From an uncultured Christensenellaceae bacterium (GTDB lineage: Bacteria; Bacillota; Clostridia; Christensenellales; UBA3700), in assembly GCA_944381325.1 (NCBI GenBank), contig CALWKS010000004.1, forward strand, positions 85,189 through 149,188: DNA of 64,000 bases. Direction: 5' to 3'. Under the pieces are notes generated by a model. That model was given only the letters and a program-made list of their open reading frames with translations. It was not told the DNA's origin and did not search any database. A program made the position numbers and the translations under genes. Below, piece after piece: positions 1 through 64,000 of the stretch; the stretch's first letter is position 1; the number at the start of each line of letters is the position of its first letter.

Positions 1-9
1 CGCCGTCGA

Positions 10-633
10 TTATTTGGAATACAACTCGACGATAAGATGCTCTTCGATCTTCTGCTCCACGTCGCTTCTTTCGGGCAGTTCTACAACTTTACCGGTGAGG
101 GTTGCGTTGTCGAACTCGAGCCACTTCGGAAGACCGATGGAATTAGCTGCCTTGAGCTCTTCAAAAATCTTCTTGTCCTTCTTGTTTTCCTTAACTGCGA
201 TAACGTCGCCCTTCTTGATGAGGTAAGAAGGAATGTTTACGCTTTCGCCGTTGACGGTGATGAGACCGTGGTTGACGATCTGTCTTGCCTGAGCTCTGCT
301 TGAAGCGAGACTGAGACGGAAAACTACGTTGTCGAGTCTTCTTTCGAGAAGAATGAGCATATTGTCACCGGTGATACCTCTCATGGTTTCAGCCTTGTCG
401 AAGTAACCCTTGAACTGCTTCTCGCAAAGTCCGTAGATTCTCTTGGTTTTCTGTTTTTCTCTCAGCTGGATAGAATAGCCGGAAGCCTTCTTTCTAGCTG
501 TGCCGTGCTGACCGGGAGCGGTAGGACGCTTAGCAAGCGGGCACTTCTCAGAAACGCACTTTGCGCCTTTGAGGAACAACTTTACGCCCTCGCGTCTGCA
601 CTGACGACAATCGGGTCCTGTATATTTAGCCAT
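10..633 (-). CDS. rpsD: 30S ribosomal protein S4 (uS4), zinc-ribbon form
   Basis: 207 aa ORF; N-terminal Cys4 cluster (CRQC...CVSEKC) and S4 RNA-binding region; follows rpsM-rpsK as in the alpha operon. Confidence 0.96.
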
Positions 634-651
634 ATTATTCGTACCTCCTGA

Positions 652-1050
652 TTACAGCCTTCTGCGCTTGGGCGGACGGCAACCGTTGTGAGGAATGGGA
701 GATACGTCTTTGATCATCGTAACTTCCAGACCTGCTACCTGGAGCGCTCTGATAGCGGATTCACGACCCGTACCCGGGCCCTTAACGTAGACTTCTACGC
801 TTCTGAGACCGCTTTCGTAAGCGACTTTAGCGGCATCCTCGCTGACCATCTGCGCTGCGAAAGCGGTGGACTTCTTGGAGCCTCTCAAATTGAGTTTACC
901 ACTGCTGGACCAGGAAATAGCGTTTCCCTGAAGGTCCGTGATAGTAACAATCGTGTTGTTGAAGGAAGCATGAATATGTGCTGCGCCCTTTTCTACACGA
1001 CGCTTGTTGACGGCACGCTTCTTAGTAGCGGCCTTTTTAGCAACTGCCAT
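652..1050 (-). CDS. rpsK: 30S ribosomal protein S11 (uS11)
   Basis: 132 aa; sequence recognisably uS11 ([18 protein letters not shown]...); conserved position. Confidence 0.97.
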
Positions 1051-1064
1051 TTTTCTTTACCTCC

Positions 1065-1433
1065 TTACTTCTTCTTGCGGCTGACCGTCTTCTTCGGTCC
1101 TTTGCGGGTACGAGCGTTCTGCTTAGTATTCTGACCTCTTACGGGCAGACCCTTGCGGTGACGGATACCTCTGTAGCAACCGATTTCAGTAAGTCTTTTG
1201 ATGTTGAGTTTAACTTCACGCTTCAACTCGCCCTCAACGGTAAGATTGTGGTCGATGTATTCACGTATTTTGCTAACTTCGTCTTCGGTAAGATCCTTAA
1301 CTCTGGTGTCGGGATTGATACCCGTAGCTTGGAGAACCAGGTTGGATGTAACTCTGCCTATACCGTAGATATAGGTGAGACCGATTTCCACTCTTTTTTC
1401 GCGCGGTAAGTCCACGCCGGCAATACGAGCCAT
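1065..1433 (-). CDS. rpsM: 30S ribosomal protein S13 (uS13)
   Basis: 122 aa starting [10 protein letters not shown], typical uS13; GGAGG 8 nt upstream of ATG. Confidence 0.97.
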
Positions 1434-1550
1434 TAAACTACCTCCAAAGTGTTTGTTGTATATTAGACGATTTGAGGAAGACAGGTTTTGAAGTGTGACG
1501 TGCCTGTCCAGCCGCTCCCCTCACGAATAATCACATAATTTTGCTATGGT

Positions 1551-1580
1551 ATTATAGCATACAAAATATTAAAATAGCAA
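1551..1580 (-). promoter_or_regulatory. sigma-70-type promoter for rpsM-rpsK-rpsD (TTGCTA-18 nt-TGcTATAAT)
   Basis: read on minus strand: -35 TTGCTA (1575..1580), extended -10 TGCTATAAT (-10 hexamer 1551..1556) inside the 236-bp rpmJ-rpsM spacer. Confidence 0.5.
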
Positions 1581-1669
1581 ACAAAAATTGCTACTTTTTT
1601 AAGACAAAGACGCGCGCAGAAAGAATTTTTCTTCCTACGCCGCATTCTTTTCGCTATTATTAAGGGTAA

Positions 1670-1786
1670 TTAGCCCTGTCTCTGCTTATGCTTCTTGTAT
1701 TTGGAGCAGATAATCATGACTTTTCCGTCTCTCTTGATTACTCTGCATTTGTCGCACATAGGCTTAACAGAAGGTCTGACTTTCAT
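1670..1786 (-). CDS. rpmJ: 50S ribosomal protein L36 (bL36), C3H zinc form
   Basis: 38 aa hand-translated [38 protein letters not shown]; below the ORF-track length cut-off; GGAGGA upstream. Confidence 0.93.
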
Positions 1787-1805
1787 TTTTTTATCCTCCG
1801 ATCAC

Positions 1806-2027
1806 TTAATTCTTATTACGCCAGACGATACGACCTTTGGTCAAATCGTACGGACTTAGTTCGACTTTCACGGTGTCGCCTTCAAGAATTTTGATGTAAT
1901 TCTTTCTGAGCTTGCCGGACAGGTATGCTACAATCTCGTGATTGTTCGTCAACCTGACTCTGAAATTGGTGTTGGGCAGTACTTCGGTTACTACGCCTTC
2001 AGCTTCGATGCAATCTTCCTTCGACAT
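1806..2027 (-). CDS. infA: translation initiation factor IF-1
   Basis: 73 aa S1-like OB fold, [13 protein letters not shown]...RIVWR pattern. Confidence 0.97.
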
Positions 2028-2029
2028 TG

Positions 2030-2305
2030 TTACCTCCCCTGTTTTGAATAATTTTTCAGCTCTGCGGAAACCGCTTTGTCTGTAATTTTGGCTTTATCGA
2101 GCGACTCAGCCAGATCTGCTCTTTCGTCTATCTTATCGAGATGCTTGAATCTCTTGACTTTGGGATTGTCGAGCTTTCTTATCTTTCCGTCAACCGCTAA
2201 GCAAAAATCTTCGCCAACGATTTTGACTATCAGATAAACTCTTCCCGCGTCGTGTCCCGCTCTCGATATTGCTACGTCGCCCGCTTTTAAGTTTTTGTCT
2301 TTCAT
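2030..2305 (-). CDS. small KOW-domain protein (ribosomal-cluster-associated RNA-binding protein)
   Basis: ATG at 2305 directly after the map stop; [22 protein letters not shown] is a KOW-like motif; located between map and infA. Confidence 0.7.
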
Positions 2306-2306
2306 A

Positions 2307-3053
2307 TCACAGCGACAGGATTTCAACTCCGTCCTCGGTTATCGCAACGGTATTTTCGTAATGCGCCGACGGCTTGCCGTCTGCCGTTACTACCGTCCAG
2401 CCGTCGTCCAACATAACGACGTCGTACGTCCCCGCATTGACCATGGGCTCTATCGCAATAGTCATATTCGCCTTGAGCCTCAGGCCGTGTCCCGCCTTTC
2501 CGTAATTGGGTACTTCGGGATCTTCGTGCATATCCGTTCCTATACCGTGTCCGACCAGTGCTCTTACGACTGAAAAGCCGTTCGACTCCACGTAAGACTG
2601 TATCGCGTGTCCCAGATCTCCCAGTCTGACTCCCTCTCTGAGTATCTTTACTCCTTCAAAGAAGCTCTGTCTGGTTACGTCGATGAGTCTCTGCTTTTCT
2701 GAAGATATTCTGCCGATCGCAAACGTTCTTGCCGCATCGCCGTTGTATCCTTTATATATAGAGCCTATATCGACGCTCACTATCTGACCTTCTTCGATAT
2801 GTCTGTCAGACGAAGGAATGCCGTGAACGACCTCGTCGTCTATAGACACGCATATCGACGCGGGATAACCGCTGTATCCCAGGAACGAAGGCACTGCGTC
2901 GCAACTTGTTATATAGTCATGCGCGATTTTATCAAGCTGCTTTGTCGTCATGCCGGGTTTTATCTTCTCTTCCAGAAGGTTGAGCGTATCCCTTACAATC
3001 TGATTTGCTTTGCGCATCAGCTCGATTTCCTGCGCAGTCTTAACAGTTACCAT
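2307..3053 (-). CDS. map: type I methionine aminopeptidase
   Basis: 248 aa; metal ligands in conserved context (VVHGIP, VSVDIG, DAARTF, GHGIG, IEPM). Confidence 0.96.
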   Translation of the reverse strand: MVTVKTAQEIELMRKANQIVRDTLNLLEEKIKPGMTTKQLDKIAHDYITSCDAVPSFLGYSGYPASICVSIDDEVVHGIPSSDRHIEEGQIVSVDIGSIYKGYNGDAARTFAIGRISSEKQRLIDVTRQSFFEGVKILREGVRLGDLGHAIQSYVESNGFSVVRALVGHGIGTDMHEDPEVPNYGKAGHGLRLKANMTIAIEPMVNAGTYDVVMLDDGWTVVTADGKPSAHYENTVAITEDGVEILSL

Positions 3054-3666
3054 CTATTACCTTAATTATCTCTTCAGTCACTTCCGCGACGTCTTTCATT
3101 CCGTCTACGTCTTTCAGCACGCCCTTTTCAGAATAATATTCGATGAGCGGAGCGGTCTGTTTTTCATAAACTTCAAGTCTGGATTTGACCGTTTCTTCCT
3201 TGTCGTCATCTCTCTGGTACAGCTTTGCGCCGCACTTGTCGCAAACGTCGGAAGGATGAGTGGAAACGTGATAGCTCTCTCCGCATACGCACATGCGTCT
3301 GCCTGCTATGCGGGCAACCACCGCGTCGTTATCCACTACGATATTTACCGCGAGCGAAACTTTTGTGATCTTGTCAAGCGCTTTCGCCTGCTCGATTGTT
3401 CTGGGGAAACCGTCGAGGAGATAACCGTTTTTGCAGTCAGCCTCGGCAAGTCTCGCTTCCATAACCTTTATGATTACCTCGTCGGGAACAAGCGCGCCTT
3501 TGTCTATATAGCTTTTAGCCAGCTTGCCAAGCTCTGTTCCCGCCTTGATATTCGCTCTGAGTATGTCTCCCGTAGAGATGTGCGGGATGTCATACTTTTC
3601 GGATATTCTCTTTGCCTGCGTGCCCTTGCCTGCGCCGGGCGCGCCCAGAAATACGAGATTTTTCAT
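3040..3666 (-). CDS. adk: adenylate kinase (Cys4 zinc lid)
   Basis: 208 aa; P-loop GAPGAGKGTQ; lid CVCG...CDKCG. Confidence 0.97.
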   Translation of the reverse strand: MKNLVFLGAPGAGKGTQAKRISEKYDIPHISTGDILRANIKAGTELGKLAKSYIDKGALVPDEVIIKVMEARLAEADCKNGYLLDGFPRTIEQAKALDKITKVSLAVNIVVDNDAVVARIAGRRMCVCGESYHVSTHPSDVCDKCGAKLYQRDDDKEETVKSRLEVYEKQTAPLIEYYSEKGVLKDVDGMKDVAEVTEEIIKVIDGNC

Positions 3667-3667
3667 A

Positions 3668-4960
3668 TTACTTCAAGAATCCTTTGTAATGCTTCATCAT
3701 TATCTGCGATTCAAGCTGTTTGTCAAGCTCGAGCGCTACGCTTACGATAATCAGCATACCTGTTGCGCTGAACGCGTTGGTCATACCTATCGTCTGTCCC
3801 AGTGCGTTGAAGCCGAACGTAGGAACGATAGCTATGAACGCGAGGAAGAGTGCGCCGAACAGAGTTATACGGCTGTTGATCTTCGCAAGATATTCGCTGG
3901 TCGGCTTACCCGGTCTTACACCCTGGATCGTGCCGCCGTACTGCTGAAGATTTCTCGCAACGTCTACGGGGTTGAACTGAATCTGCGCGTAGAAGTAAGC
4001 GAAGAAGATTATGAAGATAAACGTGAATATATAGTATACTGCCGTGCCCGCTCCGAGGTACTTGGTATAGAACACTACAACCGAGTTATCCGCGGGGAAG
4101 AACGAAAGGATCATCTGCGGGAACATCAGGAACGCCGAAGCGAAGATGATGGGCATAACGCCGCTTGCGTTGACCTTCATGGGAATGTAGGTGGACTGAC
4201 CGCCGTACATCTTGTTGCCCTTGACCTGCTTAGCGTAGTTGACCTTGATTCTGCGTTCGCTTCCGTCGATAAATACGATAAGAAGGAACATAACGAGAAC
4301 GAGAAGCAGATATCCGAGGATATACCATATATTGTCGGGCTGAGCGCCGAGAGTGCTGAACGCACCTACAAGCGAAGTTGCGAAAGATGAAACGATACCG
4401 ATAAAGATTATCATAGAAGAACCGTTGCCGATACCGTATTCGGTAATTCTCTCGCTGAGCCACATTACGAAGGTAGAACCTGCGGTAAGAAGCAGAATGA
4501 TGATCGCTCCGCTTACCGCTTCGCTTCCGAACGTAGGCTCGATAGCGCCCGAGTTGTGGAAAGTAACGACGATACCGATACCCTGAACGATTGCAAGCGC
4601 GATAGCTACAAATCTCGTGATCTGGGTGATCTTTGCGCGACCTTCGTCACCTTCTTTGCTCATCCTCTCCAACGGAGGGATTATCAGTGTCAGCAGCTGC
4701 ATAATAATGAAGCTGTTGATGAAAGGCAGGATGCCTAGTGCAAACAGCGTACCGCTTCCGAGAGAACCGCCCGATACGACGTTCATAATCTGCAACAACG
4801 TGTTGTTGTCACCCGTAACCGCCTGACGGACCGATTCAAAATCGAGTCCGGGGACGGGAATGTAACAGCCTATTCTGTACACCAGGAGAAGTCCCAGCGT
4901 AATGAATATCTTAATTCTTAAACTTCTGTCTTTGAAAGCGTTAACCAGCGTTTGCCACAT
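3668..4960 (-). CDS. secY: preprotein translocase subunit SecY
   Basis: 430 aa polytopic membrane protein with SecY signatures; position between rplO and adk. Confidence 0.97.
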   Translation of the reverse strand: MWQTLVNAFKDRSLRIKIFITLGLLLVYRIGCYIPVPGLDFESVRQAVTGDNNTLLQIMNVVSGGSLGSGTLFALGILPFINSFIIMQLLTLIIPPLERMSKEGDEGRAKITQITRFVAIALAIVQGIGIVVTFHNSGAIEPTFGSEAVSGAIIILLLTAGSTFVMWLSERITEYGIGNGSSMIIFIGIVSSFATSLVGAFSTLGAQPDNIWYILGYLLLVLVMFLLIVFIDGSERRIKVNYAKQVKGNKMYGGQSTYIPMKVNASGVMPIIFASAFLMFPQMILSFFPADNSVVVFYTKYLGAGTAVYYIFTFIFIIFFAYFYAQIQFNPVDVARNLQQYGGTIQGVRPGKPTSEYLAKINSRITLFGALFLAFIAIVPTFGFNALGQTIGMTNAFSATGMLIIVSVALELDKQLESQIMMKHYKGFLK

Positions 4961-5403
4961 TATAGCACCTCTACTTTGCCACCTGCTTTTTCAATTGCCT
5001 CTGCAGCCGACTTTGTGAATTTGTTTGCGCGGACTGTGATCTTCTTGGTCAGCTCGCCTTTGCCAAGTACCTTAACGCCGTAAGGCAGTACTTTGCTGAG
5101 AACGCCGCTGGAGAGAAGAACTTCTGCGTCGACAACGTCGCCGTCGTTGAATCTTTCGAGATCGCAGACATTGACGATAGAGTACTCTTTCTTGAAATAA
5201 TTGTTGAAGCCTCTTTTGGGGATTCTTCTTACGAGGGGCATCTGACCGCCTTCGAAACCGGGTCTGACACCGCCGCCGCTTCTAGCCCACTGTCCTTTGT
5301 GACCCTTACCGGAGGTCTTTCCGAGGCCGGAACCGATACCTCTGCCAAGTCTTCTGGACTCTTTCTTTGCTCCCTGTGCGGGCGCCATATCGTGTAATTT
5401 CAT
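4960..5403 (-). CDS. rplO: 50S ribosomal protein L15 (uL15)
   Basis: 147 aa, Gly/Arg-rich N-terminus typical of uL15. Confidence 0.96.
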
Positions 5404-5414
5404 AGCCTGTCTCC

Positions 5415-5594
5415 TTATGCCTCTTCGACTTTTACGAGGTGGCTGACCACTTTGATCATGCCCTTCGTGCAGCCGTTGTCGGGAACAACGTTGGAAGTGC
5501 CGACTTTCTTGAGTCCGAGCGCTTCAACGGTTGCCTTCTGCTTTTCAGTGCAGCTTATAGTGCTCTTTACGAGAGTTACTTTGATATTTGCCAT
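5415..5594 (-). CDS. rpmD: 50S ribosomal protein L30 (uL30)
   Basis: start moved to [11 protein letters not shown] (ATG 5594) with GAGGAGGG upstream; the longer track ORF is an upstream in-frame extension. Confidence 0.93.
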
Positions 5595-5607
5595 CTTTTT
5601 ACCCTCC

Positions 5608-6123
5608 TCAGCCCAGAATTTCCTCAACGGTCTTGCCGCGGAGAGCCGCAACTTCTTCAACCGTCCTGAGCTTTCTGAGCGCGTCCATCGTAGCTTTTAC
5701 GCAGTTGATGGGGTTGTTGCTACCAAGTGACTTGGTGCGGATATCCTTAATGCCGGATACCTCGAGGATAGCACGGACGGGACCGCCCGCGATAACTCCG
5801 GTACCTTCGCTTGCCGGCATAATGATAACTTTTGAACTTCCGAATTCACCGATCGCCTCGTGAGGAATGGTCGTTCCCACCAGCGATACCTGAACCATGT
5901 TGCGCTTTGCGTCAGCGGTTGCCTTGCGGATTGCTTCGGGGATTTCGGTAGCCTTACCGGTGCCGATACCCAGCATACCCTTGCCGTCGCCCACTACCAT
6001 AAGCGCTGCGAGTCTCATCGTTCTGCCGCCTTTAACGACCTTGGTAACGCGTCTGACCGCAATCAGCTTATTGAGCATTTCGTCTCTTTCGCTATTCTGG
6101 AATTTATTCTCTTTCTTAGCCAT
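5608..6123 (-). CDS. rpsE: 30S ribosomal protein S5 (uS5)
   Basis: 171 aa; [10 protein letters not shown] motif. Confidence 0.97.
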
Positions 6124-6137
6124 TTTCGTTCCTCCGA

Positions 6138-6506
6138 TTAGAATTTGAGACCGGCTTCTCTAGCGCCGTCCGCAACCATCTTGACGCGTCCCGTATAGAG
6201 GTAACCGCCTCTGTCGAATACGACTTCGGTGATGCCTGCAGCGAGAGCCTTTTCTGCCACCTTGCCGCCGACGTACTTAGCCGCCTCGCACTTGGTGAGC
6301 TTTTCTACCTCTTTGACTACGTCCTTGTCCAGAGTGGAGCAGGAAACGAGGGTGTTGCCCTTAACGTCGTCGATAATCTGTACGGAGATATTGTTCGTGC
6401 TTCTGTACACGTTGAAACGCGGTCTTTCCGCAGTGCCGCTGATCTTGGCGCGGATTCTCGTATGTCTTTTTTGTCTGATAGCGTTTTTATCAATATTCTT
6501 TATCAT
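6138..6506 (-). CDS. rplR: 50S ribosomal protein L18 (uL18)
   Basis: 122 aa; [21 protein letters not shown] motifs. Confidence 0.97.
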
Positions 6507-6519
6507 ATCCTACTCCTTA

Positions 6520-7062
6520 TTACTTCGTACCCTTCTTGCCTTCCTTGCGTGCGATCACTTCATCGCTGTAACGGATACCGTAAGCGTGATAGGGATCGGG
6601 TTTACGAAGCGATCTGATGTTGGCAGCGAACTGACCGACCTTTTCATTGTCGATACCCTTTACGACGATGTCTCTTTCAGACGGAACTTCGAGGGTGATG
6701 CCATCTTCTTCAGCTACTTCGATATTGTGGGAGTAACCGATGCTCAGAACTACTTTGTTGCCCTGTTTTACGACTCTGTAACCGACGCCGTTTACAACAA
6801 GACCTTTCTGGAAGCCCTTGGTAACGCCTTCAACCATGTTGAAGATGAGTTTGCGGTACAGACCGTGCATAGATTTGATTTCTTTTTCTTCGCTTGCTCT
6901 TGAGCAGACAACGTGGCCGTTTTCAACCTTAACGGTGATTGCCTTGTTTACCTGTCTAGAGAGCGTTCCCTTAGGTCCTTTGACGGTAACGAGGTTCTCG
7001 GGAGAAACCGTAACCTCTACGCCCTGAGGAATTACAACGGGAAGTCTACCAATTCTCGACAT
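6520..7062 (-). CDS. rplF: 50S ribosomal protein L6 (uL6)
   Basis: 180 aa starting MSRIGRLPV. Confidence 0.97.
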   Translation of the reverse strand: MSRIGRLPVVIPQGVEVTVSPENLVTVKGPKGTLSRQVNKAITVKVENGHVVCSRASEEKEIKSMHGLYRKLIFNMVEGVTKGFQKGLVVNGVGYRVVKQGNKVVLSIGYSHNIEVAEEDGITLEVPSERDIVVKGIDNEKVGQFAANIRSLRKPDPYHAYGIRYSDEVIARKEGKKGTK

Positions 7063-7075
7063 CTCTTATTCCTCC

Positions 7076-7474
7076 TTACCAGACGTACGCCAGCACTTCG
7101 CCGCCGACGTGTTGAGCTCTCGCTTCCTTATCGGTCATAACGCCCTTTGAAGTGGAAACGATTGCTATGCCCAAGCCGCCCAGAACTTTGGGGAGCTTGT
7201 CTGAAGAAGCGTATACACGCAGACCGGGCTTGGATATTCTCTTGATACCGGTGATTACGCGTTCCTTCTTCGCGCCGTATTTAAGATTCACTTTCATAAC
7301 ACTTTGAACACCGCTTTCAACAAGCTCAACGCTCTCGAGGTAGCCTTCCTTAACCAGAATGTCAGCGATAGACTTCTTGATTTTGGAATAGGGAACTTCG
7401 ACGCTGTCGTGTCTCGCAACGAGACCGTTGCGGATACGGGTGAGCATGTCTGCGATAGGATCAGTTATCATCAT
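7076..7474 (-). CDS. rpsH: 30S ribosomal protein S8 (uS8)
   Basis: 132 aa; [12 protein letters not shown] motif. Confidence 0.97.
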
Positions 7475-7491
7475 AGTCTGTATTCCTCCGA

Positions 7492-7677
7492 TTACCAGCT
7501 GGATTTCTTAACTCCGGGGATTTCGCCCTTGTAAGCGAGCTCTCTGAAGCAAATTCTGCAAATGCCGTACTTTCTCAACACAGCGTGCGGTCTTCCGCAA
7601 ATCTTGCATCTCGTGTATGCTCTGGTCGAGAACTTGGGAGCCTTTTGCTGTTTGTTTATCATAGCTTTCTTTGCCAT
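7492..7677 (-). CDS. rpsN: 30S ribosomal protein S14 type Z (zinc form)
   Basis: 61 aa with CKICG...CRIC. Confidence 0.96.
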
Positions 7678-7690
7678 TATTGTGTCCTCC

Positions 7691-8248
7691 TTACTTTACA
7701 AAGGGTATGCCGAGAAGCGTAAGAAGTTCTTTTGCTTCAGCATCCGTCTTTGCGGTCGTTACGAAACATACGTCGAATCCCCTGATCTTTTCGATCTTGT
7801 CGTACTGGATTTCAGGGAAGATAAGCTGTTCCTTAACGCCCATAGCGTAGTTGCCGCGTCCGTCGAACGAATCAGCGGGAACACCCTTGAAGTCTCTTAC
7901 TCTGGGGAGAGCTACGGAGATGAGCTTATCCATAAAGTCATACATCTTTGCACCTCTCAGAGTAACCTTGGCTCCGATAACCATGCCTTCTCTGACTTTG
8001 AAGTTTGCAACGCTCTTCTTAGCCTTGGTCAGAACGGGTGTCTGACCTGCGATTGCCTTGAGCTCTTCTACTGCCAGCTGGAGGCTCTTGCTGTTGTCCT
8101 TAACGTCTCCGAGTCCCATATTGAGGACGATCTTGTCGAGGCGGGGAACTTCGTTGATATTCTTGTACTCGAACTTCTTGACAAGAGCGGGTACTACCTC
8201 GTTCTTATAAAGTTCGGCAATTCTGTAAACTCTTTTCTCTTCTGCCAC
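7691..8248 (-). CDS. rplE: 50S ribosomal protein L5 (uL5)
   Basis: 185 aa, conserved uL5 sequence and position. Confidence 0.97.
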
Positions 8249-8262
8249 AGCCTTGTCCTCCG

Positions 8263-8700
8263 TTATTTGTTCTCGGCGTCTGCCGCTTTGTCAACTTTCT
8301 TGGTCGCCTTCTTTGCAGTCTTAGCGCCCTTCTTAGCCGTTGCTTTAGCCTTGCTCTTGCTTACGTTGTCAAGGCTCGCGCCGCACTTCTTGCAGATGCG
8401 CTCTTTAACGGTCTTGCCGTTTTCGTCCTTTTCAACTTTGTGAGCAACCTTGGTGGTCTTGCCGCATACGGGGCAGATGATCATGACGTTGGATGCGTCG
8501 ATAGCTCTTTCTCTCTCGACGATACCGCCCTTTTCCTGCGCGTTGCGCGGCTTGACGAAATGTTTCTCGGTCTTGAGTCCTTCGCCTTTGACGACTACTC
8601 TGCCGGACTTGGTGTCGACGTTGTCGATCTGACCCGTCTTACCCTTATCGCAACCCGCGATAATCTTTACCGCGTCGCCTTTCTTTACGTTCATACTCAT
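8263..8700 (-). CDS. rplX: 50S ribosomal protein L24 (uL24), extended: inserted Cys4 zinc ribbon plus Lys/Ala-rich tail
   Basis: 145 aa; KOW N-terminus [19 protein letters not shown]; CPVCG...CKKCG insertion; C-terminal [21 protein letters not shown]. Confidence 0.92.
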
Positions 8701-8713
8701 TTCGCTGTCCTCC

Positions 8714-9082
8714 TCAAATAACCTCGGGTGCGAGGGAGATAATCTTCATATAGTTCTTGTCACGAAGCTCTCTCGCGATAGGTCCGAAGATACGCGTACC
8801 TCTGGGTTGCTTCTGATTATCTATGATTACCGCTGCGTTGTCGTCGAATCTGATGTAAGAACCGTCCTTTCTTCTGACGCCCTTGCTGGTTCTGACGATA
8901 ACTGCCTTTACCACTTCACCCTTCTTGACGGTGCCTCCGGGAATAGCGCTCTGTACTGCCGCAACGATTACGTCGCCGATATTGCCGCTTCTGCGGAAAG
9001 ATCCGCCCAGTACTCTGATGCACTTGATTTCCTTAGCTCCGGAGTTATCCGCTACGTTTAATCTGCTTTCCGGTTGTATCAT
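8714..9082 (-). CDS. rplN: 50S ribosomal protein L14 (uL14)
   Basis: start moved to [17 protein letters not shown] (ATG 9082); 122 aa. Confidence 0.95.
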
Positions 9083-9096
9083 TGTGGTGCCTCCTA

Positions 9097-9351
9097 TTAC
9101 TTCGCCTTTTCGATGATTTCGACGACTCTCCAGCACTTATCCTTGCTGATCGGTCTGGTCTCAGCTACGAGAACTTTGTCGCCGATGCCGCAGGTGTTGG
9201 TTTCGTCGTGAGCCTTGAGCTTCTTCGTTCTGTTGACGATTTTGCCGTAAAGAGGATGCTTAACACGCTCTTTGATGGCAACGACGACCGTCTTGTCCAT
9301 CTTGTCGCTTACTACTATGCCGACTCTGCTTTTTCTCAAATTTCTTTCCAT
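9097..9351 (-). CDS. rpsQ: 30S ribosomal protein S17 (uS17)
   Basis: start taken at [11 protein letters not shown]; 84 aa. Confidence 0.93.
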
Positions 9352-9365
9352 GTCGTTTGTCCTCC

Positions 9366-9605
9366 TCACTTAGCCGCCTTCTTGGACTTGGTAGCCTTGG
9401 TCGGCTCTGCGGATATGCCCAGCTCTCTCTGACGGATGATCGTCATGCACTTTGCGATATCCTTTCTGCAAGTCCTGATCTGGCTGTTGTTCTCAAGGTT
9501 GCCGCTCTTGTGCTTGAAGCGAAGGTTGAGCAAATCCTGCTTGAGGCTGACGAGCTTAACCTGAAGCTCTTCGTTGGTCATTTCCATAAAATTAGTTGCT
9601 TTCAT
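9366..9605 (-). CDS. rpmC: 50S ribosomal protein L29 (uL29)
   Basis: 79 aa; GAGGTG 7 nt upstream of ATG 9605; short Lys-rich C-terminal extension. Confidence 0.9.
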
Positions 9606-10038
9606 CTTCGTTCACCTCTTCTCCGCTTTCTTCGCCCTTCTTGACGAATTTGCACTTTATCGGGAGTTTATGCGATGCAAGACGCAGTGCCTCTCTCGCA
9701 ATCTCTTCTGTTACGCCTGCCATCTCGAACATAACTCTGCCCGGTTTGACAACAGCTACCCAGTATTCTACGCTACCTTTACCGCTACCCATTCTGGTCT
9801 CAGCGGGCTTCTTAGTAACAGGCTTGTGGGGGAATATGTCTATCCACACCTGACCGCCTCTCTTGATGTATCTCGTCATAGCGATACGAGCCGCTTCGAT
9901 CTGATTGGAGGTAATCCAGCTCGGCTCAAGAGCTACGAGTCCGTATTCGCCGTAAGCGATTTTGTTACCCTTGTTAGCCTTGCCGCTGAGTCTGCCGCGA
10001 TGTACGCGACGTCTCTTTACTCTTTTAGGCATTAACAT
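9592..10038 (-). CDS. rplP: 50S ribosomal protein L16 (uL16)
   Basis: 148 aa starting [11 protein letters not shown]; acidic C-terminal tail. Confidence 0.96.
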
Positions 10039-10718
10039 TACGCGTTACCTCCTTCGTTATTTCCTGCGCCGGTCTTTCCGATGACCTCGCCCTTGTAAAC
10101 CCATACTTTGATACCGATGATACCGAAAGTGGTGTGAGCTTCTGCGAAGCCGTAATCGATATCAGCTCTGAGCGTCTGAAGAGGAATTGAACCCTCATGA
10201 TACTGCTCGCTCTTTGCGATTTCAACGCCGTCGAGTCTGCCGCTTGCCATAGCCTTGACACCCTTAGCTCCGGCTTTGATGGCACGGGTGATAGCCTGCT
10301 TCATAACGCGCTTGTAAGACATACGCTTTTCAAGCTGAGCCGCGATGCTTTCAGCAACGAGCTGTGCGTCTGTATCCGGTCTCTTTACTTCGTAAACGTT
10401 GACGTTGATTTCCTTACCCTTTACGACTGAGTTGAGCTCTTTTACGATCTGCTCTACGCCTGTACCCTGCTTGCCGATGAGCACGCCGGGCTTGCCGGTA
10501 TAGATGTTGACGGTGATGATTTCCGTCTTGGAAGAGCGAACTCTTGAAATCGTAACCTTGGAGATCGAACAGGTGTAATACTGCTTCTTGATGAAGTTTC
10601 TGATCTTGTTATCTTCAATAAGATAATCAGCGAAATTCTTCTTATCTGCGTACCACTGAGCTTCCCACTCTTTGATAACGCCTACTCTCATTCCGTTGGG
10701 ACTGACTTTCTGACCCAT
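10038..10718 (-). CDS. rpsC: 30S ribosomal protein S3 (uS3)
   Basis: 226 aa starting [13 protein letters not shown]. Confidence 0.97.
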
Positions 10719-10735
10719 TGTTTTGACCTCCTTTC

Positions 10736-11125
10736 TTACTTAGCCATCACGTCGAGAACGACGGTGATGTGGCTGGTGCGTTTGTTGATTCTTGCCGCGC
10801 TGCCCTTAGCTCTCGGTCTGATTCTCTTGAGTATCGGACCCGCATTTGCGTAGCACTCTGCGACGTAAAGGTCGCTCTTGCTGAGGCTGAGGTTGTTCTC
10901 TGCGTTCGCAGCTGCGGAATTGAGCACCTTGAGCAGAGGCTCGCAAGCCGCCTTTTGCGTGTTCTTGAGGATAGCGACCGCGTCAGTGTATTTAGCGCCG
11001 CGGATAATGTCAAGAACTATTCTTACCTTATCGGGAGAGATTCTGACGTACTTCGCAATCGCTCTGGGACGCTTATCTGCGTTTTCCTGACGGAAAGCAG
11101 CCTTTTCTCTAATTCTTTTTGCCAT
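10736..11125 (-). CDS. rplV: 50S ribosomal protein L22 (uL22)
   Basis: 129 aa, conserved uL22 sequence and position. Confidence 0.95.
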
Positions 11126-11141
11126 TTCTGTCTGCCTCCTC

Positions 11142-11420
11142 TTACTTCTTTCCGGTGGTCTTCTCGCCGGCGTGACCCTTGAACGTGCGGGTCGGAGCGA
11201 ATTCGCCGAGCTTGCAACCTACCATATCTTCCGTAACGTATACGGGAACGTGTTTTCTGCCGTCGTGAACTGCAATCGTATGACCAACCATATCGGGGAA
11301 GATTGTGGAGGAACGTGACCAGGTCTTAACGACTTTCTTCTCGTTCTTCTCGTTCATAGCGACGATTCTTTTGATAAGCCTTTCTTCTACGAAAGGTCCT
11401 TTCTTTACCGATCTACTCAT
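11142..11420 (-). CDS. rpsS: 30S ribosomal protein S19 (uS19)
   Basis: 92 aa starting [11 protein letters not shown]. Confidence 0.97.
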
Positions 11421-11434
11421 CTTTCAATCCTCCG

Positions 11435-12256
11435 TTAGTTGATACGCTTGATAATGAACTTGTTGCTCTTGTTCTTCTTTCTGGTCTTGTAACCCAGAGT
11501 GGGAACGCCCCACGGGGTAACAGGACTGGGCATACCGATAGGCGACTTGCCTTCACCACCGCCGTGCGGGTGGTCGCAGGGGTTCATTACCACACCTCTT
11601 ACGGTCGGCTTAACGCCCATGTGACGTTTACGTCCTGCCTTACCGATGCTTACGATCTCGTGATCGAGATTGCCTACCTGACCGATAGTCGCTTTGCACT
11701 TGATGGAAATGTATCTCATCTCGCCGCTGGGCATTCTGAGGATCGCATACTTGCCTTCCTTAGCCATAAGCTGTGCAGCGTTGCCTGCAGCTCTTGCTAT
11801 CTGGCCGCCCTTGCCGGGGTGCATCTCGATGTTGTGGATCATCGTACCTACGGGGATCTTCTCAAGGGGCAAGCTGTTGCCGGTCTTGATGTCCGCGTCT
11901 TCGCCGCTTACTACTACGTCGCCTTTGTTGAGGCCTACGGGAGCGAGGATGTATCTCTTTTCGCCGTCTGCGTAGTGCAGGAGCGCGATGTTTGCGCTGC
12001 GGTTAGGATCGTATTCTATCGAAGCTACCTTTGCGGGAACGTTGTCCTTATTGCGCTTGAAGTCGATGATACGGTATTTGTTGCGGTTTCCGCCGCCGAT
12101 ATGTCTTACCGTGATTCTGCCGTTCGCGTTTCTGCCGCCCGTCTTGTTCTTGCTCTCGAGCAAGCTTCTTTCGGGAGTCGTCGTCGTGATTTCGCTGAAA
12201 GCGGAAGTCGTCATAAAACGACGCGCGGGAGAAGTAGGTTTATATCTTTTTATCAT
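11435..12256 (-). CDS. rplB: 50S ribosomal protein L2 (uL2)
   Basis: 273 aa; [10 protein letters not shown] motif. Confidence 0.97.
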
Positions 12257-12272
12257 ATCCTTTGTCCTCCTA

Positions 12273-12563
12273 TCAGGTCAAACTCTCGAAGAACTCGATG
12301 GGTTTGCTGTCTGCCTTGAGCTGAACGATAGCTTTCTTGAAAGCTGCGGTCTTTCCCTCGTTTCTGCCCATTCTCTTGGTCTTGCCGTCGTAGTTGGAGG
12401 TGTTGACCTTTTCAACCTTGACGCCGAAGATATCCTCGATTGCTACCTTTATCTGCGTTTTCGTCGCCCTTTTGTCGACCTTGAAAGTGTACTTCTTGGA
12501 CTGAATTCCGTCGAAGCTCTTTTCACTCATCAACGGGCTGATGATAATGTCGTACTTGTTCAT
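12273..12563 (-). CDS. rplW: 50S ribosomal protein L23 (uL23)
   Basis: 96 aa; conserved position between rplD and rplB. Confidence 0.95.
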
Positions 12564-13201
12564 TACTCAGCTACCTCCTCGTAGTTGTAAGCCTTCTCGA
12601 GCTTTTCGACCGCCGCTTTGGTAACGATGCATTTAGCGTTTGCCGCCAGGTCGTATACGTTTACGAGGTCAGCGTTGATTACCGTAAGATTTTCGATATT
12701 AGCGCTTGCTCTGAGGATTGTTTCGTCGTTTTCGGAAACTACCAGAAGAACCTTGCTGTCGATGTTGAAGTTCTTGAGAACGGTTGCCATCAACTTGGTC
12801 TTAGCTTCCTTGAGCTTCAGCTCGTCCAGTACGATGAAATCGCCGTCTGCTACTTTTGCGCTGAGAGCGCTTACGGTAGCTGCATACTTCATCTTCTTGT
12901 TGATCTTCTGAGAGAAGTCTCTCTGCTTGGGAGCGAAAACCACGCCGCCGCCTGTCCACTGAGGACTGCGGATAGAGCCCTGTCTCGCACGACCCGTGCC
13001 CTTCTGTCTCCAGGGCTTGATACCGCCGCCTCTTACTTCGCTGCGGGTGAGCGTGCTCTTGTTGCCCTGTCTCTTATTTGCCATCTGAGCTACGACTACC
13101 TGGTGTACGAGCGGCTCGTTGTATTCCTGAGCGAATACCGCGTCGGACAGCTCCATCGTGCCCACTTTCTTCGCACTTATATTAAAAACGTCTACTTTCA
13201 T
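12563..13201 (-). CDS. rplD: 50S ribosomal protein L4 (uL4)
   Basis: 212 aa; RGGGIKPWRQKGTGRARQGS motif. Confidence 0.97.
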   Translation of the reverse strand: MKVDVFNISAKKVGTMELSDAVFAQEYNEPLVHQVVVAQMANKRQGNKSTLTRSEVRGGGIKPWRQKGTGRARQGSIRSPQWTGGGVVFAPKQRDFSQKINKKMKYAATVSALSAKVADGDFIVLDELKLKEAKTKLMATVLKNFNIDSKVLLVVSENDETILRASANIENLTVINADLVNVYDLAANAKCIVTKAAVEKLEKAYNYEEVAE

Positions 13202-13212
13202 TTCGCTTCTCC

Positions 13213-13845
13213 TTATTGTGCCTTGTAGCTGGTCTTCACGGTAACGAGTCCGCCCTTGTTGCCGGGGATCGCGCCCTTGATGAGCAGCAGGTTGCGCTCT
13301 TTGTCCACTCTGACGACGGTCAGATTCTGAACGGTAACCTTTTCGTTACCCCAGTGTCCTGACATCTTCTTGTTCTTGAAAACTCTTGAAGGAGTGGAGT
13401 TTGCGCTCAAGGAACCTACGCCTCTGTGGTAACCTGAACCGTGTGCCATAGGGCCGCAGTGCTGATTCCATCTCTTGATCGCACCGGTAAAGCCCTTACC
13501 TTTGGAGACGCCCACAACGTCGACCTTGTCGCCGACTGCGAATACGTCGCAGGTAATGTTGCTGCCTACCTCGATGCTTTCAGCGTTGTCGACCTTGAGC
13601 TCTCTGAGATGTCTCTTGGGCGCTACGCCTGCCTTTTCGAAGTGGCCTTTGACGGGCTTGGTTACGTTCTTTGCCTTGATTTCGCCGAACGCTACCTGAA
13701 TTGCGCTGTAACCGTCTTTTTCCTGAGTCTTCTTCTGAACTACGGGGCACGGACCTGCCTCAACTACCGTTACTGGTATTACGGTGCCGTCCTCGGTGAA
13801 GATCTGGCTCATTCCCAATTTCTTTCCAATGATTGCTTTATTCAT
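13213..13845 (-). CDS. rplC: 50S ribosomal protein L3 (uL3)
   Basis: 210 aa; [17 protein letters not shown] motifs. Confidence 0.97.
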
Positions 13846-13930
13846 AGATAAAGTTCACCTCCGTATTTATTTCGTCCGCGCTTTTTGGGTCAACGCGGAA
13901 CCGTATTGTTGTCTTGTTTGTGTTGCCGTA

Positions 13931-14239
13931 TCAGAGCTTGATCTTGATATCTACGCCTGCAGGCAGAGTCAGCTTCATGAGTGATTCCATTGCCTTAGCA
14001 GAGGGATTGTAGATGTCGATAAGTCTCTTGTGAGTTCTGAGTTCGAACTGCTCGCGGCTGTCCTTATATTTGTGTACCGCGCGAAGAATGGTAACTACTT
14101 CCTTCTCCGTGGGGAGCGGGATAGGTCCGCTGACCTTAACGCCGCATCTGGTTACCGTGTCGACGATCTTGCTTGCAGCTTCGTCGATAAGGTTGTGATC
14201 ATAAGCTCTGAGTCTTATTCTGATGATTTGTCCTGCCAT
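13931..14239 (-). CDS. rpsJ: 30S ribosomal protein S10 (uS10)
   Basis: 102 aa; [10 protein letters not shown] motif; first gene of the S10 operon. Confidence 0.97.
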
Positions 14240-14308
14240 TTTCTTTTACTCCTTTTTCCTAACTTACATATTCACGTGCCCGTGTGTTTCACACCGCTCC
14301 ATTTATAA

Positions 14309-14327
14309 AAGGCGCGCAGTTCGCCTT
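14309..14327 (-). promoter_or_regulatory. hairpin plus short U-run in the rpsJ leader (possible attenuator)
   Basis: minus strand AAGGCG-aactgcg-CGCCTT followed by TTTATAAAT, about 70 nt upstream of the rpsJ ATG. Confidence 0.3.
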
Positions 14328-14422
14328 CCGTTAGTCGCCCGATTGTCGGACTCTTGTCCGCGGAAATTCTCTGCATTTGCAGTAACCTCCCGCTTCATCC
14401 CGTTTTTCGCGGTGCACAAGGA

Positions 14423-14451
14423 ATTATATAGGTATAGGAATTATTAGTCAA
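14423..14451 (-). promoter_or_regulatory. S10 operon promoter (TTGACT-17 nt-TATAAT)
   Basis: read on minus strand: -35 at 14446..14451, -10 at 14423..14428; leaves a leader of roughly 180 nt. Confidence 0.65.
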
Positions 14452-14594
14452 ATAAATGAAATAAGAAATTTTAAAATGAAATGTAAAATTTATGTAAAAT
14501 CGTATTTTTGCAGCCTTTTTTATTCATTTTCATAATAAAAGGTTGTAAAAACGCGCCCCGCATCAACGGAGCGCGTCTCTCATTCATGACCGTT

Positions 14595-14795
14595 TCAGCC
14601 CTTTGCAGCTTCGTTGAGCTTCTCTACCAGTTCGTCAACGTCAACGCCGTGTGCGTTAGCCGCGTCCTCAACCGTTTCGTTGTGAGCGAGAGCGCATCCC
14701 AGGCAGTGCATGCCTACACTGAAAAGTACGTTTGCTATTGCGTCTACGTCGCCCTCTTTGAGCGCGTCTGCTATAAGCATATCCTTGGTTATCAT
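14595..14795 (-). CDS. DUF1858-type small redox-disulfide domain protein
   Basis: 66 aa; GMHCLGCALAHNETVEDAANAHGVDVDELVEKLN matches the hybrid-cluster-associated CxxC family pattern. Confidence 0.7.
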   Translation of the reverse strand: MITKDMLIADALKEGDVDAIANVLFSVGMHCLGCALAHNETVEDAANAHGVDVDELVEKLNEAAKG

Positions 14796-14930
14796 ATTTA
14801 CCTCCGTCAGAGCTTGAAGCCCTTATATATTATTATTTATTTTATCAATATTATATATGCGGCTGCCAAGCCGCCCTTTTGCAATATTATTTTAGTCAAT
14901 CGTAACCGATATTGCAAGCGATTTGCATCT

Positions 14931-16049
14931 TTACGCAAAGAAAAGCATATATATCATCCATATCAGAAGCGCGCCGACTCCTGCGCAGAACAACGCAAAG
15001 AAGAAGGTCTTTATCGGAGACAGCGGAGCTTTGCCCACTGTTCTGCCGTTTCTGCCGTTGACCACGAAACCGTAATCCTTGCCCTTGTAGCGGTAAGAAC
15101 TTGCCCACACCGGCGCAAGCACGTACTTGTATTTAGTCTCGCTGAAAACGGGGCGAACATTGATATAATCCACCCTGTCGGCATCGGGATATCTGTTTCT
15201 TATCTGAGACTTCACGTTATCTATCATGAGATTTTTCGCTACGTCCCAGCTGTCGTCAAGTCCCTTCGAATAGCGCTCTGCAGAATAGCCTGAAAGATAT
15301 TCTTCCTCGAACTGGATCGAATTCTTGGTATCGAAACCGCCCATCTTCGTCAGCTGTTTTTGCTGCAATCTGTCGCTTGCTCCCACCAGAACGTCGTCGA
15401 AGTATGAATTTATCGAGCCTGACACGTTGTACCATCTTACGCGCGTTTCCGTACGCCTGTTCTTGCCCGTTCCCACCGTTACGGTATAGGTCTTTCCCAG
15501 CCTTGCGTCGTAAGTCGCATAAACGTTTGAATCAAACGTCCAGGAAGGTATGTATATGCCTCTCATTTTGGAGGTTTTGGCGAGCTTTTTCAGATTGGAC
15601 GGAGCTAAGAACTTTTTGCCCATCCACTTCTTCAGGCTTTCGTGCGCCTTGGGTTCTCCTATCAGGAACGGAAGCACCGCGTTGGGTTTAAGCCCGGGCA
15701 CTTCGTCGCTCTCGACGAGATTGGGCGCGCCGCAGAAAGGACACACCGTAACCGTCTGATATTTTTCAAGCAGAGTCTTTGCTCCGCAGACGGGACACTG
15801 TATGCACTTGACTTCCCCCCAGCCGCTGTAACCCTGCTCTGAAAGCGAGGTGTAATACAGCTCCATAGGCGGCTTGGGCGCAGGAACGTCGCGTTCGCAG
15901 CCGCAATAGTCGCATTTCATCTTGCCCGAATCGGGATCGTACTTGAGAAAGTTGCCGCACCCCGGACATTTGAAAGTGTCGCTTTCGACCTCTTTTGCAG
16001 AGTTTACGTCTACGGCAGAATTCACTTCTGTTTCAGCGTTTTTACCCAT
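14931..16049 (-). CDS. double zinc-ribbon protein with C-terminal membrane anchor (YdjG-like, tentative)
   Basis: 372 aa; CPGCG...CDYCG and CPVCG...CPFCG ribbons; C-terminal hydrophobic helix FFFALFCAGVGALLIWMIYMLFF; 29 nt downstream of the SPFH gene. Confidence 0.6.
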   Translation of the reverse strand: MGKNAETEVNSAVDVNSAKEVESDTFKCPGCGNFLKYDPDSGKMKCDYCGCERDVPAPKPPMELYYTSLSEQGYSGWGEVKCIQCPVCGAKTLLEKYQTVTVCPFCGAPNLVESDEVPGLKPNAVLPFLIGEPKAHESLKKWMGKKFLAPSNLKKLAKTSKMRGIYIPSWTFDSNVYATYDARLGKTYTVTVGTGKNRRTETRVRWYNVSGSINSYFDDVLVGASDRLQQKQLTKMGGFDTKNSIQFEEEYLSGYSAERYSKGLDDSWDVAKNLMIDNVKSQIRNRYPDADRVDYINVRPVFSETKYKYVLAPVWASSYRYKGKDYGFVVNGRNGRTVGKAPLSPIKTFFFALFCAGVGALLIWMIYMLFFA

Positions 16050-16078
16050 AACTCCTCTCTTTAAGACTTCTCTTTACC

Positions 16079-17203
16079 TTACTTTATCTTTGCACCGCAC
16101 TCGGGGCAGAACTTTGCGCCCGCCTTGACTTTCACGCCGCACTTGGGACATACTTTTGGCGCGAGACTCTCTCCGCATTCGGGACAGAACTTCGTGCCTT
16201 CGTCAACCTCTTTGCCGCAAGAAGGGCATTTGATTTTGACTACCTTCATCGGCTTGCCGCATTCAGGGCAGAACTTTGCCCCTTTCTTTGCAGACGCGCC
16301 GCAATGCGGACATTTCTCTCCGCTCTCGACCGCGCCCGACATGCCTTCTGCAAACATCTTGCCGATCCCGAGACCTGCGCCGAGGCCTACGCCTGCGCCT
16401 GCCAGTCCGCCCATACCGGGATTTTTAGCCGCGTCGCGCATAGCGCCGAGGGATTCCATCTGAGCATATCCGCCCATTGCGTCGCCCATAACGCCTACGG
16501 ATGTGCGCTTGTCTATCATCTTTTCGACCTCTTCGGGCACTGAAAGGTTTTCTATGTAAAGTCCCTTTATCTCTATGCCCATTCTGCCGAAGTCTTCTCT
16601 CATCTTACCGAGAGCAATTTCTGCGATATCGTCGTAATTAGCCGCGAGCTCAAGCGCGCTTGCTCCGCTTTCAGCAATCGAATTGGTCAGAACGCTCACG
16701 ATAATCTTCTTGAAATAATTGTCCACGTCGGACACGGTAAGTCCGCCCGTCGAGCCGAACAACTCGTTCATTGCGTAAGTCGGCACGCCTATTGCGAAAG
16801 AATATACGCCGTAACCGCGCACGCGCACCATTCCGAAATCCTTATCCTTCATCATAACGGGATTGGACGTGCCCCACTTATTGTCTATAAACTGCTTCGT
16901 AGACACAAAGTAAAGGTCGCCCGTATAAGGACTTTCCCACGCCGTCTTCCAGTGATAAAGCGCGGTAAGCAAAGGAATGTTCTTTATATCGTCAAGCTCG
17001 TATGTGCCAGGTCCGAACACGTCGCACAGTTTGCCTTCCTTTATGAATATTGCTTTCTGTCCTTCTCTGACTACCAGAGTGGACTTGCGCATGATCTCTT
17101 CTTTGCGCTCAAGCGGATATTTCCAGACGATAGCGTTTTTATCGTCTGTTTCCCATTGAATTACTTTACGGAATTGTCTTTTAAGAAAATCTCCTAATCC
17201 CAT
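16079..17203 (-). CDS. SPFH/band-7 family protein with three C-terminal zinc ribbons (YdjI/COG4260-like)
   Basis: 374 aa; N-terminus MGLGDFLKRQFRKVIQWETDD typical of the YdjI family; Gly/Ala-rich linker; three repeats of CPxCG-x(7-9)-KFCPECG. Confidence 0.75.
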   Translation of the reverse strand: MGLGDFLKRQFRKVIQWETDDKNAIVWKYPLERKEEIMRKSTLVVREGQKAIFIKEGKLCDVFGPGTYELDDIKNIPLLTALYHWKTAWESPYTGDLYFVSTKQFIDNKWGTSNPVMMKDKDFGMVRVRGYGVYSFAIGVPTYAMNELFGSTGGLTVSDVDNYFKKIIVSVLTNSIAESGASALELAANYDDIAEIALGKMREDFGRMGIEIKGLYIENLSVPEEVEKMIDKRTSVGVMGDAMGGYAQMESLGAMRDAAKNPGMGGLAGAGVGLGAGLGIGKMFAEGMSGAVESGEKCPHCGASAKKGAKFCPECGKPMKVVKIKCPSCGKEVDEGTKFCPECGESLAPKVCPKCGVKVKAGAKFCPECGAKIK

Positions 17204-17333
17204 ATTATCCTCCTGACGGCATAAGCCGTGATTTAACCTTTTGATTATATTATAGAGATACGCGCGCGCGTTGTCAAGGTTGTTTTTAATCGCGCGACGG
17301 CATAACGCGTGTGCCGCGGCAATATTAAATAAT

Positions 17334-18791
17334 ATGAAAGCGATGAAATTTAAAGTATTGTATGCGGCGGTTTTTTCTCTGCTTCTGCTATCTCCTCTTC
17401 TGATGTTGGTATCATGCGAAAGCGCCCAAGCTCAGCAGACCAACGCGATTTACGATCTTTCCGTCTATGTTGACGGCGCCGAAAACAAAGTCAGCGTGGA
17501 TATGACTGCAACTGTGATCAACACGTTCAAAGACGGACTGGATACACTCGTCTTTGCGTTTTACCCCGACGCTTTCACGCTTAAAAATCCTCCCCCCGTA
17601 GACGCTTCTATGATGCACGCCGCTTATCCTCACGGGATAAACGCGGGCGGATACGTCTTTATGCAGTCAGGCGGAGAAAACGTAAAAAGCGCGTCGATAT
17701 GCGAAACGCCATGCAAAATTCAGATAACGCTCAGAAATCCTCTCTCGCTAGGGGAAAGCACAAAGGTAACTTTTTCTTACGACCTCACTCTTCCTCTGTG
17801 CAACGCGCGCTACGGGTATAACGACTTTTCAATAAATCTTTCCTTCTTTTACCCTCAGCTGTGCAGATACGATAAAAACACTCAAGACTTCGTATTTTAC
17901 GACTATCTGTCTACGGGAGACCCTTTTGTCTTTGACGTAGCGGATTATTCTCTGAAACTCGACTGCCCCGCAGACTGGCAGATCGCTTGCTCTGCCCGAG
18001 AAACAGACAATTCAAATAATGTCCGCTCTTATTCTGCAAGCTCTCTGAGAGACTTAGCGCTGTTTATCGCTCCCGAAGCAGAAAGCACTACGGTATCAGC
18101 AAACGGATATACCGTAAACGTAATTCACGACGGCTCTTTCTCATACGCAGCGCAATACGCCGCGGACGCTCTCTCGATCTTCTCAGAGTCATTCTGCGAA
18201 TTGCCGCATAAAAACTATTCTCTGGTCTTCACCCCGTTTATGACAGGCGGAGCAGAATTCAGCAATGCCGCCCTTATTTCTTCATCGCTGTCTTTTACCG
18301 ACGTTGAAAAAATCGTCGTTCACGAAGCGGCGCACCAATGGTGGTACAACCTCGTAGGAAGCGATCAGGTCTCTTCCCCGTGGCAGGACGAAGCGCTTGC
18401 GCAATGGTCTGCTCTTCTTTACTTTCAAAAACGCGGAATGAGCACATATGCGGAGTCTTTACTGAACGGTCTTCAGTCTGAATACGTCAACTACGTAAGA
18501 ACTCAGAGAGAACTGGGAGAAAACGCGCTCTGTAATGTTATGAGAAGCACGACGGACTACAGAGATTTCACAGATTACTACATTACCGTATACTGCAAGG
18601 CAACCGTTGCCGTAAACGTTGCCGCTGACAGCGTAACAGCCGAAAAATTTTGCGAAGCGCTTTCTCTTTACGCAAAACGCAACTCAGGCTCTTTCGCAAT
18701 GCCCGATGACCTGTTTGATTCTCTCAACGAATATTCCGAAGGACTGGGAAGCATGCTGAAAAGCTCTTTTATGATTTCTCCTTACGGCTGA
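17334..18791 (+). CDS. M1-family (gluzincin) metallopeptidase, probable lipoprotein
   Basis: HEAAHQWWY...WQDEALAQW = HExxH plus downstream E; N-terminal signal with LVSC lipobox; start chosen at ATG 17334 (track ORF starts at an upstream TTG). Confidence 0.75.
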   Translation: MKAMKFKVLYAAVFSLLLLSPLLMLVSCESAQAQQTNAIYDLSVYVDGAENKVSVDMTATVINTFKDGLDTLVFAFYPDAFTLKNPPPVDASMMHAAYPHGINAGGYVFMQSGGENVKSASICETPCKIQITLRNPLSLGESTKVTFSYDLTLPLCNARYGYNDFSINLSFFYPQLCRYDKNTQDFVFYDYLSTGDPFVFDVADYSLKLDCPADWQIACSARETDNSNNVRSYSASSLRDLALFIAPEAESTTVSANGYTVNVIHDGSFSYAAQYAADALSIFSESFCELPHKNYSLVFTPFMTGGAEFSNAALISSSLSFTDVEKIVVHEAAHQWWYNLVGSDQVSSPWQDEALAQWSALLYFQKRGMSTYAESLLNGLQSEYVNYVRTQRELGENALCNVMRSTTDYRDFTDYYITVYCKATVAVNVAADSVTAEKFCEALSLYAKRNSGSFAMPDDLFDSLNEYSEGLGSMLKSSFMISPYG

Positions 18792-18820
18792 TACAAGACA
18801 ACGCGTATTTAAAAATTCAG

Positions 18821-18837
18821 GGCGGCAAAAAGCCGCC
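18821..18837 (+). terminator. rho-independent terminator after the peptidase gene
   Basis: GGCGGC-aaaaa-GCCGCC followed by TTTATTTTT. Confidence 0.75.
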
Positions 18838-18964
18838 TTTATTTTTGATCTTAATTTTATTCTCGGCAACGCAAAACGCATAAGGTAAATATTTACAGCG
18901 CCGCTACGGATAAAACACTGCCTTCGTAACATAATACAAGTAGCCTAAAAAGGAGGTTAAAGTG

Positions 18965-19081
18965 ATGAAGAAAGCTAATCAGGCAAAGCAGAAAGCCGGT
19001 CGCGCTCAGCAGACCAAGAACTGCGGCAAGATGTGCGGCGGCAAATGCTGCAATGAAAGCGGTCAGCATCAGAACGACTGA
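18965..19081 (+). CDS. 38-aa basic, Cys-rich micro-protein (unannotated small ORF)
   Basis: hand-translated MKKANQAKQKAGRAQQTKNCGKMCGGKCCNESGQHQND; AAAGGAGG 8 nt upstream of ATG; isolated between two terminators. Confidence 0.55.
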   Translation: MKKANQAKQKAGRAQQTKNCGKMCGGKCCNESGQHQND

Positions 19082-19247
19082 CGCATTTTAAGGCGAACTG
19101 ACGGAATAATTGAATAAATATCCGTCAAATATCCGCTGAAACGCTTATAAACCGCATATTTAAGCACAAAAAACGGTTAAAATACGGTTTATGGACAAAA
19201 CGGCTCATCATTCTCGGGCTAAAAACCAAAAAAGCGGAAAAAAGAAA

Positions 19248-19277
19248 GGGAGGTATCCGAATTCTCGGATACCTCCC
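19248..19277. terminator. bidirectional rho-independent terminator
   Basis: 13-bp perfect stem GGGAGGTATCCGA/TCGGATACCTCCC; A-run upstream and T-run downstream; lies between convergent transcription units. Confidence 0.8.
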
Positions 19278-19512
19278 TTCCTTTTATTATATGATAAGGG
19301 GGAAAATTATGAGCTCTTTTATTTACAGTTTGCATTTTATCACCGTCTTAAAATTTTGTCAACAGTTTTTTACAACTTTTTTAAAAATTTTTTTATCGGT
19401 AAAAATGCCGCTCTTTTTTTATGCGATTTATTAAAATAGTATTAAAAATATGCACATTTTAACACTGGAAAACCTCATAAAAGCGCTTTTCGGGGATTAT
19501 TCCACGATTATT

Positions 19513-20700
19513 TCAAAGCACTCCTCTTTTTTTCAGGAAAACTTCGATTCTGTCAGTCGCCTTCTTAAGATTTTCAAGAGAATACGCATAGCTTATTCTT
19601 ATGAAGTTCTTCCCTGATTCTCCGAATGCGCCCCCGGGGACTACCGCTACTTTCTGATCAGCAAGCAGTTCTTCCGCAAACTGCTCTCCGTCAAGCCCCG
19701 TTATCTCCACGCTGGGAAATACGTAAAACGCGCCCTTAGGTTCGAAGCAGGTCAGTTTCATATCGTTTAGTCTCTTAACAAGAAATCTGCGTCTTACGTC
19801 ATACTGACTTCTCATCTCCTCGACAGCCGCAAAGTTGTCTTCAAAAGCCGTGTTGAGCGCGTTGAGCGCCGCATACTGCGCGGCTGTAGGCGCGCACATT
19901 ATAACGTACTGATGGATCTTGAGCATCTGCTTTTCAAGTTCTCTCGGCGCGCAGAAATATCCCAGTCTCCAGCCCGTCATTGCAAATGCCTTGCTGAAGC
20001 CGTTTATCAGCACGGTGCGCTCTCTCATACCGTCGAGAGAAGCTATCGAAACATGGCGCAGACCGCCGTAAGTAAGTTCAGCGTATATCTCATCGGATAT
20101 AACGATTATATCGTGCTTTTTGACTACTTTTGCAATCTCTTCCAACTGAGGCTTTGTCATAATCGCGCCGGTCGGATTGTTGGGGAAAGGCAGTATCAGC
20201 GCTTTCGTGCGCGGAGTAATGACCTTTTCAAGCGCTTCAGGAGTGAGTACGAAATTGTCTTCAGCTCTGCAGGGCGCGCCGACGGGCACGGCGTCGCAAA
20301 GCGCGACTCCGGGAGCGTAAGATACGTAAGACGGCTCAGGTATTATCACCTCGTCGCCTGCGTTTGCAAGAGTGCGCACGGCAAGATATATCGCTTCGCT
20401 TGCGCCGACTGTCATGACTATCTCGTCCTTGGGGTCGTACTCTACGCCGAACTGCAATCTGATATACTTTGAAACCGCTTCTCTCAGCTGAAGCAGTCCG
20501 CTGTTGGAGGTATATTGGGTAATGCCCTTTCTTATACTCTGTACAGCCGCTTCTCTCGCTTCCCACGGCGTAACGAAATCAGGCTCGCCCACGCCGAGAG
20601 AAATAACGTCCTTGTACATAGCCGCAACGTCAAAGAACTTTCTTATGCCCGAAGGCTTGATATTCTTTACGACGTCGCTGACGTAATTGTCGTAATTCAT
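19513..20700 (-). CDS. class I/II PLP-dependent aminotransferase (aspartate aminotransferase-like)
   Basis: 395 aa; NGFSKAFAMTGWRLGY PLP-lysine motif. Confidence 0.88.
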   Translation of the reverse strand: MNYDNYVSDVVKNIKPSGIRKFFDVAAMYKDVISLGVGEPDFVTPWEAREAAVQSIRKGITQYTSNSGLLQLREAVSKYIRLQFGVEYDPKDEIVMTVGASEAIYLAVRTLANAGDEVIIPEPSYVSYAPGVALCDAVPVGAPCRAEDNFVLTPEALEKVITPRTKALILPFPNNPTGAIMTKPQLEEIAKVVKKHDIIVISDEIYAELTYGGLRHVSIASLDGMRERTVLINGFSKAFAMTGWRLGYFCAPRELEKQMLKIHQYVIMCAPTAAQYAALNALNTAFEDNFAAVEEMRSQYDVRRRFLVKRLNDMKLTCFEPKGAFYVFPSVEITGLDGEQFAEELLADQKVAVVPGGAFGESGKNFIRISYAYSLENLKKATDRIEVFLKKRGVL

Positions 20701-21185
20701 ACTATCTCTTCTCTCTTTATCTCGTCGTGTTTTTCAAGCACAACGCCTTCAGCCTTGTATTTTTTAAGGATAAAGTGCGTAGCGGTGGAAGTAACGTCCT
20801 TAAGCACGGATAGTCTCTCTGTAACGAAACGGGAGACCTCTCTCAGGTTCTTACCCTCAACGATAACGGTAAGATCGTAGCTTCCGCTCATAAGGTATAC
20901 GTCCTTTACCTCTTCAAACTTATAGATATCGCGCGCGATAGCGTCGAAACCGTCGCGCATCTGCGGCGTAACCTTTACCTCGATAAGCGCGGTAACGGCG
21001 TCTGAATCCAGCTTCTCGGTATTGCAAAGCACGGTGTATTTTGCTATCACGCCGTCCTGTTCCATAGCTGCGATCCTGGTTTTTACTTCAGCTTCGTCAA
21101 GTCCGCTCATGGCGGCGATCTGCGCCGTGGTAAAGCGGCTGTCTTCACGAAGCAACGCGATGATCTGCTTGTCTTTCTTATCCAT
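20697..21185 (-). CDS. Lrp/AsnC family transcriptional regulator
   Basis: start at MDKKDKQIIALLRED (ATG 21185, AAGAGGTG upstream); HTH plus RAM-type C-terminal domain; 4-nt overlap with the aminotransferase gene. Confidence 0.85.
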   Translation of the reverse strand: MDKKDKQIIALLREDSRFTTAQIAAMSGLDEAEVKTRIAAMEQDGVIAKYTVLCNTEKLDSDAVTALIEVKVTPQMRDGFDAIARDIYKFEEVKDVYLMSGSYDLTVIVEGKNLREVSRFVTERLSVLKDVTSTATHFILKKYKAEGVVLEKHDEIKREEIV

Positions 21186-21195
21186 AATGCACCTC

Positions 21196-22767
21196 TTAAA
21201 TTGTTTCAAGATATTCTTCGTACGTCGTAAGTTTATCGAACGTCTTCGTGCCGTTGATTTCTATTATTCTGTTTGCGACAGTCTGCATAAGCTCCTGGTC
21301 GTGGGTTGCGAAAAGGCAGCAGCCCTTGAAGTTTATCATACCCTTGTTGAGCGCCGTGATCGCCTCGAGGTCGAGATGGTTGGTTGGCTCGTCGAGAATG
21401 AGCACGTTGCCCGCGATAAGCATTGCGCGCGCCATCATACAGCGCACCTTTTCTCCTCCGCTGAGGACTTTCGCGCTCTTCTTCACTTCGTCGCCCGAGA
21501 AAAGCATTCTGCCCAGCCAGCTTCTCAGATAACTCTCGGTATGGTCCTTGGAAAATCTGTTTATCCACTCTACGAGATTGAGGTTGCAACCGTCGAAGAA
21601 TTCATCGAAATTCTGCGGAACGTAGCTGAGTTTTACCGTCCTGCCCCATTCGAACTTGCCTGCGTCAGGCTCTTCGATGCCGTTGAGAATATCGAAAAGC
21701 ATGGATACTGACGTTGATTTGTCTGAAAGGAACGCGATTTTCTCTCCTTTCTGCACGGTGAAAGTTACGTTCTCGAAAAATCCTTTCTTGGTAAGTCCCT
21801 CGACCTTGAGTATCTCTTTGCCGAGATCCTGATCCATTTCAAAGTTGATATAAGGATATTTTCTCATTGACGGCTTTATGTCTTCGAGAGTGAGTTTTTC
21901 AAGCTCTTTCTTTCTTGACGTAGCTTGTCTGGACTTGGAAGCGTTGGCTGAGAAGCGCGCTATGAATTCCTGCAACTCCTTGGCTCTCGCCTCTGCCTTC
22001 TTGTTGGCTTCCTTTGCCTGACGCGCAAGCAACTGGTTGGTCTCGTACCAGAAATCGTAGTTGCCCACGTACATATTTATCTGACCGTAATCCACGTCGC
22101 AGATATGCGTGCAGACCTTGTTCAGGAAGTGACGGTTGTGCGAAACGATGATGAGCGTATTCTTGAATTCCATAAGGAATTTTTCTAGCCACATTATGCT
22201 CTTTGCGTCAAGGTTGTTGGTAGGCTCGTCGAGGATAAGTATATCGGGATTGCCGAAAAGTGCCTGAGCAAGCAATATCTTGACTTTCTGCTTGCCGTCC
22301 AGTTCACTCATAAGCTTGTCGTGATATTCTTCTCCGAATTTCAGCTCGTTGAGCAAAGAAGCCGCTTCGCTTTCAGCTTCCCAGCCGCCGAGTTCCGCGA
22401 ATTCGTTTTCAAGCTCTGAAGCGCGGATTCCGTCAGCTTCGGTAAAATCCTCTTTGCTGTAAAGCGCGTCTTTTTCATCCATTATGTCGACGAGGCGCTT
22501 GTGTCCGAGAAGCACCGTGCGCATTACCGTGCAGTCGTCAAAGTCGTTCTGATTCTGATGAAGGACGCTTATACGCTGTCCCTTGCCGATAGAAACCGTT
22601 CCGCGCGTGGGCTCCAGTTCTCCTGAAAGCACTTTGAGGAAAGTCGACTTTCCCGCTCCGTTTGCGCCGATCACGCCGTAGCAGTTTCCGTCGGTAAATT
22701 TGAGGTTTACGTCCTCAAAGAGTTTTCTTCCGCCGAACTGCAAAAATAAATCCGTTACCTGTATCAT
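21196..22767 (-). CDS. ABC-F family ATPase (YbiT-type)
   Basis: 523 aa; two ABC cassettes (GANGAGKST; LSGGEK), no membrane domain; collinear with E. coli YbiT as recalled. Confidence 0.88.
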   Translation of the reverse strand: MIQVTDLFLQFGGRKLFEDVNLKFTDGNCYGVIGANGAGKSTFLKVLSGELEPTRGTVSIGKGQRISVLHQNQNDFDDCTVMRTVLLGHKRLVDIMDEKDALYSKEDFTEADGIRASELENEFAELGGWEAESEAASLLNELKFGEEYHDKLMSELDGKQKVKILLAQALFGNPDILILDEPTNNLDAKSIMWLEKFLMEFKNTLIIVSHNRHFLNKVCTHICDVDYGQINMYVGNYDFWYETNQLLARQAKEANKKAEARAKELQEFIARFSANASKSRQATSRKKELEKLTLEDIKPSMRKYPYINFEMDQDLGKEILKVEGLTKKGFFENVTFTVQKGEKIAFLSDKSTSVSMLFDILNGIEEPDAGKFEWGRTVKLSYVPQNFDEFFDGCNLNLVEWINRFSKDHTESYLRSWLGRMLFSGDEVKKSAKVLSGGEKVRCMMARAMLIAGNVLILDEPTNHLDLEAITALNKGMINFKGCCLFATHDQELMQTVANRIIEINGTKTFDKLTTYEEYLETI

Positions 22768-22778
22768 TTTGTCTCCTC

Positions 22779-23285
22779 TTAAAGGTTATTTTCACTTTCA
22801 ATCATACTGCCGAGTCTTATTACGGCTTTTTTATAAGTCAGAAAACTTACATTCATGCTTCTGGGCACAAAGAAAGCCAGTTTCACCTCTTCAGTCGTAC
22901 CCGCAGCGATTTCTTTCTTTTCAGTGTCTATCGTCGTATCATCCGATGTCCTCAGCGTCAAAGGAGAAACTCCGTCAAGCTCGAAGTCAAAAGGATCGAG
23001 AGTAAAATCCTTTTCTGCCTGTACTTCGAGAGTTATTATCGCGTAGACGTTTTCCATAGCCGCAAGTCTCTCTATCTTTATGTCTTTGACCGTAACAACT
23101 GCTTTGCCCGCGTCGTAAGGCTGTCCTATATCCAGATTTACCTTTTCTTCACAGCTCTTCACGCAAAGCGCGGTGATTATCACTGCGGCGATAACAAGCA
23201 CCGTAAGCACGACAAGCCCTGCAAAGCGAAGTCTTTTCTTTTTCTTTACAGCCAGCTCGGCCGCCGATCTCTGTTCAGATTTCAT
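22779..23285 (-). CDS. membrane-anchored beta-sandwich protein (DUF4352-like), hypothetical
   Basis: 168 aa; single N-terminal TM helix then beta-rich domain. Confidence 0.4.
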   Translation of the reverse strand: MKSEQRSAAELAVKKKKRLRFAGLVVLTVLVIAAVIITALCVKSCEEKVNLDIGQPYDAGKAVVTVKDIKIERLAAMENVYAIITLEVQAEKDFTLDPFDFELDGVSPLTLRTSDDTTIDTEKKEIAAGTTEEVKLAFFVPRSMNVSFLTYKKAVIRLGSMIESENNL

Positions 23286-24549
23286 TTTTTATCCTCTCTG
23301 CCGCGGCATTGCACTTTTCAAGCAATGCACCGTATTCTTCTCCGTAAGTCAGTTCTCCGTTTTCGTATACGATCCTGCCGCCTGAAATCGTCATGACAAC
23401 GTTCTGTCTGCCGCCTGCGTATACCAGGTTTGAGCGTATATCCGTGACAGGCTGCATATTTGGAGCGCTCATATCGATAACCGCCATATCCGCAAGCGCG
23501 CCGATATAAAGTCCGTCCGCTTTTTCAAGACCGAAAGCCTTGCCGCTTACCGCGCAGTCGTACATTCTCTCTGCGCTGACGGCTACCGCGTCGCTGAGGA
23601 GATATTTCTGAAGCACGGTTGCAAGATAGGTTTCTCTGAACATATCGAGAGCGTTATTGCTTGCCGCTCCGTCAGTGCCTATGCTCAGCTCTACGCCTCC
23701 GTCCAGAATTTTTTTCAGTGGAGCGATTCCGCTGGCAAGCTTGAGATTGCTGCACGGACAGCTTACCGCGCCGACCCCCAGTTTTTTCATTATCCTTATA
23801 TCCTCGTCGTCCACGTGAACGCAATGGAAGCCCGTGCCACCGAGATCGAATATTCCCTTTTCCGCCAGATACTTGACGGGAGATACGCCGTACTGCTCTT
23901 TGCAGGAAGCGACCTCTTCAGCCGTCTCCGAAAGATGAGTCATTACCGGAAGGGAAAATTTCTTTGACAAGTCGGAAACGGCTCTCAGCGTCTCGTCTCC
24001 GCAGGTATACTGTGCGTGCATCGCAAGAGCGTATTTCACCCTGCTCATCTTGTCGATTTTTGATTTGAGCTCTTCCGCACGGCGGGTTATATCGTCGTAA
24101 CCGCCATCAAAATCGAATATGCCGCTGCCGATATACGCGCCGAAGCCCGTATCTTCGAAAGCCTGAGCCACGGCTTCTGTATGCCCGTACATCTCACAAC
24201 AGAATGTCGTGCCGCCCATGTAATACTCTGCGACCGCAAGGCGGGTGAAGTAATAACAATCTTCGTCCGTCAACCTACCTTCTGCGGGAAAGACCTGTTT
24301 ATAAAGCCAGTCTTTAAGCAGCATATTTTCCGCGCGCGAACGCAAAAAGGTCATCGGCGAATGAGTATGCGCGTTTTTGAAAGACGGCACCAAGAGATTG
24401 CCGTGAAGGTCGATCTCTCTGTCCCAGTCCTGCCAGTCAAGCGTGGATACGGGTGAAAGATACACTATCCTGTCGCCTTCTGTACGAAGTTCTCCGTCGA
24501 TTATTCCGTCTTTTGTCAGTATTTTAGCGTTATAAATCCTGAGTTTCAT
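23275..24549 (-). CDS. mtaD: amidohydrolase, 5-methylthioadenosine/S-adenosylhomocysteine deaminase-like
   Basis: 424 aa; FKNAHTHSPMTFLR metal-binding motif and overall MtaD-like layout. Confidence 0.8.
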   Translation of the reverse strand: MKLRIYNAKILTKDGIIDGELRTEGDRIVYLSPVSTLDWQDWDREIDLHGNLLVPSFKNAHTHSPMTFLRSRAENMLLKDWLYKQVFPAEGRLTDEDCYYFTRLAVAEYYMGGTTFCCEMYGHTEAVAQAFEDTGFGAYIGSGIFDFDGGYDDITRRAEELKSKIDKMSRVKYALAMHAQYTCGDETLRAVSDLSKKFSLPVMTHLSETAEEVASCKEQYGVSPVKYLAEKGIFDLGGTGFHCVHVDDEDIRIMKKLGVGAVSCPCSNLKLASGIAPLKKILDGGVELSIGTDGAASNNALDMFRETYLATVLQKYLLSDAVAVSAERMYDCAVSGKAFGLEKADGLYIGALADMAVIDMSAPNMQPVTDIRSNLVYAGGRQNVVMTISGGRIVYENGELTYGEEYGALLEKCNAAAERIKNEI

Positions 24550-24643
24550 ATTTCACCGATGCTTTGAAATAAATATCCTCTGCGCCGTGTTTTAAGCGGC
24601 GCATCGGATTTAATTTTTGCCGTATGTGTGCGTTAAGAGCGTT

Positions 24644-25462
24644 TTACTTGTTTGAAGCCAGTTCTACGAATTCTCTTATCAGGCTGCTCATCTTACCGAC
24701 GACTGCGCGGCTTTCTGCCTGAACGTCGAGGTGGCTGAGTTTTTCATTGCCGAGACCTGCCGCCTTGTTGCTGATAAACGAAAGTCCCAGAACTTTTATG
24801 CCCATATGCACAGCCGCGATCGTCTCAATCGCCGTACTCATGCCCACGGCGTCTGCGCCCATTGCTCTTGCCATGCGTATTTCCGCAGGAGTTTCGAAGC
24901 TGGGACCCGTAAACTGGATATATACGCCCTCTTTGAGATCGAGACCCACCTTTTCAGCCGCAACGCGCGCCATCTCTCTCAGAGTGGGGTCGTACGCTTC
25001 GCTCATATCGGGGAATCTGTCGCCGTAAGAAGGATCGTTCCTGCCGATAAGCGGATTGGGCACAAGAGAGATATGATCGGATATCATCATTATGTCGCCC
25101 GTATTCAGGTCTTCTCTTATTCCGCCTGCGGCGTTTGTAAGCACAAGCGCTTTTACGCCCATGCGTATCATCAGTCTTATAGGCATTACCGCTTCCTGAG
25201 GGGTGTAGCCTTCATAATAATGCACTCTGCCCTGCATTATAACGACGGGAACGCGGTTGATGTATCCGAATACGAATCTGCCGCTGTGTCCATCAACCGT
25301 AGAGGTGGGCATGCCCTGAATGTTTTCAAAAGGCACGCTGTAAACGCTCTCGATGTTTTCGGCGATATCGCCAAGTCCGCTGCCGAGGACAAGACCTATC
25401 TGAGGCTTGAAGTCAACTCTGTTGCGCAGGCTGGCGTACGCTCTTTCTATTCTCTTCCACAT
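24644..25462 (-). CDS. punA: purine nucleoside phosphorylase (trimeric PNP family)
   Basis: 272 aa; GLVLGSGLG, GHSGRFVFG, TNAAGG, GPSFETPAE motifs. Confidence 0.9.
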   Translation of the reverse strand: MWKRIERAYASLRNRVDFKPQIGLVLGSGLGDIAENIESVYSVPFENIQGMPTSTVDGHSGRFVFGYINRVPVVIMQGRVHYYEGYTPQEAVMPIRLMIRMGVKALVLTNAAGGIREDLNTGDIMMISDHISLVPNPLIGRNDPSYGDRFPDMSEAYDPTLREMARVAAEKVGLDLKEGVYIQFTGPSFETPAEIRMARAMGADAVGMSTAIETIAAVHMGIKVLGLSFISNKAAGLGNEKLSHLDVQAESRAVVGKMSSLIREFVELASNK

Positions 25463-25469
25463 AAGCGTC

Positions 25470-26060
25470 TCACTTGGTAAAGACTCTCGAACCCGGCTTT
25501 ACAAGTTCGATCTTGCCCTCTTTGCACAGCGGACAATCGTCAGGCTCGTAAGAAATAATATCCATGCTGATAAGGTTTACGAACTTAACGCCGAAGTCCA
25601 CCTTGCCGTTGCTTCTGTCAACGAGAGAAGCAACCGCGATTACTTCGCCGCCCGCTTCCTTGACGAGAGCGATGACCTCTTTTACAGAGCCGCCGGTAGT
25701 AACGACGTCTTCGCATACCACGAACTTCGTGCCCTTTTCAATGGTAAAGCCGCGGCGCAGAGTCATAACGCCGTTTTCGCGCTCGGCAAAGATGTTGGGT
25801 TTGCCAAGCTGTCTTGCGACTTCGTATCCCATAAGGATGCCGCCGATCGCGGGAGATATGACCACGTCGACCTCAACGCCCGCTTCGGTAAGTTTTTCTG
25901 CAAGCGCCTTGCAGAGAGTTTCGCTCGCCTTGGGATCGACGAAAACCTTTGCGCTCTGCATATAAGTGTCCGAATGTCTGCCGGACGTAAGTCTGAAATG
26001 CCCTTTGAGTATCGCGCCTGTGCTGCGGTAAACTTCAAGTGCCTGCTGTGTAGTCATCAT
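25470..26060 (-). CDS. pyrE: orotate phosphoribosyltransferase
   Basis: 196 aa; PRPP motif [12 protein letters not shown]; last gene of the pyr cluster. Confidence 0.92.
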
Positions 26061-26122
26061 ATAAGTAATCCTCCGATTTATGTTTATGTTTGTATTATTT
26101 TTTCCTGCCCGTGTCGTTAAAA

Positions 26123-27031
26123 CTAATTTAGTATCAGCGTGCCGACAAGGTCATTTATATCCATACCGTTTTCTTCAACGTACTTTTCAAGATCCCTTGC
26201 TATATCGTAAGCCGCAGTGGGATCTGTGAAGTTGGCTGTACCCACCTGCACCGCGCGCGCTCCGCATATCATGAACTCGAGCACGTCGGTATATTTCGTT
26301 ATGCCGCCAAGTCCAATGATCGGAATCTTCACTGCATTGAAGCATTCCCATACCATCTTGAGCGCAACGGGCTTTACGCAAGGACCTGAAAGTCCGCCGT
26401 TGTTATTTGCAAGTACGGGACGTCTCGTCTTATAGTTGACCGCCATACCCGATAAGGTGTTTATAAGCGATACGGCGTCAGCTCCACCCGCTTCAGCCGC
26501 TCTCGCGTTGTCGGCTATACAGCTTACGTTGGGAGACAGCTTTGTTATGACGGGTTTTCTGCACACGTTCTTTACTGCGCGCGTTACTTCTTCGACATTC
26601 TTGGGAAGCACGCCGAAAGCCATACCGCCCTGCTTAACGTTGGGACAGCTGATATTCAGCTCCACCATATCCGCGTTGCTGTCGTTTATCCTCTCGCCTA
26701 TCGCTATGTAATCGTCAAGCGTAGAGCCTGCAATGTTTGCGATGACCACGACATCCTCTTTTGCGAGTCTCTTGTCGTCTTCAGCGAGATAATGCTCAAT
26801 ACCCGGGTTCTGCAATCCTACGCTGTTGAGCATTCCTCCGTAAGTTTCTGCAACTCTGGGAGGAGGATTGCCCTCTCTCTTTTTGAGCGTAAGTCCCTTG
26901 GTGCATATGCCGCCCAGTGCGGAAAGCGGATAAAATTCACCGTATTCTTTACCGAAGCCGAACGTTCCGCTCGCGGTAATTATAGGATTTTTGAATTCTA
27001 CGCCTGCAATGTTTACTTTGAGATTGCTCAT
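26123..27031 (-). CDS. pyrD: dihydroorotate dehydrogenase B, catalytic subunit
   Basis: 302 aa class 1B DHODH; paired with pyrK. Confidence 0.93.
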
Positions 27032-27792
27032 AATACCACCTCGTCAAGAAGAAATACGGGGCCGTCCTTGCACACTCTCACATAGCCCTCTCCGTCTGCG
27101 CGCTTTACCTTGCAGTTGCACACGAGGCAAGCGCCTATGCCGCAACCCATGCGCTGTTCAAGCGAAACGTAAACGGGAATGCCGCTGCCGTCGAAGCACT
27201 TTCTTATAGCCTTATACATCACTTCAGGTCCGCATACAAGAATCTCGTCAGGTTTCAACACGTCCGCCGCTTCTCTCGCAACTGTCGTTACGAAGCCTTT
27301 TTTGCCGTAACTGCCGTCGTCTGTAGCCACGGTAACCGAAGCGCACTTTTCTCCGAGTTCCTTTTCAAGCACGACTTTGCCCTTGTTGGCAAAACCTATG
27401 AAAGCGTGAAATTCTTTGCCCGGATTTGCCGTTACGACTGCGGGAAGCACCGCCGTGCCCATACCTCCGCCAATAAGCATGATCTTGTTGCCCTTGGGCA
27501 CGTAACCGTTGCCCAGAGGTAAAAGCACGTTCAGCTTTTCGCCTGCCTTTACGCCTGAAAGCACCTTTGTTCCCTCGCCCACTACCGCGTAGCAGACGTC
27601 TGCCGTCTTATTCTCTTTATCGAAATCGCAGATACAGAACGGGCGTCTCAGCACCTTGCTGGGATCGGGCAGTTTTATATCGAGAAACTGCGCGCCCTTT
27701 ATCTCTTCGATATCGTCGAAGGCAATCGTCATAGACCATATTCCGTCCGCGACGGGTACGTTTTTAACTACGGTTGCAATTCTGTCTTTCAT
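27028..27792 (-). CDS. pyrK: dihydroorotate dehydrogenase B, electron-transfer subunit
   Basis: 254 aa FNR-like; C-terminal 2Fe-2S cysteines CGIGACLVCNC...C. Confidence 0.92.
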   Translation of the reverse strand: MKDRIATVVKNVPVADGIWSMTIAFDDIEEIKGAQFLDIKLPDPSKVLRRPFCICDFDKENKTADVCYAVVGEGTKVLSGVKAGEKLNVLLPLGNGYVPKGNKIMLIGGGMGTAVLPAVVTANPGKEFHAFIGFANKGKVVLEKELGEKCASVTVATDDGSYGKKGFVTTVAREAADVLKPDEILVCGPEVMYKAIRKCFDGSGIPVYVSLEQRMGCGIGACLVCNCKVKRADGEGYVRVCKDGPVFLLDEVVL

Positions 27793-28694
27793 CTGATATA
27801 CCTTGTCAAATCCTTCTGCATATCTATAGCCGCCTTAAGCGCCGCGTCCTTGTAATTGAGACCTGCATACTGCTCTTTCTTGTATGCGCACAGTATGCCG
27901 CGGGACGAGTTGACGATGCCGCCGATGCCGTCCTTGAAGCATACCGCAAGATCTTCAGCCTTGCCGCCCTGAGCGCCGTATCCCGGAATCAGGAAGAACA
28001 GATGCGGATGAGCGGCTCTTATTCTTGCAGCCTGCTCTTTGTGCGTAGCGCCTACTACAGCGCCGACAGAAGAATATCCGTATTTGCCGATAAGGTTTTT
28101 GCCCCAGTCGTCTACAAGGTCTGCCATAGCGTCGTAAAGTGTTGCTTTATCGCCGAGAGCCTTGTCCTGAAGCTCGCCGCTCGCAGGATTGGACGTCTTG
28201 ACGAGAACGAATATACCCTTGTCGTTTTTCTCGCAGTCAGCAACAAAGGGCTTTATGCCGTCGCTGCCGAGATATCCGTTTACGGTAACGAAATCGCTCT
28301 CGAAAGGCGTAACTTTCACGCCGTTTGCAAGCTCAGTCGCACCGATGTATGCCTTGCTGTAAGCCGCCGCGGTGCTGCCTATGTCGTTGCGCTTTATATC
28401 CGCAATTGCCATAAGACCGTTGGCGCGCGCGTAAGCGAGAGTGTCTTTGAATGCGCGCATACCTGCAACGCCGTACATCTCGTAGTAAGCAACCTGCACT
28501 TTTACCGCAGGAATGACGTCCTTGAGCACGTCGATAAGATCGAAGTTGAACTTCGTGATATAGTTTGCCGCGTCGTCGAGGGTCAGGCACTTTTCCTTCA
28601 TCTCGTCGGGAAGGTAGTCCACGCAGGTGTCCAGACCTATTACGGACGGGTTGTCCGTCCTCTTTATTGCGTCGATGAGTTTGTCGATTATCAT
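27789..28694 (-). CDS. pyrF: orotidine 5'-phosphate decarboxylase (long, type 2)
   Basis: 301 aa; IADIKRNDIGST motif. Confidence 0.9.
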   Translation of the reverse strand: MIIDKLIDAIKRTDNPSVIGLDTCVDYLPDEMKEKCLTLDDAANYITKFNFDLIDVLKDVIPAVKVQVAYYEMYGVAGMRAFKDTLAYARANGLMAIADIKRNDIGSTAAAYSKAYIGATELANGVKVTPFESDFVTVNGYLGSDGIKPFVADCEKNDKGIFVLVKTSNPASGELQDKALGDKATLYDAMADLVDDWGKNLIGKYGYSSVGAVVGATHKEQAARIRAAHPHLFFLIPGYGAQGGKAEDLAVCFKDGIGGIVNSSRGILCAYKKEQYAGLNYKDAALKAAIDMQKDLTRYIR

Positions 28695-28695
28695 A

Positions 28696-29958
28696 TTACA
28701 CCGCCTTGTATTTTATCTTTCCGTCCACGAGAGTGTAGTAAACTTTGCCGTAAACCTCTCTGCCGTGGAAGGGAGTGTTCTTGCCTTTGGAGAAGAATTT
28801 GTTTTTGTCTATCGTATACTTTTCGTCGAGATTGGCAAGCGTAACGTCAGCCAGCGCGCCCTCTTCAAGCTTTCCGCATTCGACGTTCACAAGCGAAGCG
28901 GGGTTTGCCGTCATAAGTTCGCTGAGCTTTTCAAGGGTTATCTCGCCGCTCTTTACCAGCGTGGTATAAGAAAGAGCGAAAGACGTTTCTATACCGCTTA
29001 TTCCGTTTGCCGCACCGATGAAACCGCCCTCTTTCTCGTGCTTTGCGTGAGGAGCGTGGTCTGTAACTATCGCGTCGACCGTGCCGTCCTTAATCGCTTC
29101 GATCATCGCCAGTCTGTCGCTTTCCTCTCTGAGAGGAGGATTTACCTTTGCGTTGGCGTCGTTGTATCTGCACAGCTCGTCGGTAGCCGCGAAGTAGTGC
29201 GGGCAGGTCTCGCAGGTAACTTTTACTCCGCGCGCCTTGGCTTCTCTGATAAGCTGAGCGCTTCCCTTAGTGCTTATATGCGCGATATGCACGCGCGCAC
29301 CGAGAGTTTCTGCAAGCACGATATCGCGCGCGACCATGACTTCTTCGCTTGCTCTCGTGATACCTTTAAGTCCTGTGAGCGTGGATATATATCCTTCGTT
29401 CATAACGCCGTCGTTGACAAGCGACAGGTCTTCGCAGTGGCTTATGACAAGCATATCGAAGCCGCCTGCATATTCAAGAGCTATACGCATAAGCTGAGCG
29501 CTTTCTACAGGTCTGCCGTCGTCTGAAAAAGCGACCGCGCCCGCTTCTTTGAGCTTGCCCATCTCGGTGATCGTTTCGCCCTTTTCGCCTACGCTTACCG
29601 CCGCTATCGGATAAACCTTTGCACGGTCTACTTCTCTCGCCCTGTCTTTTATATATCTGACGATGTATTTATTGTCCGTTACCGGCTTTGTGTTGGGCAT
29701 ACAGCATACGGCTGAAAAACCGCCTGCGACAGCCGCTCTCGTGCCGCTCTCGATATCTTCTTTGTATTCGAATCCCGGCTCGCGCAGATGAACGTGCATA
29801 TCCACGAATGCGGGAAGCGCCGTAAGCCCGTCAGCCTCTATGACCTGACAGCCGTCAGCCGCGATATTTTCAGCGATCTTCTCTATTCTGTCTCCGCTGA
29901 TAAGTATGTCCTTTTTCTTGCCGCCGACCATAGCGGATTTTATAAGCAGTTTTTTCAT
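28696..29958 (-). CDS. pyrC: dihydroorotase
   Basis: 420 aa; FVDMHVHLREPG motif. Confidence 0.93.
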   Translation of the reverse strand: MKKLLIKSAMVGGKKKDILISGDRIEKIAENIAADGCQVIEADGLTALPAFVDMHVHLREPGFEYKEDIESGTRAAVAGGFSAVCCMPNTKPVTDNKYIVRYIKDRAREVDRAKVYPIAAVSVGEKGETITEMGKLKEAGAVAFSDDGRPVESAQLMRIALEYAGGFDMLVISHCEDLSLVNDGVMNEGYISTLTGLKGITRASEEVMVARDIVLAETLGARVHIAHISTKGSAQLIREAKARGVKVTCETCPHYFAATDELCRYNDANAKVNPPLREESDRLAMIEAIKDGTVDAIVTDHAPHAKHEKEGGFIGAANGISGIETSFALSYTTLVKSGEITLEKLSELMTANPASLVNVECGKLEEGALADVTLANLDEKYTIDKNKFFSKGKNTPFHGREVYGKVYYTLVDGKIKYKAV

Positions 29959-29959
29959 A

Positions 29960-30868
29960 TCAGTCCTCCAGTATCCATTTGAGAAGCGCCATACGCGTTG
30001 CCACGCCGTTGGTTACCTGTATATCTTTGTAACAGCATTCGTCCTCGCAGAGCGGATAAGAGAATTCGACTCCTCTGTTTACGGGTCCCGGGTGCATAGC
30101 TATCGCGCCCTTGTTGGCAAGCTTCATTCTCTCAGGGGTAATGCCGAAGAAACGCGCATATTCTCCGTAGCTGGGGAAAAGTCCTTTCTGCTGACGTTCA
30201 AGCTGAATTCTGAGTCCCATAATGACGTCGCTTCCTCTGAACGCGTCTTCGATCGAACTACAGACCTCGCAGCCGAGTCTTTCAGCGTCAACGGGGATCA
30301 TTGTCGGAGGTCCGAAAATCCTGACCTTTGCGCCCATAGTCGTGAGAGAAACGATATTGCTTCTCGCCACGCGGCTGTGCTTTACATCGCCTATGATGGT
30401 TACGGTAAGTCCTTCGACTTTTCCGAATTTCTCACGTATCGTGAACAGATCGAGAAGCGCCTGCGTCGGATGCGCGTGCAGACCGTCGCCCGCGTTTATC
30501 ACGCTGCACCTGACGTTGTCCGCAAGATATTTGGGAGCCCATGACGACGAATGACGTATGACTATCGCGTCAGTGCCCATAGCTTCAATAGTTCTGCCCG
30601 TGTCCAGAATGCTCTCTCCTTTCTGAACGCTTGAAGTGGAGACGTCGACGACTGTTACCGTCGCGCCGAGATACTTGCAGGCGTCCTCGAAAGAACAACG
30701 CGTTCTGGTACTGTTTTCATAAAAGAGGGTTGCCACGGTCTTGCCCTTGAGAATATCCGTATTCTTATTCCCTGACAAAACGATCTTCTTCATTTCTACG
30801 GCGTCATCGAGAAGCTTTGTCAGCGTTTCTGCGCTTACGCCTTCCATACACAAGAAGTCCTTTTTCAT
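29960..30868 (-). CDS. pyrB: aspartate carbamoyltransferase catalytic subunit
   Basis: 302 aa; STRTR and HPTQ motifs. Confidence 0.94.
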   Translation of the reverse strand: MKKDFLCMEGVSAETLTKLLDDAVEMKKIVLSGNKNTDILKGKTVATLFYENSTRTRCSFEDACKYLGATVTVVDVSTSSVQKGESILDTGRTIEAMGTDAIVIRHSSSWAPKYLADNVRCSVINAGDGLHAHPTQALLDLFTIREKFGKVEGLTVTIIGDVKHSRVARSNIVSLTTMGAKVRIFGPPTMIPVDAERLGCEVCSSIEDAFRGSDVIMGLRIQLERQQKGLFPSYGEYARFFGITPERMKLANKGAIAMHPGPVNRGVEFSYPLCEDECCYKDIQVTNGVATRMALLKWILED

Positions 30869-30956
30869 TTTTCCTCCGAAAGTATTAAAAATTCTTTATC
30901 TTGATAATTTTATCATATATGCGCGCAAAAATAAAGGGCTTTGACCTACTTAAAAA

Positions 30957-30980
30957 AATTTACGCGCGCAAGCGTAAATT
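30957..30980 (-). terminator. terminator-like hairpin in the pyrB 5' region (attenuator candidate)
   Basis: minus strand AATTTACGC-ttgcgc-GCGTAAATT followed by TTTTT, about 90 nt upstream of the pyrB ATG. Confidence 0.45.
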
Positions 30981-31083
30981 ATTTGAAAAGTTCGTGCGCG
31001 CCGGCAAAGCTCAAATTTTTCATATAAATCTTCAGAATTTACCGCTTTGCGTAAAAGCCTGTCCTTTTCTGCGCAGAAAAAAA

Positions 31084-31104
31084 GCGCAAGTCTTACGACC
31101 GCGC
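31084..31104 (-). terminator. rho-independent terminator after the ferredoxin gene
   Basis: minus strand GCGCGGTC-gtaa-GACTTGCGC (one bulge) followed by TTTTTTT. Confidence 0.65.
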
Positions 31105-31141
31105 CTTTCTCTGAATTCATTAGTAGTTTTGCTTAATGGAA

Positions 31142-31312
31142 TTACTCCTCGCTGATTACTTCAACGGGGCAGCCCGCAGCGCAAGTTCCACAGCTGATGC
31201 AGGTGTCAGCGTCGATAACGTACTTGTCGTCGCCCTCAGAAATTGCTTCAACGGGGCAGTTAGCTGCGCAGTTACCGCACTTAATGCATCCATCTCCGAT
31301 AACGTATGCCAT
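31142..31312 (-). CDS. 2x[4Fe-4S] clostridial-type ferredoxin
   Basis: 56 aa from MAYVIGDGCIKCGNCAANCP...CISCGTCAAGCP; AAGGAG upstream; the upstream part of the track ORF is non-coding extension. Confidence 0.92.
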   Translation of the reverse strand: MAYVIGDGCIKCGNCAANCPVEAISEGDDKYVIDADTCISCGTCAAGCPVEVISEE

Positions 31313-31346
31313 ATTCGTAAATCTCCTTTTTAGATTTTGTGATTTG

Positions 31347-31375
31347 ATTATATCATACCCCCCGTGCGATGTAAA
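31347..31375 (-). promoter_or_regulatory. ferredoxin promoter (TTTACA-17 nt-TGaTATAAT)
   Basis: read on minus strand: -35 at 31370..31375, extended -10 at 31347..31352. Confidence 0.6.
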
Positions 31376-31469
31376 CCTTTTTGAAAAATTTGGGTTTGCG
31401 TTTTGGTTAGGGGCGTCTAACTCGTCGTTTACCGTGCAGGCATTTAGCCTTTTCAAGCCGACAATCTGT

Positions 31470-32348
31470 TTACTCTTCCAGCTTTTTCAACTCTTTTTCG
31501 TACTGCTCTTCTTCCTTGTTGACTTTCTGCTTCTGCGGAGCGCCGATGACCTCGAACTGTCCGACTTCGAAATACTCGTTGATTATGCCGTCCTCGTTCT
31601 GAATAGCTACTTTTATTCTGCGCTTTAGCATATCCGTCTCTTCCACTCTGCCGTTGCCCTTTTCTGTAGATACTAGACTGCCCACCTTGGGAAGAAGTTT
31701 CGCCGTCTCTACGTAATAGTCGTTTTCGTACCTCAGACAACACATAAGTTTGCCGCACATACCGCTTACCTTTGTCGGATTTAACGATATGTTCTGGTTT
31801 TTCGCCATTTTTACGGTTACTTTTTCATAGTCGGAAAGGTGCGTGATACAACAGCACGGTCTGCCGCACATAGCAAGCGCTCCTCTCATCTTGATGTCGT
31901 CGCGCTCGTATATCTGCCTGAGTTCTATTCTCATATGCATAACGCTGGCGATGTCCTTGACAAGTTCTCTGAAGTCTACTCTTCCGTCTGCGGTAAAGCT
32001 GAAGACTATCTTTGAGCGGTCAAAGGTGTATTCAGCGTCGACCAGCTTCATTTTCAGCCCGTGCTTGGCTATCTTCTTGTTGCAAAGCTCCATGGCGGCA
32101 GGCTTCATTTCAATGTTTTCCTGCGCTCTCTTGTCGTCATCGGGCGTTGCCTTGCGGATGACGGGCTTGAGCTGACCTTTTATCGCTTCTTCCTCGACCA
32201 TTCTGTTGGGAGCGACGACTTTGCCGTATTCCTGCCCCCTTACAGTCTCAACTATTGCGTTGTCTCCCGTCTCGAATTGTATCCCTTTGGGGTCGAAATA
32301 ATACGTCTTGGGATTAGACGGAAATTTTATCTCAACTATTTCCGGCAT
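31470..32348 (-). CDS. yaaT: PSP1-domain protein (YaaT/RicT-like, stage 0 sporulation protein)
   Basis: 292 aa; Cys cluster CGRPCCC...CGKLMCC; follows holB as in Bacillus. Confidence 0.85.
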   Translation of the reverse strand: MPEIVEIKFPSNPKTYYFDPKGIQFETGDNAIVETVRGQEYGKVVAPNRMVEEEAIKGQLKPVIRKATPDDDKRAQENIEMKPAAMELCNKKIAKHGLKMKLVDAEYTFDRSKIVFSFTADGRVDFRELVKDIASVMHMRIELRQIYERDDIKMRGALAMCGRPCCCITHLSDYEKVTVKMAKNQNISLNPTKVSGMCGKLMCCLRYENDYYVETAKLLPKVGSLVSTEKGNGRVEETDMLKRRIKVAIQNEDGIINEYFEVGQFEVIGAPQKQKVNKEEEQYEKELKKLEE

Positions 32349-33310
32349 AGATATTTTACCTCCAAAATTCCTATAAACAGCGCGTCTGCGATAGACTGCG
32401 GATTGCAGTTGCTTTCGCTCATGCGCTTACACTTGAGTATCAGTTCCAGTATATTGACAAGCGTAGGATAATCGTATTCTCCGCTCAGTCCGTCCAGCTC
32501 TTCGAAACCCTTCTCGACCGCTCCTCTTTTTGAAGCAAGCATAAGTCTGAACACGGTCTCCGTTATATCCAGATATCCGTCGAGATTGCTTTTGTCGATC
32601 TTGAGTTTCGAGAGCTGCTCATCCAGTTTTTTTGTTGAGGATAAATCGCGTATAACAGACACGAGCAGGGAAAATTTCTCTACGAAAGCGCTGTCGTTAT
32701 ACAGCTTTTCCGCACGCGTCAGATTGCCGAATCCGCACACCGAAGCGCGCGTTGCCATACGCATCGTTTCGTCGTCAGACTCCTCTGTATCGTCTATAAG
32801 AACGCTGTAGATCTGCGCCGCGGTAAAGCCCTCGAAATACAGCTTTTTACAACGCGAAAGTATGGTCGCAAGCACTGCCGTCTGCTGACTGGCTCCCAGT
32901 ATAAAAACGACGTCTTCGGGCGGCTCTTCGAGAGTCTTCAGAAACTTGTTCTGAGCCTTTTCGTTCATACCCTGAAGATTGCTTATGACATAAACTTTCT
33001 TATCTCCGTCAAAGCCCGTGAAATAGCTGTCCTCGATAAGCTCGGTTACGTCGTCTACCGATATCTTCTCGCTTTCGTTTATCCTCAGCGCGACGTACGC
33101 CCCGTCGTTTATCTTTTCGCAGACCTCGCAGTTGTCGCAACCGCCGTGAGGACAAAGCGCGACTTTTGCCGCCATACGGCAAAGCGTTCTGCGCGCGATA
33201 TCGTCGTCCGACAGTATCAGATAACAGTGATTGAGCGCGCCGTTTTTCTTATCGGTCAACACCGTAAGATACGGCTTTGAAGTTTTCAGCAATCTTTCAG
33301 TTTCTGTCAT
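32336..33310 (-). CDS. holB: DNA polymerase III subunit delta'
   Basis: 324 aa; degenerate AAA+ with zinc module CPHGGCDNCEVC; synteny tmk-holB-yaaT. Confidence 0.82.
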   Translation of the reverse strand: MTETERLLKTSKPYLTVLTDKKNGALNHCYLILSDDDIARRTLCRMAAKVALCPHGGCDNCEVCEKINDGAYVALRINESEKISVDDVTELIEDSYFTGFDGDKKVYVISNLQGMNEKAQNKFLKTLEEPPEDVVFILGASQQTAVLATILSRCKKLYFEGFTAAQIYSVLIDDTEESDDETMRMATRASVCGFGNLTRAEKLYNDSAFVEKFSLLVSVIRDLSSTKKLDEQLSKLKIDKSNLDGYLDITETVFRLMLASKRGAVEKGFEELDGLSGEYDYPTLVNILELILKCKRMSESNCNPQSIADALFIGILEVKYLCRK

Positions 33311-33311
33311 A

Positions 33312-33938
33312 TCACTTCACCGAAGTTCTCTTCCTTAGCACTTCTATAACGTCCTGCCATACGCCGCCCACGTCCTTTGACGCGTCCACACATACGAATC
33401 TTTCAGGATATCTTCTTGCAACTTCTTTGTAGCCTTCGTAAACCTTTTCGTGAAACTCTACGCCCTGACATTCGAGGCGGTCGTTCTTGTCCGCTCCGCC
33501 CTTTCTTTCAAAAGCCTTACGCGGAGGCATATCGAGGAATATCGTAACGTCAGGCACGATTTCACCGCAAGTGAGCTTGTTTAGCTGATCTATAAAATCC
33601 ATTCCGAGCCCTCTCGCCGCGCCCTGATAAGCAAAAGTCGAGTCAGTAAATCTGTCGCATATGACGATAGTGCCCTCTTCAAGAGCAGGCGCTACAACCT
33701 CGCCCAGAAGCTGAGCGCGCGCCGCGCTGTATAAAAGCGCTTCGCACTTGCCGTTCATCTTGTCGTTTTCTTTGCTTAGAAGCATTTCTCTAATCTTTTC
33801 CGATATGACCGTACCGCCAGGCTCGCGCAGAAACATAGCGCGCTGACCGCTCTCTTCCAGATATCGTTTAAGTCTTTCTACCTGCGTGGTCTTTCCTACA
33901 CCTTCGCAACCTTCAAACGTGATAAAACTGCCTTTCAT
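33312..33938 (-). CDS. tmk: thymidylate kinase
   Basis: start at MKGSFITFEGCEGVGKTT (ATG 33938, AGAGGA upstream). Confidence 0.93.
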   Translation of the reverse strand: MKGSFITFEGCEGVGKTTQVERLKRYLEESGQRAMFLREPGGTVISEKIREMLLSKENDKMNGKCEALLYSAARAQLLGEVVAPALEEGTIVICDRFTDSTFAYQGAARGLGMDFIDQLNKLTCGEIVPDVTIFLDMPPRKAFERKGGADKNDRLECQGVEFHEKVYEGYKEVARRYPERFVCVDASKDVGGVWQDVIEVLRKRTSVK

Positions 33939-33968
33939 AATTCCTCTTTTGCGCATCCACGCGCATTA

Positions 33969-35249
33969 TTATTGTAACACAACGAGTTTGCCGTTTACAA
34001 GTCCAAACGTGCAACCCGCGTTTTCAGTTATGATCTTTACGTCCTCTTTCGTGATCACTTCTCCTCTTTTTATAAAAGGAGTACCGGGAGGATAGAATCC
34101 GACCTCGTTCATACACACTCTGCCCTCAGCCTCAGACGGAGCAACAAAACAGACTTTGCCTGACGAAGCCCTTTGTTCTCTTTCTATATGCGGATATTCT
34201 TTAAGCTTTACAGACGGCTTAAAACCGCTGAGAGCACGCGACACTTCATGAAGCTTATCCGCATTGAAAGGATTTATTATAAGTATCAGCTTATCCCTGA
34301 TTGCGGCTTCGACGTAAATACACTCCGACAAAAGATAAGAACTCGCTTCCGCCGCGTCAAAGCCATCGAACCTCAGCACAAGTCTTGACAAATCGTCGCT
34401 CTTTTCTACGGCATATAAAGCTCCCTGTGCGTTTATCTCAAATTCTCTTCGCTTTTCTGCGATGTTTTTATAATATCTCTCTCCGTTCACACTCCAGTCC
34501 GCGCGCGTATAATCCATGCTTGACATAACAAGATAAGACGGAGAGGTCGTATGCCACAGCTGTCTGTAGTACACCGCTCTGTCGTAAAGGGCTGAGTCTT
34601 TCAGGTTGAAAAGCGCGCCACCGGTATAAGCTCCCATAGTCTTATGCATACTGCAGAACGAAATATCAGCTCTTCCTGCCGCCGCCTCGGGGAGCAGCCC
34701 GCTGTAAGGAAAATGCGCGCCGTGCGCCGCGTCAGCCACAGTGAGTATTCCTGCTCTTTTACACTCATCAAGCAGTCTGAAGTCGTCCGCTACGTTGCCG
34801 AAATAATCGGGCGACGTATAGAAAATTGCGGACACGTCTGCGTTTTTTAAAGGTTTTGACAAAAATTCTTCTATCGTACCGTAGCACTGCGGCTCTATCC
34901 CGAGAAGGGCGCAACCGCCGTAAAAACTCTTGTGCATATCGCCGATACAACCCACTGCGCCGCGCTCTTTCGCAAGCGACAGCGCGATATGCATGCAGGC
35001 GGTGCTTCCTTCTGTAACAAACAGCGTATGAGCGCACCCCTGAGCTTTTGCCGCAAGATTCTCCGCTTCCAAAATCACGCCCGACGGGCAAGCGAGATTG
35101 TCAAGCCCCTCCACCTCTGTATAATCGAAGCCGCACGAAGCATAAAGACTGCCTTGCGCCGCGCCTGCGTGCGAAGGCATACAAAAGCGTGTCTGCGCTT
35201 TTGCGGCTTGCTGTACAGCATTATAGAGAGGTGCGTCAAGTTTTTCCAT
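33969..35249 (-). CDS. Orn/Lys/Arg decarboxylase-family PLP enzyme (YaaO-like)
   Basis: RFCMPSHAG and SMHKT (PLP lysine) motifs; ATG at 35249 preferred over the TTG at 35255. Confidence 0.8.
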   Translation of the reverse strand: MEKLDAPLYNAVQQAAKAQTRFCMPSHAGAAQGSLYASCGFDYTEVEGLDNLACPSGVILEAENLAAKAQGCAHTLFVTEGSTACMHIALSLAKERGAVGCIGDMHKSFYGGCALLGIEPQCYGTIEEFLSKPLKNADVSAIFYTSPDYFGNVADDFRLLDECKRAGILTVADAAHGAHFPYSGLLPEAAAGRADISFCSMHKTMGAYTGGALFNLKDSALYDRAVYYRQLWHTTSPSYLVMSSMDYTRADWSVNGERYYKNIAEKRREFEINAQGALYAVEKSDDLSRLVLRFDGFDAAEASSYLLSECIYVEAAIRDKLILIINPFNADKLHEVSRALSGFKPSVKLKEYPHIEREQRASSGKVCFVAPSEAEGRVCMNEVGFYPPGTPFIKRGEVITKEDVKIITENAGCTFGLVNGKLVVLQ

Positions 35250-35259
35250 TTTCAAAAAA

Positions 35260-35277
35260 AGCAGTCTTGCGACTGCT
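35260..35277 (-). terminator. hairpin plus U-run after lysS
   Basis: minus strand AGCAGTC-gcaa-GACTGCT followed by TTTTTTT, ending 4 nt before the next ATG. Confidence 0.6.
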
Positions 35278-35289
35278 TTCTCCTTTTTT

Positions 35290-36771
35290 TTATTGTTTTT
35301 CGATGGGCTTCATCGTCGGGAACAAAAGCACGTCGCGTATGCTCGCCGAATCGGTGAACAACATAACCGCGCGGTCAACGCCTATTCCCAGACCGCCTGT
35401 CGGAGGCATACCGTACATCAGCGCGTTGACGTAATCTTCGTCCATCATCTGCGCTTCGTCATCGCCCTTTTCTCTCTGCTTGACCTGAGCCATAAATCTC
35501 TCTTTCTGGTCGATGGGGTCGTTGAGCTCGCTGAACGCGTTGCCGAACTCCTTGCAGGTGATGAAGAACTCAAATCTTTCTGTCATTCTCTTGTCTGTGG
35601 GCTTTCTCTTTGCGAGAGGAGAAACCTCGACAGGATAATCGTAAACGAAAGTCGGCTGCATAAGCTTGTCTTCGACCTTCTGATCGAAGCACTCGTAAAG
35701 CAACTTGCCCCAGGTGATGTCGTCGTCGAATTCGACGCCCGCCTTTTTAGCCTGAGCCTTGAGCTCGTTCATATCTTCGGTCGCTTCGAAATCTATACCG
35801 ACGTACTCTTTTACCGCGTCGATCATGGTTATTCTCTTCCACGGCGATTCAAGGTTTATTTCCTCACCCTGGTAGGTTATCTTTCTCGAGCCGATAACGG
35901 TGTCAGCGATATGTCCGAATATGCTTTCTGTAAGATCCATCATACCGTGGAAATCGGTGTAAGCCTGATACATCTCTATCATCGTAAACTCGGGATTATG
36001 ACGTGTGTCCATGCCCTCGTTGCGGAACATTCTGCCCAGTTCGTAAACTTTCTCGAAGCCGCCTACGATAAGTCTCTTAAGATAAAGTTCGGGCGCGATA
36101 CGCATATACATATCGATATCGAGAGTGTTGTGGTGAGTTATGAACGGACGCGCGGAAGCTCCGCCCGCGATAGTGTTGAGTATCGGGGTCTCCACTTCGA
36201 TAAATCCCTTAGCGTCGAGGAACGCGCGGATCGCGCTGATTATGCGGCTGCGCATAACAAAAGTCTTCTTGACTTCGGGATTTGCGATAAGGTCAACGTA
36301 TCTCTGACGGTATCTGAGGTCGGTATCCTTAAGACCGTGATATTTTTCGGGAAGAGGCAGCAGCGACTTGCTGAGCAGCTCAACGCTCTTGCAATGCACT
36401 GAGATCTCGCCCATCTTTGTGGTGAAAACGATGCCCTTCACGCCGATGATATCGCCGATATCCGTCTTTTTGAAAGCGGCGTAATTCTCTTCGCCGAGGT
36501 CGTCGCGGCTCACGTAAAGCTGAATGCTTCCCGTAGAGTCGAGAAGATGAGCAAAGCTTGCCTTGCCCATGATTCTCTTTGAAACCATTCTGCCTGCGAG
36601 AGAAACTTCTTTGCCCTCGTAGTCGGAATAATTGTCCTTAATGACCTGCGCGTAAGCGTCTTTCTCGTATCTGACAACCTCGTAAGGGTTCTTGCCCTCT
36701 TCAATGAGCTTGTTCAGTTTATCGCGTCTTACCTGTATAACTTCGGCTGTATTCTGTTCTCTTTCTTCCAT
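35290..36771 (-). CDS. lysS: lysine--tRNA ligase (class II)
   Basis: 493 aa; OB anticodon-binding domain plus class II motifs. Confidence 0.96.
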
Positions 36772-36780
36772 AAATTCCTT

Positions 36781-37254
36781 TTACTTGACGTCTACGATCT
36801 TGACTTCGTAGCTGTCTCCTTCGTTGTCTTTTACACTGACGGTCTCGCCCTTCTTTCTGCCGATGATGGCAATTGCGAGAGGGCTTTCGTTGCTTATCAG
36901 ACCTTCGCTGATGTCAGCTTCGGTCGAACCGACGATACGGTAAACGAGATCCTCGTTCATATCGATATCGTGAAGGGTAACCGTACTGCCGATCATGATT
37001 TTGTTGCCCTTTGCCTTGGCGTCTTCGATAACGACAGCGTTTTCAATCTGCGCCTCAAGGGTGCGAATCTCCGCCTCGATAATGCCCTGATCTTCCTTAG
37101 CCGCGTCATATTCCGCGTTCTCGGACAAATCGCCGTATTCACGTGCCTGCTTAATTCTTTCCGAAGCCTCGGGTCTTCTTACGTTTTTGAGATAGTCGAG
37201 TTTTTCCTGAAGTTCTGCAAGCCCTTCGGCCGTGACGTAAAATTCTTTTGCCAT
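36781..37254 (-). CDS. greA: transcription elongation factor GreA
   Basis: 157 aa; DLSENAEYDAAKE motif. Confidence 0.95.
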   Translation of the reverse strand: MAKEFYVTAEGLAELQEKLDYLKNVRRPEASERIKQAREYGDLSENAEYDAAKEDQGIIEAEIRTLEAQIENAVVIEDAKAKGNKIMIGSTVTLHDIDMNEDLVYRIVGSTEADISEGLISNESPLAIAIIGRKKGETVSVKDNEGDSYEVKIVDVK

Positions 37255-37271
37255 TTATGATTTCCTCCTCA

Positions 37272-37919
37272 TTATTGAGAGTTATTCTCGTTGTTTTTGT
37301 TTTTCATTCTGTAGCTCAGAACGTAAAGACTTTCGCTCATAGCGATATTTTCGACCGCGACGTCTTCAGGAAGATCGAGGTCTATCGGAGCAAAGTTCCA
37401 GATACTCTTGACGCCGAGAGCGACCAGTCTGTCAGCTATGTCCGCCGCAACGCCCTTCTGAGTTGCAATCACCGCGATATCGCAGCCTTTGTCTTTAATA
37501 TAGTCTGCCAGCTTTTCCATGCTGTAAACGGGGATGCCGCCGATTTCCTTATCCCTGACTTCGATGTCGAAAAGCGCGCAGACGTGAAAACCTTCGCCTG
37601 CAAAATTCTTATAACCTGCCAGCGCTCTGCCGATGTTGCCCGCGCCGATGATTATCATATTGTAATTCTTGTTGAGACCGAGAATTTCAGCGAGATTTTT
37701 CTTGAGGTTGGCGACGTCATAGCCGTAACCGTGCTGACCGAAACCGCCGAAATTGCAAAAATCCTGTCTGACCTGAGACGCGGTTACCCCGAGAAGCTGA
37801 GCGAGCTTGCCCGAAGATACCTTCATAACGCCTTCCTGTTCAAGATGCTCAAGATAGCGGTAATAGCGCGGCAAGCGCTTTACAACCGCTTCGGAAATTA
37901 CCTTGTTTCCCATAATCAC
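37272..37919 (-). CDS. rex: redox-sensing transcriptional repressor Rex
   Basis: 215 aa; RLPRYYRYL winged helix and GAGNIGRAL Rossmann motif. Confidence 0.93.
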   Translation of the reverse strand: MIMGNKVISEAVVKRLPRYYRYLEHLEQEGVMKVSSGKLAQLLGVTASQVRQDFCNFGGFGQHGYGYDVANLKKNLAEILGLNKNYNMIIIGAGNIGRALAGYKNFAGEGFHVCALFDIEVRDKEIGGIPVYSMEKLADYIKDKGCDIAVIATQKGVAADIADRLVALGVKSIWNFAPIDLDLPEDVAVENIAMSESLYVLSYRMKNKNNENNSQ

Positions 37920-37950
37920 GCCTCCCGTATTAAGAGTATAAACATACTAT

Positions 37951-37979
37951 ATTTTATATAATAAACCGTTGATTGTCAA
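37951..37979 (-). promoter_or_regulatory. rex-greA-lysS promoter (TTGACA-17 nt-TAAAAT)
   Basis: read on minus strand: -35 at 37974..37979, -10 at 37951..37956. Confidence 0.6.
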
Positions 37980-38001
37980 TTATTTTTCCAAAATAATGTG
38001 T

Positions 38002-38030
38002 TTGACAAAGCCGCCCGGCTCAGGTACAAT
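38002..38030 (+). promoter_or_regulatory. promoter TTGACA-17 nt-TACAAT for the 85-aa gene
   Basis: -35 at 38002..38007, -10 at 38025..38030; ATG follows only 9 nt after the -10. Confidence 0.6.
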
Positions 38031-38039
38031 AAATGCGTT

Positions 38040-38297
38040 ATGAAGATATGGGCAAGGACTGTCTCAGGCGACAAAATCGTCCGTGAGACGATATACGAAA
38101 ATCCGCTCCCGATGCGGTACGACAATTACCGTCTGTGGGTAGCGGAAATATGCAGGACGCTTGACTTGTCAACGCCCGTGATACTGCCCGCCCATTACAA
38201 GAATTTTGCGCACTTCCACAACACGCGGTTCAAGCCCGACGATTTCGTGGACGACCTGGGCGCAGACCTTCTCGTCATAGAGGATTGCAGAGAATGA
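38040..38297 (+). CDS. hypothetical 85-aa protein
   Basis: ORF from MKIWARTVSG; no family recognised; the GTG at 37998 lies upstream of the promoter and is rejected as start. Confidence 0.5.
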   Translation: MKIWARTVSGDKIVRETIYENPLPMRYDNYRLWVAEICRTLDLSTPVILPAHYKNFAHFHNTRFKPDDFVDDLGADLLVIEDCRE

Positions 38298-38340
38298 TTT
38301 GCAGAAACCGCGCGGGGTTTCTGCAATTTTTTATCGGCTT

Positions 38341-38766
38341 TTACTGAGCGTAGAAATATTTCGCAACCAGATCTCTCGCGGCGTCATAGTCGTTGAAAAC
38401 ATAAAAACTTTCTTTTGCGCCGCTTTTGATGTCAACCTTTGCAAGCTCCTGTCCCAGATAGTAACGGATATATCCTTCTTTGCCCGAAATGTAAATCCTC
38501 AGGCAATAATCGTAAGAAGCGTCGGGATATCCGTCGTCGTTTTTCTCTACGGGAAGCTTCCCCAGTTCATCCATAAATTTCGCAAGCGTGTCGCCCTCAA
38601 GAACCTTAATCGTTCCTGCCGCGTTCACAAGTTCGATTTTAGATACGCTGTCTGTATCTATATTGCTTGCCTTCCACAATCCGCCTGAGGAAGAACAAGC
38701 CGTCATGCACAGTGCAGACGTAACGATAAGTGCGATTGCCGTGATAATAAGTATAACTTTTTTCAT
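38341..38766 (-). CDS. small lipoprotein, hypothetical
   Basis: 141 aa; signal peptide with MTAC lipobox; overlaps the upstream permease gene by 4 nt. Confidence 0.6.
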   Translation of the reverse strand: MKKVILIITAIALIVTSALCMTACSSSGGLWKASNIDTDSVSKIELVNAAGTIKVLEGDTLAKFMDELGKLPVEKNDDGYPDASYDYCLRIYISGKEGYIRYYLGQELAKVDIKSGAKESFYVFNDYDAARDLVAKYFYAQ

Positions 38767-39797
38767 TTAAGATCCCTCTTTTCGAATGCTATGTGATTGA
38801 TTGCCGTCATTGCCGCGAACCATACCGTTGTGACCGCAATCATAGAATATATGCTCATGCCGCGTATAGGCGCGCCCGTCGGCGTAAGACCTGCCGCCCA
38901 GTTGAGATTGGTGAACAGTCCCACGAAAGGAATGCCCGTGTTGTAAAGAAGAGCGGCAACCGTGTCTGCAAAAAGGTACAGCACCAAAGGTATCGCCAAA
39001 GATCCCGTCTTCGTAAAGAACGTGCCCACGAAAACCGTGAACTGTATTACCACCGCAAGGGCAACGGCATTGAACAGAACAAGAAGACAAATTGCCGCGT
39101 ATGGGTTGATTACAGCCACATTCTGATAAGCGTCGACCAGCACGACGTCATAAGTCGTACCGTTGAACGCTATCGCGCCGATCACCATAAACAGCACCGT
39201 AAATACGATGCCGAGAGTCATACTGCTGACAAACGTCGCGGTGTATTTTGCACTCAGAAGCACTCCCCTTTTTACGGGACGGGTAAGCTGCATACGCATT
39301 GTTCCGTCTTCGAGTTCTCCCGCAAAACAGCGTGCCGCGAGCACGATCGCCATTATAATCACAAATGAGAAAGCAACCTGCATCATCGTGGTTACGTAAT
39401 CGCTGGAACTCATATTAAGAGAACCGAGAGAGCCGAGCGTTATCAGCTTGTTTATATCAACTCCGTGCTCTTGGCAATATTCGCATATCGCGATCATGTT
39501 TCTGAGTTCCGTCTCAGTGGTATCGCCCGGTTTCACCTCAACCTGACCGCTCTCTACAAGCGCCAGATATTCGTTCAGCTGAAGTCTGTAAGCCTCTGCC
39601 ATCTCTCCCGGACTCAGCTCTACTGTAGTATCGCCGAGAACGCTATCGTCCATACCTTCAAGAGCTTCTCCCAGCCAGCTGAACGTAGCTGTTATGATAA
39701 GACAGAGCGCGAGTATCACTATTGCAAAGATCCAGAAACCCTTTGAAGAGAATACCTTTTTGCATTCCAGAGAAAATACCGTAAAAAATCCTTTCAT
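38763..39797 (-). CDS. ABC-2 type transporter permease
   Basis: 344 aa; N-terminal TM helix, large loop, then 5 or more TM helices; 4-nt overlap with the ATPase gene. Confidence 0.7.
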   Translation of the reverse strand: MKGFFTVFSLECKKVFSSKGFWIFAIVILALCLIITATFSWLGEALEGMDDSVLGDTTVELSPGEMAEAYRLQLNEYLALVESGQVEVKPGDTTETELRNMIAICEYCQEHGVDINKLITLGSLGSLNMSSSDYVTTMMQVAFSFVIIMAIVLAARCFAGELEDGTMRMQLTRPVKRGVLLSAKYTATFVSSMTLGIVFTVLFMVIGAIAFNGTTYDVVLVDAYQNVAVINPYAAICLLVLFNAVALAVVIQFTVFVGTFFTKTGSLAIPLVLYLFADTVAALLYNTGIPFVGLFTNLNWAAGLTPTGAPIRGMSIYSMIAVTTVWFAAMTAINHIAFEKRDLK

Positions 39798-40822
39798 TTG
39801 GTCAGCTCCTTATACATCTCTTCAAGAGTGCGCGTCTTGACGTTGAAACTCATGACCGAGATTCCGTTCTCGATAAGAGTCTTGTTTATCTCGGCTATAT
39901 TGCCGCCCTTTACCTCTACGTAAAGAGTCGTGCCCTGCACCTTTGTGCGGAAGCCGAATTTTTCACCGACAAGCGCTCCTGCACGGTTGGGCTCGTCGCA
40001 TACTATCGCAAGTATCGAAGTGTCGCCCAATCCCTGCTCTATCTCCTTCTTCGTCTTGACTGCGACCAGTCTGCCGCGCGCAATAAAAGCCACTCTGTCG
40101 CACAGGGTCTGCATCTCCCCGAGTATATGAGATGAGAAAAGCACGGTGGTGCCGTATTCGTCCCTCAGCTTTCTGATCAGCTCTCTCACCTGAACTATGC
40201 CGTCGGGATCGAGTCCGTTTATCGGCTCGTCGAGTATCAGAAGCTCGGGCTTGTGCATTATCGCCTGCGCTATACCCAGTCTCTGACGCATGCCCATAGA
40301 ATAAGTTCCGACGCGGGTATTTATTCTGTCCGTGAGTCCAACGATATCTACGATATCCCTTATTCTCTGCTCAGGCAGTCCGCCCTGCAAACGGGCAAGA
40401 TAATTCAGATTCCACCACCCCGTACGCTTGTTGAAAAACACGGGGGTTTCTATCTGCGCGCCGATTTTAGCCATAAAAGCTTCTTTGTCTTTCTTGCAGT
40501 CGAGACCGCCGAGTTTTACTTCTCCGCTGTCAGGAACAACCAGACCTGTAACCGCCTTTATCAGAGTCGATTTTCCCGCTCCGTTGGGTCCGAGTATGCC
40601 GAAAATTTCGCCCTTGCCTATATCGAGCGACACGTCGTCGAGCGCGGTTATTCCGTCCCCCTTTTTCGTAAGGCGCGAGATTCCTTTCCTGAACACCTTG
40701 GATACGTGCTTGATGCTGAGATAAGGCTCTTTTATTTCGTAGTTTTCCGCCTTTGTCTCAGGTTTCGCTTCTGAGCGGACCTCAGGCTGAGCGGCTTTTA
40801 CGAGTTCGGAAAATTCTTCCAT
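39794..40822 (-). CDS. ABC transporter ATP-binding protein (ABC-2 exporter type, extra C-terminal domain)
   Basis: GPNGAGKST, YSMGMRQR (signature-like) and LLILDEP motifs; start at MEEFSELV (ATG 40822, AAGGAGAG upstream). Confidence 0.85.
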   Translation of the reverse strand: MEEFSELVKAAQPEVRSEAKPETKAENYEIKEPYLSIKHVSKVFRKGISRLTKKGDGITALDDVSLDIGKGEIFGILGPNGAGKSTLIKAVTGLVVPDSGEVKLGGLDCKKDKEAFMAKIGAQIETPVFFNKRTGWWNLNYLARLQGGLPEQRIRDIVDIVGLTDRINTRVGTYSMGMRQRLGIAQAIMHKPELLILDEPINGLDPDGIVQVRELIRKLRDEYGTTVLFSSHILGEMQTLCDRVAFIARGRLVAVKTKKEIEQGLGDTSILAIVCDEPNRAGALVGEKFGFRTKVQGTTLYVEVKGGNIAEINKTLIENGISVMSFNVKTRTLEEMYKELTK

Positions 40823-41003
40823 TTCTCTCCTTTCCTTTTTATTGTTGCACACGCAAAGTCAATTTTATGCGACGGCGTTATTTTTTAGCCGCGGCAATTG
40901 CAAAACGTTTGCGGATATGTTATTATAGATTTTACCATAATAGTTTAGCATAAATATATACTTTTTTCAATATCGAATTGAAATTTGTGCAAAGGAGGGA
41001 GAA

Positions 41004-42455
41004 ATGGGTCTTTGCCGTATGTCCGAAGAAGGCATCAGAAGCGGCTGTCTTATACTTGACAACAAGTTTGTTTCAGACTATATGCCTGAAGCGGACGAAG
41101 TTCAGATAAAAGTTTATCTTCTCGGACTTTCGCTCTGCTCGAAACCCGATTCCCCCGACAACTCCGCTCAGAATTTCTGCAATACGCTTTCTATCTCTCA
41201 GGAACAGCTTTCCTCTGCTTTCGAATACTGGAAAAAAGAAGGACTGGTTACCGTGATTTCCCTCGACCCTCTCGAAGTGCGTTACAACTCCGTGCGCGGT
41301 CTCGAAGAAAAAATGCGTTATTACAAGCCTTCCAAATATAAAGAATTCAACGCTCAGCTCAACGAGATCTTCCCCGACAGAGTGCTTACCGAATCGGATT
41401 ATCTGAAATATTACGACTTTATTGAAAGCACTCATATGCCGCAGGAAGTCATGCTGATGATAGCGAGATACTGCGTGAATTACAAGGGCTCGGATATACG
41501 CGAAAAATATATCCTCACCGTCGCTCAGGCATGGCACGAAGGCGGCGTGCGCACCGTTCAGGACGCAGAAGCGTTTATATCTCAGCAGGAATCTTCGACA
41601 GAAGCTCTGCGCCTTATCGCAAAGACTCTGGGCAAGAAATCTGAAATCGACCTTGACGACAGACAGCTTTACATAAAGTGGACCCAGAGCTGGGGCTTCG
41701 ACCTCAGCGGTATACTCTTCGCCGCAAAGCAATGCAAAAAACGCGGCGGAATGGAAAGATTGGACAAAGTGCTCGACGAATATTTCACGCGCAACTGCCT
41801 TACCGCAACCGATATGCAGGCTTACAGCGACGAAAAACAGAATATGTTTGATCTCGCAAAGGACGTAACGCGCATTATCGGCGTAAGATACGAAAACCTC
41901 GACACTGTCATTACCCATTACATCTGCGTGTGGCTGTCTCAGGGCTTTGACAACGATGCGGTGCTGCTCGTTGCCGAATACTGCTTTGAAAACTCTATCC
42001 GCTCTCTCAGCGGTATGAATATGATGATATCCAGGTTTTACAAGCAGGGCTGCGTAAACGTTGAAAGCATAAACGAATATATCGGTCAGCTCGTCGAACG
42101 CGAAAAGAAGATCAAGGCAGTGCTCGAAGCCGCGGCAAGCAGTCGTATGGTGACCCAGAGCGACCGCGACGCTTACACGCTGTGGACAGACTGGGGCTTT
42201 GACGACGAAGTAATACTATATTGCGCCAATGCGTCGCAGGGCAAACCTCAGGCTACCGGCAATATTACAAAACTGCTTACGCGTTGCAAAGAAGCTAAAG
42301 TCTTCGATCTTGCCAAGGTCAAAGAACTGCTCTCTTGCTCTCCTTCAAAAACTGAAAAGCAGGAACAGAGCGGCAAACTCGAACGCCGTTATACAAAAGA
42401 GGAAATGGGCTCGTTGTTCGGCGATCTGCAGAATTACGACGATATAGAGATTTAG
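41004..42455 (+). CDS. replication initiation/membrane attachment protein with DnaD-like domains (B. subtilis DnaB-type)
   Basis: 483 aa; AAGGAGGG upstream; size, repeated DnaD-like segments and pairing with a DnaI-like gene 2 nt downstream. Confidence 0.6.
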   Translation: MGLCRMSEEGIRSGCLILDNKFVSDYMPEADEVQIKVYLLGLSLCSKPDSPDNSAQNFCNTLSISQEQLSSAFEYWKKEGLVTVISLDPLEVRYNSVRGLEEKMRYYKPSKYKEFNAQLNEIFPDRVLTESDYLKYYDFIESTHMPQEVMLMIARYCVNYKGSDIREKYILTVAQAWHEGGVRTVQDAEAFISQQESSTEALRLIAKTLGKKSEIDLDDRQLYIKWTQSWGFDLSGILFAAKQCKKRGGMERLDKVLDEYFTRNCLTATDMQAYSDEKQNMFDLAKDVTRIIGVRYENLDTVITHYICVWLSQGFDNDAVLLVAEYCFENSIRSLSGMNMMISRFYKQGCVNVESINEYIGQLVEREKKIKAVLEAAASSRMVTQSDRDAYTLWTDWGFDDEVILYCANASQGKPQATGNITKLLTRCKEAKVFDLAKVKELLSCSPSKTEKQEQSGKLERRYTKEEMGSLFGDLQNYDDIEI

Positions 42456-42456
42456 T

Positions 42457-43395
42457 ATGAGATATCCTAAAAAATACACAAGGCTTATATCGGCGCGTTA
42501 CGCCGCGCTCAGAGAAAGAGAAGAACGCGATCAGCAGAAGCGTTGCGCCGTCGCACGCAAAGATCCTGAATTCGCTGAGGCGGAAAAGGTCTATACCGAC
42601 GCATCTATAACCTTCGCACGCGCCAAAGTTTTAAAAGAAGATTATTCTGACGAAGAACGCGCATATAACGATGCAAAAGCTGTAGTCGACCGCATCTTAA
42701 AAGAAAAAGGATACGATCTTTCTCTTCACGTCCACTGCAAAAAGTGCGGAGATACGGGATTCGTCGGCGAAAAACTCTGCTCTTGCGCTATGCCGCTTTA
42801 CCTTGCAATGGTCAAGGAAGACAGCGGTATAAGCCGCATCCCCAAAGTAACCTTTGACGACAACCGCGTTGCTGACACCGACTGCGCGCAAAGCAAACAG
42901 CTCACCGTGCTGTATGACAAGATGAAAGAATTCTGCGACCGCTTCCGCGATACGCGCGTGAAATTCATTCTTCTTACTGGGCAGTCCGGCGTAGGAAAAA
43001 CCACTCTCGCCTATGCGATCGCCAACGCGCTGCTTGAAAAGGGCGTTTCGGTTTGTTTCCTTACAGCATTCGAATTCAACAACCTTATGCTCCGCTATCA
43101 CACTACAAATGTGGCGGCAAGAGCGCAGTATATGGAGTTTCTTCTTGATTGCGACATGCTTATTATCGACGACCTCGGCACTGAGCCTGTTCTTAAAAGC
43201 GTTACCAAAGAATATCTCTACAACGTTGTCGATTCACGCGTAGTCAGCGGCAAAAAGACAATGATAACGTCCAACCTTAATCTCGAAGAACTGATGCTGC
43301 GTTACGGTGAACGCACCGTATCCCGTATGACAGACAAGACTTATTCAGTAACACGTGAACTGTTAGGCGACGATCTGAGAAAATTCAGATTCTGA
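42457..43395 (+). CDS. dnaI: helicase loader ATPase DnaI/DnaC family
   Basis: 312 aa; N-terminal zinc motif CKKCGDTGF...CSC; Walker A GQSGVGKT; Walker B LLIIDDLG. Confidence 0.8.
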   Translation: MRYPKKYTRLISARYAALREREERDQQKRCAVARKDPEFAEAEKVYTDASITFARAKVLKEDYSDEERAYNDAKAVVDRILKEKGYDLSLHVHCKKCGDTGFVGEKLCSCAMPLYLAMVKEDSGISRIPKVTFDDNRVADTDCAQSKQLTVLYDKMKEFCDRFRDTRVKFILLTGQSGVGKTTLAYAIANALLEKGVSVCFLTAFEFNNLMLRYHTTNVAARAQYMEFLLDCDMLIIDDLGTEPVLKSVTKEYLYNVVDSRVVSGKKTMITSNLNLEELMLRYGERTVSRMTDKTYSVTRELLGDDLRKFRF

Positions 43396-43500
43396 TTTTC
43401 ACCTGCCCGTGTTCGTTAAACGTGTATATAGCGATACATCTGCAAATTTCCGCTTCTTCCGTCAAATTACTTAAGACAGAAGAAGCGTTTGTTTTTGAAC

Positions 43501-44898
43501 TTATTTACCGAACTTCTCCAGTTCAGAAAGCAATGTCAGTTCTTCGAGAGAACCGCACCCGTCGAAAGCTCCTTCCCTAATAAACTTGAGCCCTTCAGGA
43601 ATAAATACGCTGACCAGTTTATTGCAACCTGCGAACATTCCTGCGCTTATCTCTGTTATACCCTTGCTCATTTTCACCTTTATCAGTTCTCTGCACCCTT
43701 CAAACAAAGCGTCGCCCGTTCTGATCACGCTGTCAGGCAACGTTATTTCTTTTGCCTTTATCCCGTTGAAAGCCCTTTCTCCTATCTCTTTCAACCCGTC
43801 GCCGAAAGTGATCTTTTTTAAATCTCTGCAACCTGCAAAGGCGCTTTTCCCCAGATACTCCGCTCCGCAAGGAATATTGAACGCTGAAAGCTTGATGCAA
43901 AGCGCAAATGCGTAGTCTCCTATCCTCTTTACGCCCTGTCCGATATCAACACTCTGAAGTCCGGCACACCTGCAAAAAGCGCTGTCGTCGATCTCTACGA
44001 CGCTGTCAGGCAAAGTTATTTTTTTAAGATTGCGGCAAAGATAAAATGCGTTTTCCCCGACAGAAAAGAGACCTTCAGGCAAATTTACGCTTTTGAGATT
44101 TTCACAGTGCGCAAAAGCGCTGTCGTCGATCTTGTTGACTTCAGCGCCCAGAACTACCTTTTTAAGACAAGTGCAACCGTAAAAAGTTTTACGGTTTATC
44201 CTTCTGACCAACGAAGGCAGAGTTATTTCTTTGAGCGAAACGCATCTTTCGAATGCGTGCGCGCCTATGTATTTAATATTGTCTGGCAAAAGTATTGTTT
44301 TAAGCGAATCGCACCCCTTAAACGCACCGCCATCAATTCTCTCTATCCCCGACGGCAATTTTATTTTTTCAAGAGCCTTACATCCTGCAAAAGCATTGTC
44401 AGCTATCACCTCTGCGCTCGCAGGCAAAATTACGCTTTTTAATGCAGTACAGTTTTCAAACATCCCCTTCTGCACTACCATAAGCGAATCGGGGAGTTTC
44501 ACACTTTCAAGCGTGCTGCAGTCTTTGAACATCTCCGTTCCCGGGTCTTCCAGCGAGCCCAGATCTGCGCTTTTAAGCGATTTACACCCGCAGAAAGCCT
44601 GCTCCCCTGAATACAGCACGCTTGACGGCAACTCAAGTTTCTTCAGATTAATACAGTCTTTAAAAGCACGCTTGCCTATCCACAAGAGTTTGTCCGGTAA
44701 TTTTACTGAGCTGAACTTCTTCCCTTTAAAAACGTCGTCTTCTATCGCAACGGCTTGTTCAGGCAAAACAAGCTCACCCACGGTATCTCCGCTGCAAGAA
44801 GTAATCACACCGTCTTTCAGAATGAAAGCAACACCGTCAACCACAACTTTTGCGCTTACAAGCTCTTTAACCCCTGAATCTGACACAATGTTTCCCAA
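43501..44898 (-). CDS. BspA-type leucine-rich repeat protein without signal peptide
   Basis: 465 aa; about 17 repeats of the pattern IPxxVxxIGxxAFxxCxxLKxI; hydrophilic N-terminus; GGAGG upstream. Confidence 0.85.
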   Translation of the reverse strand: MGNIVSDSGVKELVSAKVVVDGVAFILKDGVITSCSGDTVGELVLPEQAVAIEDDVFKGKKFSSVKLPDKLLWIGKRAFKDCINLKKLELPSSVLYSGEQAFCGCKSLKSADLGSLEDPGTEMFKDCSTLESVKLPDSLMVVQKGMFENCTALKSVILPASAEVIADNAFAGCKALEKIKLPSGIERIDGGAFKGCDSLKTILLPDNIKYIGAHAFERCVSLKEITLPSLVRRINRKTFYGCTCLKKVVLGAEVNKIDDSAFAHCENLKSVNLPEGLFSVGENAFYLCRNLKKITLPDSVVEIDDSAFCRCAGLQSVDIGQGVKRIGDYAFALCIKLSAFNIPCGAEYLGKSAFAGCRDLKKITFGDGLKEIGERAFNGIKAKEITLPDSVIRTGDALFEGCRELIKVKMSKGITEISAGMFAGCNKLVSVFIPEGLKFIREGAFDGCGSLEELTLLSELEKFGK

Positions 44899-44923
44899 AT
44901 CACTAACCTCCGATAATACAATT

Positions 44924-44959
44924 ATTGGTTATATTTGAATTATACCATTGGTTATATTT
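44924..44959. repeat. two 13-bp direct repeats ATTGGTTATATTT, 23 bp apart, overlapping the LRR-gene promoter
   Basis: exact copies at 44924..44936 and 44947..44959; one lies in the -35/-10 spacer, the other just downstream of the -10. Confidence 0.8.
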
Positions 44960-44967
44960 ATTGTCAA
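44939..44967 (-). promoter_or_regulatory. perfect consensus promoter TTGACA-17 nt-TATAAT for the LRR gene
   Basis: read on minus strand: -35 at 44962..44967, -10 at 44939..44944. Confidence 0.75.
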
Positions 44968-44984
44968 CAAAGTGACAGCAAAAA

Positions 44985-45010
44985 ATCGCGTTCTTTTATA
45001 TGAACGCGAT
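44985..45010. terminator. bidirectional terminator after the TM/PH-like gene
   Basis: ATCGCGTTC-ttttatat-GAACGCGAT flanked by an A-run and a T-run. Confidence 0.75.
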
Positions 45011-45030
45011 TTTTTCCATAAAACAGATTT

Positions 45031-45567
45031 TCAGTTGTTCTCTGCCGTAACCGTTTTTGACTTGTTTGTCAATTCGTTTAAAATATATAGGACAAAGGTA
45101 CTGTCATACAAAATAAATTCAGTATTTTCCGCACCGGACTCGATATTCAATCCTTTTTCAGAGCGCTGACAACTGCTCACATCTTCTTTAAGAATGAGTT
45201 TCCTAAAAGGTTCTTTATCCGTCGCATACCCGTAGAATTCAAGCGTATGTTCGGTAACGATAAGCCATCCGATATTTCCTCTGCTCTTTGCCATTCCTTC
45301 ACCGAGAATTTTGCGTTTTTTTGCTACTTCCCGTCTTAAATCTGACATTTGTCTTGTCAAGGTTTTAAGCAATATTTTATATATAACGTATGGCATAATA
45401 CCTGTAAATGCTCCGTAAAACACGCCGAAAATTATCCCCGTAAATATAGCGACACCTGCATTTTCGAAAACGATTGAAAAAATCACCGACATTATCACAA
45501 GCATTATACTTCCGACAATCGCCCCTATGATTAAAGATTTTTTAGTATTCATCTTATCGTAAAGCAT
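45031..45567 (-). CDS. membrane protein with C-terminal PH/GRAM-like domain, hypothetical
   Basis: 178 aa; two N-terminal TM helices, basic linker, beta-rich C-terminal domain (GWLIVTEHTLEFYGY...). Confidence 0.6.
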   Translation of the reverse strand: MLYDKMNTKKSLIIGAIVGSIMLVIMSVIFSIVFENAGVAIFTGIIFGVFYGAFTGIMPYVIYKILLKTLTRQMSDLRREVAKKRKILGEGMAKSRGNIGWLIVTEHTLEFYGYATDKEPFRKLILKEDVSSCQRSEKGLNIESGAENTEFILYDSTFVLYILNELTNKSKTVTAENN

Positions 45568-45595
45568 ACAATATCCCCTTTATTCTCACGTTGCA

Positions 45596-45895
45596 TCAGT
45601 TGTTGTCGTAAGGCGTGTCGAACGATGAAATGTTAACGCTCTTTTTCTCAGTCGCAATGCTACCATAGTCATTTTTTACACGTGAATTTTCTATAAGTAT
45701 CGCAGCACCTTGCAACAGACAACTTATCGTCAAAGATATTAACGCACCGCCTAATATTACGATAAATCCCATAAGCACCATAATATCTCCGCCCGTCATC
45801 ATAACAATGCCTCCGATGACAGACCCGAGAAATCCGCCGATAGCATAAATATTAGCTAAGACTTTTATTACTTTTGCAACAGTTTTTTCTTTCAT
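45596..45895 (-). CDS. small Gly-rich two-TM membrane protein, hypothetical
   Basis: 99 aa from MKEKTVAKVIKVL (ATG 45895, GGAGG upstream). Confidence 0.55.
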   Translation of the reverse strand: MKEKTVAKVIKVLANIYAIGGFLGSVIGGIVMMTGGDIMVLMGFIVILGGALISLTISCLLQGAAILIENSRVKNDYGSIATEKKSVNISSFDTPYDNN

Positions 45896-46071
45896 AAATA
45901 CCTCCGTATGTCTTCTTCCTTTTGAGACAGTTTTCAAATATTTATTTATATCTGAAATGATCTATCAGATTATAACAAACGCTTAATGCCAGCTTGTGGC
46001 AAACATTATTATTCATTCGGTTTTTATAAGTTTTTTCTTGTCAAGCCGTCCGGCAACTCGTATCCCCTTTG

Positions 46072-46100
46072 TTGACAGGTTTATGTTTTTAAGTTAAACT
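46072..46100 (+). promoter_or_regulatory. promoter TTGACA-17 nt-TAAACT for the dual-HTH gene
   Basis: -35 at 46072..46077, -10 at 46095..46100. Confidence 0.5.
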
Positions 46101-46119
46101 TTCATACGGGGGACAAACT

Positions 46120-47664
46120 ATGGAATTCAATCAACTTATCCGCTTAAAAAGAAAAGAACTGAACAAAACTCAACAGGATATCGCATCAGAATGCAATATC
46201 TCTTTTCAATCTGTAGGGAAATGGGAGCGAGGAGACAGTCTTCCGACTGCAGACAAACTGCCCGCTCTTTCGCGTGCGCTTAATGTAAGCGTGGGCTTGT
46301 TGATCACAGGCAAAGACGACGGGGCATCTCCGCTTTCATCTGACTTCGACACAAATAAATTTTGCACCTTTCTTGCATCTTTGCGCGCAAGATGCAAACT
46401 GACACAAAGCGAAGTTGCGAAACAGCTTTACGTCAATCAAAGCACAGTCGCAAAATGGGAAAACGGAAAACTACTCCCTGACCTGAATGCGCTCAAAGAT
46501 CTTTGCGTGCTTTACGCTGTCACGCCAACAGAACTCTTCTCTCTGAAAGCCGATATGTCCACTCACGTCGTTACGGGAACGGTAACAAACGCCAAAACGA
46601 CAAGAATATGGAGATCGCTCAAGCGATGGAAAACTGCAACCGCGTTGATAAGCTGTTTTCTTATCGCATTCATTGTACTCAGCACGGTGATGATCACTCA
46701 GAACACTTCTCTTCTTGATTACAAAAGCAAATACGAAGCGCAGGTGGCTGAAAATAAAGACGCTATGGCAAAATACAACGACCTTTTGTCCAGATACGAA
46801 GATATGTCGTCTGATTACGAAGATGTCGCGGCGAAATATGAAGACGTTGCATCCAAATACGAAGACGTAGCGTCAAAATACGAAGATCTGGTAAAAGAAA
46901 CAAACACTATTTATACGCTGACACTAATCGATGACTTTGCAGAAAACAAGACAACAACGAGCGACATCGCCAACAACGATTACTTCACTCTTTCCTCTCC
47001 CCTTAAGAGCGGCTACGTCTTCAAAGGCTGGAACACCGCTGCGGACGGATCAGGAGAATATCTGTACGGCAATATAAAAATCACATCTGACAAGACAATT
47101 TACGCGATCTGGCAACCGATCTGGCTTGACGAACGCGTTTACGGAGAAAGCGCTGCAAAAATATCTGATCTGTTCTTGAAGATAGAAGCTGAATTTGAAA
47201 AACTGTTCGGCTATTACGAATATTTCCGCACGCTTTTCTGCTCCCCTTACGATGAGTTTTCTTTATTCCAGCAATTCGATACCGCATCTTCGATATACAA
47301 GTGCTTTGACAAGACAACTCTTTATGAAGACGAAGAATTTAACGTAAGATATTATTCCCTGTATATCTGCGCTTATCTGAGCGAAGCCGCAGAAATAGCC
47401 GAGGGAATACCTGAATTGGCAGAACTTGCCGATACACTTATTCAAGCTCAGGCTGCCGCTCAGAAGCTTTCGCTTTACGCATATGCGTCTTACTATTACG
47501 ACGATACGCAGGAATGGGGAGACGAATACGTGTCCTACGTCTATAAAAATTATTTTGACGACTATGCCCCATTCATAAAGATTATCTGCGATTCAATGGG
47601 CTATACAGGGGTGAAAGAAAGCCCTTACGACGCGTTCGTAAAGGCTTATTCTGTCAACAGCTGA
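46120..47664 (+). CDS. dual XRE-HTH membrane-spanning regulator with heptad-repeat coiled coil and Listeria/Bacteroides-type (Flg_new-like) repeat
   Basis: 514 aa; two HTH_3-like modules (LTQQDIASECNIS...KWERG; LTQSEVAKQLYVN...KWENG); TM helix ALISCFLIAFIVLSTVMI; six heptads of the KYEDVAS type; GYVFKGWNTAADGSG...IYAIW. Confidence 0.8.
   Translation: MEFNQLIRLKRKELNKTQQDIASECNISFQSVGKWERGDSLPTADKLPALSRALNVSVGLLITGKDDGASPLSSDFDTNKFCTFLASLRARCKLTQSEVAKQLYVNQSTVAKWENGKLLPDLNALKDLCVLYAVTPTELFSLKADMSTHVVTGTVTNAKTTRIWRSLKRWKTATALISCFLIAFIVLSTVMITQNTSLLDYKSKYEAQVAENKDAMAKYNDLLSRYEDMSSDYEDVAAKYEDVASKYEDVASKYEDLVKETNTIYTLTLIDDFAENKTTTSDIANNDYFTLSSPLKSGYVFKGWNTAADGSGEYLYGNIKITSDKTIYAIWQPIWLDERVYGESAAKISDLFLKIEAEFEKLFGYYEYFRTLFCSPYDEFSLFQQFDTASSIYKCFDKTTLYEDEEFNVRYYSLYICAYLSEAAEIAEGIPELAELADTLIQAQAAAQKLSLYAYASYYYDDTQEWGDEYVSYVYKNYFDDYAPFIKIICDSMGYTGVKESPYDAFVKAYSVNS
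46771..46896 (+). repeat. six tandem 21-bp (heptad) repeats inside the CDS
   Basis: KYNDLLS/RYEDMSS/DYEDVAA/KYEDVAS/KYEDVAS/KYEDLVK; nucleotide copies are degenerate at synonymous sites. Confidence 0.8.
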
Positions 47665-47872
47665 TATCTTTAAGGACATAGCGTGCGGTCTTCTTTTCGT
47701 AGACCAGTTCTTTCGGAATGTTGTATTCGATCAGAAATATTTTTATTTCGGCTATAGCGCGGCAGAACGTCCGCTGAGATATCTCGTTGAAAGACATTGC
47801 TTTTTCTTTTTGAAAATAGCCTTGAGTACACAGTAGCCAGATAAGATACAGTGCGGTTATTGTTTTATTCAT
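47654..47872 (-). pseudogene. 72-aa winged-helix (HTH_11/YafY N-terminal-like) fragment, possibly a truncated regulator
   Basis: MNKTITALYLIWLL...FNEISQRTFCRAIAEIKIFLIEYNIP resembles only the N-terminal HTH of DeoR/WYL-type regulators; ORF ends inside the 3' end of the convergent gene (11-nt overlap). Confidence 0.4.
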
Positions 47873-48297
47873 TTTCTTCCTTTGAAGAATTGCGCAATCC
47901 GATTTTATTCCCGGTGATTTCATTGTAGCATCGCACTGTTAAACCCGATATACCCGATACGGAATAAACGCGGTTGTATTTATTCCTTATCGCGCAATCG
48001 TTGCGCAAAAACGCAAAGCTTTCCCCTGAGTACTTGTTTGCAATCAACAGAAACCGAGGTTCTCCGCGCGATAAAGTATATGAAAAATCAAAAAAGCAAG
48101 CCTGCCTCTTCCCCTGTAAACTGCTATTCGAATATAGCAAAATCACTCTGCCAACATCTGGCAATCTTTTATTTGACTTAAAATAATATAAGTTTTGTTA
48201 AAGTTTTACAGACCTGTTGTTAAGCATCTGAATACGATTCTAATTGTATGTATATCAGATGATCGTAATTAGATTATTTTAAATGAAAAGAAATAAC

Positions 48298-48327
48298 AAA
48301 ACGCAACCCTTTTACGGATTGCGTTTT
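48298..48327. terminator. terminator hairpin, copy A
   Basis: AAAACGCAACC-cttttac-GGATTGCGTTTT; identical to copy B. Confidence 0.6.
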
Positions 48328-48340
48328 GTTATGTGTTATC

Positions 48341-48470
48341 TGGTGACTTCTCGGGGGAATCGCCTTTCAGCGATTGCGGTTACGGTATCCGCGTAGCGGA
48401 CAATCGCGTGCAGCCGGTCGCGGATGTGAGCCTTGCGAGCATACGCACTGGGGTGAGAGTCCCTTCTTCC
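48341..48470 (-). ncRNA. unclassified GC-rich structured RNA candidate ending in a tRNA-like ...GATTCCCCCGAGAAGTCACCA 3' end
   Basis: no plausible ORF; bracketed by two identical terminators; 7-bp stem with GAAA tetraloop (48358..48375); mutually exclusive pairings GCGATTG/CAATCGC/GCGATT; 3' 20 nt homologous to the tRNA-Glu 3' end. Confidence 0.3.
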
Positions 48471-48482
48471 TTCTTACATAAC

Positions 48483-48512
48483 AAAACGCAACCCTTTTAC
48501 GGATTGCGTTTT
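48483..48512. terminator. terminator hairpin, copy B (downstream of tRNA-Glu)
   Basis: same hairpin as copy A, 13 nt after the tRNA CCA end. Confidence 0.65.
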
Positions 48513-48525
48513 GTTGTGTGTTATC

Positions 48526-48600
48526 TGGTGACTCTGTGGGGAATCGAACCCCAGTAGCAGCCGTGAGAGGGCTGAGTCTTAACCGCTGGACCACAGAGCC
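48526..48600 (-). tRNA. tRNA-Glu (anticodon CUC), CCA encoded
   Basis: hand-folded cloverleaf: acceptor GGCTCTG/CAGAGTC, 3-bp D stem, anticodon stem CAGCC/GGCTG with loop CTCTCAC, T arm TGGGG-TTCGATT-CCCCA, discriminator A plus CCA. Confidence 0.9.
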
Positions 48601-48608
48601 AAAGTATT

Positions 48609-48614
48609 ATTATA
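48609..48614 (-). promoter_or_regulatory. -10 TATAAT element 8 nt upstream of the tRNA 5' end
   Basis: read on minus strand; no convincing -35 at 17-nt spacing. Confidence 0.35.
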
Positions 48615-48712
48615 GTAGCATAAGAGTTTTATTTTGTCTATTATTTTTTTGCCAAATTGAAAATTTTTTAATGATTAACCTTTTTATTTCAATCGATACC
48701 GATAAAAACACG

Positions 48713-48728
48713 GGGGGCGATTGCCCCC
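48713..48728 (-). terminator. terminator after the 197-aa gene
   Basis: GGGGGC-gatt-GCCCCC; U-run on the minus strand (A-run 48703..48707 on plus). Confidence 0.6.
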
Positions 48729-48740
48729 GCGGCTTGATTG

Positions 48741-49334
48741 TCATTTTTTTTCTTTATCGTTCATAACGAAATGTATGAGCATGAGCGTTTCAATCATAAA
48801 TGTTTCTTTTACCGCTTCTTTCTCTTCGTCGGTAGAATCTTCGTCTATGTTCATAAACATAACGAAGAGCGCCGTAACGCCTTTCACTACTTTGTCAAGA
48901 GAATCTCCCACTGAGTTCTTATCGAATACCGCAAACTGGGTAACAAAATCCGACTGCATAGGGACAAGGTATTTTTTCACAGACTTAAGCATATTGCGCA
49001 CTTCTTCAGGATCAGCCTCGATAAGATCTTCCCAATGATAATCCGTCTTCAGCATCGAATTGACGAGGGAAAGGAAATCCGCATATTTTGTAATTTTATT
49101 TGTGATCAATATTTCCCTGGGATCGACCTTTCCGTCCACCCATGCAATTTCAAGCAACGAGTATTGCAACATGATTTCAAACATCCAGCAAAAATACTCT
49201 TTGCTGAAATCCTTTTTGAATGTCTGCATTTCTTTTTCAAAAACTCCGCCGAGAGATTCAACCTCGCTTACCGCCTCTGCATACATTTTCATAAAATCGT
49301 CGTCGTTCATAATATCCTCCGTATTCCGAGTCAT
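48741..49334 (-). CDS. acidic helical protein, hypothetical (weak TerB-like resemblance)
   Basis: 197 aa; LLEIAWVDGKVDPREI and NIDEDSTDEEKEAVKE segments recall the TerB-type fold; no firm motif. Confidence 0.4.
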   Translation of the reverse strand: MTRNTEDIMNDDDFMKMYAEAVSEVESLGGVFEKEMQTFKKDFSKEYFCWMFEIMLQYSLLEIAWVDGKVDPREILITNKITKYADFLSLVNSMLKTDYHWEDLIEADPEEVRNMLKSVKKYLVPMQSDFVTQFAVFDKNSVGDSLDKVVKGVTALFVMFMNIDEDSTDEEKEAVKETFMIETLMLIHFVMNDKEKK

Positions 49335-49523
49335 GTTTCATAACATAAGATTATTTTATCACACTAAAATTACTTTTGCAATAATAACCTTTAAAATTTT
49401 ATTGCGATTAATAAACTTAAATGTGAATTTTAAAAAACCGTTTATTCTCATGTTTTTCTGCTAAAAACAAAACCGTTGACCGCGCGCGCAATTTATTTTA
49501 CAATATAAATGAGAGGTGTGTTT

Positions 49524-50540
49524 ATGAGTAAAACTTTGAAAATAATTGCCACGTGCGTTGCACTGGTGTTTTTAGCCGCGGCAGTTACCGTGCCCGTTGT
49601 TCTTTTTTCTCTCGGTTACATAGATTATGCAGATCCCGACCCTTCAGATAAAGGAGGATATCTTCTTGTCTATTTCGGCGGCAACGAGCCTGAAAACGAA
49701 ACTATCCGCTTTGCTCTCAGCGAAGACGGCTACAACTTTTCTCCTCTCAACGGCAACAATCCCGTTATAAAACAGAATCTCGGCACAGGCTGCGCGCGCG
49801 ACCCGCATATCACGCGCGGCAGAGACGGCAAATTTTATATGGTTGCAACCGATATGAGAAGCGAACTGGGCTGGACAAGCAACCATTCAATAGTAACATG
49901 GTCTTCTACAGATCTTATACACTGGGAAAACGAAACCATAATCGACCTGAAGGACTACGTTGAAGGCACCAACCGCGCTTGGGCGCCTCAGGCAATATGG
50001 GACGCTGAAAAAGAAATGTATATGGTTTACTACTCTTCCAGCCAATGGCTGGACGAAGCGGCAGGAACTTCTACACAGACTTGCCTGTGGTACGCTTATA
50101 CAAAAGATTTCACAAGATTCGAAACTCAGCCGCAGATACTCTTCACCACTTCAAGCGGCGCAGACTGTATTGACGGCGATATAGTCAAAAAGGACGGTAA
50201 GTTCTATCTGTATTATAAAGATCAGGGACTTGACAATATCTGCTATGCCGTATCCGACACACTCAACGGCGGTTACGTAGCACCCGAAAACAATATTGTC
50301 AACGTGCGCTATCAGGGCATCGAAGGCAGTTTTGTTTACAAACTGATAGGCAGCGACACATACCTGATGCTTATGGACAGTTACAAGTTCGGCTGTTTCT
50401 ATCTGCAACAGACGACTGACCTTGTAAACTTCAAGCGCGTCAACCCTCAGGATTACAGTTTCGATTTCTCTCCGAGACACGGTGCCGTGCTGTCTGTAAC
50501 TGACAGCGAATTCAACGCTCTCAAAGAAGCTTTCAATTAA
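49524..50540 (+). CDS. membrane-anchored glycoside hydrolase family 43-like protein (paralogue 1)
   Basis: start at MSKTLKII (GAGGTG upstream); N-terminal TM anchor; five-bladed-propeller-type motifs ARDPHI, MVATDM, WAPQAIWD, IDGDIV, IEGSF. Confidence 0.65.
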   Translation: MSKTLKIIATCVALVFLAAAVTVPVVLFSLGYIDYADPDPSDKGGYLLVYFGGNEPENETIRFALSEDGYNFSPLNGNNPVIKQNLGTGCARDPHITRGRDGKFYMVATDMRSELGWTSNHSIVTWSSTDLIHWENETIIDLKDYVEGTNRAWAPQAIWDAEKEMYMVYYSSSQWLDEAAGTSTQTCLWYAYTKDFTRFETQPQILFTTSSGADCIDGDIVKKDGKFYLYYKDQGLDNICYAVSDTLNGGYVAPENNIVNVRYQGIEGSFVYKLIGSDTYLMLMDSYKFGCFYLQQTTDLVNFKRVNPQDYSFDFSPRHGAVLSVTDSEFNALKEAFN

Positions 50541-50577
50541 ATCGGCTTCTTCAATTTGTTTAATTATAAACACGGGC

Positions 50578-51615
50578 ATGAAAATTTATAGTAATATGAG
50601 CAAAACTGGAAAAGCAGTCATAGTTGCAACTGCGATCATAATAATAGTGCTTATAGCGGTGGCTTTGCCTTTGACGTTGTTCTTGACGGGCATAATCGAC
50701 TACGCGTCAAAAGCTGAAAGCAAAGAAGGTAAATACCTGATGGCGTACTTTACGGGCAATGCGCCTGAACAGGAAAGAATATGCTTTGCGGTAAGCGAAG
50801 ACGGTTATTCATTCACTCCGCTTAACGGCAATCATCCCGTGATCACTCAGACTCTCGGCACGAAAAGCGCACGCGACCCGTATCTTTTCAGAGCCGAAGA
50901 CGGCAGCTTTTATATCCTTGCTACAGACATGAGAAGCGAGGACGGCTGGTCTTCGAATCATCGCCTTATCGTATGGCACAGCGACAACCTCACCGACTGG
51001 ACCGAAACAGGACTTATAGACATGAAAGAATACGGTCTGCCCGACACTGTACGTGCATGGGCGCCGCAGGCAATATGGGACGAAAACGAGAACGCATATA
51101 TGCTCTATTGGGCAAATTGCGAAAACAGCGCAGACAAAGGCTGGAGCGGCACCGTAATGTGGTACGCATACACTACTGATTTCAAAACGCTGACGACTCA
51201 GCCTGAGATCCTCTTTGCTCCAAAAAGCGGAAAGGATGCAATAGACGCTGACATTATAGAAAAAGACGGCGTTTATTATATGTACTACAAAGACGAAAAC
51301 GAAAGCAAAATCTGCTATGCCACATCTGACAAGCCCTGCGGTCCTTATACCGAGCCGACAGATCCCGTCGTAAGCGTCTTTTATACAAACGTCGAAGGCA
51401 ATTTCATATACAACATAAACGGCACAGACAGCTATGTAATGATGCTTGACTGCTACAGCAAAGGCAAATTCGTAATGCAACAGACAGAGAATATGACTGA
51501 CTTCAAACGCGTCAATCCGTCTTACTACGATTTCAGCTTTTCACCAAGGCACGGCAGCGTACTGTGGATCACAGACGAAGAATACGACTTACTTTTAAGC
51601 AAATACGGCAGATAA
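50578..51615 (+). CDS. membrane-anchored glycoside hydrolase family 43-like protein (paralogue 2)
   Basis: 345 aa collinear with paralogue 1 (ARDPYL, LATDM, WAPQAIWD, IDADII, VEGNF). Confidence 0.65.
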   Translation: MKIYSNMSKTGKAVIVATAIIIIVLIAVALPLTLFLTGIIDYASKAESKEGKYLMAYFTGNAPEQERICFAVSEDGYSFTPLNGNHPVITQTLGTKSARDPYLFRAEDGSFYILATDMRSEDGWSSNHRLIVWHSDNLTDWTETGLIDMKEYGLPDTVRAWAPQAIWDENENAYMLYWANCENSADKGWSGTVMWYAYTTDFKTLTTQPEILFAPKSGKDAIDADIIEKDGVYYMYYKDENESKICYATSDKPCGPYTEPTDPVVSVFYTNVEGNFIYNINGTDSYVMMLDCYSKGKFVMQQTENMTDFKRVNPSYYDFSFSPRHGSVLWITDEEYDLLLSKYGR

Positions 51616-51624
51616 GAGGCTAAT

Positions 51625-52827
51625 ATGGAAATTTTCAAAGATTGCATCGTCGGAAAAATACCGATGAAAAACCGCATAATCAGAAGCGCAACACACGACG
51701 GCTTAACCGATCCCGCAACCGACGGAGCGTCTGAAGAACTCATACGCAAATACGTTTATCTCGCAAAAAACGATGTGGGGTGCATTATTCAGGGCTATGC
51801 CATAGTAAGCCCTGACGGAAAATCCAACTATCCGCGTTGCCTGGGATTTTACAACCCGAAAGCGGCTGAAAGCTATAAAAAACTCACCGCCGCAGTTCAC
51901 GACGCAGGCGGAGTAATAGTCGCGCAGATAGCACACTGCGGCAGGCAGACCTCAAGCAAAGCGATAGGCGTAAAGAAAATCGCGCCTACGGCAAAGCGAC
52001 ATCTGCTCTATCCCGACAAAGCGCGCGCAATGACGAAAGAAGACATACTGCGCGTTGAAAACGACTTTATAACGGCAATCGAGCACGCAAAAGAATACGG
52101 CTATGACGGCGTACAGCTGCACCTGGCGCACGGTTACCTTCTTCACGACTTTATATCAGAAAACGGAAACAAACGAAAGGACGAACACGGCGGCTCTCTT
52201 GAAAACCGCATGCGCATCGTAAAAGAAATTCTCAAAGGCGCGCGCGAAAAAGTCGGAGACTTTCCTATATGGGTCAAGCTGTCGGCGACTGACAAGCGCA
52301 GCAAAGGCATGCGCATACCTTATTCTGTAAAAGTTGCAAAGCTTCTCGAAGAATACGGCGTGGACGCTATCGAAGTATCTTGCGGAAGCGTACAGGACGG
52401 AATGAACACGATGCGCTCAAAACGCTTTCCTATGGACGCGATATTCGCTTACAGAGAGCCGCTTGCGAGCATGCCGCGCTTTATCAACAAAGTTTTTCTC
52501 GCGGCGGCGAAACTGTTCAATCCTCTTATCCCCCAACCGAAGCCATTAGAACTTTACAACGTGCCTGCCGCCATAGAGCTTAAAAAGGCAGTAAAAACCG
52601 ACCTGATAGTAGTGGGCGGAATAACGGATATAAAAGACATGCAAAATCTTATCAACGAAGGCATCGCCGCAGTTGCAATGTGCAGACCTTTTATCTGCGA
52701 GCCCAATTTCGCAAAAAAGCTCAAAGACGGAACTGCGACAAAAAGCCAGTGCATTATGTGCAACTGTTGCGGACTCGTAATTGAAAAAGAGCCTACGCGC
52801 TGTCTTATGGGAAAAGTAAAACGTTAA
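51625..52827 (+). CDS. Old Yellow Enzyme-family NADH:flavin oxidoreductase
   Basis: 400 aa; GYDGVQLHLAHGYLLHDFIS motif; C-terminal CIMCNCCG cluster. Confidence 0.8.
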   Translation: MEIFKDCIVGKIPMKNRIIRSATHDGLTDPATDGASEELIRKYVYLAKNDVGCIIQGYAIVSPDGKSNYPRCLGFYNPKAAESYKKLTAAVHDAGGVIVAQIAHCGRQTSSKAIGVKKIAPTAKRHLLYPDKARAMTKEDILRVENDFITAIEHAKEYGYDGVQLHLAHGYLLHDFISENGNKRKDEHGGSLENRMRIVKEILKGAREKVGDFPIWVKLSATDKRSKGMRIPYSVKVAKLLEEYGVDAIEVSCGSVQDGMNTMRSKRFPMDAIFAYREPLASMPRFINKVFLAAAKLFNPLIPQPKPLELYNVPAAIELKKAVKTDLIVVGGITDIKDMQNLINEGIAAVAMCRPFICEPNFAKKLKDGTATKSQCIMCNCCGLVIEKEPTRCLMGKVKR

Positions 52828-52929
52828 GGTGGCTAACCCGATCTGACTTTAGTAAAATATTTTATAACTATAAAAAGGATTTAATAGCAAATAGAACTTT
52901 GCGGTCTTAAGCTGAAAATCATTATCGAT

Positions 52930-52949
52930 ACGCGCCGATATCGGCGCGT
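52930..52949. terminator. palindromic terminator ACGCGCCGATATCGGCGCGT
   Basis: perfect 20-bp palindrome followed by TTTT; downstream of the OYE gene. Confidence 0.65.
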
Positions 52950-52966
52950 TTTCAATGTCATAAAAA

Positions 52967-52998
52967 AATACTTACCCGCAAAAATACGGATAAGTATT
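52967..52998 (-). terminator. terminator of the giant helicase gene
   Basis: minus strand AATACTTA..CCG-tatttttg-CGG..TAAGTATT followed by TTTTTTT, 22 nt after the stop. Confidence 0.65.
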
Positions 52999-53020
52999 CG
53001 ATTATTTTACTGTTTCTCCG

Positions 53021-56000
53021 TCAGGTCGTTATAACGCCGTCTACGGTGATCATGAGCTGTTTTTCGTCAAGAGCGGTTTCAATCGCTTTGTCAATCCATT
53101 CTGCAACAGCCTTTGTCTTCTTGCCGTAGTTGAACAGAGCGACAACTTCTTTCACAACTCCGTCGCGCGTCATGCCTATGTTGGTCTCTATCGCGCACTT
53201 GACTGCGGCAAGTATCTCCTCAGGATAGATCTTCGTAATGTCGCGCTTTATCTTTTCGTCTGAAGGACGGAACGTTTCAACCGGCTTATCGACGTAGAAC
53301 ACCTTTCCGTCAACTTCTTTTCTGAAGCCGTCGAACGCGCCGATATATTCTGTCAGCTGAGCTATCGCCTTCTTTGCCGTGCCTGGAATGTTGTACATCG
53401 CGGTCAGCTTATCGAGAAGATATCTTTCCTCTATCGGAGACTCTCTGTCTATGATAGCGCGGATGCGTTCTTTTATCTTGTCCTCGCTGGCAATATCCAT
53501 TACAAAATCCGTACCGGGCTTTGCCAGAGGTTTTACCGTGAACGACTTATACGGCGTGCGATACTTGGACATAGCCTCTTTGACAGCCTTTTTGCTGAGC
53601 ACTTTCTTCTGAGTAAGCGCGGTTACGTAATCCTTGATCTTGGTAATCTCGCGGCGCGGATTATTGTAATAATTGACCGTCCACAGCTGATATACATTCC
53701 AGCCAAGCTTACGCAATATCTTTGTCTGCATCGTAACTCTGTCTTTTACGCCGCGAAGTTTACAGCTGTTTTCGCTGTCTGCAAGAATAGCCAGAACGTA
53801 TCTGTTCTTATTCTTGGGATCGACAACCGCAACGTCGATTTTGAAGTCAGAAACACCAAGATTGTAATCGCATACGATGCCTCTGTCCTTGAGTTCGTTT
53901 GCAAGAAGTTCTCCTATGCCGCAACCTCTCTCAGCAATATCCTTTGAGTTGATCGCCAGCATATCTCTGCCTCTTTCAGCATATTCAAGGAATGCCTTAA
54001 GTCCTTCAACGCCCTTGCTGTTGGTGCGCGAAAGGTCTATCATATGTCCTGAAATGCCGCTGAATACGACCATCTCGTTTCTTGCTCTGGTTACCGCAAC
54101 GTTTAGACGCTTGTAACCGCCGCTCTGGTTGATAGGACCGAAGTTGAGAGACAGCTTTCCGTTCTTGTCAGGAGCATAGCCCACGCTGAACAATATCAGG
54201 TCTCTTTCGTCACCCTGTACGTTTTCAAGGTTTTTGACGAATACGGGCTCTTCTCTGTCGTACGCCACAGCGTCAAGTCCGTTCTCGTGAATACGCTTTG
54301 TAAGTTCGTTTTCAATATAATTCTGCTGAGCGATATTGAAAGTAACGATACCTATGCTGTACTTGCGTTCATTGGGGTCTTTAAGCCTTCTGATGACTTC
54401 AGACACCAGTTCATCGCCCTCTTTTTTATTGCACTTCTGTCCGCCTCTTTCGTAAATACCGTCGACATAGCGGAACGAAACCTTGCTGTTGAGCTCATTG
54501 GGCGACGGGAACGTGAGCAGCGTGTTGCCGTAATACATCGCGTTGGAGAATGCGATAAGACTTTCGTGCAATGAGCGGTAGTGCCAGAGAAGATGATTTT
54601 CAGGCATACCCAGCGCAAGACAGTCGTCCAGAATGCTGTCAAGGTCTTCCACTTCGTAATGCTCGTCGTCCTTGTAATCCACGTTGAAGAACGTAGTAGG
54701 CGGCAACTGTTTTGGGTCGCCGACGATTATGACGTTCTTGCCGCGCGCTATACAGCCGACAGCTTTGCAGGTGGGCAACTGAGACGCTTCGTCGAATATG
54801 ACGAGGTCGAACTTATCCATGTCTATATCCAAAAACTGAGTAACAGACGTCGGGCTCATCAGCATACACGGGCAACACGTTGCCAATATATGCGGGATCT
54901 TGGCAAACAGTCCGCGAAGCGTCGTACCCTTCATATTGGATTTTTCAGCTCTTAAAAGGATAACTCTTTCAAGATTGTGCTCTCCTTCTGTATCGGGCTT
55001 GGGCACGTTTGCCACAAGTTTTTCGTAAAGCAGCTTTCTTGTCTGACGCTCGTACTCTTCGCTGAGCTCCTTAAAACGCGCCGCCACCTCTTCCAGGTTG
55101 AGACCCGAGAACTGGCAAAGCACGTCGTCAAGAAGCAGTTCGCTTCTGATAAAGTTGTAATAAACGCATTTCTTAAAGCAACTGAGCACTTCCATCGCAG
55201 AAATTTCGCCGTCGGCAAGCGGCTCGAGAACAAAGTCAAGACCGCTCTTTCTGCACTTTTCAACCATTTCCTGATATTTGCACCAGTTGGGTATAAATCC
55301 GAAGTTTTTCTGCAGACTTCCTACGTATTCCACCTTTGCGTTGAGGTCGTTGCCGCCGCTGTAACCGCCAGTATTGAAGACGCGGCAGAATGCCGCTTCG
55401 GCACGCGCGCAACTCTCGTACGCATACATATAGAATTTCGTATAGCTGTTTACGCCGTACTTGGTGAGTTTAGCACAGCTGTCGTCAAAGACGTCGCCGT
55501 TGAATTCTGCATAAAGCTGTTTGCCGTTTTCGTAAAGCGCAGATATCTGATTTGCGTAATCGTCAAGCGCGACTCTGTCTCCGCTCTTGATGCCGAATAT
55601 CTCGGAAAGCTCCTGAGAGCGGCGCTCGTATACGTCGCGCGTCTGCTCGCATTTGAGCAGATATTCAGCAAACACGGTGCGTTCTCTCTTGTCCAGTTCA
55701 GGAGGAGTAACTCTCTTGAGCGCGCGTGAAAATACTCCCGTCTTGGCCGCGTCCGCGATTTCTCCCATATCGAGACCTGACGGATAATTGCCGTAACGCG
55801 AAGTGAATTCAGCCACCATGCTGTCAGACTTGGAGCGTGCTTCGATATAAGAATCGACTATTCCGCGCGGATTATGTCCCTTTGCCGCCGCCGCAAAATA
55901 CTTTCTTACGCTTTCGCTTTCAAGCGCCTTGCATATTCTGTAAAGCGCCTTGAGCTTGGGCGTAGTCAGCGCTACGGTGCGCATATTGAACAAAGGCGTA

Positions 56001-58675
56001 AGCATACGCGCATACTGTCTGAGATGTCTGAGTTCCTGCTCGAACACTTCGAGGATCGCAGAGCCTTCTTCGTTCCACTTCTCATCGAAAGTAAAACTTC
56101 CTATATGTCTAAAAGGCGATTTTTCTATATCTCCGCACTCTTTTGCGCGCAGAGCAAGCTCTGTGAGTATTTCTATATATTTCTGGAAAGTGGATTCAAC
56201 GAGTTTTTCATAGAACATACTGTCTATGTGCAAGCAGTCTCTCGAATCCTTGTTCTCGAAATAACCCATGATCGCCTGATACAGCGAAACTCCGAGGTAT
56301 CTCTTGCTGTGCATTGCATCGAGTTCTTTCTGCAATTTATCCACGCAGGTGTTGATTTCCTGCAGTTTTTCGTCTATATCGCCCGTCTCTTTCTGTTCTG
56401 TCAGAGACATTGTTTTGACTATCTGAGAAAGAACAGCGTTTTTATTCGTCTTGTTGCTGTGAAGCTCTAAGCAGAAATCTCCCAGTCCTATCTGCTGCAG
56501 TCTGTTGTGTACGACAGAGAGCGCCGCCATCTTTTCTGCGACGAACAGCACGCGACGACCGCGCACGATATTGTTGGCGATAATGTTGGTAATTGTCTGT
56601 GATTTACCCGTTCCCGGAGGTCCGTGAAGGACGAAGCTCTTTGACAAGCTGTCATAAATAGCGCTGTACTGAGACGAGTCTGCGGATATCGGCAGGTACA
56701 TTCTCTCCTCTGCCGTATATGCCTCGTCGCTGCTTCTCGACGACAGATCGAACGCACCCTCGGGAAGTTCAAGTTTATTATTGATGAGAGAACTTATGAT
56801 CGGATGTTCTCTGAATCGGTCTGACTTATACTTGACGTCATACCACAGCTGATAGTTGGCAAAAGAAAGACTTGCGATAAACACGTTGGGATAAACTTCC
56901 CAGCCCTTTCTGCCTACCACCTCTTTTTTAAGACGCGCGATTACCGAAAGCACGTTCTGCTGAGTATCCAGCGCGACTTCGCTGAGTCCTCTTATATCCT
57001 GATTGAATTCCTGATACAAAAATTCAAGAAGCGTACTGTTTAAGCGCACGTCTTCGGTATTCACATCGACGGTATAAACCGGAGCTGCAACGCCTTTTTT
57101 GCTGAGCGTTACCGGGCAAAGCAGAAGCGGAGCAAACTTGTCGTCAGCATTCTCGTTCTCTTTCCATTTCAGGAAGCCTGCCGCGACGTACAACGTGGAC
57201 GTGCCCGTTTCTTCCTGAATGGAAGTCTCTTTCTTTATAAGCCTCTGAACGGTAGCGTCATGGTTTTTCTGATCGTAAACCGTCAGAAGACGCTTGTTTT
57301 TGTATTCGTAAGAAACATAATCCACAAAGGGCTTGAGGTAAGAACTTCTCTCGAATCCTTCGTTGAGCTTGTCCGTGTTCTGCACGCCGTCAGACGGACG
57401 AGGATCGAGAGTAAACGACTTGTTTTCTGTCATCGCGCCAATGAAGTCTTCAAGCGAAGGCACGAGAAGTTTTACCGCCGTACGCGAAACTTTGAAGTTG
57501 AGAAGCGCGTTGCGCATATCCATATCGAGAAGCCTGCGCTCCCACTGCGTAACGCGGTTGACCTCTTTCTGACCGCCTATCTCGCCCTTGTATTCCTTAA
57601 ACTGCTTGGGCGCGACGCTCGTCATATAATCAGAACTCTGAACGAGGTCGTATCCCTTAGGACCGTACACTCTTTCAGGAAGCGGGAAAACGTGCATTAT
57701 GCGCGCACGCTTTATATCTACGGCAAAATCGACTCCGTATGCGCGTTTTAGCGCTGTAACGGCATTCTTTTCTGCCCTTTCGAAAGCGACTCCGTCAAAA
57801 AGGTCGCTTATGCATATCATAGTAAATTCGTTGACGCCTTTTTCTGCTTTCTTCACGAGAGCGTCTACGTCGTCCGCAACTGCGTCCTGAGAACATTCGT
57901 CGCTGAGGAATACGCCTACATACCACTTTCCTGCCGCTCTGCAAATAACGGCGTTCTGACCGTTAGCCTCTATCAGCGAAGCGTAAACCAGCGCCATCTC
58001 AAGCGGTGTGGCAAGCTTTGACGCAAACAGATCCTTATGAGACTGAATGACTTCGCTGTCTTCCTGCTTGGGTTCTACGTTGTCGAAGTGCTCGTCGCCT
58101 ATAGTGCTGTAACATGCGGCAAAATAGTTTCTGACTCCGTTGCGATTGCCGTTATATCCTGCAACGTGAGACAATTTCCAGTCCTTTAGTTTATTGTTGA
58201 CCTGCGTAATAAGCGTATTTATCTGAGCGGTGCGTCTGACGAACGTAGCAAGAACTTCGGGATTAGCGCCGAAATTGCATTTGTCAAACGCCGTAACCGT
58301 AACTTTGGCAACCGCCGAATCTACGACTCTGTCGCCGATAAGCGCCTCAACCGTGATTTCCCCTTCTATATCGCTGTCAACAGCGACCATATACAGCGGC
58401 GAAAGTTTTGCCGTTGTCTCGAATTTCGCGGTAGTGCGCCTTGGCAATACGTTCTGCTCTATGGTGCAAGGCAACAAAAAGTCGGGCTGAGAGGATATTC
58501 TGACCTGCAGATTTTCAATATCCGCTCCGCTCGTATTCTTAACGTACAGTCTTTTTATCGGACTGGTATCATTCTGAATCTGATAATAGCTGACCGCACT
58601 GCTGCTCTCAAGAGTTATTTCAACCTCTTTGCGTTCAGAGACCTCAGCTGTAATTGTCTGATTTTCCTGATCCAT
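53021..58675 (-). CDS. 1884-aa protein: DUF4011-like region, SF1 Upf1/DNA2-like helicase, endonuclease-like fold, DUF3320-like C-terminus
   Basis: Walker A GPPGTGKS (56600..56623); Walker B FDEASQ (DEAS codons 54782..54793); IIVGDPKQLPPT; VQGDERD; VAVTRAR; then FKIDVAVVD...LAILADSE..K; uninterrupted ORF. Confidence 0.85.
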   Translation of the reverse strand: MDQENQTITAEVSERKEVEITLESSSAVSYYQIQNDTSPIKRLYVKNTSGADIENLQVRISSQPDFLLPCTIEQNVLPRRTTAKFETTAKLSPLYMVAVDSDIEGEITVEALIGDRVVDSAVAKVTVTAFDKCNFGANPEVLATFVRRTAQINTLITQVNNKLKDWKLSHVAGYNGNRNGVRNYFAACYSTIGDEHFDNVEPKQEDSEVIQSHKDLFASKLATPLEMALVYASLIEANGQNAVICRAAGKWYVGVFLSDECSQDAVADDVDALVKKAEKGVNEFTMICISDLFDGVAFERAEKNAVTALKRAYGVDFAVDIKRARIMHVFPLPERVYGPKGYDLVQSSDYMTSVAPKQFKEYKGEIGGQKEVNRVTQWERRLLDMDMRNALLNFKVSRTAVKLLVPSLEDFIGAMTENKSFTLDPRPSDGVQNTDKLNEGFERSSYLKPFVDYVSYEYKNKRLLTVYDQKNHDATVQRLIKKETSIQEETGTSTLYVAAGFLKWKENENADDKFAPLLLCPVTLSKKGVAAPVYTVDVNTEDVRLNSTLLEFLYQEFNQDIRGLSEVALDTQQNVLSVIARLKKEVVGRKGWEVYPNVFIASLSFANYQLWYDVKYKSDRFREHPIISSLINNKLELPEGAFDLSSRSSDEAYTAEERMYLPISADSSQYSAIYDSLSKSFVLHGPPGTGKSQTITNIIANNIVRGRRVLFVAEKMAALSVVHNRLQQIGLGDFCLELHSNKTNKNAVLSQIVKTMSLTEQKETGDIDEKLQEINTCVDKLQKELDAMHSKRYLGVSLYQAIMGYFENKDSRDCLHIDSMFYEKLVESTFQKYIEILTELALRAKECGDIEKSPFRHIGSFTFDEKWNEEGSAILEVFEQELRHLRQYARMLTPLFNMRTVALTTPKLKALYRICKALESESVRKYFAAAAKGHNPRGIVDSYIEARSKSDSMVAEFTSRYGNYPSGLDMGEIADAAKTGVFSRALKRVTPPELDKRERTVFAEYLLKCEQTRDVYERRSQELSEIFGIKSGDRVALDDYANQISALYENGKQLYAEFNGDVFDDSCAKLTKYGVNSYTKFYMYAYESCARAEAAFCRVFNTGGYSGGNDLNAKVEYVGSLQKNFGFIPNWCKYQEMVEKCRKSGLDFVLEPLADGEISAMEVLSCFKKCVYYNFIRSELLLDDVLCQFSGLNLEEVAARFKELSEEYERQTRKLLYEKLVANVPKPDTEGEHNLERVILLRAEKSNMKGTTLRGLFAKIPHILATCCPCMLMSPTSVTQFLDIDMDKFDLVIFDEASQLPTCKAVGCIARGKNVIIVGDPKQLPPTTFFNVDYKDDEHYEVEDLDSILDDCLALGMPENHLLWHYRSLHESLIAFSNAMYYGNTLLTFPSPNELNSKVSFRYVDGIYERGGQKCNKKEGDELVSEVIRRLKDPNERKYSIGIVTFNIAQQNYIENELTKRIHENGLDAVAYDREEPVFVKNLENVQGDERDLILFSVGYAPDKNGKLSLNFGPINQSGGYKRLNVAVTRARNEMVVFSGISGHMIDLSRTNSKGVEGLKAFLEYAERGRDMLAINSKDIAERGCGIGELLANELKDRGIVCDYNLGVSDFKIDVAVVDPKNKNRYVLAILADSENSCKLRGVKDRVTMQTKILRKLGWNVYQLWTVNYYNNPRREITKIKDYVTALTQKKVLSKKAVKEAMSKYRTPYKSFTVKPLAKPGTDFVMDIASEDKIKERIRAIIDRESPIEERYLLDKLTAMYNIPGTAKKAIAQLTEYIGAFDGFRKEVDGKVFYVDKPVETFRPSDEKIKRDITKIYPEEILAAVKCAIETNIGMTRDGVVKEVVALFNYGKKTKAVAEWIDKAIETALDEKQLMITVDGVITT

Positions 58676-58768
58676 AAACTACTCCTTGTACGACCTAAGG
58701 CATAATGCCCCGAAAAATAAGGACTGAGCGTCCTGTTTCCAAACCCTGACACAAAACTCAACAGATAT

Positions 58769-58797
58769 ATTATAACAAATATTTTACGCGTTGACAA
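58769..58797 (-). promoter_or_regulatory. promoter TTGTCA-17 nt-TATAAT for the helicase gene
   Basis: read on minus strand: -35 at 58792..58797, -10 at 58769..58774. Confidence 0.6.
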
Positions 58798-59043
58798 TAC
58801 AATTGGTATTTTTCCGCCGCACGTTACAACCCCGATATTTTGCAAAAAATCACGCTATTTTAACGCTTTAAACAACGTTTTACAAGGCTTTTTTACTAAA
58901 AACCTTTATCCCGTTGCTTTAAATGCAATAATAATCGTGTTCTTTTTTACACTATAAAAATTTTAGTTTTGTTTCGTTTTTTTACCAGAAAATTTATATC
59001 TTAAATGTCAGACTATTTAATCAAGTTGAAACGCATAAAAAAA

Positions 59044-59062
59044 GACGGTCTGAACGACCGTC
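59044..59062. terminator. bidirectional terminator GACGGTC-tgaac-GACCGTC
   Basis: flanked by an A-run and a T-run; downstream of the 453-aa gene. Confidence 0.7.
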
Positions 59063-59086
59063 TTTTGATTTTGATTGATTATCGGT

Positions 59087-60448
59087 TTATTTGAAATTTC
59101 TGCCGTGGATAAGCTCATAGCTCAGAGACTTGTTGTCATCGAGAGTAGCCGTCGGCTGAATGGTGATGTTGTTGTTGTCGATGCAGTACAGATCGCAGGT
59201 CTTAGCAATTGCACTTGCAGCACTGGGGAGCGGGAAGTTCTTCTTAACCAGCTGAATACCCTGACCGTCATTGCCGTTGATAGTTGACTTGTTTGCCTTG
59301 AGGTCGCCGGTTGCGAGAACAACGATACCGAAGTGAACGTAATCTTCGCCGTCAGCACCCTTGGTGAAGTAGCTGTTGTATTCAGACTTCTTAAGTTCGC
59401 TTGCTACAAGACCGTTTACGAGGTTGTAAAGGAATTCGCCTTCAGTCTTGGGCATAAGCTTAGCGGTCGTTCTGCTCTTCCAGTTGTAGATATCTACAAA
59501 ACCATCGAGGTTGAGCGTGCAGTAGCTGTCTTCGTTTGCAGAAGTCCAGCCGCAGAGAATGATACCGCAGACAACAGAGTTTGCAAATACAGAGTTCTTA
59601 ACGTTGAGGACAGCGCCTTTAACTCCGGCGGTCTCTGCAGCGAGAAGCGCGTCAGAACCGTTTCTCATAACAGTGCCTTCAACCGTGCAGTCAGCACCCT
59701 TGATGTAAACCATCTTGTGAGAGTTTTCAAGAATGCAGTGCTTGATGGTAACTTCAGGACGAACGCTGCTGTCATCATTGTTTGCATTGATGAACTGACC
59801 GTAACCTTCGCAGGTTTCGAGAACTACCTGTTCGCCTTCAGCATACTTATATCCGTAGAAATATACGTCCTGGAAAGTTGCCTTACCGTTGCCGACAACG
59901 TCGAATGCGCTGTTGCCTCTGTTCTTAACGGTACCGCTCATGATAGAGTTGAGATAAAGCTCTTTAGCGTTGCCGTAAATAGTTGAGGAAACGTCCTTGA
60001 TCTGAACGGTCTCTTTGCCTTCAGAAGTGATGTTGCACTGCATAACTACGGTCTTGCCTGCCTTAACGTTTGAAGAAAGGCTAGCCCAGTCGGTAACGTT
60101 CACGCCTTCTACAGCATGTACCTTAAGAGTAACGGTACCGTCAGCCTGAATATTCTCAGCTTCTGTGTCAGTGGGCTTATAAACGAGAGTAAAATCGCCT
60201 GCACCGTTCACGGTAAGCGTCGTACCATCGAGAGTTGCGTTGGTCGCGGTTATAGAATAATCGCTTCCGGGAAGAGCAACTGAGAGATCAACAGTGCCCT
60301 CCGTGCCGACATAATAGTTGCCTTCCATGAGCATCGTAAGCTCTTCGCAAGTAACTACTGTAGGCTCGTTCTTAACACAAGCTACAGCAGCAAAGCACAT
60401 CGCTCCGATAATGGTTACAACCAGAATTGCCAATACTACCTTTTTCAT
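59087..60448 (-). CDS. lipoprotein with Ig-like N-terminal region and probable right-handed beta-helix, hypothetical
   Basis: 453 aa; signal plus AVAC lipobox; repetitive beta-strand pattern with Asn/Gly/Val ladders. Confidence 0.45.
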   Translation of the reverse strand: MKKVVLAILVVTIIGAMCFAAVACVKNEPTVVTCEELTMLMEGNYYVGTEGTVDLSVALPGSDYSITATNATLDGTTLTVNGAGDFTLVYKPTDTEAENIQADGTVTLKVHAVEGVNVTDWASLSSNVKAGKTVVMQCNITSEGKETVQIKDVSSTIYGNAKELYLNSIMSGTVKNRGNSAFDVVGNGKATFQDVYFYGYKYAEGEQVVLETCEGYGQFINANNDDSSVRPEVTIKHCILENSHKMVYIKGADCTVEGTVMRNGSDALLAAETAGVKGAVLNVKNSVFANSVVCGIILCGWTSANEDSYCTLNLDGFVDIYNWKSRTTAKLMPKTEGEFLYNLVNGLVASELKKSEYNSYFTKGADGEDYVHFGIVVLATGDLKANKSTINGNDGQGIQLVKKNFPLPSAASAIAKTCDLYCIDNNNITIQPTATLDDNKSLSYELIHGRNFK

Positions 60449-60739
60449 AATATCCTCCTTAAAGATATCGTTAACCTTTTTGTCGGTAAAAACCGACTGA
60501 TTTGCTCATTTTTTAACAAAGTTGCCTCATTTTGGCATCAGCAATCGAAGCCGCCCTAAGACAACTCTTCCACCTACAGTATAACACAAACCGACAAAAT
60601 AGCAAGCATTATGCACAAATTGGTTTTCCATATTTTACATTTGCACATAATTTAATATTCATATGTTGATTATTTACACATTAATATAACAGACAGTCTT
60701 GCAATGTAAAATTTTAAAACCGTTAAATCGGATAAAACA

Positions 60740-60765
60740 GACAGCCGCGGCGCGCCGCGGCTGTC
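60740..60765 (-). terminator. GC-rich terminator after pgmB
   Basis: GACAGCCGCGGCGCGCCGCGGCTGTC palindrome followed on the minus strand by TGTTTTAT. Confidence 0.7.
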
Positions 60766-60793
60766 CAGGAAGGGGGTAACTTTAAAGCAATTG

Positions 60794-61435
60794 TTATAAA
60801 ACGATTGCCTTAAGATCTGAAAAAGTTTTAAGTCTGTACGTTGCGAGAGCGCTCTTCGTAGCGCTTCCGATAGCCGCGGTGTCGAATCCGCCGTCATGTC
60901 CTGCCTTTATGCCCGCCTCTGCGTCTTCCACTACAAGACAACGCCCAGGCTCAAGTCCGAGAAATTCCGCCGCCATGGTAAACACCTGAGGATCAGGCTT
61001 TGTGCGCGTGATATTTTCTCCGTCAGATATTGCGTCAAAGCTGTTTATCAGCCCTATTCTGGTCAATATAAACTTGGCGTTTTTAGAAGACGAGCCGATT
61101 GCGATTTTTATACCTGCCGCTTTGATCGCGTTTAAAGTGTCCTTTACCTCATCGGACAAATCCTTTTCGCTCATTTGTGAAAGCAGTTTTTTATAATATT
61201 CGTTCTTTTCCGTTGCAAGCGCGAGTTTTTCTTCTGCCGTAAACTTGCGGTCTGTCTTTTCGAGGACGACCTCAAGACTTTCCATACGCGAAACTCCGCG
61301 CTGTCTTTCATTGTCTTTTTTCGTGAAATCGTTTATGCCAAGTTTTTCCGCAAGCATTTTCCATGCAAGATAATGATACTCGTCGGTAGAACAGATAACA
61401 CCGTCAAGATCGAAAATTATTCCTTCGTATTTCAT
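60794..61435 (-). CDS. pgmB: beta-phosphoglucomutase (HAD superfamily)
   Basis: start at MKYEGIIFDLDGVI (DxDG motif); 213 aa; the track ORF N-terminus overlaps the upstream gene and is rejected. Confidence 0.8.
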   Translation of the reverse strand: MKYEGIIFDLDGVICSTDEYHYLAWKMLAEKLGINDFTKKDNERQRGVSRMESLEVVLEKTDRKFTAEEKLALATEKNEYYKKLLSQMSEKDLSDEVKDTLNAIKAAGIKIAIGSSSKNAKFILTRIGLINSFDAISDGENITRTKPDPQVFTMAAEFLGLEPGRCLVVEDAEAGIKAGHDGGFDTAAIGSATKSALATYRLKTFSDLKAIVL

Positions 61436-61445
61436 ATCCTTATTA

Positions 61446-62300
61446 TTAACTCCTCTGCTCTTTAAGCCAGTCGAGCGCAAGCGCAAACCACTTTACGACG
61501 TGCGTACCTCTTATTTCTTTTTCGCTCTTTACTACGGTCGTAGCAAGAGACATGCCGTGTCCGCCCCTTTCGAAGAGATGCAGTTCGCAGGGAACGCCCA
61601 GTTTTTTCAGCCCTGAAGCAAGCCCTGTAAGATCGTCCACAGGAATTATCTGATCGTCGTATGTACCCCATACGAACACGGGCGGCATATTTTTGTGCAA
61701 TTTGTTCAGAAGATTCAAAGAAGCGTATTCTTCTTCTGTGCAATCTGTCTTGCCCAGCAATATCTGCCTTATGTTGGGTCCCGCAAAGCGTTTGAGAAGC
61801 TCAGGATCTATCTTGCACTCGGTTTTTCTCGGCACGGGTATAAGGCTTATTGCGGGATATCCCAGCACAACCCTGTCAGGTCTCACGTCGGCAGTCGAAC
61901 CTATGCCGTCAAGCATTACTTTGTCTTCGCAGTAAACTGCCGAAGAAAGAGCGAGATTGCCGCCTGCCGAAAATCCGACGACTGTGATATCGTCTTTCAC
62001 CAACGCATATTCTTCTGCCTTGTCTCTGATGTATTTAATTGATTTTGCGAGCTGTCTGAGCGCCGTCGGGAAAGGATTCTCTATGCCTGTAGAATATCTG
62101 AGCACAAATGTGTGATATCCTTCTTTTGCGAAAGCCAGCGCTACGGGTTCTCCTTCATCCTTGGACACGAAAGCGTATCCGCCGCCGGGACATATCACCG
62201 CCGCTGGACGTTTTTCGTCCTGTCTGGGATAATCTCCGCTGTCAAGTATATATGCGTCAAGCTCTGCCACGTCGTCAATAACGACAGTAAAACATTTCAT
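61446..62300 (-). CDS. alpha/beta-hydrolase fold esterase/lipase
   Basis: 284 aa; oxyanion-type CPGGGY and nucleophile elbow GFSAGG. Confidence 0.75.
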   Translation of the reverse strand: MKCFTVVIDDVAELDAYILDSGDYPRQDEKRPAAVICPGGGYAFVSKDEGEPVALAFAKEGYHTFVLRYSTGIENPFPTALRQLAKSIKYIRDKAEEYALVKDDITVVGFSAGGNLALSSAVYCEDKVMLDGIGSTADVRPDRVVLGYPAISLIPVPRKTECKIDPELLKRFAGPNIRQILLGKTDCTEEEYASLNLLNKLHKNMPPVFVWGTYDDQIIPVDDLTGLASGLKKLGVPCELHLFERGGHGMSLATTVVKSEKEIRGTHVVKWFALALDWLKEQRS

Positions 62301-62312
62301 ACAATATCCTCC

Positions 62313-64000
62313 TTAGCTCAGTCTCGCATCCCACTTTCCGCAAAAAGCGTCCACGGGAGATTTGCCTTTGAATTCTGATTTGCCCGTAAGTTTTTCAACG
62401 AGCAGTTCAAGCGTAAAATCGTTTACTCCGTAAGTGTTTATATATGTTCTTACCCTGGGCACGTCCAACAGGTGATAAGGATTTTCAAGAGATATGAATA
62501 CCGTCGGAATGCTCTTTGTATATATAGGAACGTTTACTCCCATCGGATTCATCCATTCTATTCTTACCGTAGTCTGATTGGATTTCGTGGCAAGATTGCA
62601 AAGGTAGATCATCATATCTGCGCTTTCCTTTACGCTTTTGTATGAAGACTGAAGTCCTTCGTAAACTCCGCCCGCTTCGAATACGCTCACCTCGAATCCT
62701 TCCTTTCTCAGCAAATCGCAGAATTTGGGCAAAAGTCCGTTCTCTCGGGCGTAGCCCAGGGCGTTTGCTCCGCCCTCGATACCGTAAACGGTTATCTTCC
62801 TGACTTTGCTTTTATCTATAGGAAGCACGTTCTTTTCGCATTTGACAAGGGTCATAGACTCGTCTGCGATACGACGCGCCGTTTTCTTGTTGTCGTCCGT
62901 ACCCAGTTGTGAAAGCGCTTTCCCGAGCGAAGGAACGTTGTCCTTCTCAAAGAGTCCCATGCTTTCCTTCAATGCCAGAACGCGCATTACCGCTTCTTCC
63001 AGTCTCTGAGGAGTAAGGACGCCGTCTCTTATGCCCTCTTTCATAAACTCGAAGTCTTCCTGCATATTTTTCGTAAACAGGAACATATCGCAGCCTGCGG
63101 CTATAGCGCCCGGCACCGCCTTGTCTCGGCTCATCGCAATATTGAAGCCCGCCATTGTCGTAGCGTCGGTTATTATCAGTCCGTTGAAGCCCAGCTTCTT
63201 GCGCAAAAGTCCGCAAAGCAGATTTTCAGAAAGAGATGCAGGCAGGATATCCTCATCAGCGATCGTCGGGCATATATCCTTTTCGTACGAAGGAAGCGCG
63301 ATATGTCCCACCATCACCGTAGGAGCACCTTCTTCTATAAGTCTCTTGTATATCGCTCCGTAAGTTCTGTCCCACTCTTCTACAGAGAGCGAATTTATCG
63401 AAGTTACAAGATGCTGATCTCTTTCGTCAACGCCGTCGCCGGGGAAATGCTTTACAGAATAACACATATTGCGTTTTCTGCACGCCTTAGCGTATGCGCT
63501 TGCGCATTCCGCGACGAAAGCTGGATCGCTGCCGTACGTTCTGGTATTGGTTATAGGATTGCGGAAATTCAGGTCTATGTCGCAAACAGGAGCAAAAGCG
63601 TAATTCGCACCCACAGCCGCGCCTTCTTCTGCACATATCCTGCCCAGCTCGTAAGCATTGTCAGGATTGCCGGTTGCCGCGACAGCCATCTGAGAAGCCA
63701 CCTTTGTGCCTTCGGACACTATGCCGTTCGCGCCCGCTTCGAGATTTGCCGCAATAAGAAGAGGTATCTTTGCGTTTTTCTGAAGAATTGCTACCGTTCC
63801 AGTAACCTGCTCTGCGCTCATGCTGCGGCACATAAGTCCGCCTACGCGCAGCCTTCCTGCAACGTCTTTGAGAAATTCCTCGTCCTGTCTGTAACCTACG
63901 ACGAAGAACAACTGCCCTATCTTGTCGTCCTCGTCCATAGAGGAATATATATTCTTTATCTTTTCAATTTGTTCTCCGCTCAGATTGAACGGTTTGCGTG
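62313..64000 (-). CDS. glycoside hydrolase family 3 protein (5' end outside window)
   Basis: KHFPGDGVDERDQH and GLIITDA motifs; reading frame stays open upstream of the first Met to the window edge (...PFNLSGEQIEKIKNIYSSMDEDDKIGQLF), so the start is probably beyond 64000. Confidence 0.82.
   Translation of the reverse strand, partial: RKPFNLSGEQIEKIKNIYSSMDEDDKIGQLFFVVGYRQDEEFLKDVAGRLRVGGLMCRSMSAEQVTGTVAILQKNAKIPLLIAANLEAGANGIVSEGTKVASQMAVAATGNPDNAYELGRICAEEGAAVGANYAFAPVCDIDLNFRNPITNTRTYGSDPAFVAECASAYAKACRKRNMCYSVKHFPGDGVDERDQHLVTSINSLSVEEWDRTYGAIYKRLIEEGAPTVMVGHIALPSYEKDICPTIADEDILPASLSENLLCGLLRKKLGFNGLIITDATTMAGFNIAMSRDKAVPGAIAAGCDMFLFTKNMQEDFEFMKEGIRDGVLTPQRLEEAVMRVLALKESMGLFEKDNVPSLGKALSQLGTDDNKKTARRIADESMTLVKCEKNVLPIDKSKVRKITVYGIEGGANALGYARENGLLPKFCDLLRKEGFEVSVFEAGGVYEGLQSSYKSVKESADMMIYLCNLATKSNQTTVRIEWMNPMGVNVPIYTKSIPTVFISLENPYHLLDVPRVRTYINTYGVNDFTLELLVEKLTGKSEFKGKSPVDAFCGKWDARLS

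Follow-up and report, generated by a model that had tools for sequence, protein, structure and literature searches.

A candidate structured RNA element partly derived from the tRNA-Glu(CUC) 3' end in Christensenellaceae

The last 21 nt of a tRNA-Glu(CUC) gene and the terminator behind it reappear 185 bp downstream in the window, i.e., the whole 64-kb stretch of DNA of an uncultured Christensenellaceae bacterium that was analysed here. Is such a duplication, with GC-rich DNA between its copies, the att scar of an integrative element, or does it mark a second, co-oriented RNA gene that originated from the tRNA? The original prediction proposed both readings. The insert and the second copy are considered below as a single element, E.

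The tRNA-Glu(CUC) unit and its repeated 3' end

The tRNA-Glu(CUC) sequence is identical across eight Christensenellaceae genome loci and the 60 nt upstream of the gene show 82–100% identity between lineages. A promoter scan of the window found a sole promoter-like site 5' of the tRNA/E unit (Table 1). The predicted duplication, with a single difference in its first 56 nt, was confirmed using a repeat search: positions 48293–48348 and 48478–48533 form a 56-nt repeat with one mismatch, which is extended by a degraded 14-nt block (48349–48362 and 48533–48546). A chance origin of this repeat of the tRNA 3' end is ruled out. On the minus strand, the tRNA reads CGATTCCCCACAGA-GTCACCA where the copy reads CGATTCCCCCGAGAAGTCACCA. 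The match was earlier said to degrade at this point, and the 14-nt block has indeed diverged, but GAGAAGTCACCA is not the result of random decay, as the same RAGAAGTCACCA tail is present in other lineages.

Both repeat copies contain the hairpin AACAAAACGCAATCC/GGGTTGCGTTTTGTT with a U-tract after it. A GC-rich hairpin and a U-tract on the transcribed strand are the features of an intrinsic (Rho-independent) terminator; T2 was flagged by the terminator scan, and T1 has the same hairpin (arms 48476–48494 and 48501–48519, then the U-tract GUUUUGUUAU). A hairpin and a T-run, lineage-specific in sequence, follow every copy of E in the relatives.

The 115-nt interval 48363–48477 has a GC content of 59% (62% in the body of E) compared with 31% in the flanks and 48% in the whole window, in agreement with the original description of a GC-rich insert. 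The absence of a plausible ORF was likewise borne out: the overlapping ORFs are merely mechanical, and 1-nt indels among homologues disrupt all reading frames; thus, E is non-coding. A six-frame pseudo-protein query for spurious ORFs called over E in metagenomes gave no scoring match. The CTCTCAC heptamer, which coincides with the tRNA anticodon loop and had been suspected to do so by chance, is not kept in the relatives (TTCTCAC or AATCAAC), and the match can therefore be attributed to chance. Judging by the sequence, the GC-rich insert belongs with the second tRNA 3' copy to one gene-like unit, encoded on the tRNA strand immediately 3' of tRNA-Glu(CUC) and provided with its own terminator copy.

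Table 1. Features of the tRNA-Glu(CUC)/E locus (window coordinates).
Feature	Position	Strand	Evidence or remark
Sigma-70-like tRNA promoter, TAGACA-17-TACTAT with TG extension	48612..48640	-	Promoter scan
tRNA-Glu(CUC), encoded CCA	48526..48600	-	ARAGORN; Rfam RF00005, 55.9 bits
Direct-repeat copy 1: tRNA T-loop to CCA, spacer, terminator	48478..48546		Repeat search
Spacer and first intrinsic terminator T1	48465..48525	-	Same hairpin as scan-flagged T2
Element E, putative 124-nt structured unit: three-way-junction body and tRNA-like 3' tail	48341..48464	-	Covariance model R1
P1 5' strand, aGGGACUC	48457..48464	-	Pairs with 48354–48361
P2 arm: P2a CCAG/CYGG, P2b NCG/CGN', conserved UC/UC internal loop, P2c UGC/GCA, variable loop	48414..48451	-	
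P3 GCGAUUG/CAAUCGC around P4 hairpin UCCGC-UAC-GCGGA and 11-nt internal strand	48370..48407	-	Covariation
P1 3' strand, GAUUCCCC	48354..48361	-	Homologous to 3' half of tRNA T-loop and 3' strand of T-stem
Single-stranded tail CGAGAAGUCACCA, diverged tRNA acceptor 3' strand and ACCA	48341..48353	-	Comparison with tRNA
Direct-repeat copy 2: E P1 3' strand, tail, spacer, terminator	48293..48362		Repeat search
Spacer and second intrinsic terminator T2	48285..48340	-	17-bp extended stem, tail UUCUUUUC; terminator scan

Predicted fold and covariation of element E

Related loci were fetched via homologues of the 89-aa and 197-aa neighbour proteins; an exact lookup of the 197-aa protein of the window returned no record. 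Covariance model R1 scored E of the window at 130 bits (E-value 1e-30), and the scores of its relatives reach 128–152 bits. The predicted consensus fold is a three-way junction of P1, P2 and P3-P4 followed by a 12–13-nt unpaired tail. With the same model, the T-arm and 3' end of the tRNA align to P1 and the tail, the body being deleted (14.6 bits). Conservation of E peaks near the junction, where the strands CCCCAG and UGCAC are conserved, and is lowest at the helix tips. The P2 loop comprises 13 nt, but 5 nt in L033, where a short loop also takes the place of P4 and the internal strand and the stems are kept. The RAGAAGUCACCA tail was also found in L014, L016, L028 and L031; in other copies, the tail is identical to that of the tRNA (ACAGAGUCACCA).

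The identity of the E body between lineages is 79–89%. The terminator spacers between tRNA and E are effectively unalignable among the most distant lineages (5–54% in a forced global alignment) and reach 67–88% identity among the closely related lineages L005, L024 and L028. In the E alignment, 91% of the cells are paired. Changes on both sides of a pair affected 11 cells versus at most one with the partners slid, and the observed covariation was reached in none of 500 shuffles. In P1, pair 6:106 changes from A-U to U-A in the L002/L008 group and is a C x U mismatch in the window copy; pair 19:45 of P2 was found in four Watson–Crick types (G-C, A-U, C-G and U-A) and pair 26:38 is C-G or U-A; pair 64:89 of P3 is G-C, or U-A in L033, and pair 67:75 of P4 is C-G or U-A. 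The phylogenetic depth behind this covariation is small, as the roughly six lineages all belong to one family, and each helix has one or two covarying pairs. Neutral decay, under which relatives would carry no compensatory substitutions, is contradicted by the compensatory changes in P1, P2, P3 and P4.

When five further copies, drawn from four lineages other than that of the window, were folded by minimum free energy, P1 was recovered, and in several cases P2 and P3, with z = -1.6 to -2.7. For the window E, the fold is no more stable than that of shuffled sequences (z = -0.1 to -0.8). Its minimum-free-energy fold is an acceptor-like stem, in which GACUCUC pairs with GAGAAGUC before ACCA, yet it was not accepted as the conserved fold: the tail of L028 is the same, but this lineage lacks a 5' strand complementary to it, and in other lineages the 5' end is paired with GAUUCCCC.

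The GAAA-capped stem reported previously does exist (48369–48375 and 48358–48364), but it is not the conserved fold; a substitution in the L002 group disfavours it as the main structure. Similarly, the segments GCGATTG, CAATCGC and GCGATT, described as able to form mutually exclusive helices, are all present; on comparative grounds, GCGATTG:CAATCGC (P3) and the closing helix P1 are preferred to the GAAA hairpin. Two further candidates were discarded. The "pseudoknot" CCAG:CUGG is actually nested and extends P2, showing no covariation and an A x C combination at pair 16:49 in 10 of 15 sequences. The resemblance of the first ~22 nt of E to a second degenerate T-arm copy (GGGG-loop-CCCC-AG) was too weak.

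Distribution and copy number of element E

At least six Christensenellaceae lineages carry element E directly 3' of the identical tRNA-Glu(CUC), namely the window; L002, L008, L019, L035 and L036; L005 and L014–L018 (L017 being counted with 0 copies); L024; L028–L031; and L033. It always has the same orientation as the tRNA, even in blocks inverted relative to the flanking genes. Such an inversion of the tRNA and E block was found in the L005, L014–L018, L024 and L028 lineages, where the block points towards a convergently oriented gene and meets its 3' end. The window neighbours encode a TerB-like protein, GH43 enzymes, an XRE/HTH protein and membrane proteins. An 89-aa HTH-like gene comes next 3' of E, on the same strand, in the window, L002 and L008.

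In a search for dispersed (MITE/REP-like) copies, exactly one copy was found in the 64-kb window with filters off, and in about 200 kb of related loci E was present solely behind tRNA-Glu(CUC). The variants track host lineages and are not exchanged between them. The number of tandem copies differs among strains with identical flanks, from 0 (L017) through 1 (L005 and L014), 2 (L015 and L018) and 3 (L016) to 4 (L008), and the tails are mosaic. Recombination between the 60–90-nt repeats accounts for these changes. Some distal copies look decayed (L018b; CCA to CAA). Element E is dispensable, since close relatives lack it (L017, and L004 as compared with L028). The E arrays coincide with metagenome contig ends at the tRNA-Glu(CUC) locus, so they probably break assemblies.

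With Rfam 15 (4227 families; E-values up to 10), cmscan gave only terminator-like chance matches, both in the window region and in the L008 array and L028. The original prediction could fit the insert to neither a tRNA nor a tmRNA, and this was reproduced: ARAGORN reported the genuine tRNA alone, and Rfam showed no tRNA match on 48341–48464. A cloverleaf is absent from E, the conserved fold being a three-way junction without an acceptor stem. No tmRNA was detected by ARAGORN; the sole tmRNA_permuted match (12 bits) fell on the tRNA T-arm, and E has no conserved ORF. The repeated RNAs of type III toxin–antitoxin systems were also considered. No ToxN/AbiEii-like gene is adjacent, the 167–185-nt units each have a terminator and their orientation to the neighbours is not conserved. 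A metagenome search with the pattern TGCACGCGATTGTC-N18-26-CAATCGC revealed five loci, all in unrelated coding sequences, i.e., chance matches. No description of an E-like element was found in the literature searched.

Origin and possible role of element E

The comparative evidence suggests that E is probably a new, lineage-restricted, structured small RNA derived from the tRNA 3' end, made by read-through and amplified by recombination. The proposal of a co-oriented, tRNA-derived small RNA with a terminator agrees with the comparison, in which six or more lineages have E conserved behind the same tRNA, with compensatory changes in its fold and a terminator in every case; it has to be amended in that the GAAA hairpin is not the conserved fold, and the RNA product is a prediction. 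No promoter of its own was found for E in the terminator/U-tract region, either by the scan of the window or by eye in L002, L005 and L033. This allows us to assume that E would be transcribed from the strong tRNA promoter by read-through of T1. The transcript would end at its own terminator or be trimmed back to the tRNA-like CCA, and may accumulate as a stable small RNA. It could act via the conserved junction or the invariant C-rich strand, with a protein, ligand or other RNA as binding partner. The block of tRNA 3' end and terminator would be both product and substrate of unequal homologous recombination or gene conversion, which would expand and contract the array (0–4 copies) and swap tRNA-type and E-type tails.

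Several known systems resemble E in part. The 3'ETS-leuZ sponge of E. coli is a regulatory RNA made from a tRNA trailer. It is mentioned in two reviews (PMC8166272 and PMC8383071), and a pseudo-tRNA, 'tRNA-Other', is reported from Bacillus cereus (PMC3399842). Like these RNAs, E is non-coding, lies within or just after a tRNA unit, contains tRNA-derived sequence, has the promoter and terminator context of a tRNA and would have a non-translational role. Unlike them, it is neither a simple spacer fragment nor a cloverleaf, possesses its own predicted three-way-junction body of ~110 nt, retains just the 3' half of the T-loop and T-stem and the acceptor 3' strand, and has its own terminator and tandem amplification.

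The tRNA-like domain of tmRNA and the mascRNA/MALAT1 3' element are tRNA-like 3' modules of larger RNAs. Like them, E ends in a tRNA-derived ...ACCA, with which it could enlist the maturation or protection of tRNA 3' ends; unlike them, it lacks a T-loop, a tag reading frame and an acceptor stem, its tail being unpaired in most lineages. The Rfam tRNA, tmRNA and mascRNA models and ARAGORN gave no match on E, with weak Rfam matches on the tRNA alone. Orphan non-coding RNA candidates of the Breaker/Weinberg type come from comparative genomics of GC-rich intergenic regions. E similarly represents a GC-rich island in an AT-rich intergenic region with a covarying multi-stem junction and a narrow taxonomic range, and differs from these motifs in being partly tRNA-derived and tandemly repeated with a terminator per copy.

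The partial tRNA 3' ends between the units mimic tandem att sites, and so a hitch-hiking mini-cassette has to be kept as a candidate, albeit an unlikely one. Terminator and E would then be non-autonomous mobile or amplifying DNA with the tRNA-like 3' end as an att mimic or a homology patch next to tRNA-Glu(CUC), mobilised in trans by an integrase or by host recombination, and the conservation would reflect self-propagation and not host benefit. Integrative elements that target tRNA genes, e.g., tycheposons, leave att duplications, tandem arrays and degenerate remnants (10.1101/2020.12.28.424599). E shares with such arrays the direct repeats of the tRNA 3' part starting in the T-loop, the stacking of units behind one tRNA, as expected of tandem integrations at a T-loop att site, and variable copy number with presence or absence among close strains; the distal array end is moreover an insertion hot spot (L014 and L038). 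In contrast to tycheposon-type arrays, E is not accompanied by an integrase, cargo gene or gene remnant, the repeat runs through the host terminator, and in place of "cargo" there is a conserved RNA-like fold that uses the repeat itself in its closing helix. No integrase or transposase was found within 3–8 kb in the window or about 25 related loci; for the related loci, this refers to precomputed Pfam matches, which many of their genes do not have on record. BLAST against phages and plasmids and four scans of viral contigs (E 3'-end pattern, E core, tRNA 3' end and E tail) gave no match to E or the tRNA 3' end. In addition, at 167–185 bp the unit would make a very small circle of double-stranded DNA, E was found at one locus alone in the 64-kb window and about 200 kb of related loci and its variants follow host lineages, and the internal helices covary although recombinase sites would not need them.

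A variant in which the RNA itself matters appears distinctly doubtful, namely that E is a tRNA-parasitic, non-autonomous cassette needing its own RNA for copying, or a tRNA-3'-end mimic that titrates a tRNA-Glu-binding factor. For the cassette, a CCA-ended read-through transcript would be copied to DNA, or the tRNA-like end would serve a trans-acting recombinase as an att mimic, and reinsertion at tRNA-Glu(CUC) would build the arrays of terminator and E.

It is very unlikely that E is a cis-regulatory RNA, which would switch between P1 with P3 and the GAAA-capped hairpin P5 and so control terminator read-through into the downstream gene. The mutually exclusive helices (P3 and P1 versus P5), the change of pair 96:101 from U.G to U-A, which is consistent with P5, the terminator after each copy, the highly conserved junction nucleotides and the same-strand 89-aa gene that comes next in the window, L002 and L008 would agree with such a switch. 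However, the inverted blocks face a convergent gene, so that the downstream gene expected of a riboswitch or leader is not conserved; the distance from T2 to the 89-aa gene is about 370 nt, including the gene's own leader; no E segment is complementary to the lineage-specific terminator stems; and the L002-group substitution that preserves P1 weakens P5.

A structure acting at the DNA level, whose helices would form in single-stranded DNA as a site of recombination, replication or inversion with RNA being irrelevant, is highly improbable. Covariation does not discriminate between RNA and single-stranded DNA, the counts of G.U versus A.C are equivocal on the strand, and the tRNA block was inverted repeatedly between lineages. 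Against this stand the strict orientation to the tRNA and terminators, the tRNA-resembling 3' end, the three-way junction with conserved unpaired strands typical of RNA and the absence of HUH or integron-type recombinase genes nearby.

The att scar, in which the insert would be what was left, without constraint, between attL and attR once an integrative element had been almost wholly deleted, can practically be dismissed: a tRNA 3'-end direct repeat does bracket the insert and some relatives have the tRNA without it (L001, L003, L006 and L034), but conservation amid unalignable intergenic DNA together with compensatory substitutions already contradicts this reading, the insert was amplified to four copies, the repeat includes the host terminator, and the P1 3' strand sits within the presumed att repeat, which thus belongs to the structure. 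The original prediction had suggested looking for an intact element at this tRNA in relatives and for a match of the insert to the inside of a known mobile element; neither an integrase nor a fragment of one lies in or near the insert in the window or about 25 related loci, and the 115-nt insert has no gene fragment and no phage, plasmid or viral match. The changes in copy number are those of repeat recombination.

Returning to the tRNA-derived small RNA, the locus indicates that a directly repeated tRNA 3' end is insufficient as evidence for an integrase event, which is relevant to predictors of genomic-island and prophage borders. The 60–90-nt repeats drive a fast change in copy number (0–4) between strains, and E would offer a clean natural case of how a tRNA 3' duplication can seed a new RNA gene. 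If expressed, E would have an unusual origin, with the 3' portion of a tRNA gene supplying P1 and the 3' end and the tRNA promoter used for transcription, and would represent a new class of structured small RNA in Christensenellaceae, a prominent health-associated gut family.

Organization of the tRNA-Glu(CUC) locus

The GC-rich segment downstream of tRNA-Glu(CUC) and the second copy of the tRNA 3' end that follows it were taken as one unit, E. The 56-nt repeat core differs by a single base between its copies, and the GC content between the repeats is 59–62% versus 31% in the flanks; the original prediction of a duplicated tRNA 3' end and terminator around a GC-rich insert was thus accurate. 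The promoter scan indicated the tRNA's own promoter as the sole promoter-like site.

Features of the locus in the window and helices of E on the alignment of E copies (A4)
Feature	Position	Strand	Basis or remark
Sigma-70-like promoter	48640–48612	minus	promoter scan
tRNA-Glu(CUC)	48600–48526	minus	ARAGORN and Rfam
61-nt spacer including intrinsic terminator T1	between tRNA and GC-rich segment	minus	repeat analysis
GC-rich segment	3' of T1	minus	
Repeat of the last 21 nt of the tRNA, diverged to CGATTCCCCCGAGAAGTCACCA	3' of GC-rich segment	minus	
Repeat of spacer and terminator (T2)	3' of second tRNA 3' copy	minus	
E	48341–48464	minus	124 nt
P3/P4 segment of E matching the L001 terminator	48394–48406	minus	13 nt
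89-aa HTH-like protein (...SFNEISQRTFCRAIAEIK...)	47654–47923	minus	
1884-aa protein	53021–58675	minus	DUF4011, AAA_11/AAA_12 helicase and MTES_1575 nuclease domains
P1	columns 1–8 with 104–111		pair 6:106 A-U to U-A
P2	columns 14–26 with 38–51		conserved internal loop inside; 19:45 G-C, A-U, C-G, U-A; 26:38 C-G or U-A
P3	columns 58–64 with 89–95		64:89 G-C or U-A
P4	columns 65–69 with 73–77		67:75 C-G or U-A

The 89-aa HTH-like protein is 85–93% identical across lineages, belongs to no Pfam family and accounts for no more than 5 clusters among 5.8 billion proteins. Its gene was found only in loci also bearing E and the 514-aa XRE/Flg_new protein, and has a conserved long 5' leader with hairpins. 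The 1884-aa protein, with homologues 93–94% identical in the related loci L002 and L006, looks like a defence-type helicase-nuclease.

Distribution and conservation of E

When one genome per species was searched with the 3' 27 nt of the tRNA, eight loci were found, all from Christensenellaceae MAGs, which share both an unchanged tRNA sequence and the gene neighbourhood. Downstream of the tRNA in L002, L005 and L008 come, in order, a terminator specific to the lineage, a sequence 79–81% identical to the window insert and a further terminator; the insert homologues have a tRNA-like end (...TCCCC-N-AGA(A)GTCACCA). Further loci, retrieved via proteins homologous to the 89-aa and 197-aa neighbours, added three more lineages (L024, L028–L031, L033) and many strain variants. 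The tRNA occurs without E in L001, L003, L006 and L034.

A covariance model was built from 15 distinct copies of E; the window copy scored 130 bits, and no second copy was found within the 64-kb window with filters off. The model also gave a weak alignment (14.6 bits) to the T-arm and 3' end of the tRNA itself, as P1 and tail lacking the body. Among the main lineages compared, the body of E is 79–89% identical and the tRNA promoter region 82–100%. For the tRNA-to-E spacers and terminators, forced global alignment gave 5–54% identity between distant lineages, versus 67–88% among the closely related L005, L024 and L028 lineages. All reading frames of E are broken by one-nucleotide indels among homologues, and a six-frame pseudo-protein query drew no match. 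No Rfam 15 family matched E in three lineages at E-values up to 10 and ARAGORN found no tRNA or tmRNA within it. No described family of this architecture was found in Rfam or literature searches.

Predicted fold and tRNA-derived parts

The predicted fold of E is a three-way junction of helices P1–P4, with 91% of cells paired across the helices. Changes on both sides of a pair were found in 11 cells versus at most one when the partners were slid by 1–3 columns, and none of 500 shuffles matched the observed covariation score. In L033, a short loop replaces P4 and its flanking strand and the P2 loop is reduced from 13 to 5 nt, with the stems retained. Minimum-free-energy folding of single sequences from other lineages recovered P1 and mostly P2 and P3 (z-scores −1.6 to −2.7); the window copy has a C × U mismatch in P1 and its fold stability is indistinguishable from that of shuffles. 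The E tail lacks a pairing partner conserved across lineages; the acceptor-like stem proposed by RNAfold for the window copy is lineage-specific and was rejected as the conserved fold.

The GAAA-capped stem noticed originally is present (P5) and competes with P1 and P3, but a substitution in the L002 group preserves P1 and breaks P5, so that P5 is at best an alternative conformer. The CTCTCAC heptamer, identical to the anticodon loop, is not conserved in relatives. Wobble-pair counts favour no strand; the tRNA strand was taken as the sense strand of E because E invariably lies in the same orientation as the tRNA, is followed by terminators and has a 3' end like that of a tRNA.

In P1, the 3' strand (GAUUCCCC) corresponds to the tRNA's T-stem 3' strand plus the 3' half of its T-loop, and the tail to the acceptor 3' strand and ACCA. 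Tails are either tRNA-identical (ACAGAGUCACCA) or of the E-specific type RAGAAGUCACCA, common to the window, L014, L016, L028 and L031. Either type is found at any array position, which suggests that the 3' ends of the tRNA and of the E copies have repeatedly exchanged sequence by recombination or gene conversion.

Array dynamics and possible nature of E

Strains with the same flanks carry no E (L017), one copy (L005, L014), two (L015, L018), three (L016) or four in tandem (L008). In L017, only the terminator and 10 nt from the 5' end of E remain, the product expected from recombination between flanking repeats. An intact copy kept in L028 is lost in its relative L004. Many metagenome contigs (L019–L023, L025–L027, L033) end in or beside the array and the L015 scaffold has an N-gap there; short-read assembly probably fails across repeats of 167–185 bp, and the copy numbers are therefore likely to be too low.

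L004:7418–7569, L028:4390–4541 and L030:4317–4468 contain half-elements (scoring around 50 bits in the E covariance model), in which the 5' half of E runs as far as GCACGCGA and then gives way to unrelated sequence (CCGGGTGTGACGCGGGGC...); these are decayed copies farther along the array. At the array end farthest from the tRNA, AT-rich foreign DNA has been inserted beside a 5' stub of a truncated E in L014:980–1576, with a DUF1643 gene inside, and in L038:1420–1707; this end is an insertion hot spot. In L025 (3709–3802), from the organism most closely related to that of the window (98% identity in the 197-aa neighbour), the sequence 3' of the tRNA differs directly after ACCAGAT and the contig then ends; thus, the site varies even between near-identical strains. 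In the E-less L001 (2498–2545), the terminator directly after tRNA-Glu(CUC) shares 13 nt (ACGCGATTGTCCG) with P3/P4 (chance roughly 1e-4); the shared stretch may have survived from an E since lost, or may hint that a terminator hairpin gave rise to this arm.

The best-supported reading, which we consider fairly probable, regards E as a lineage-restricted gene for a structured small RNA that arose by duplication of the tRNA-Glu 3' end. The conservation and covarying fold of E, evident from sequence comparison, and its terminator agree with the tRNA-derived small RNA originally proposed; the co-transcription then assumed is conjectural. Read-through from the tRNA promoter would probably produce the transcript, bounded by its own terminator and putatively processed at CCA, and unequal homologous recombination would shape the array. 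A trans-acting role, if any, could fall to the invariant C-rich strand ACCCCAG or to the UGCAC strand at the junction.

A selfish mini-cassette whose tRNA-like end acts as a homology patch or mimics an att site is unlikely, although the layout does resemble the tandem att sites of tycheposons. No match to E or this tRNA 3' end was found in phage, plasmid or viral contigs. A cis-acting switch is considerably less probable: several lineages have the promoter–tRNA–E block reversed against its flanking genes (window 48285–48700 versus L004, L005, L014–L018, L024, L028), which disfavours cis-regulation of a downstream gene. This block is flanked by palindromic bidirectional terminators, and E-less loci contain the tRNA in both orientations (L001, L003 versus L006, L034). 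A site acting at the single-stranded DNA level is very doubtful, and a neutral att scar, beside the covarying fold, is hardly credible; Pfam revealed no recombinases among the window's neighbouring proteins (scan) or the related loci (precomputed hits).

Although taxonomically narrow and dispensable in some strains, E has good support as a conserved structured element. It would form a new family of a known kind, the tRNA-linked or tRNA-derived structured non-coding RNAs, with an unusual origin and tandem amplification.
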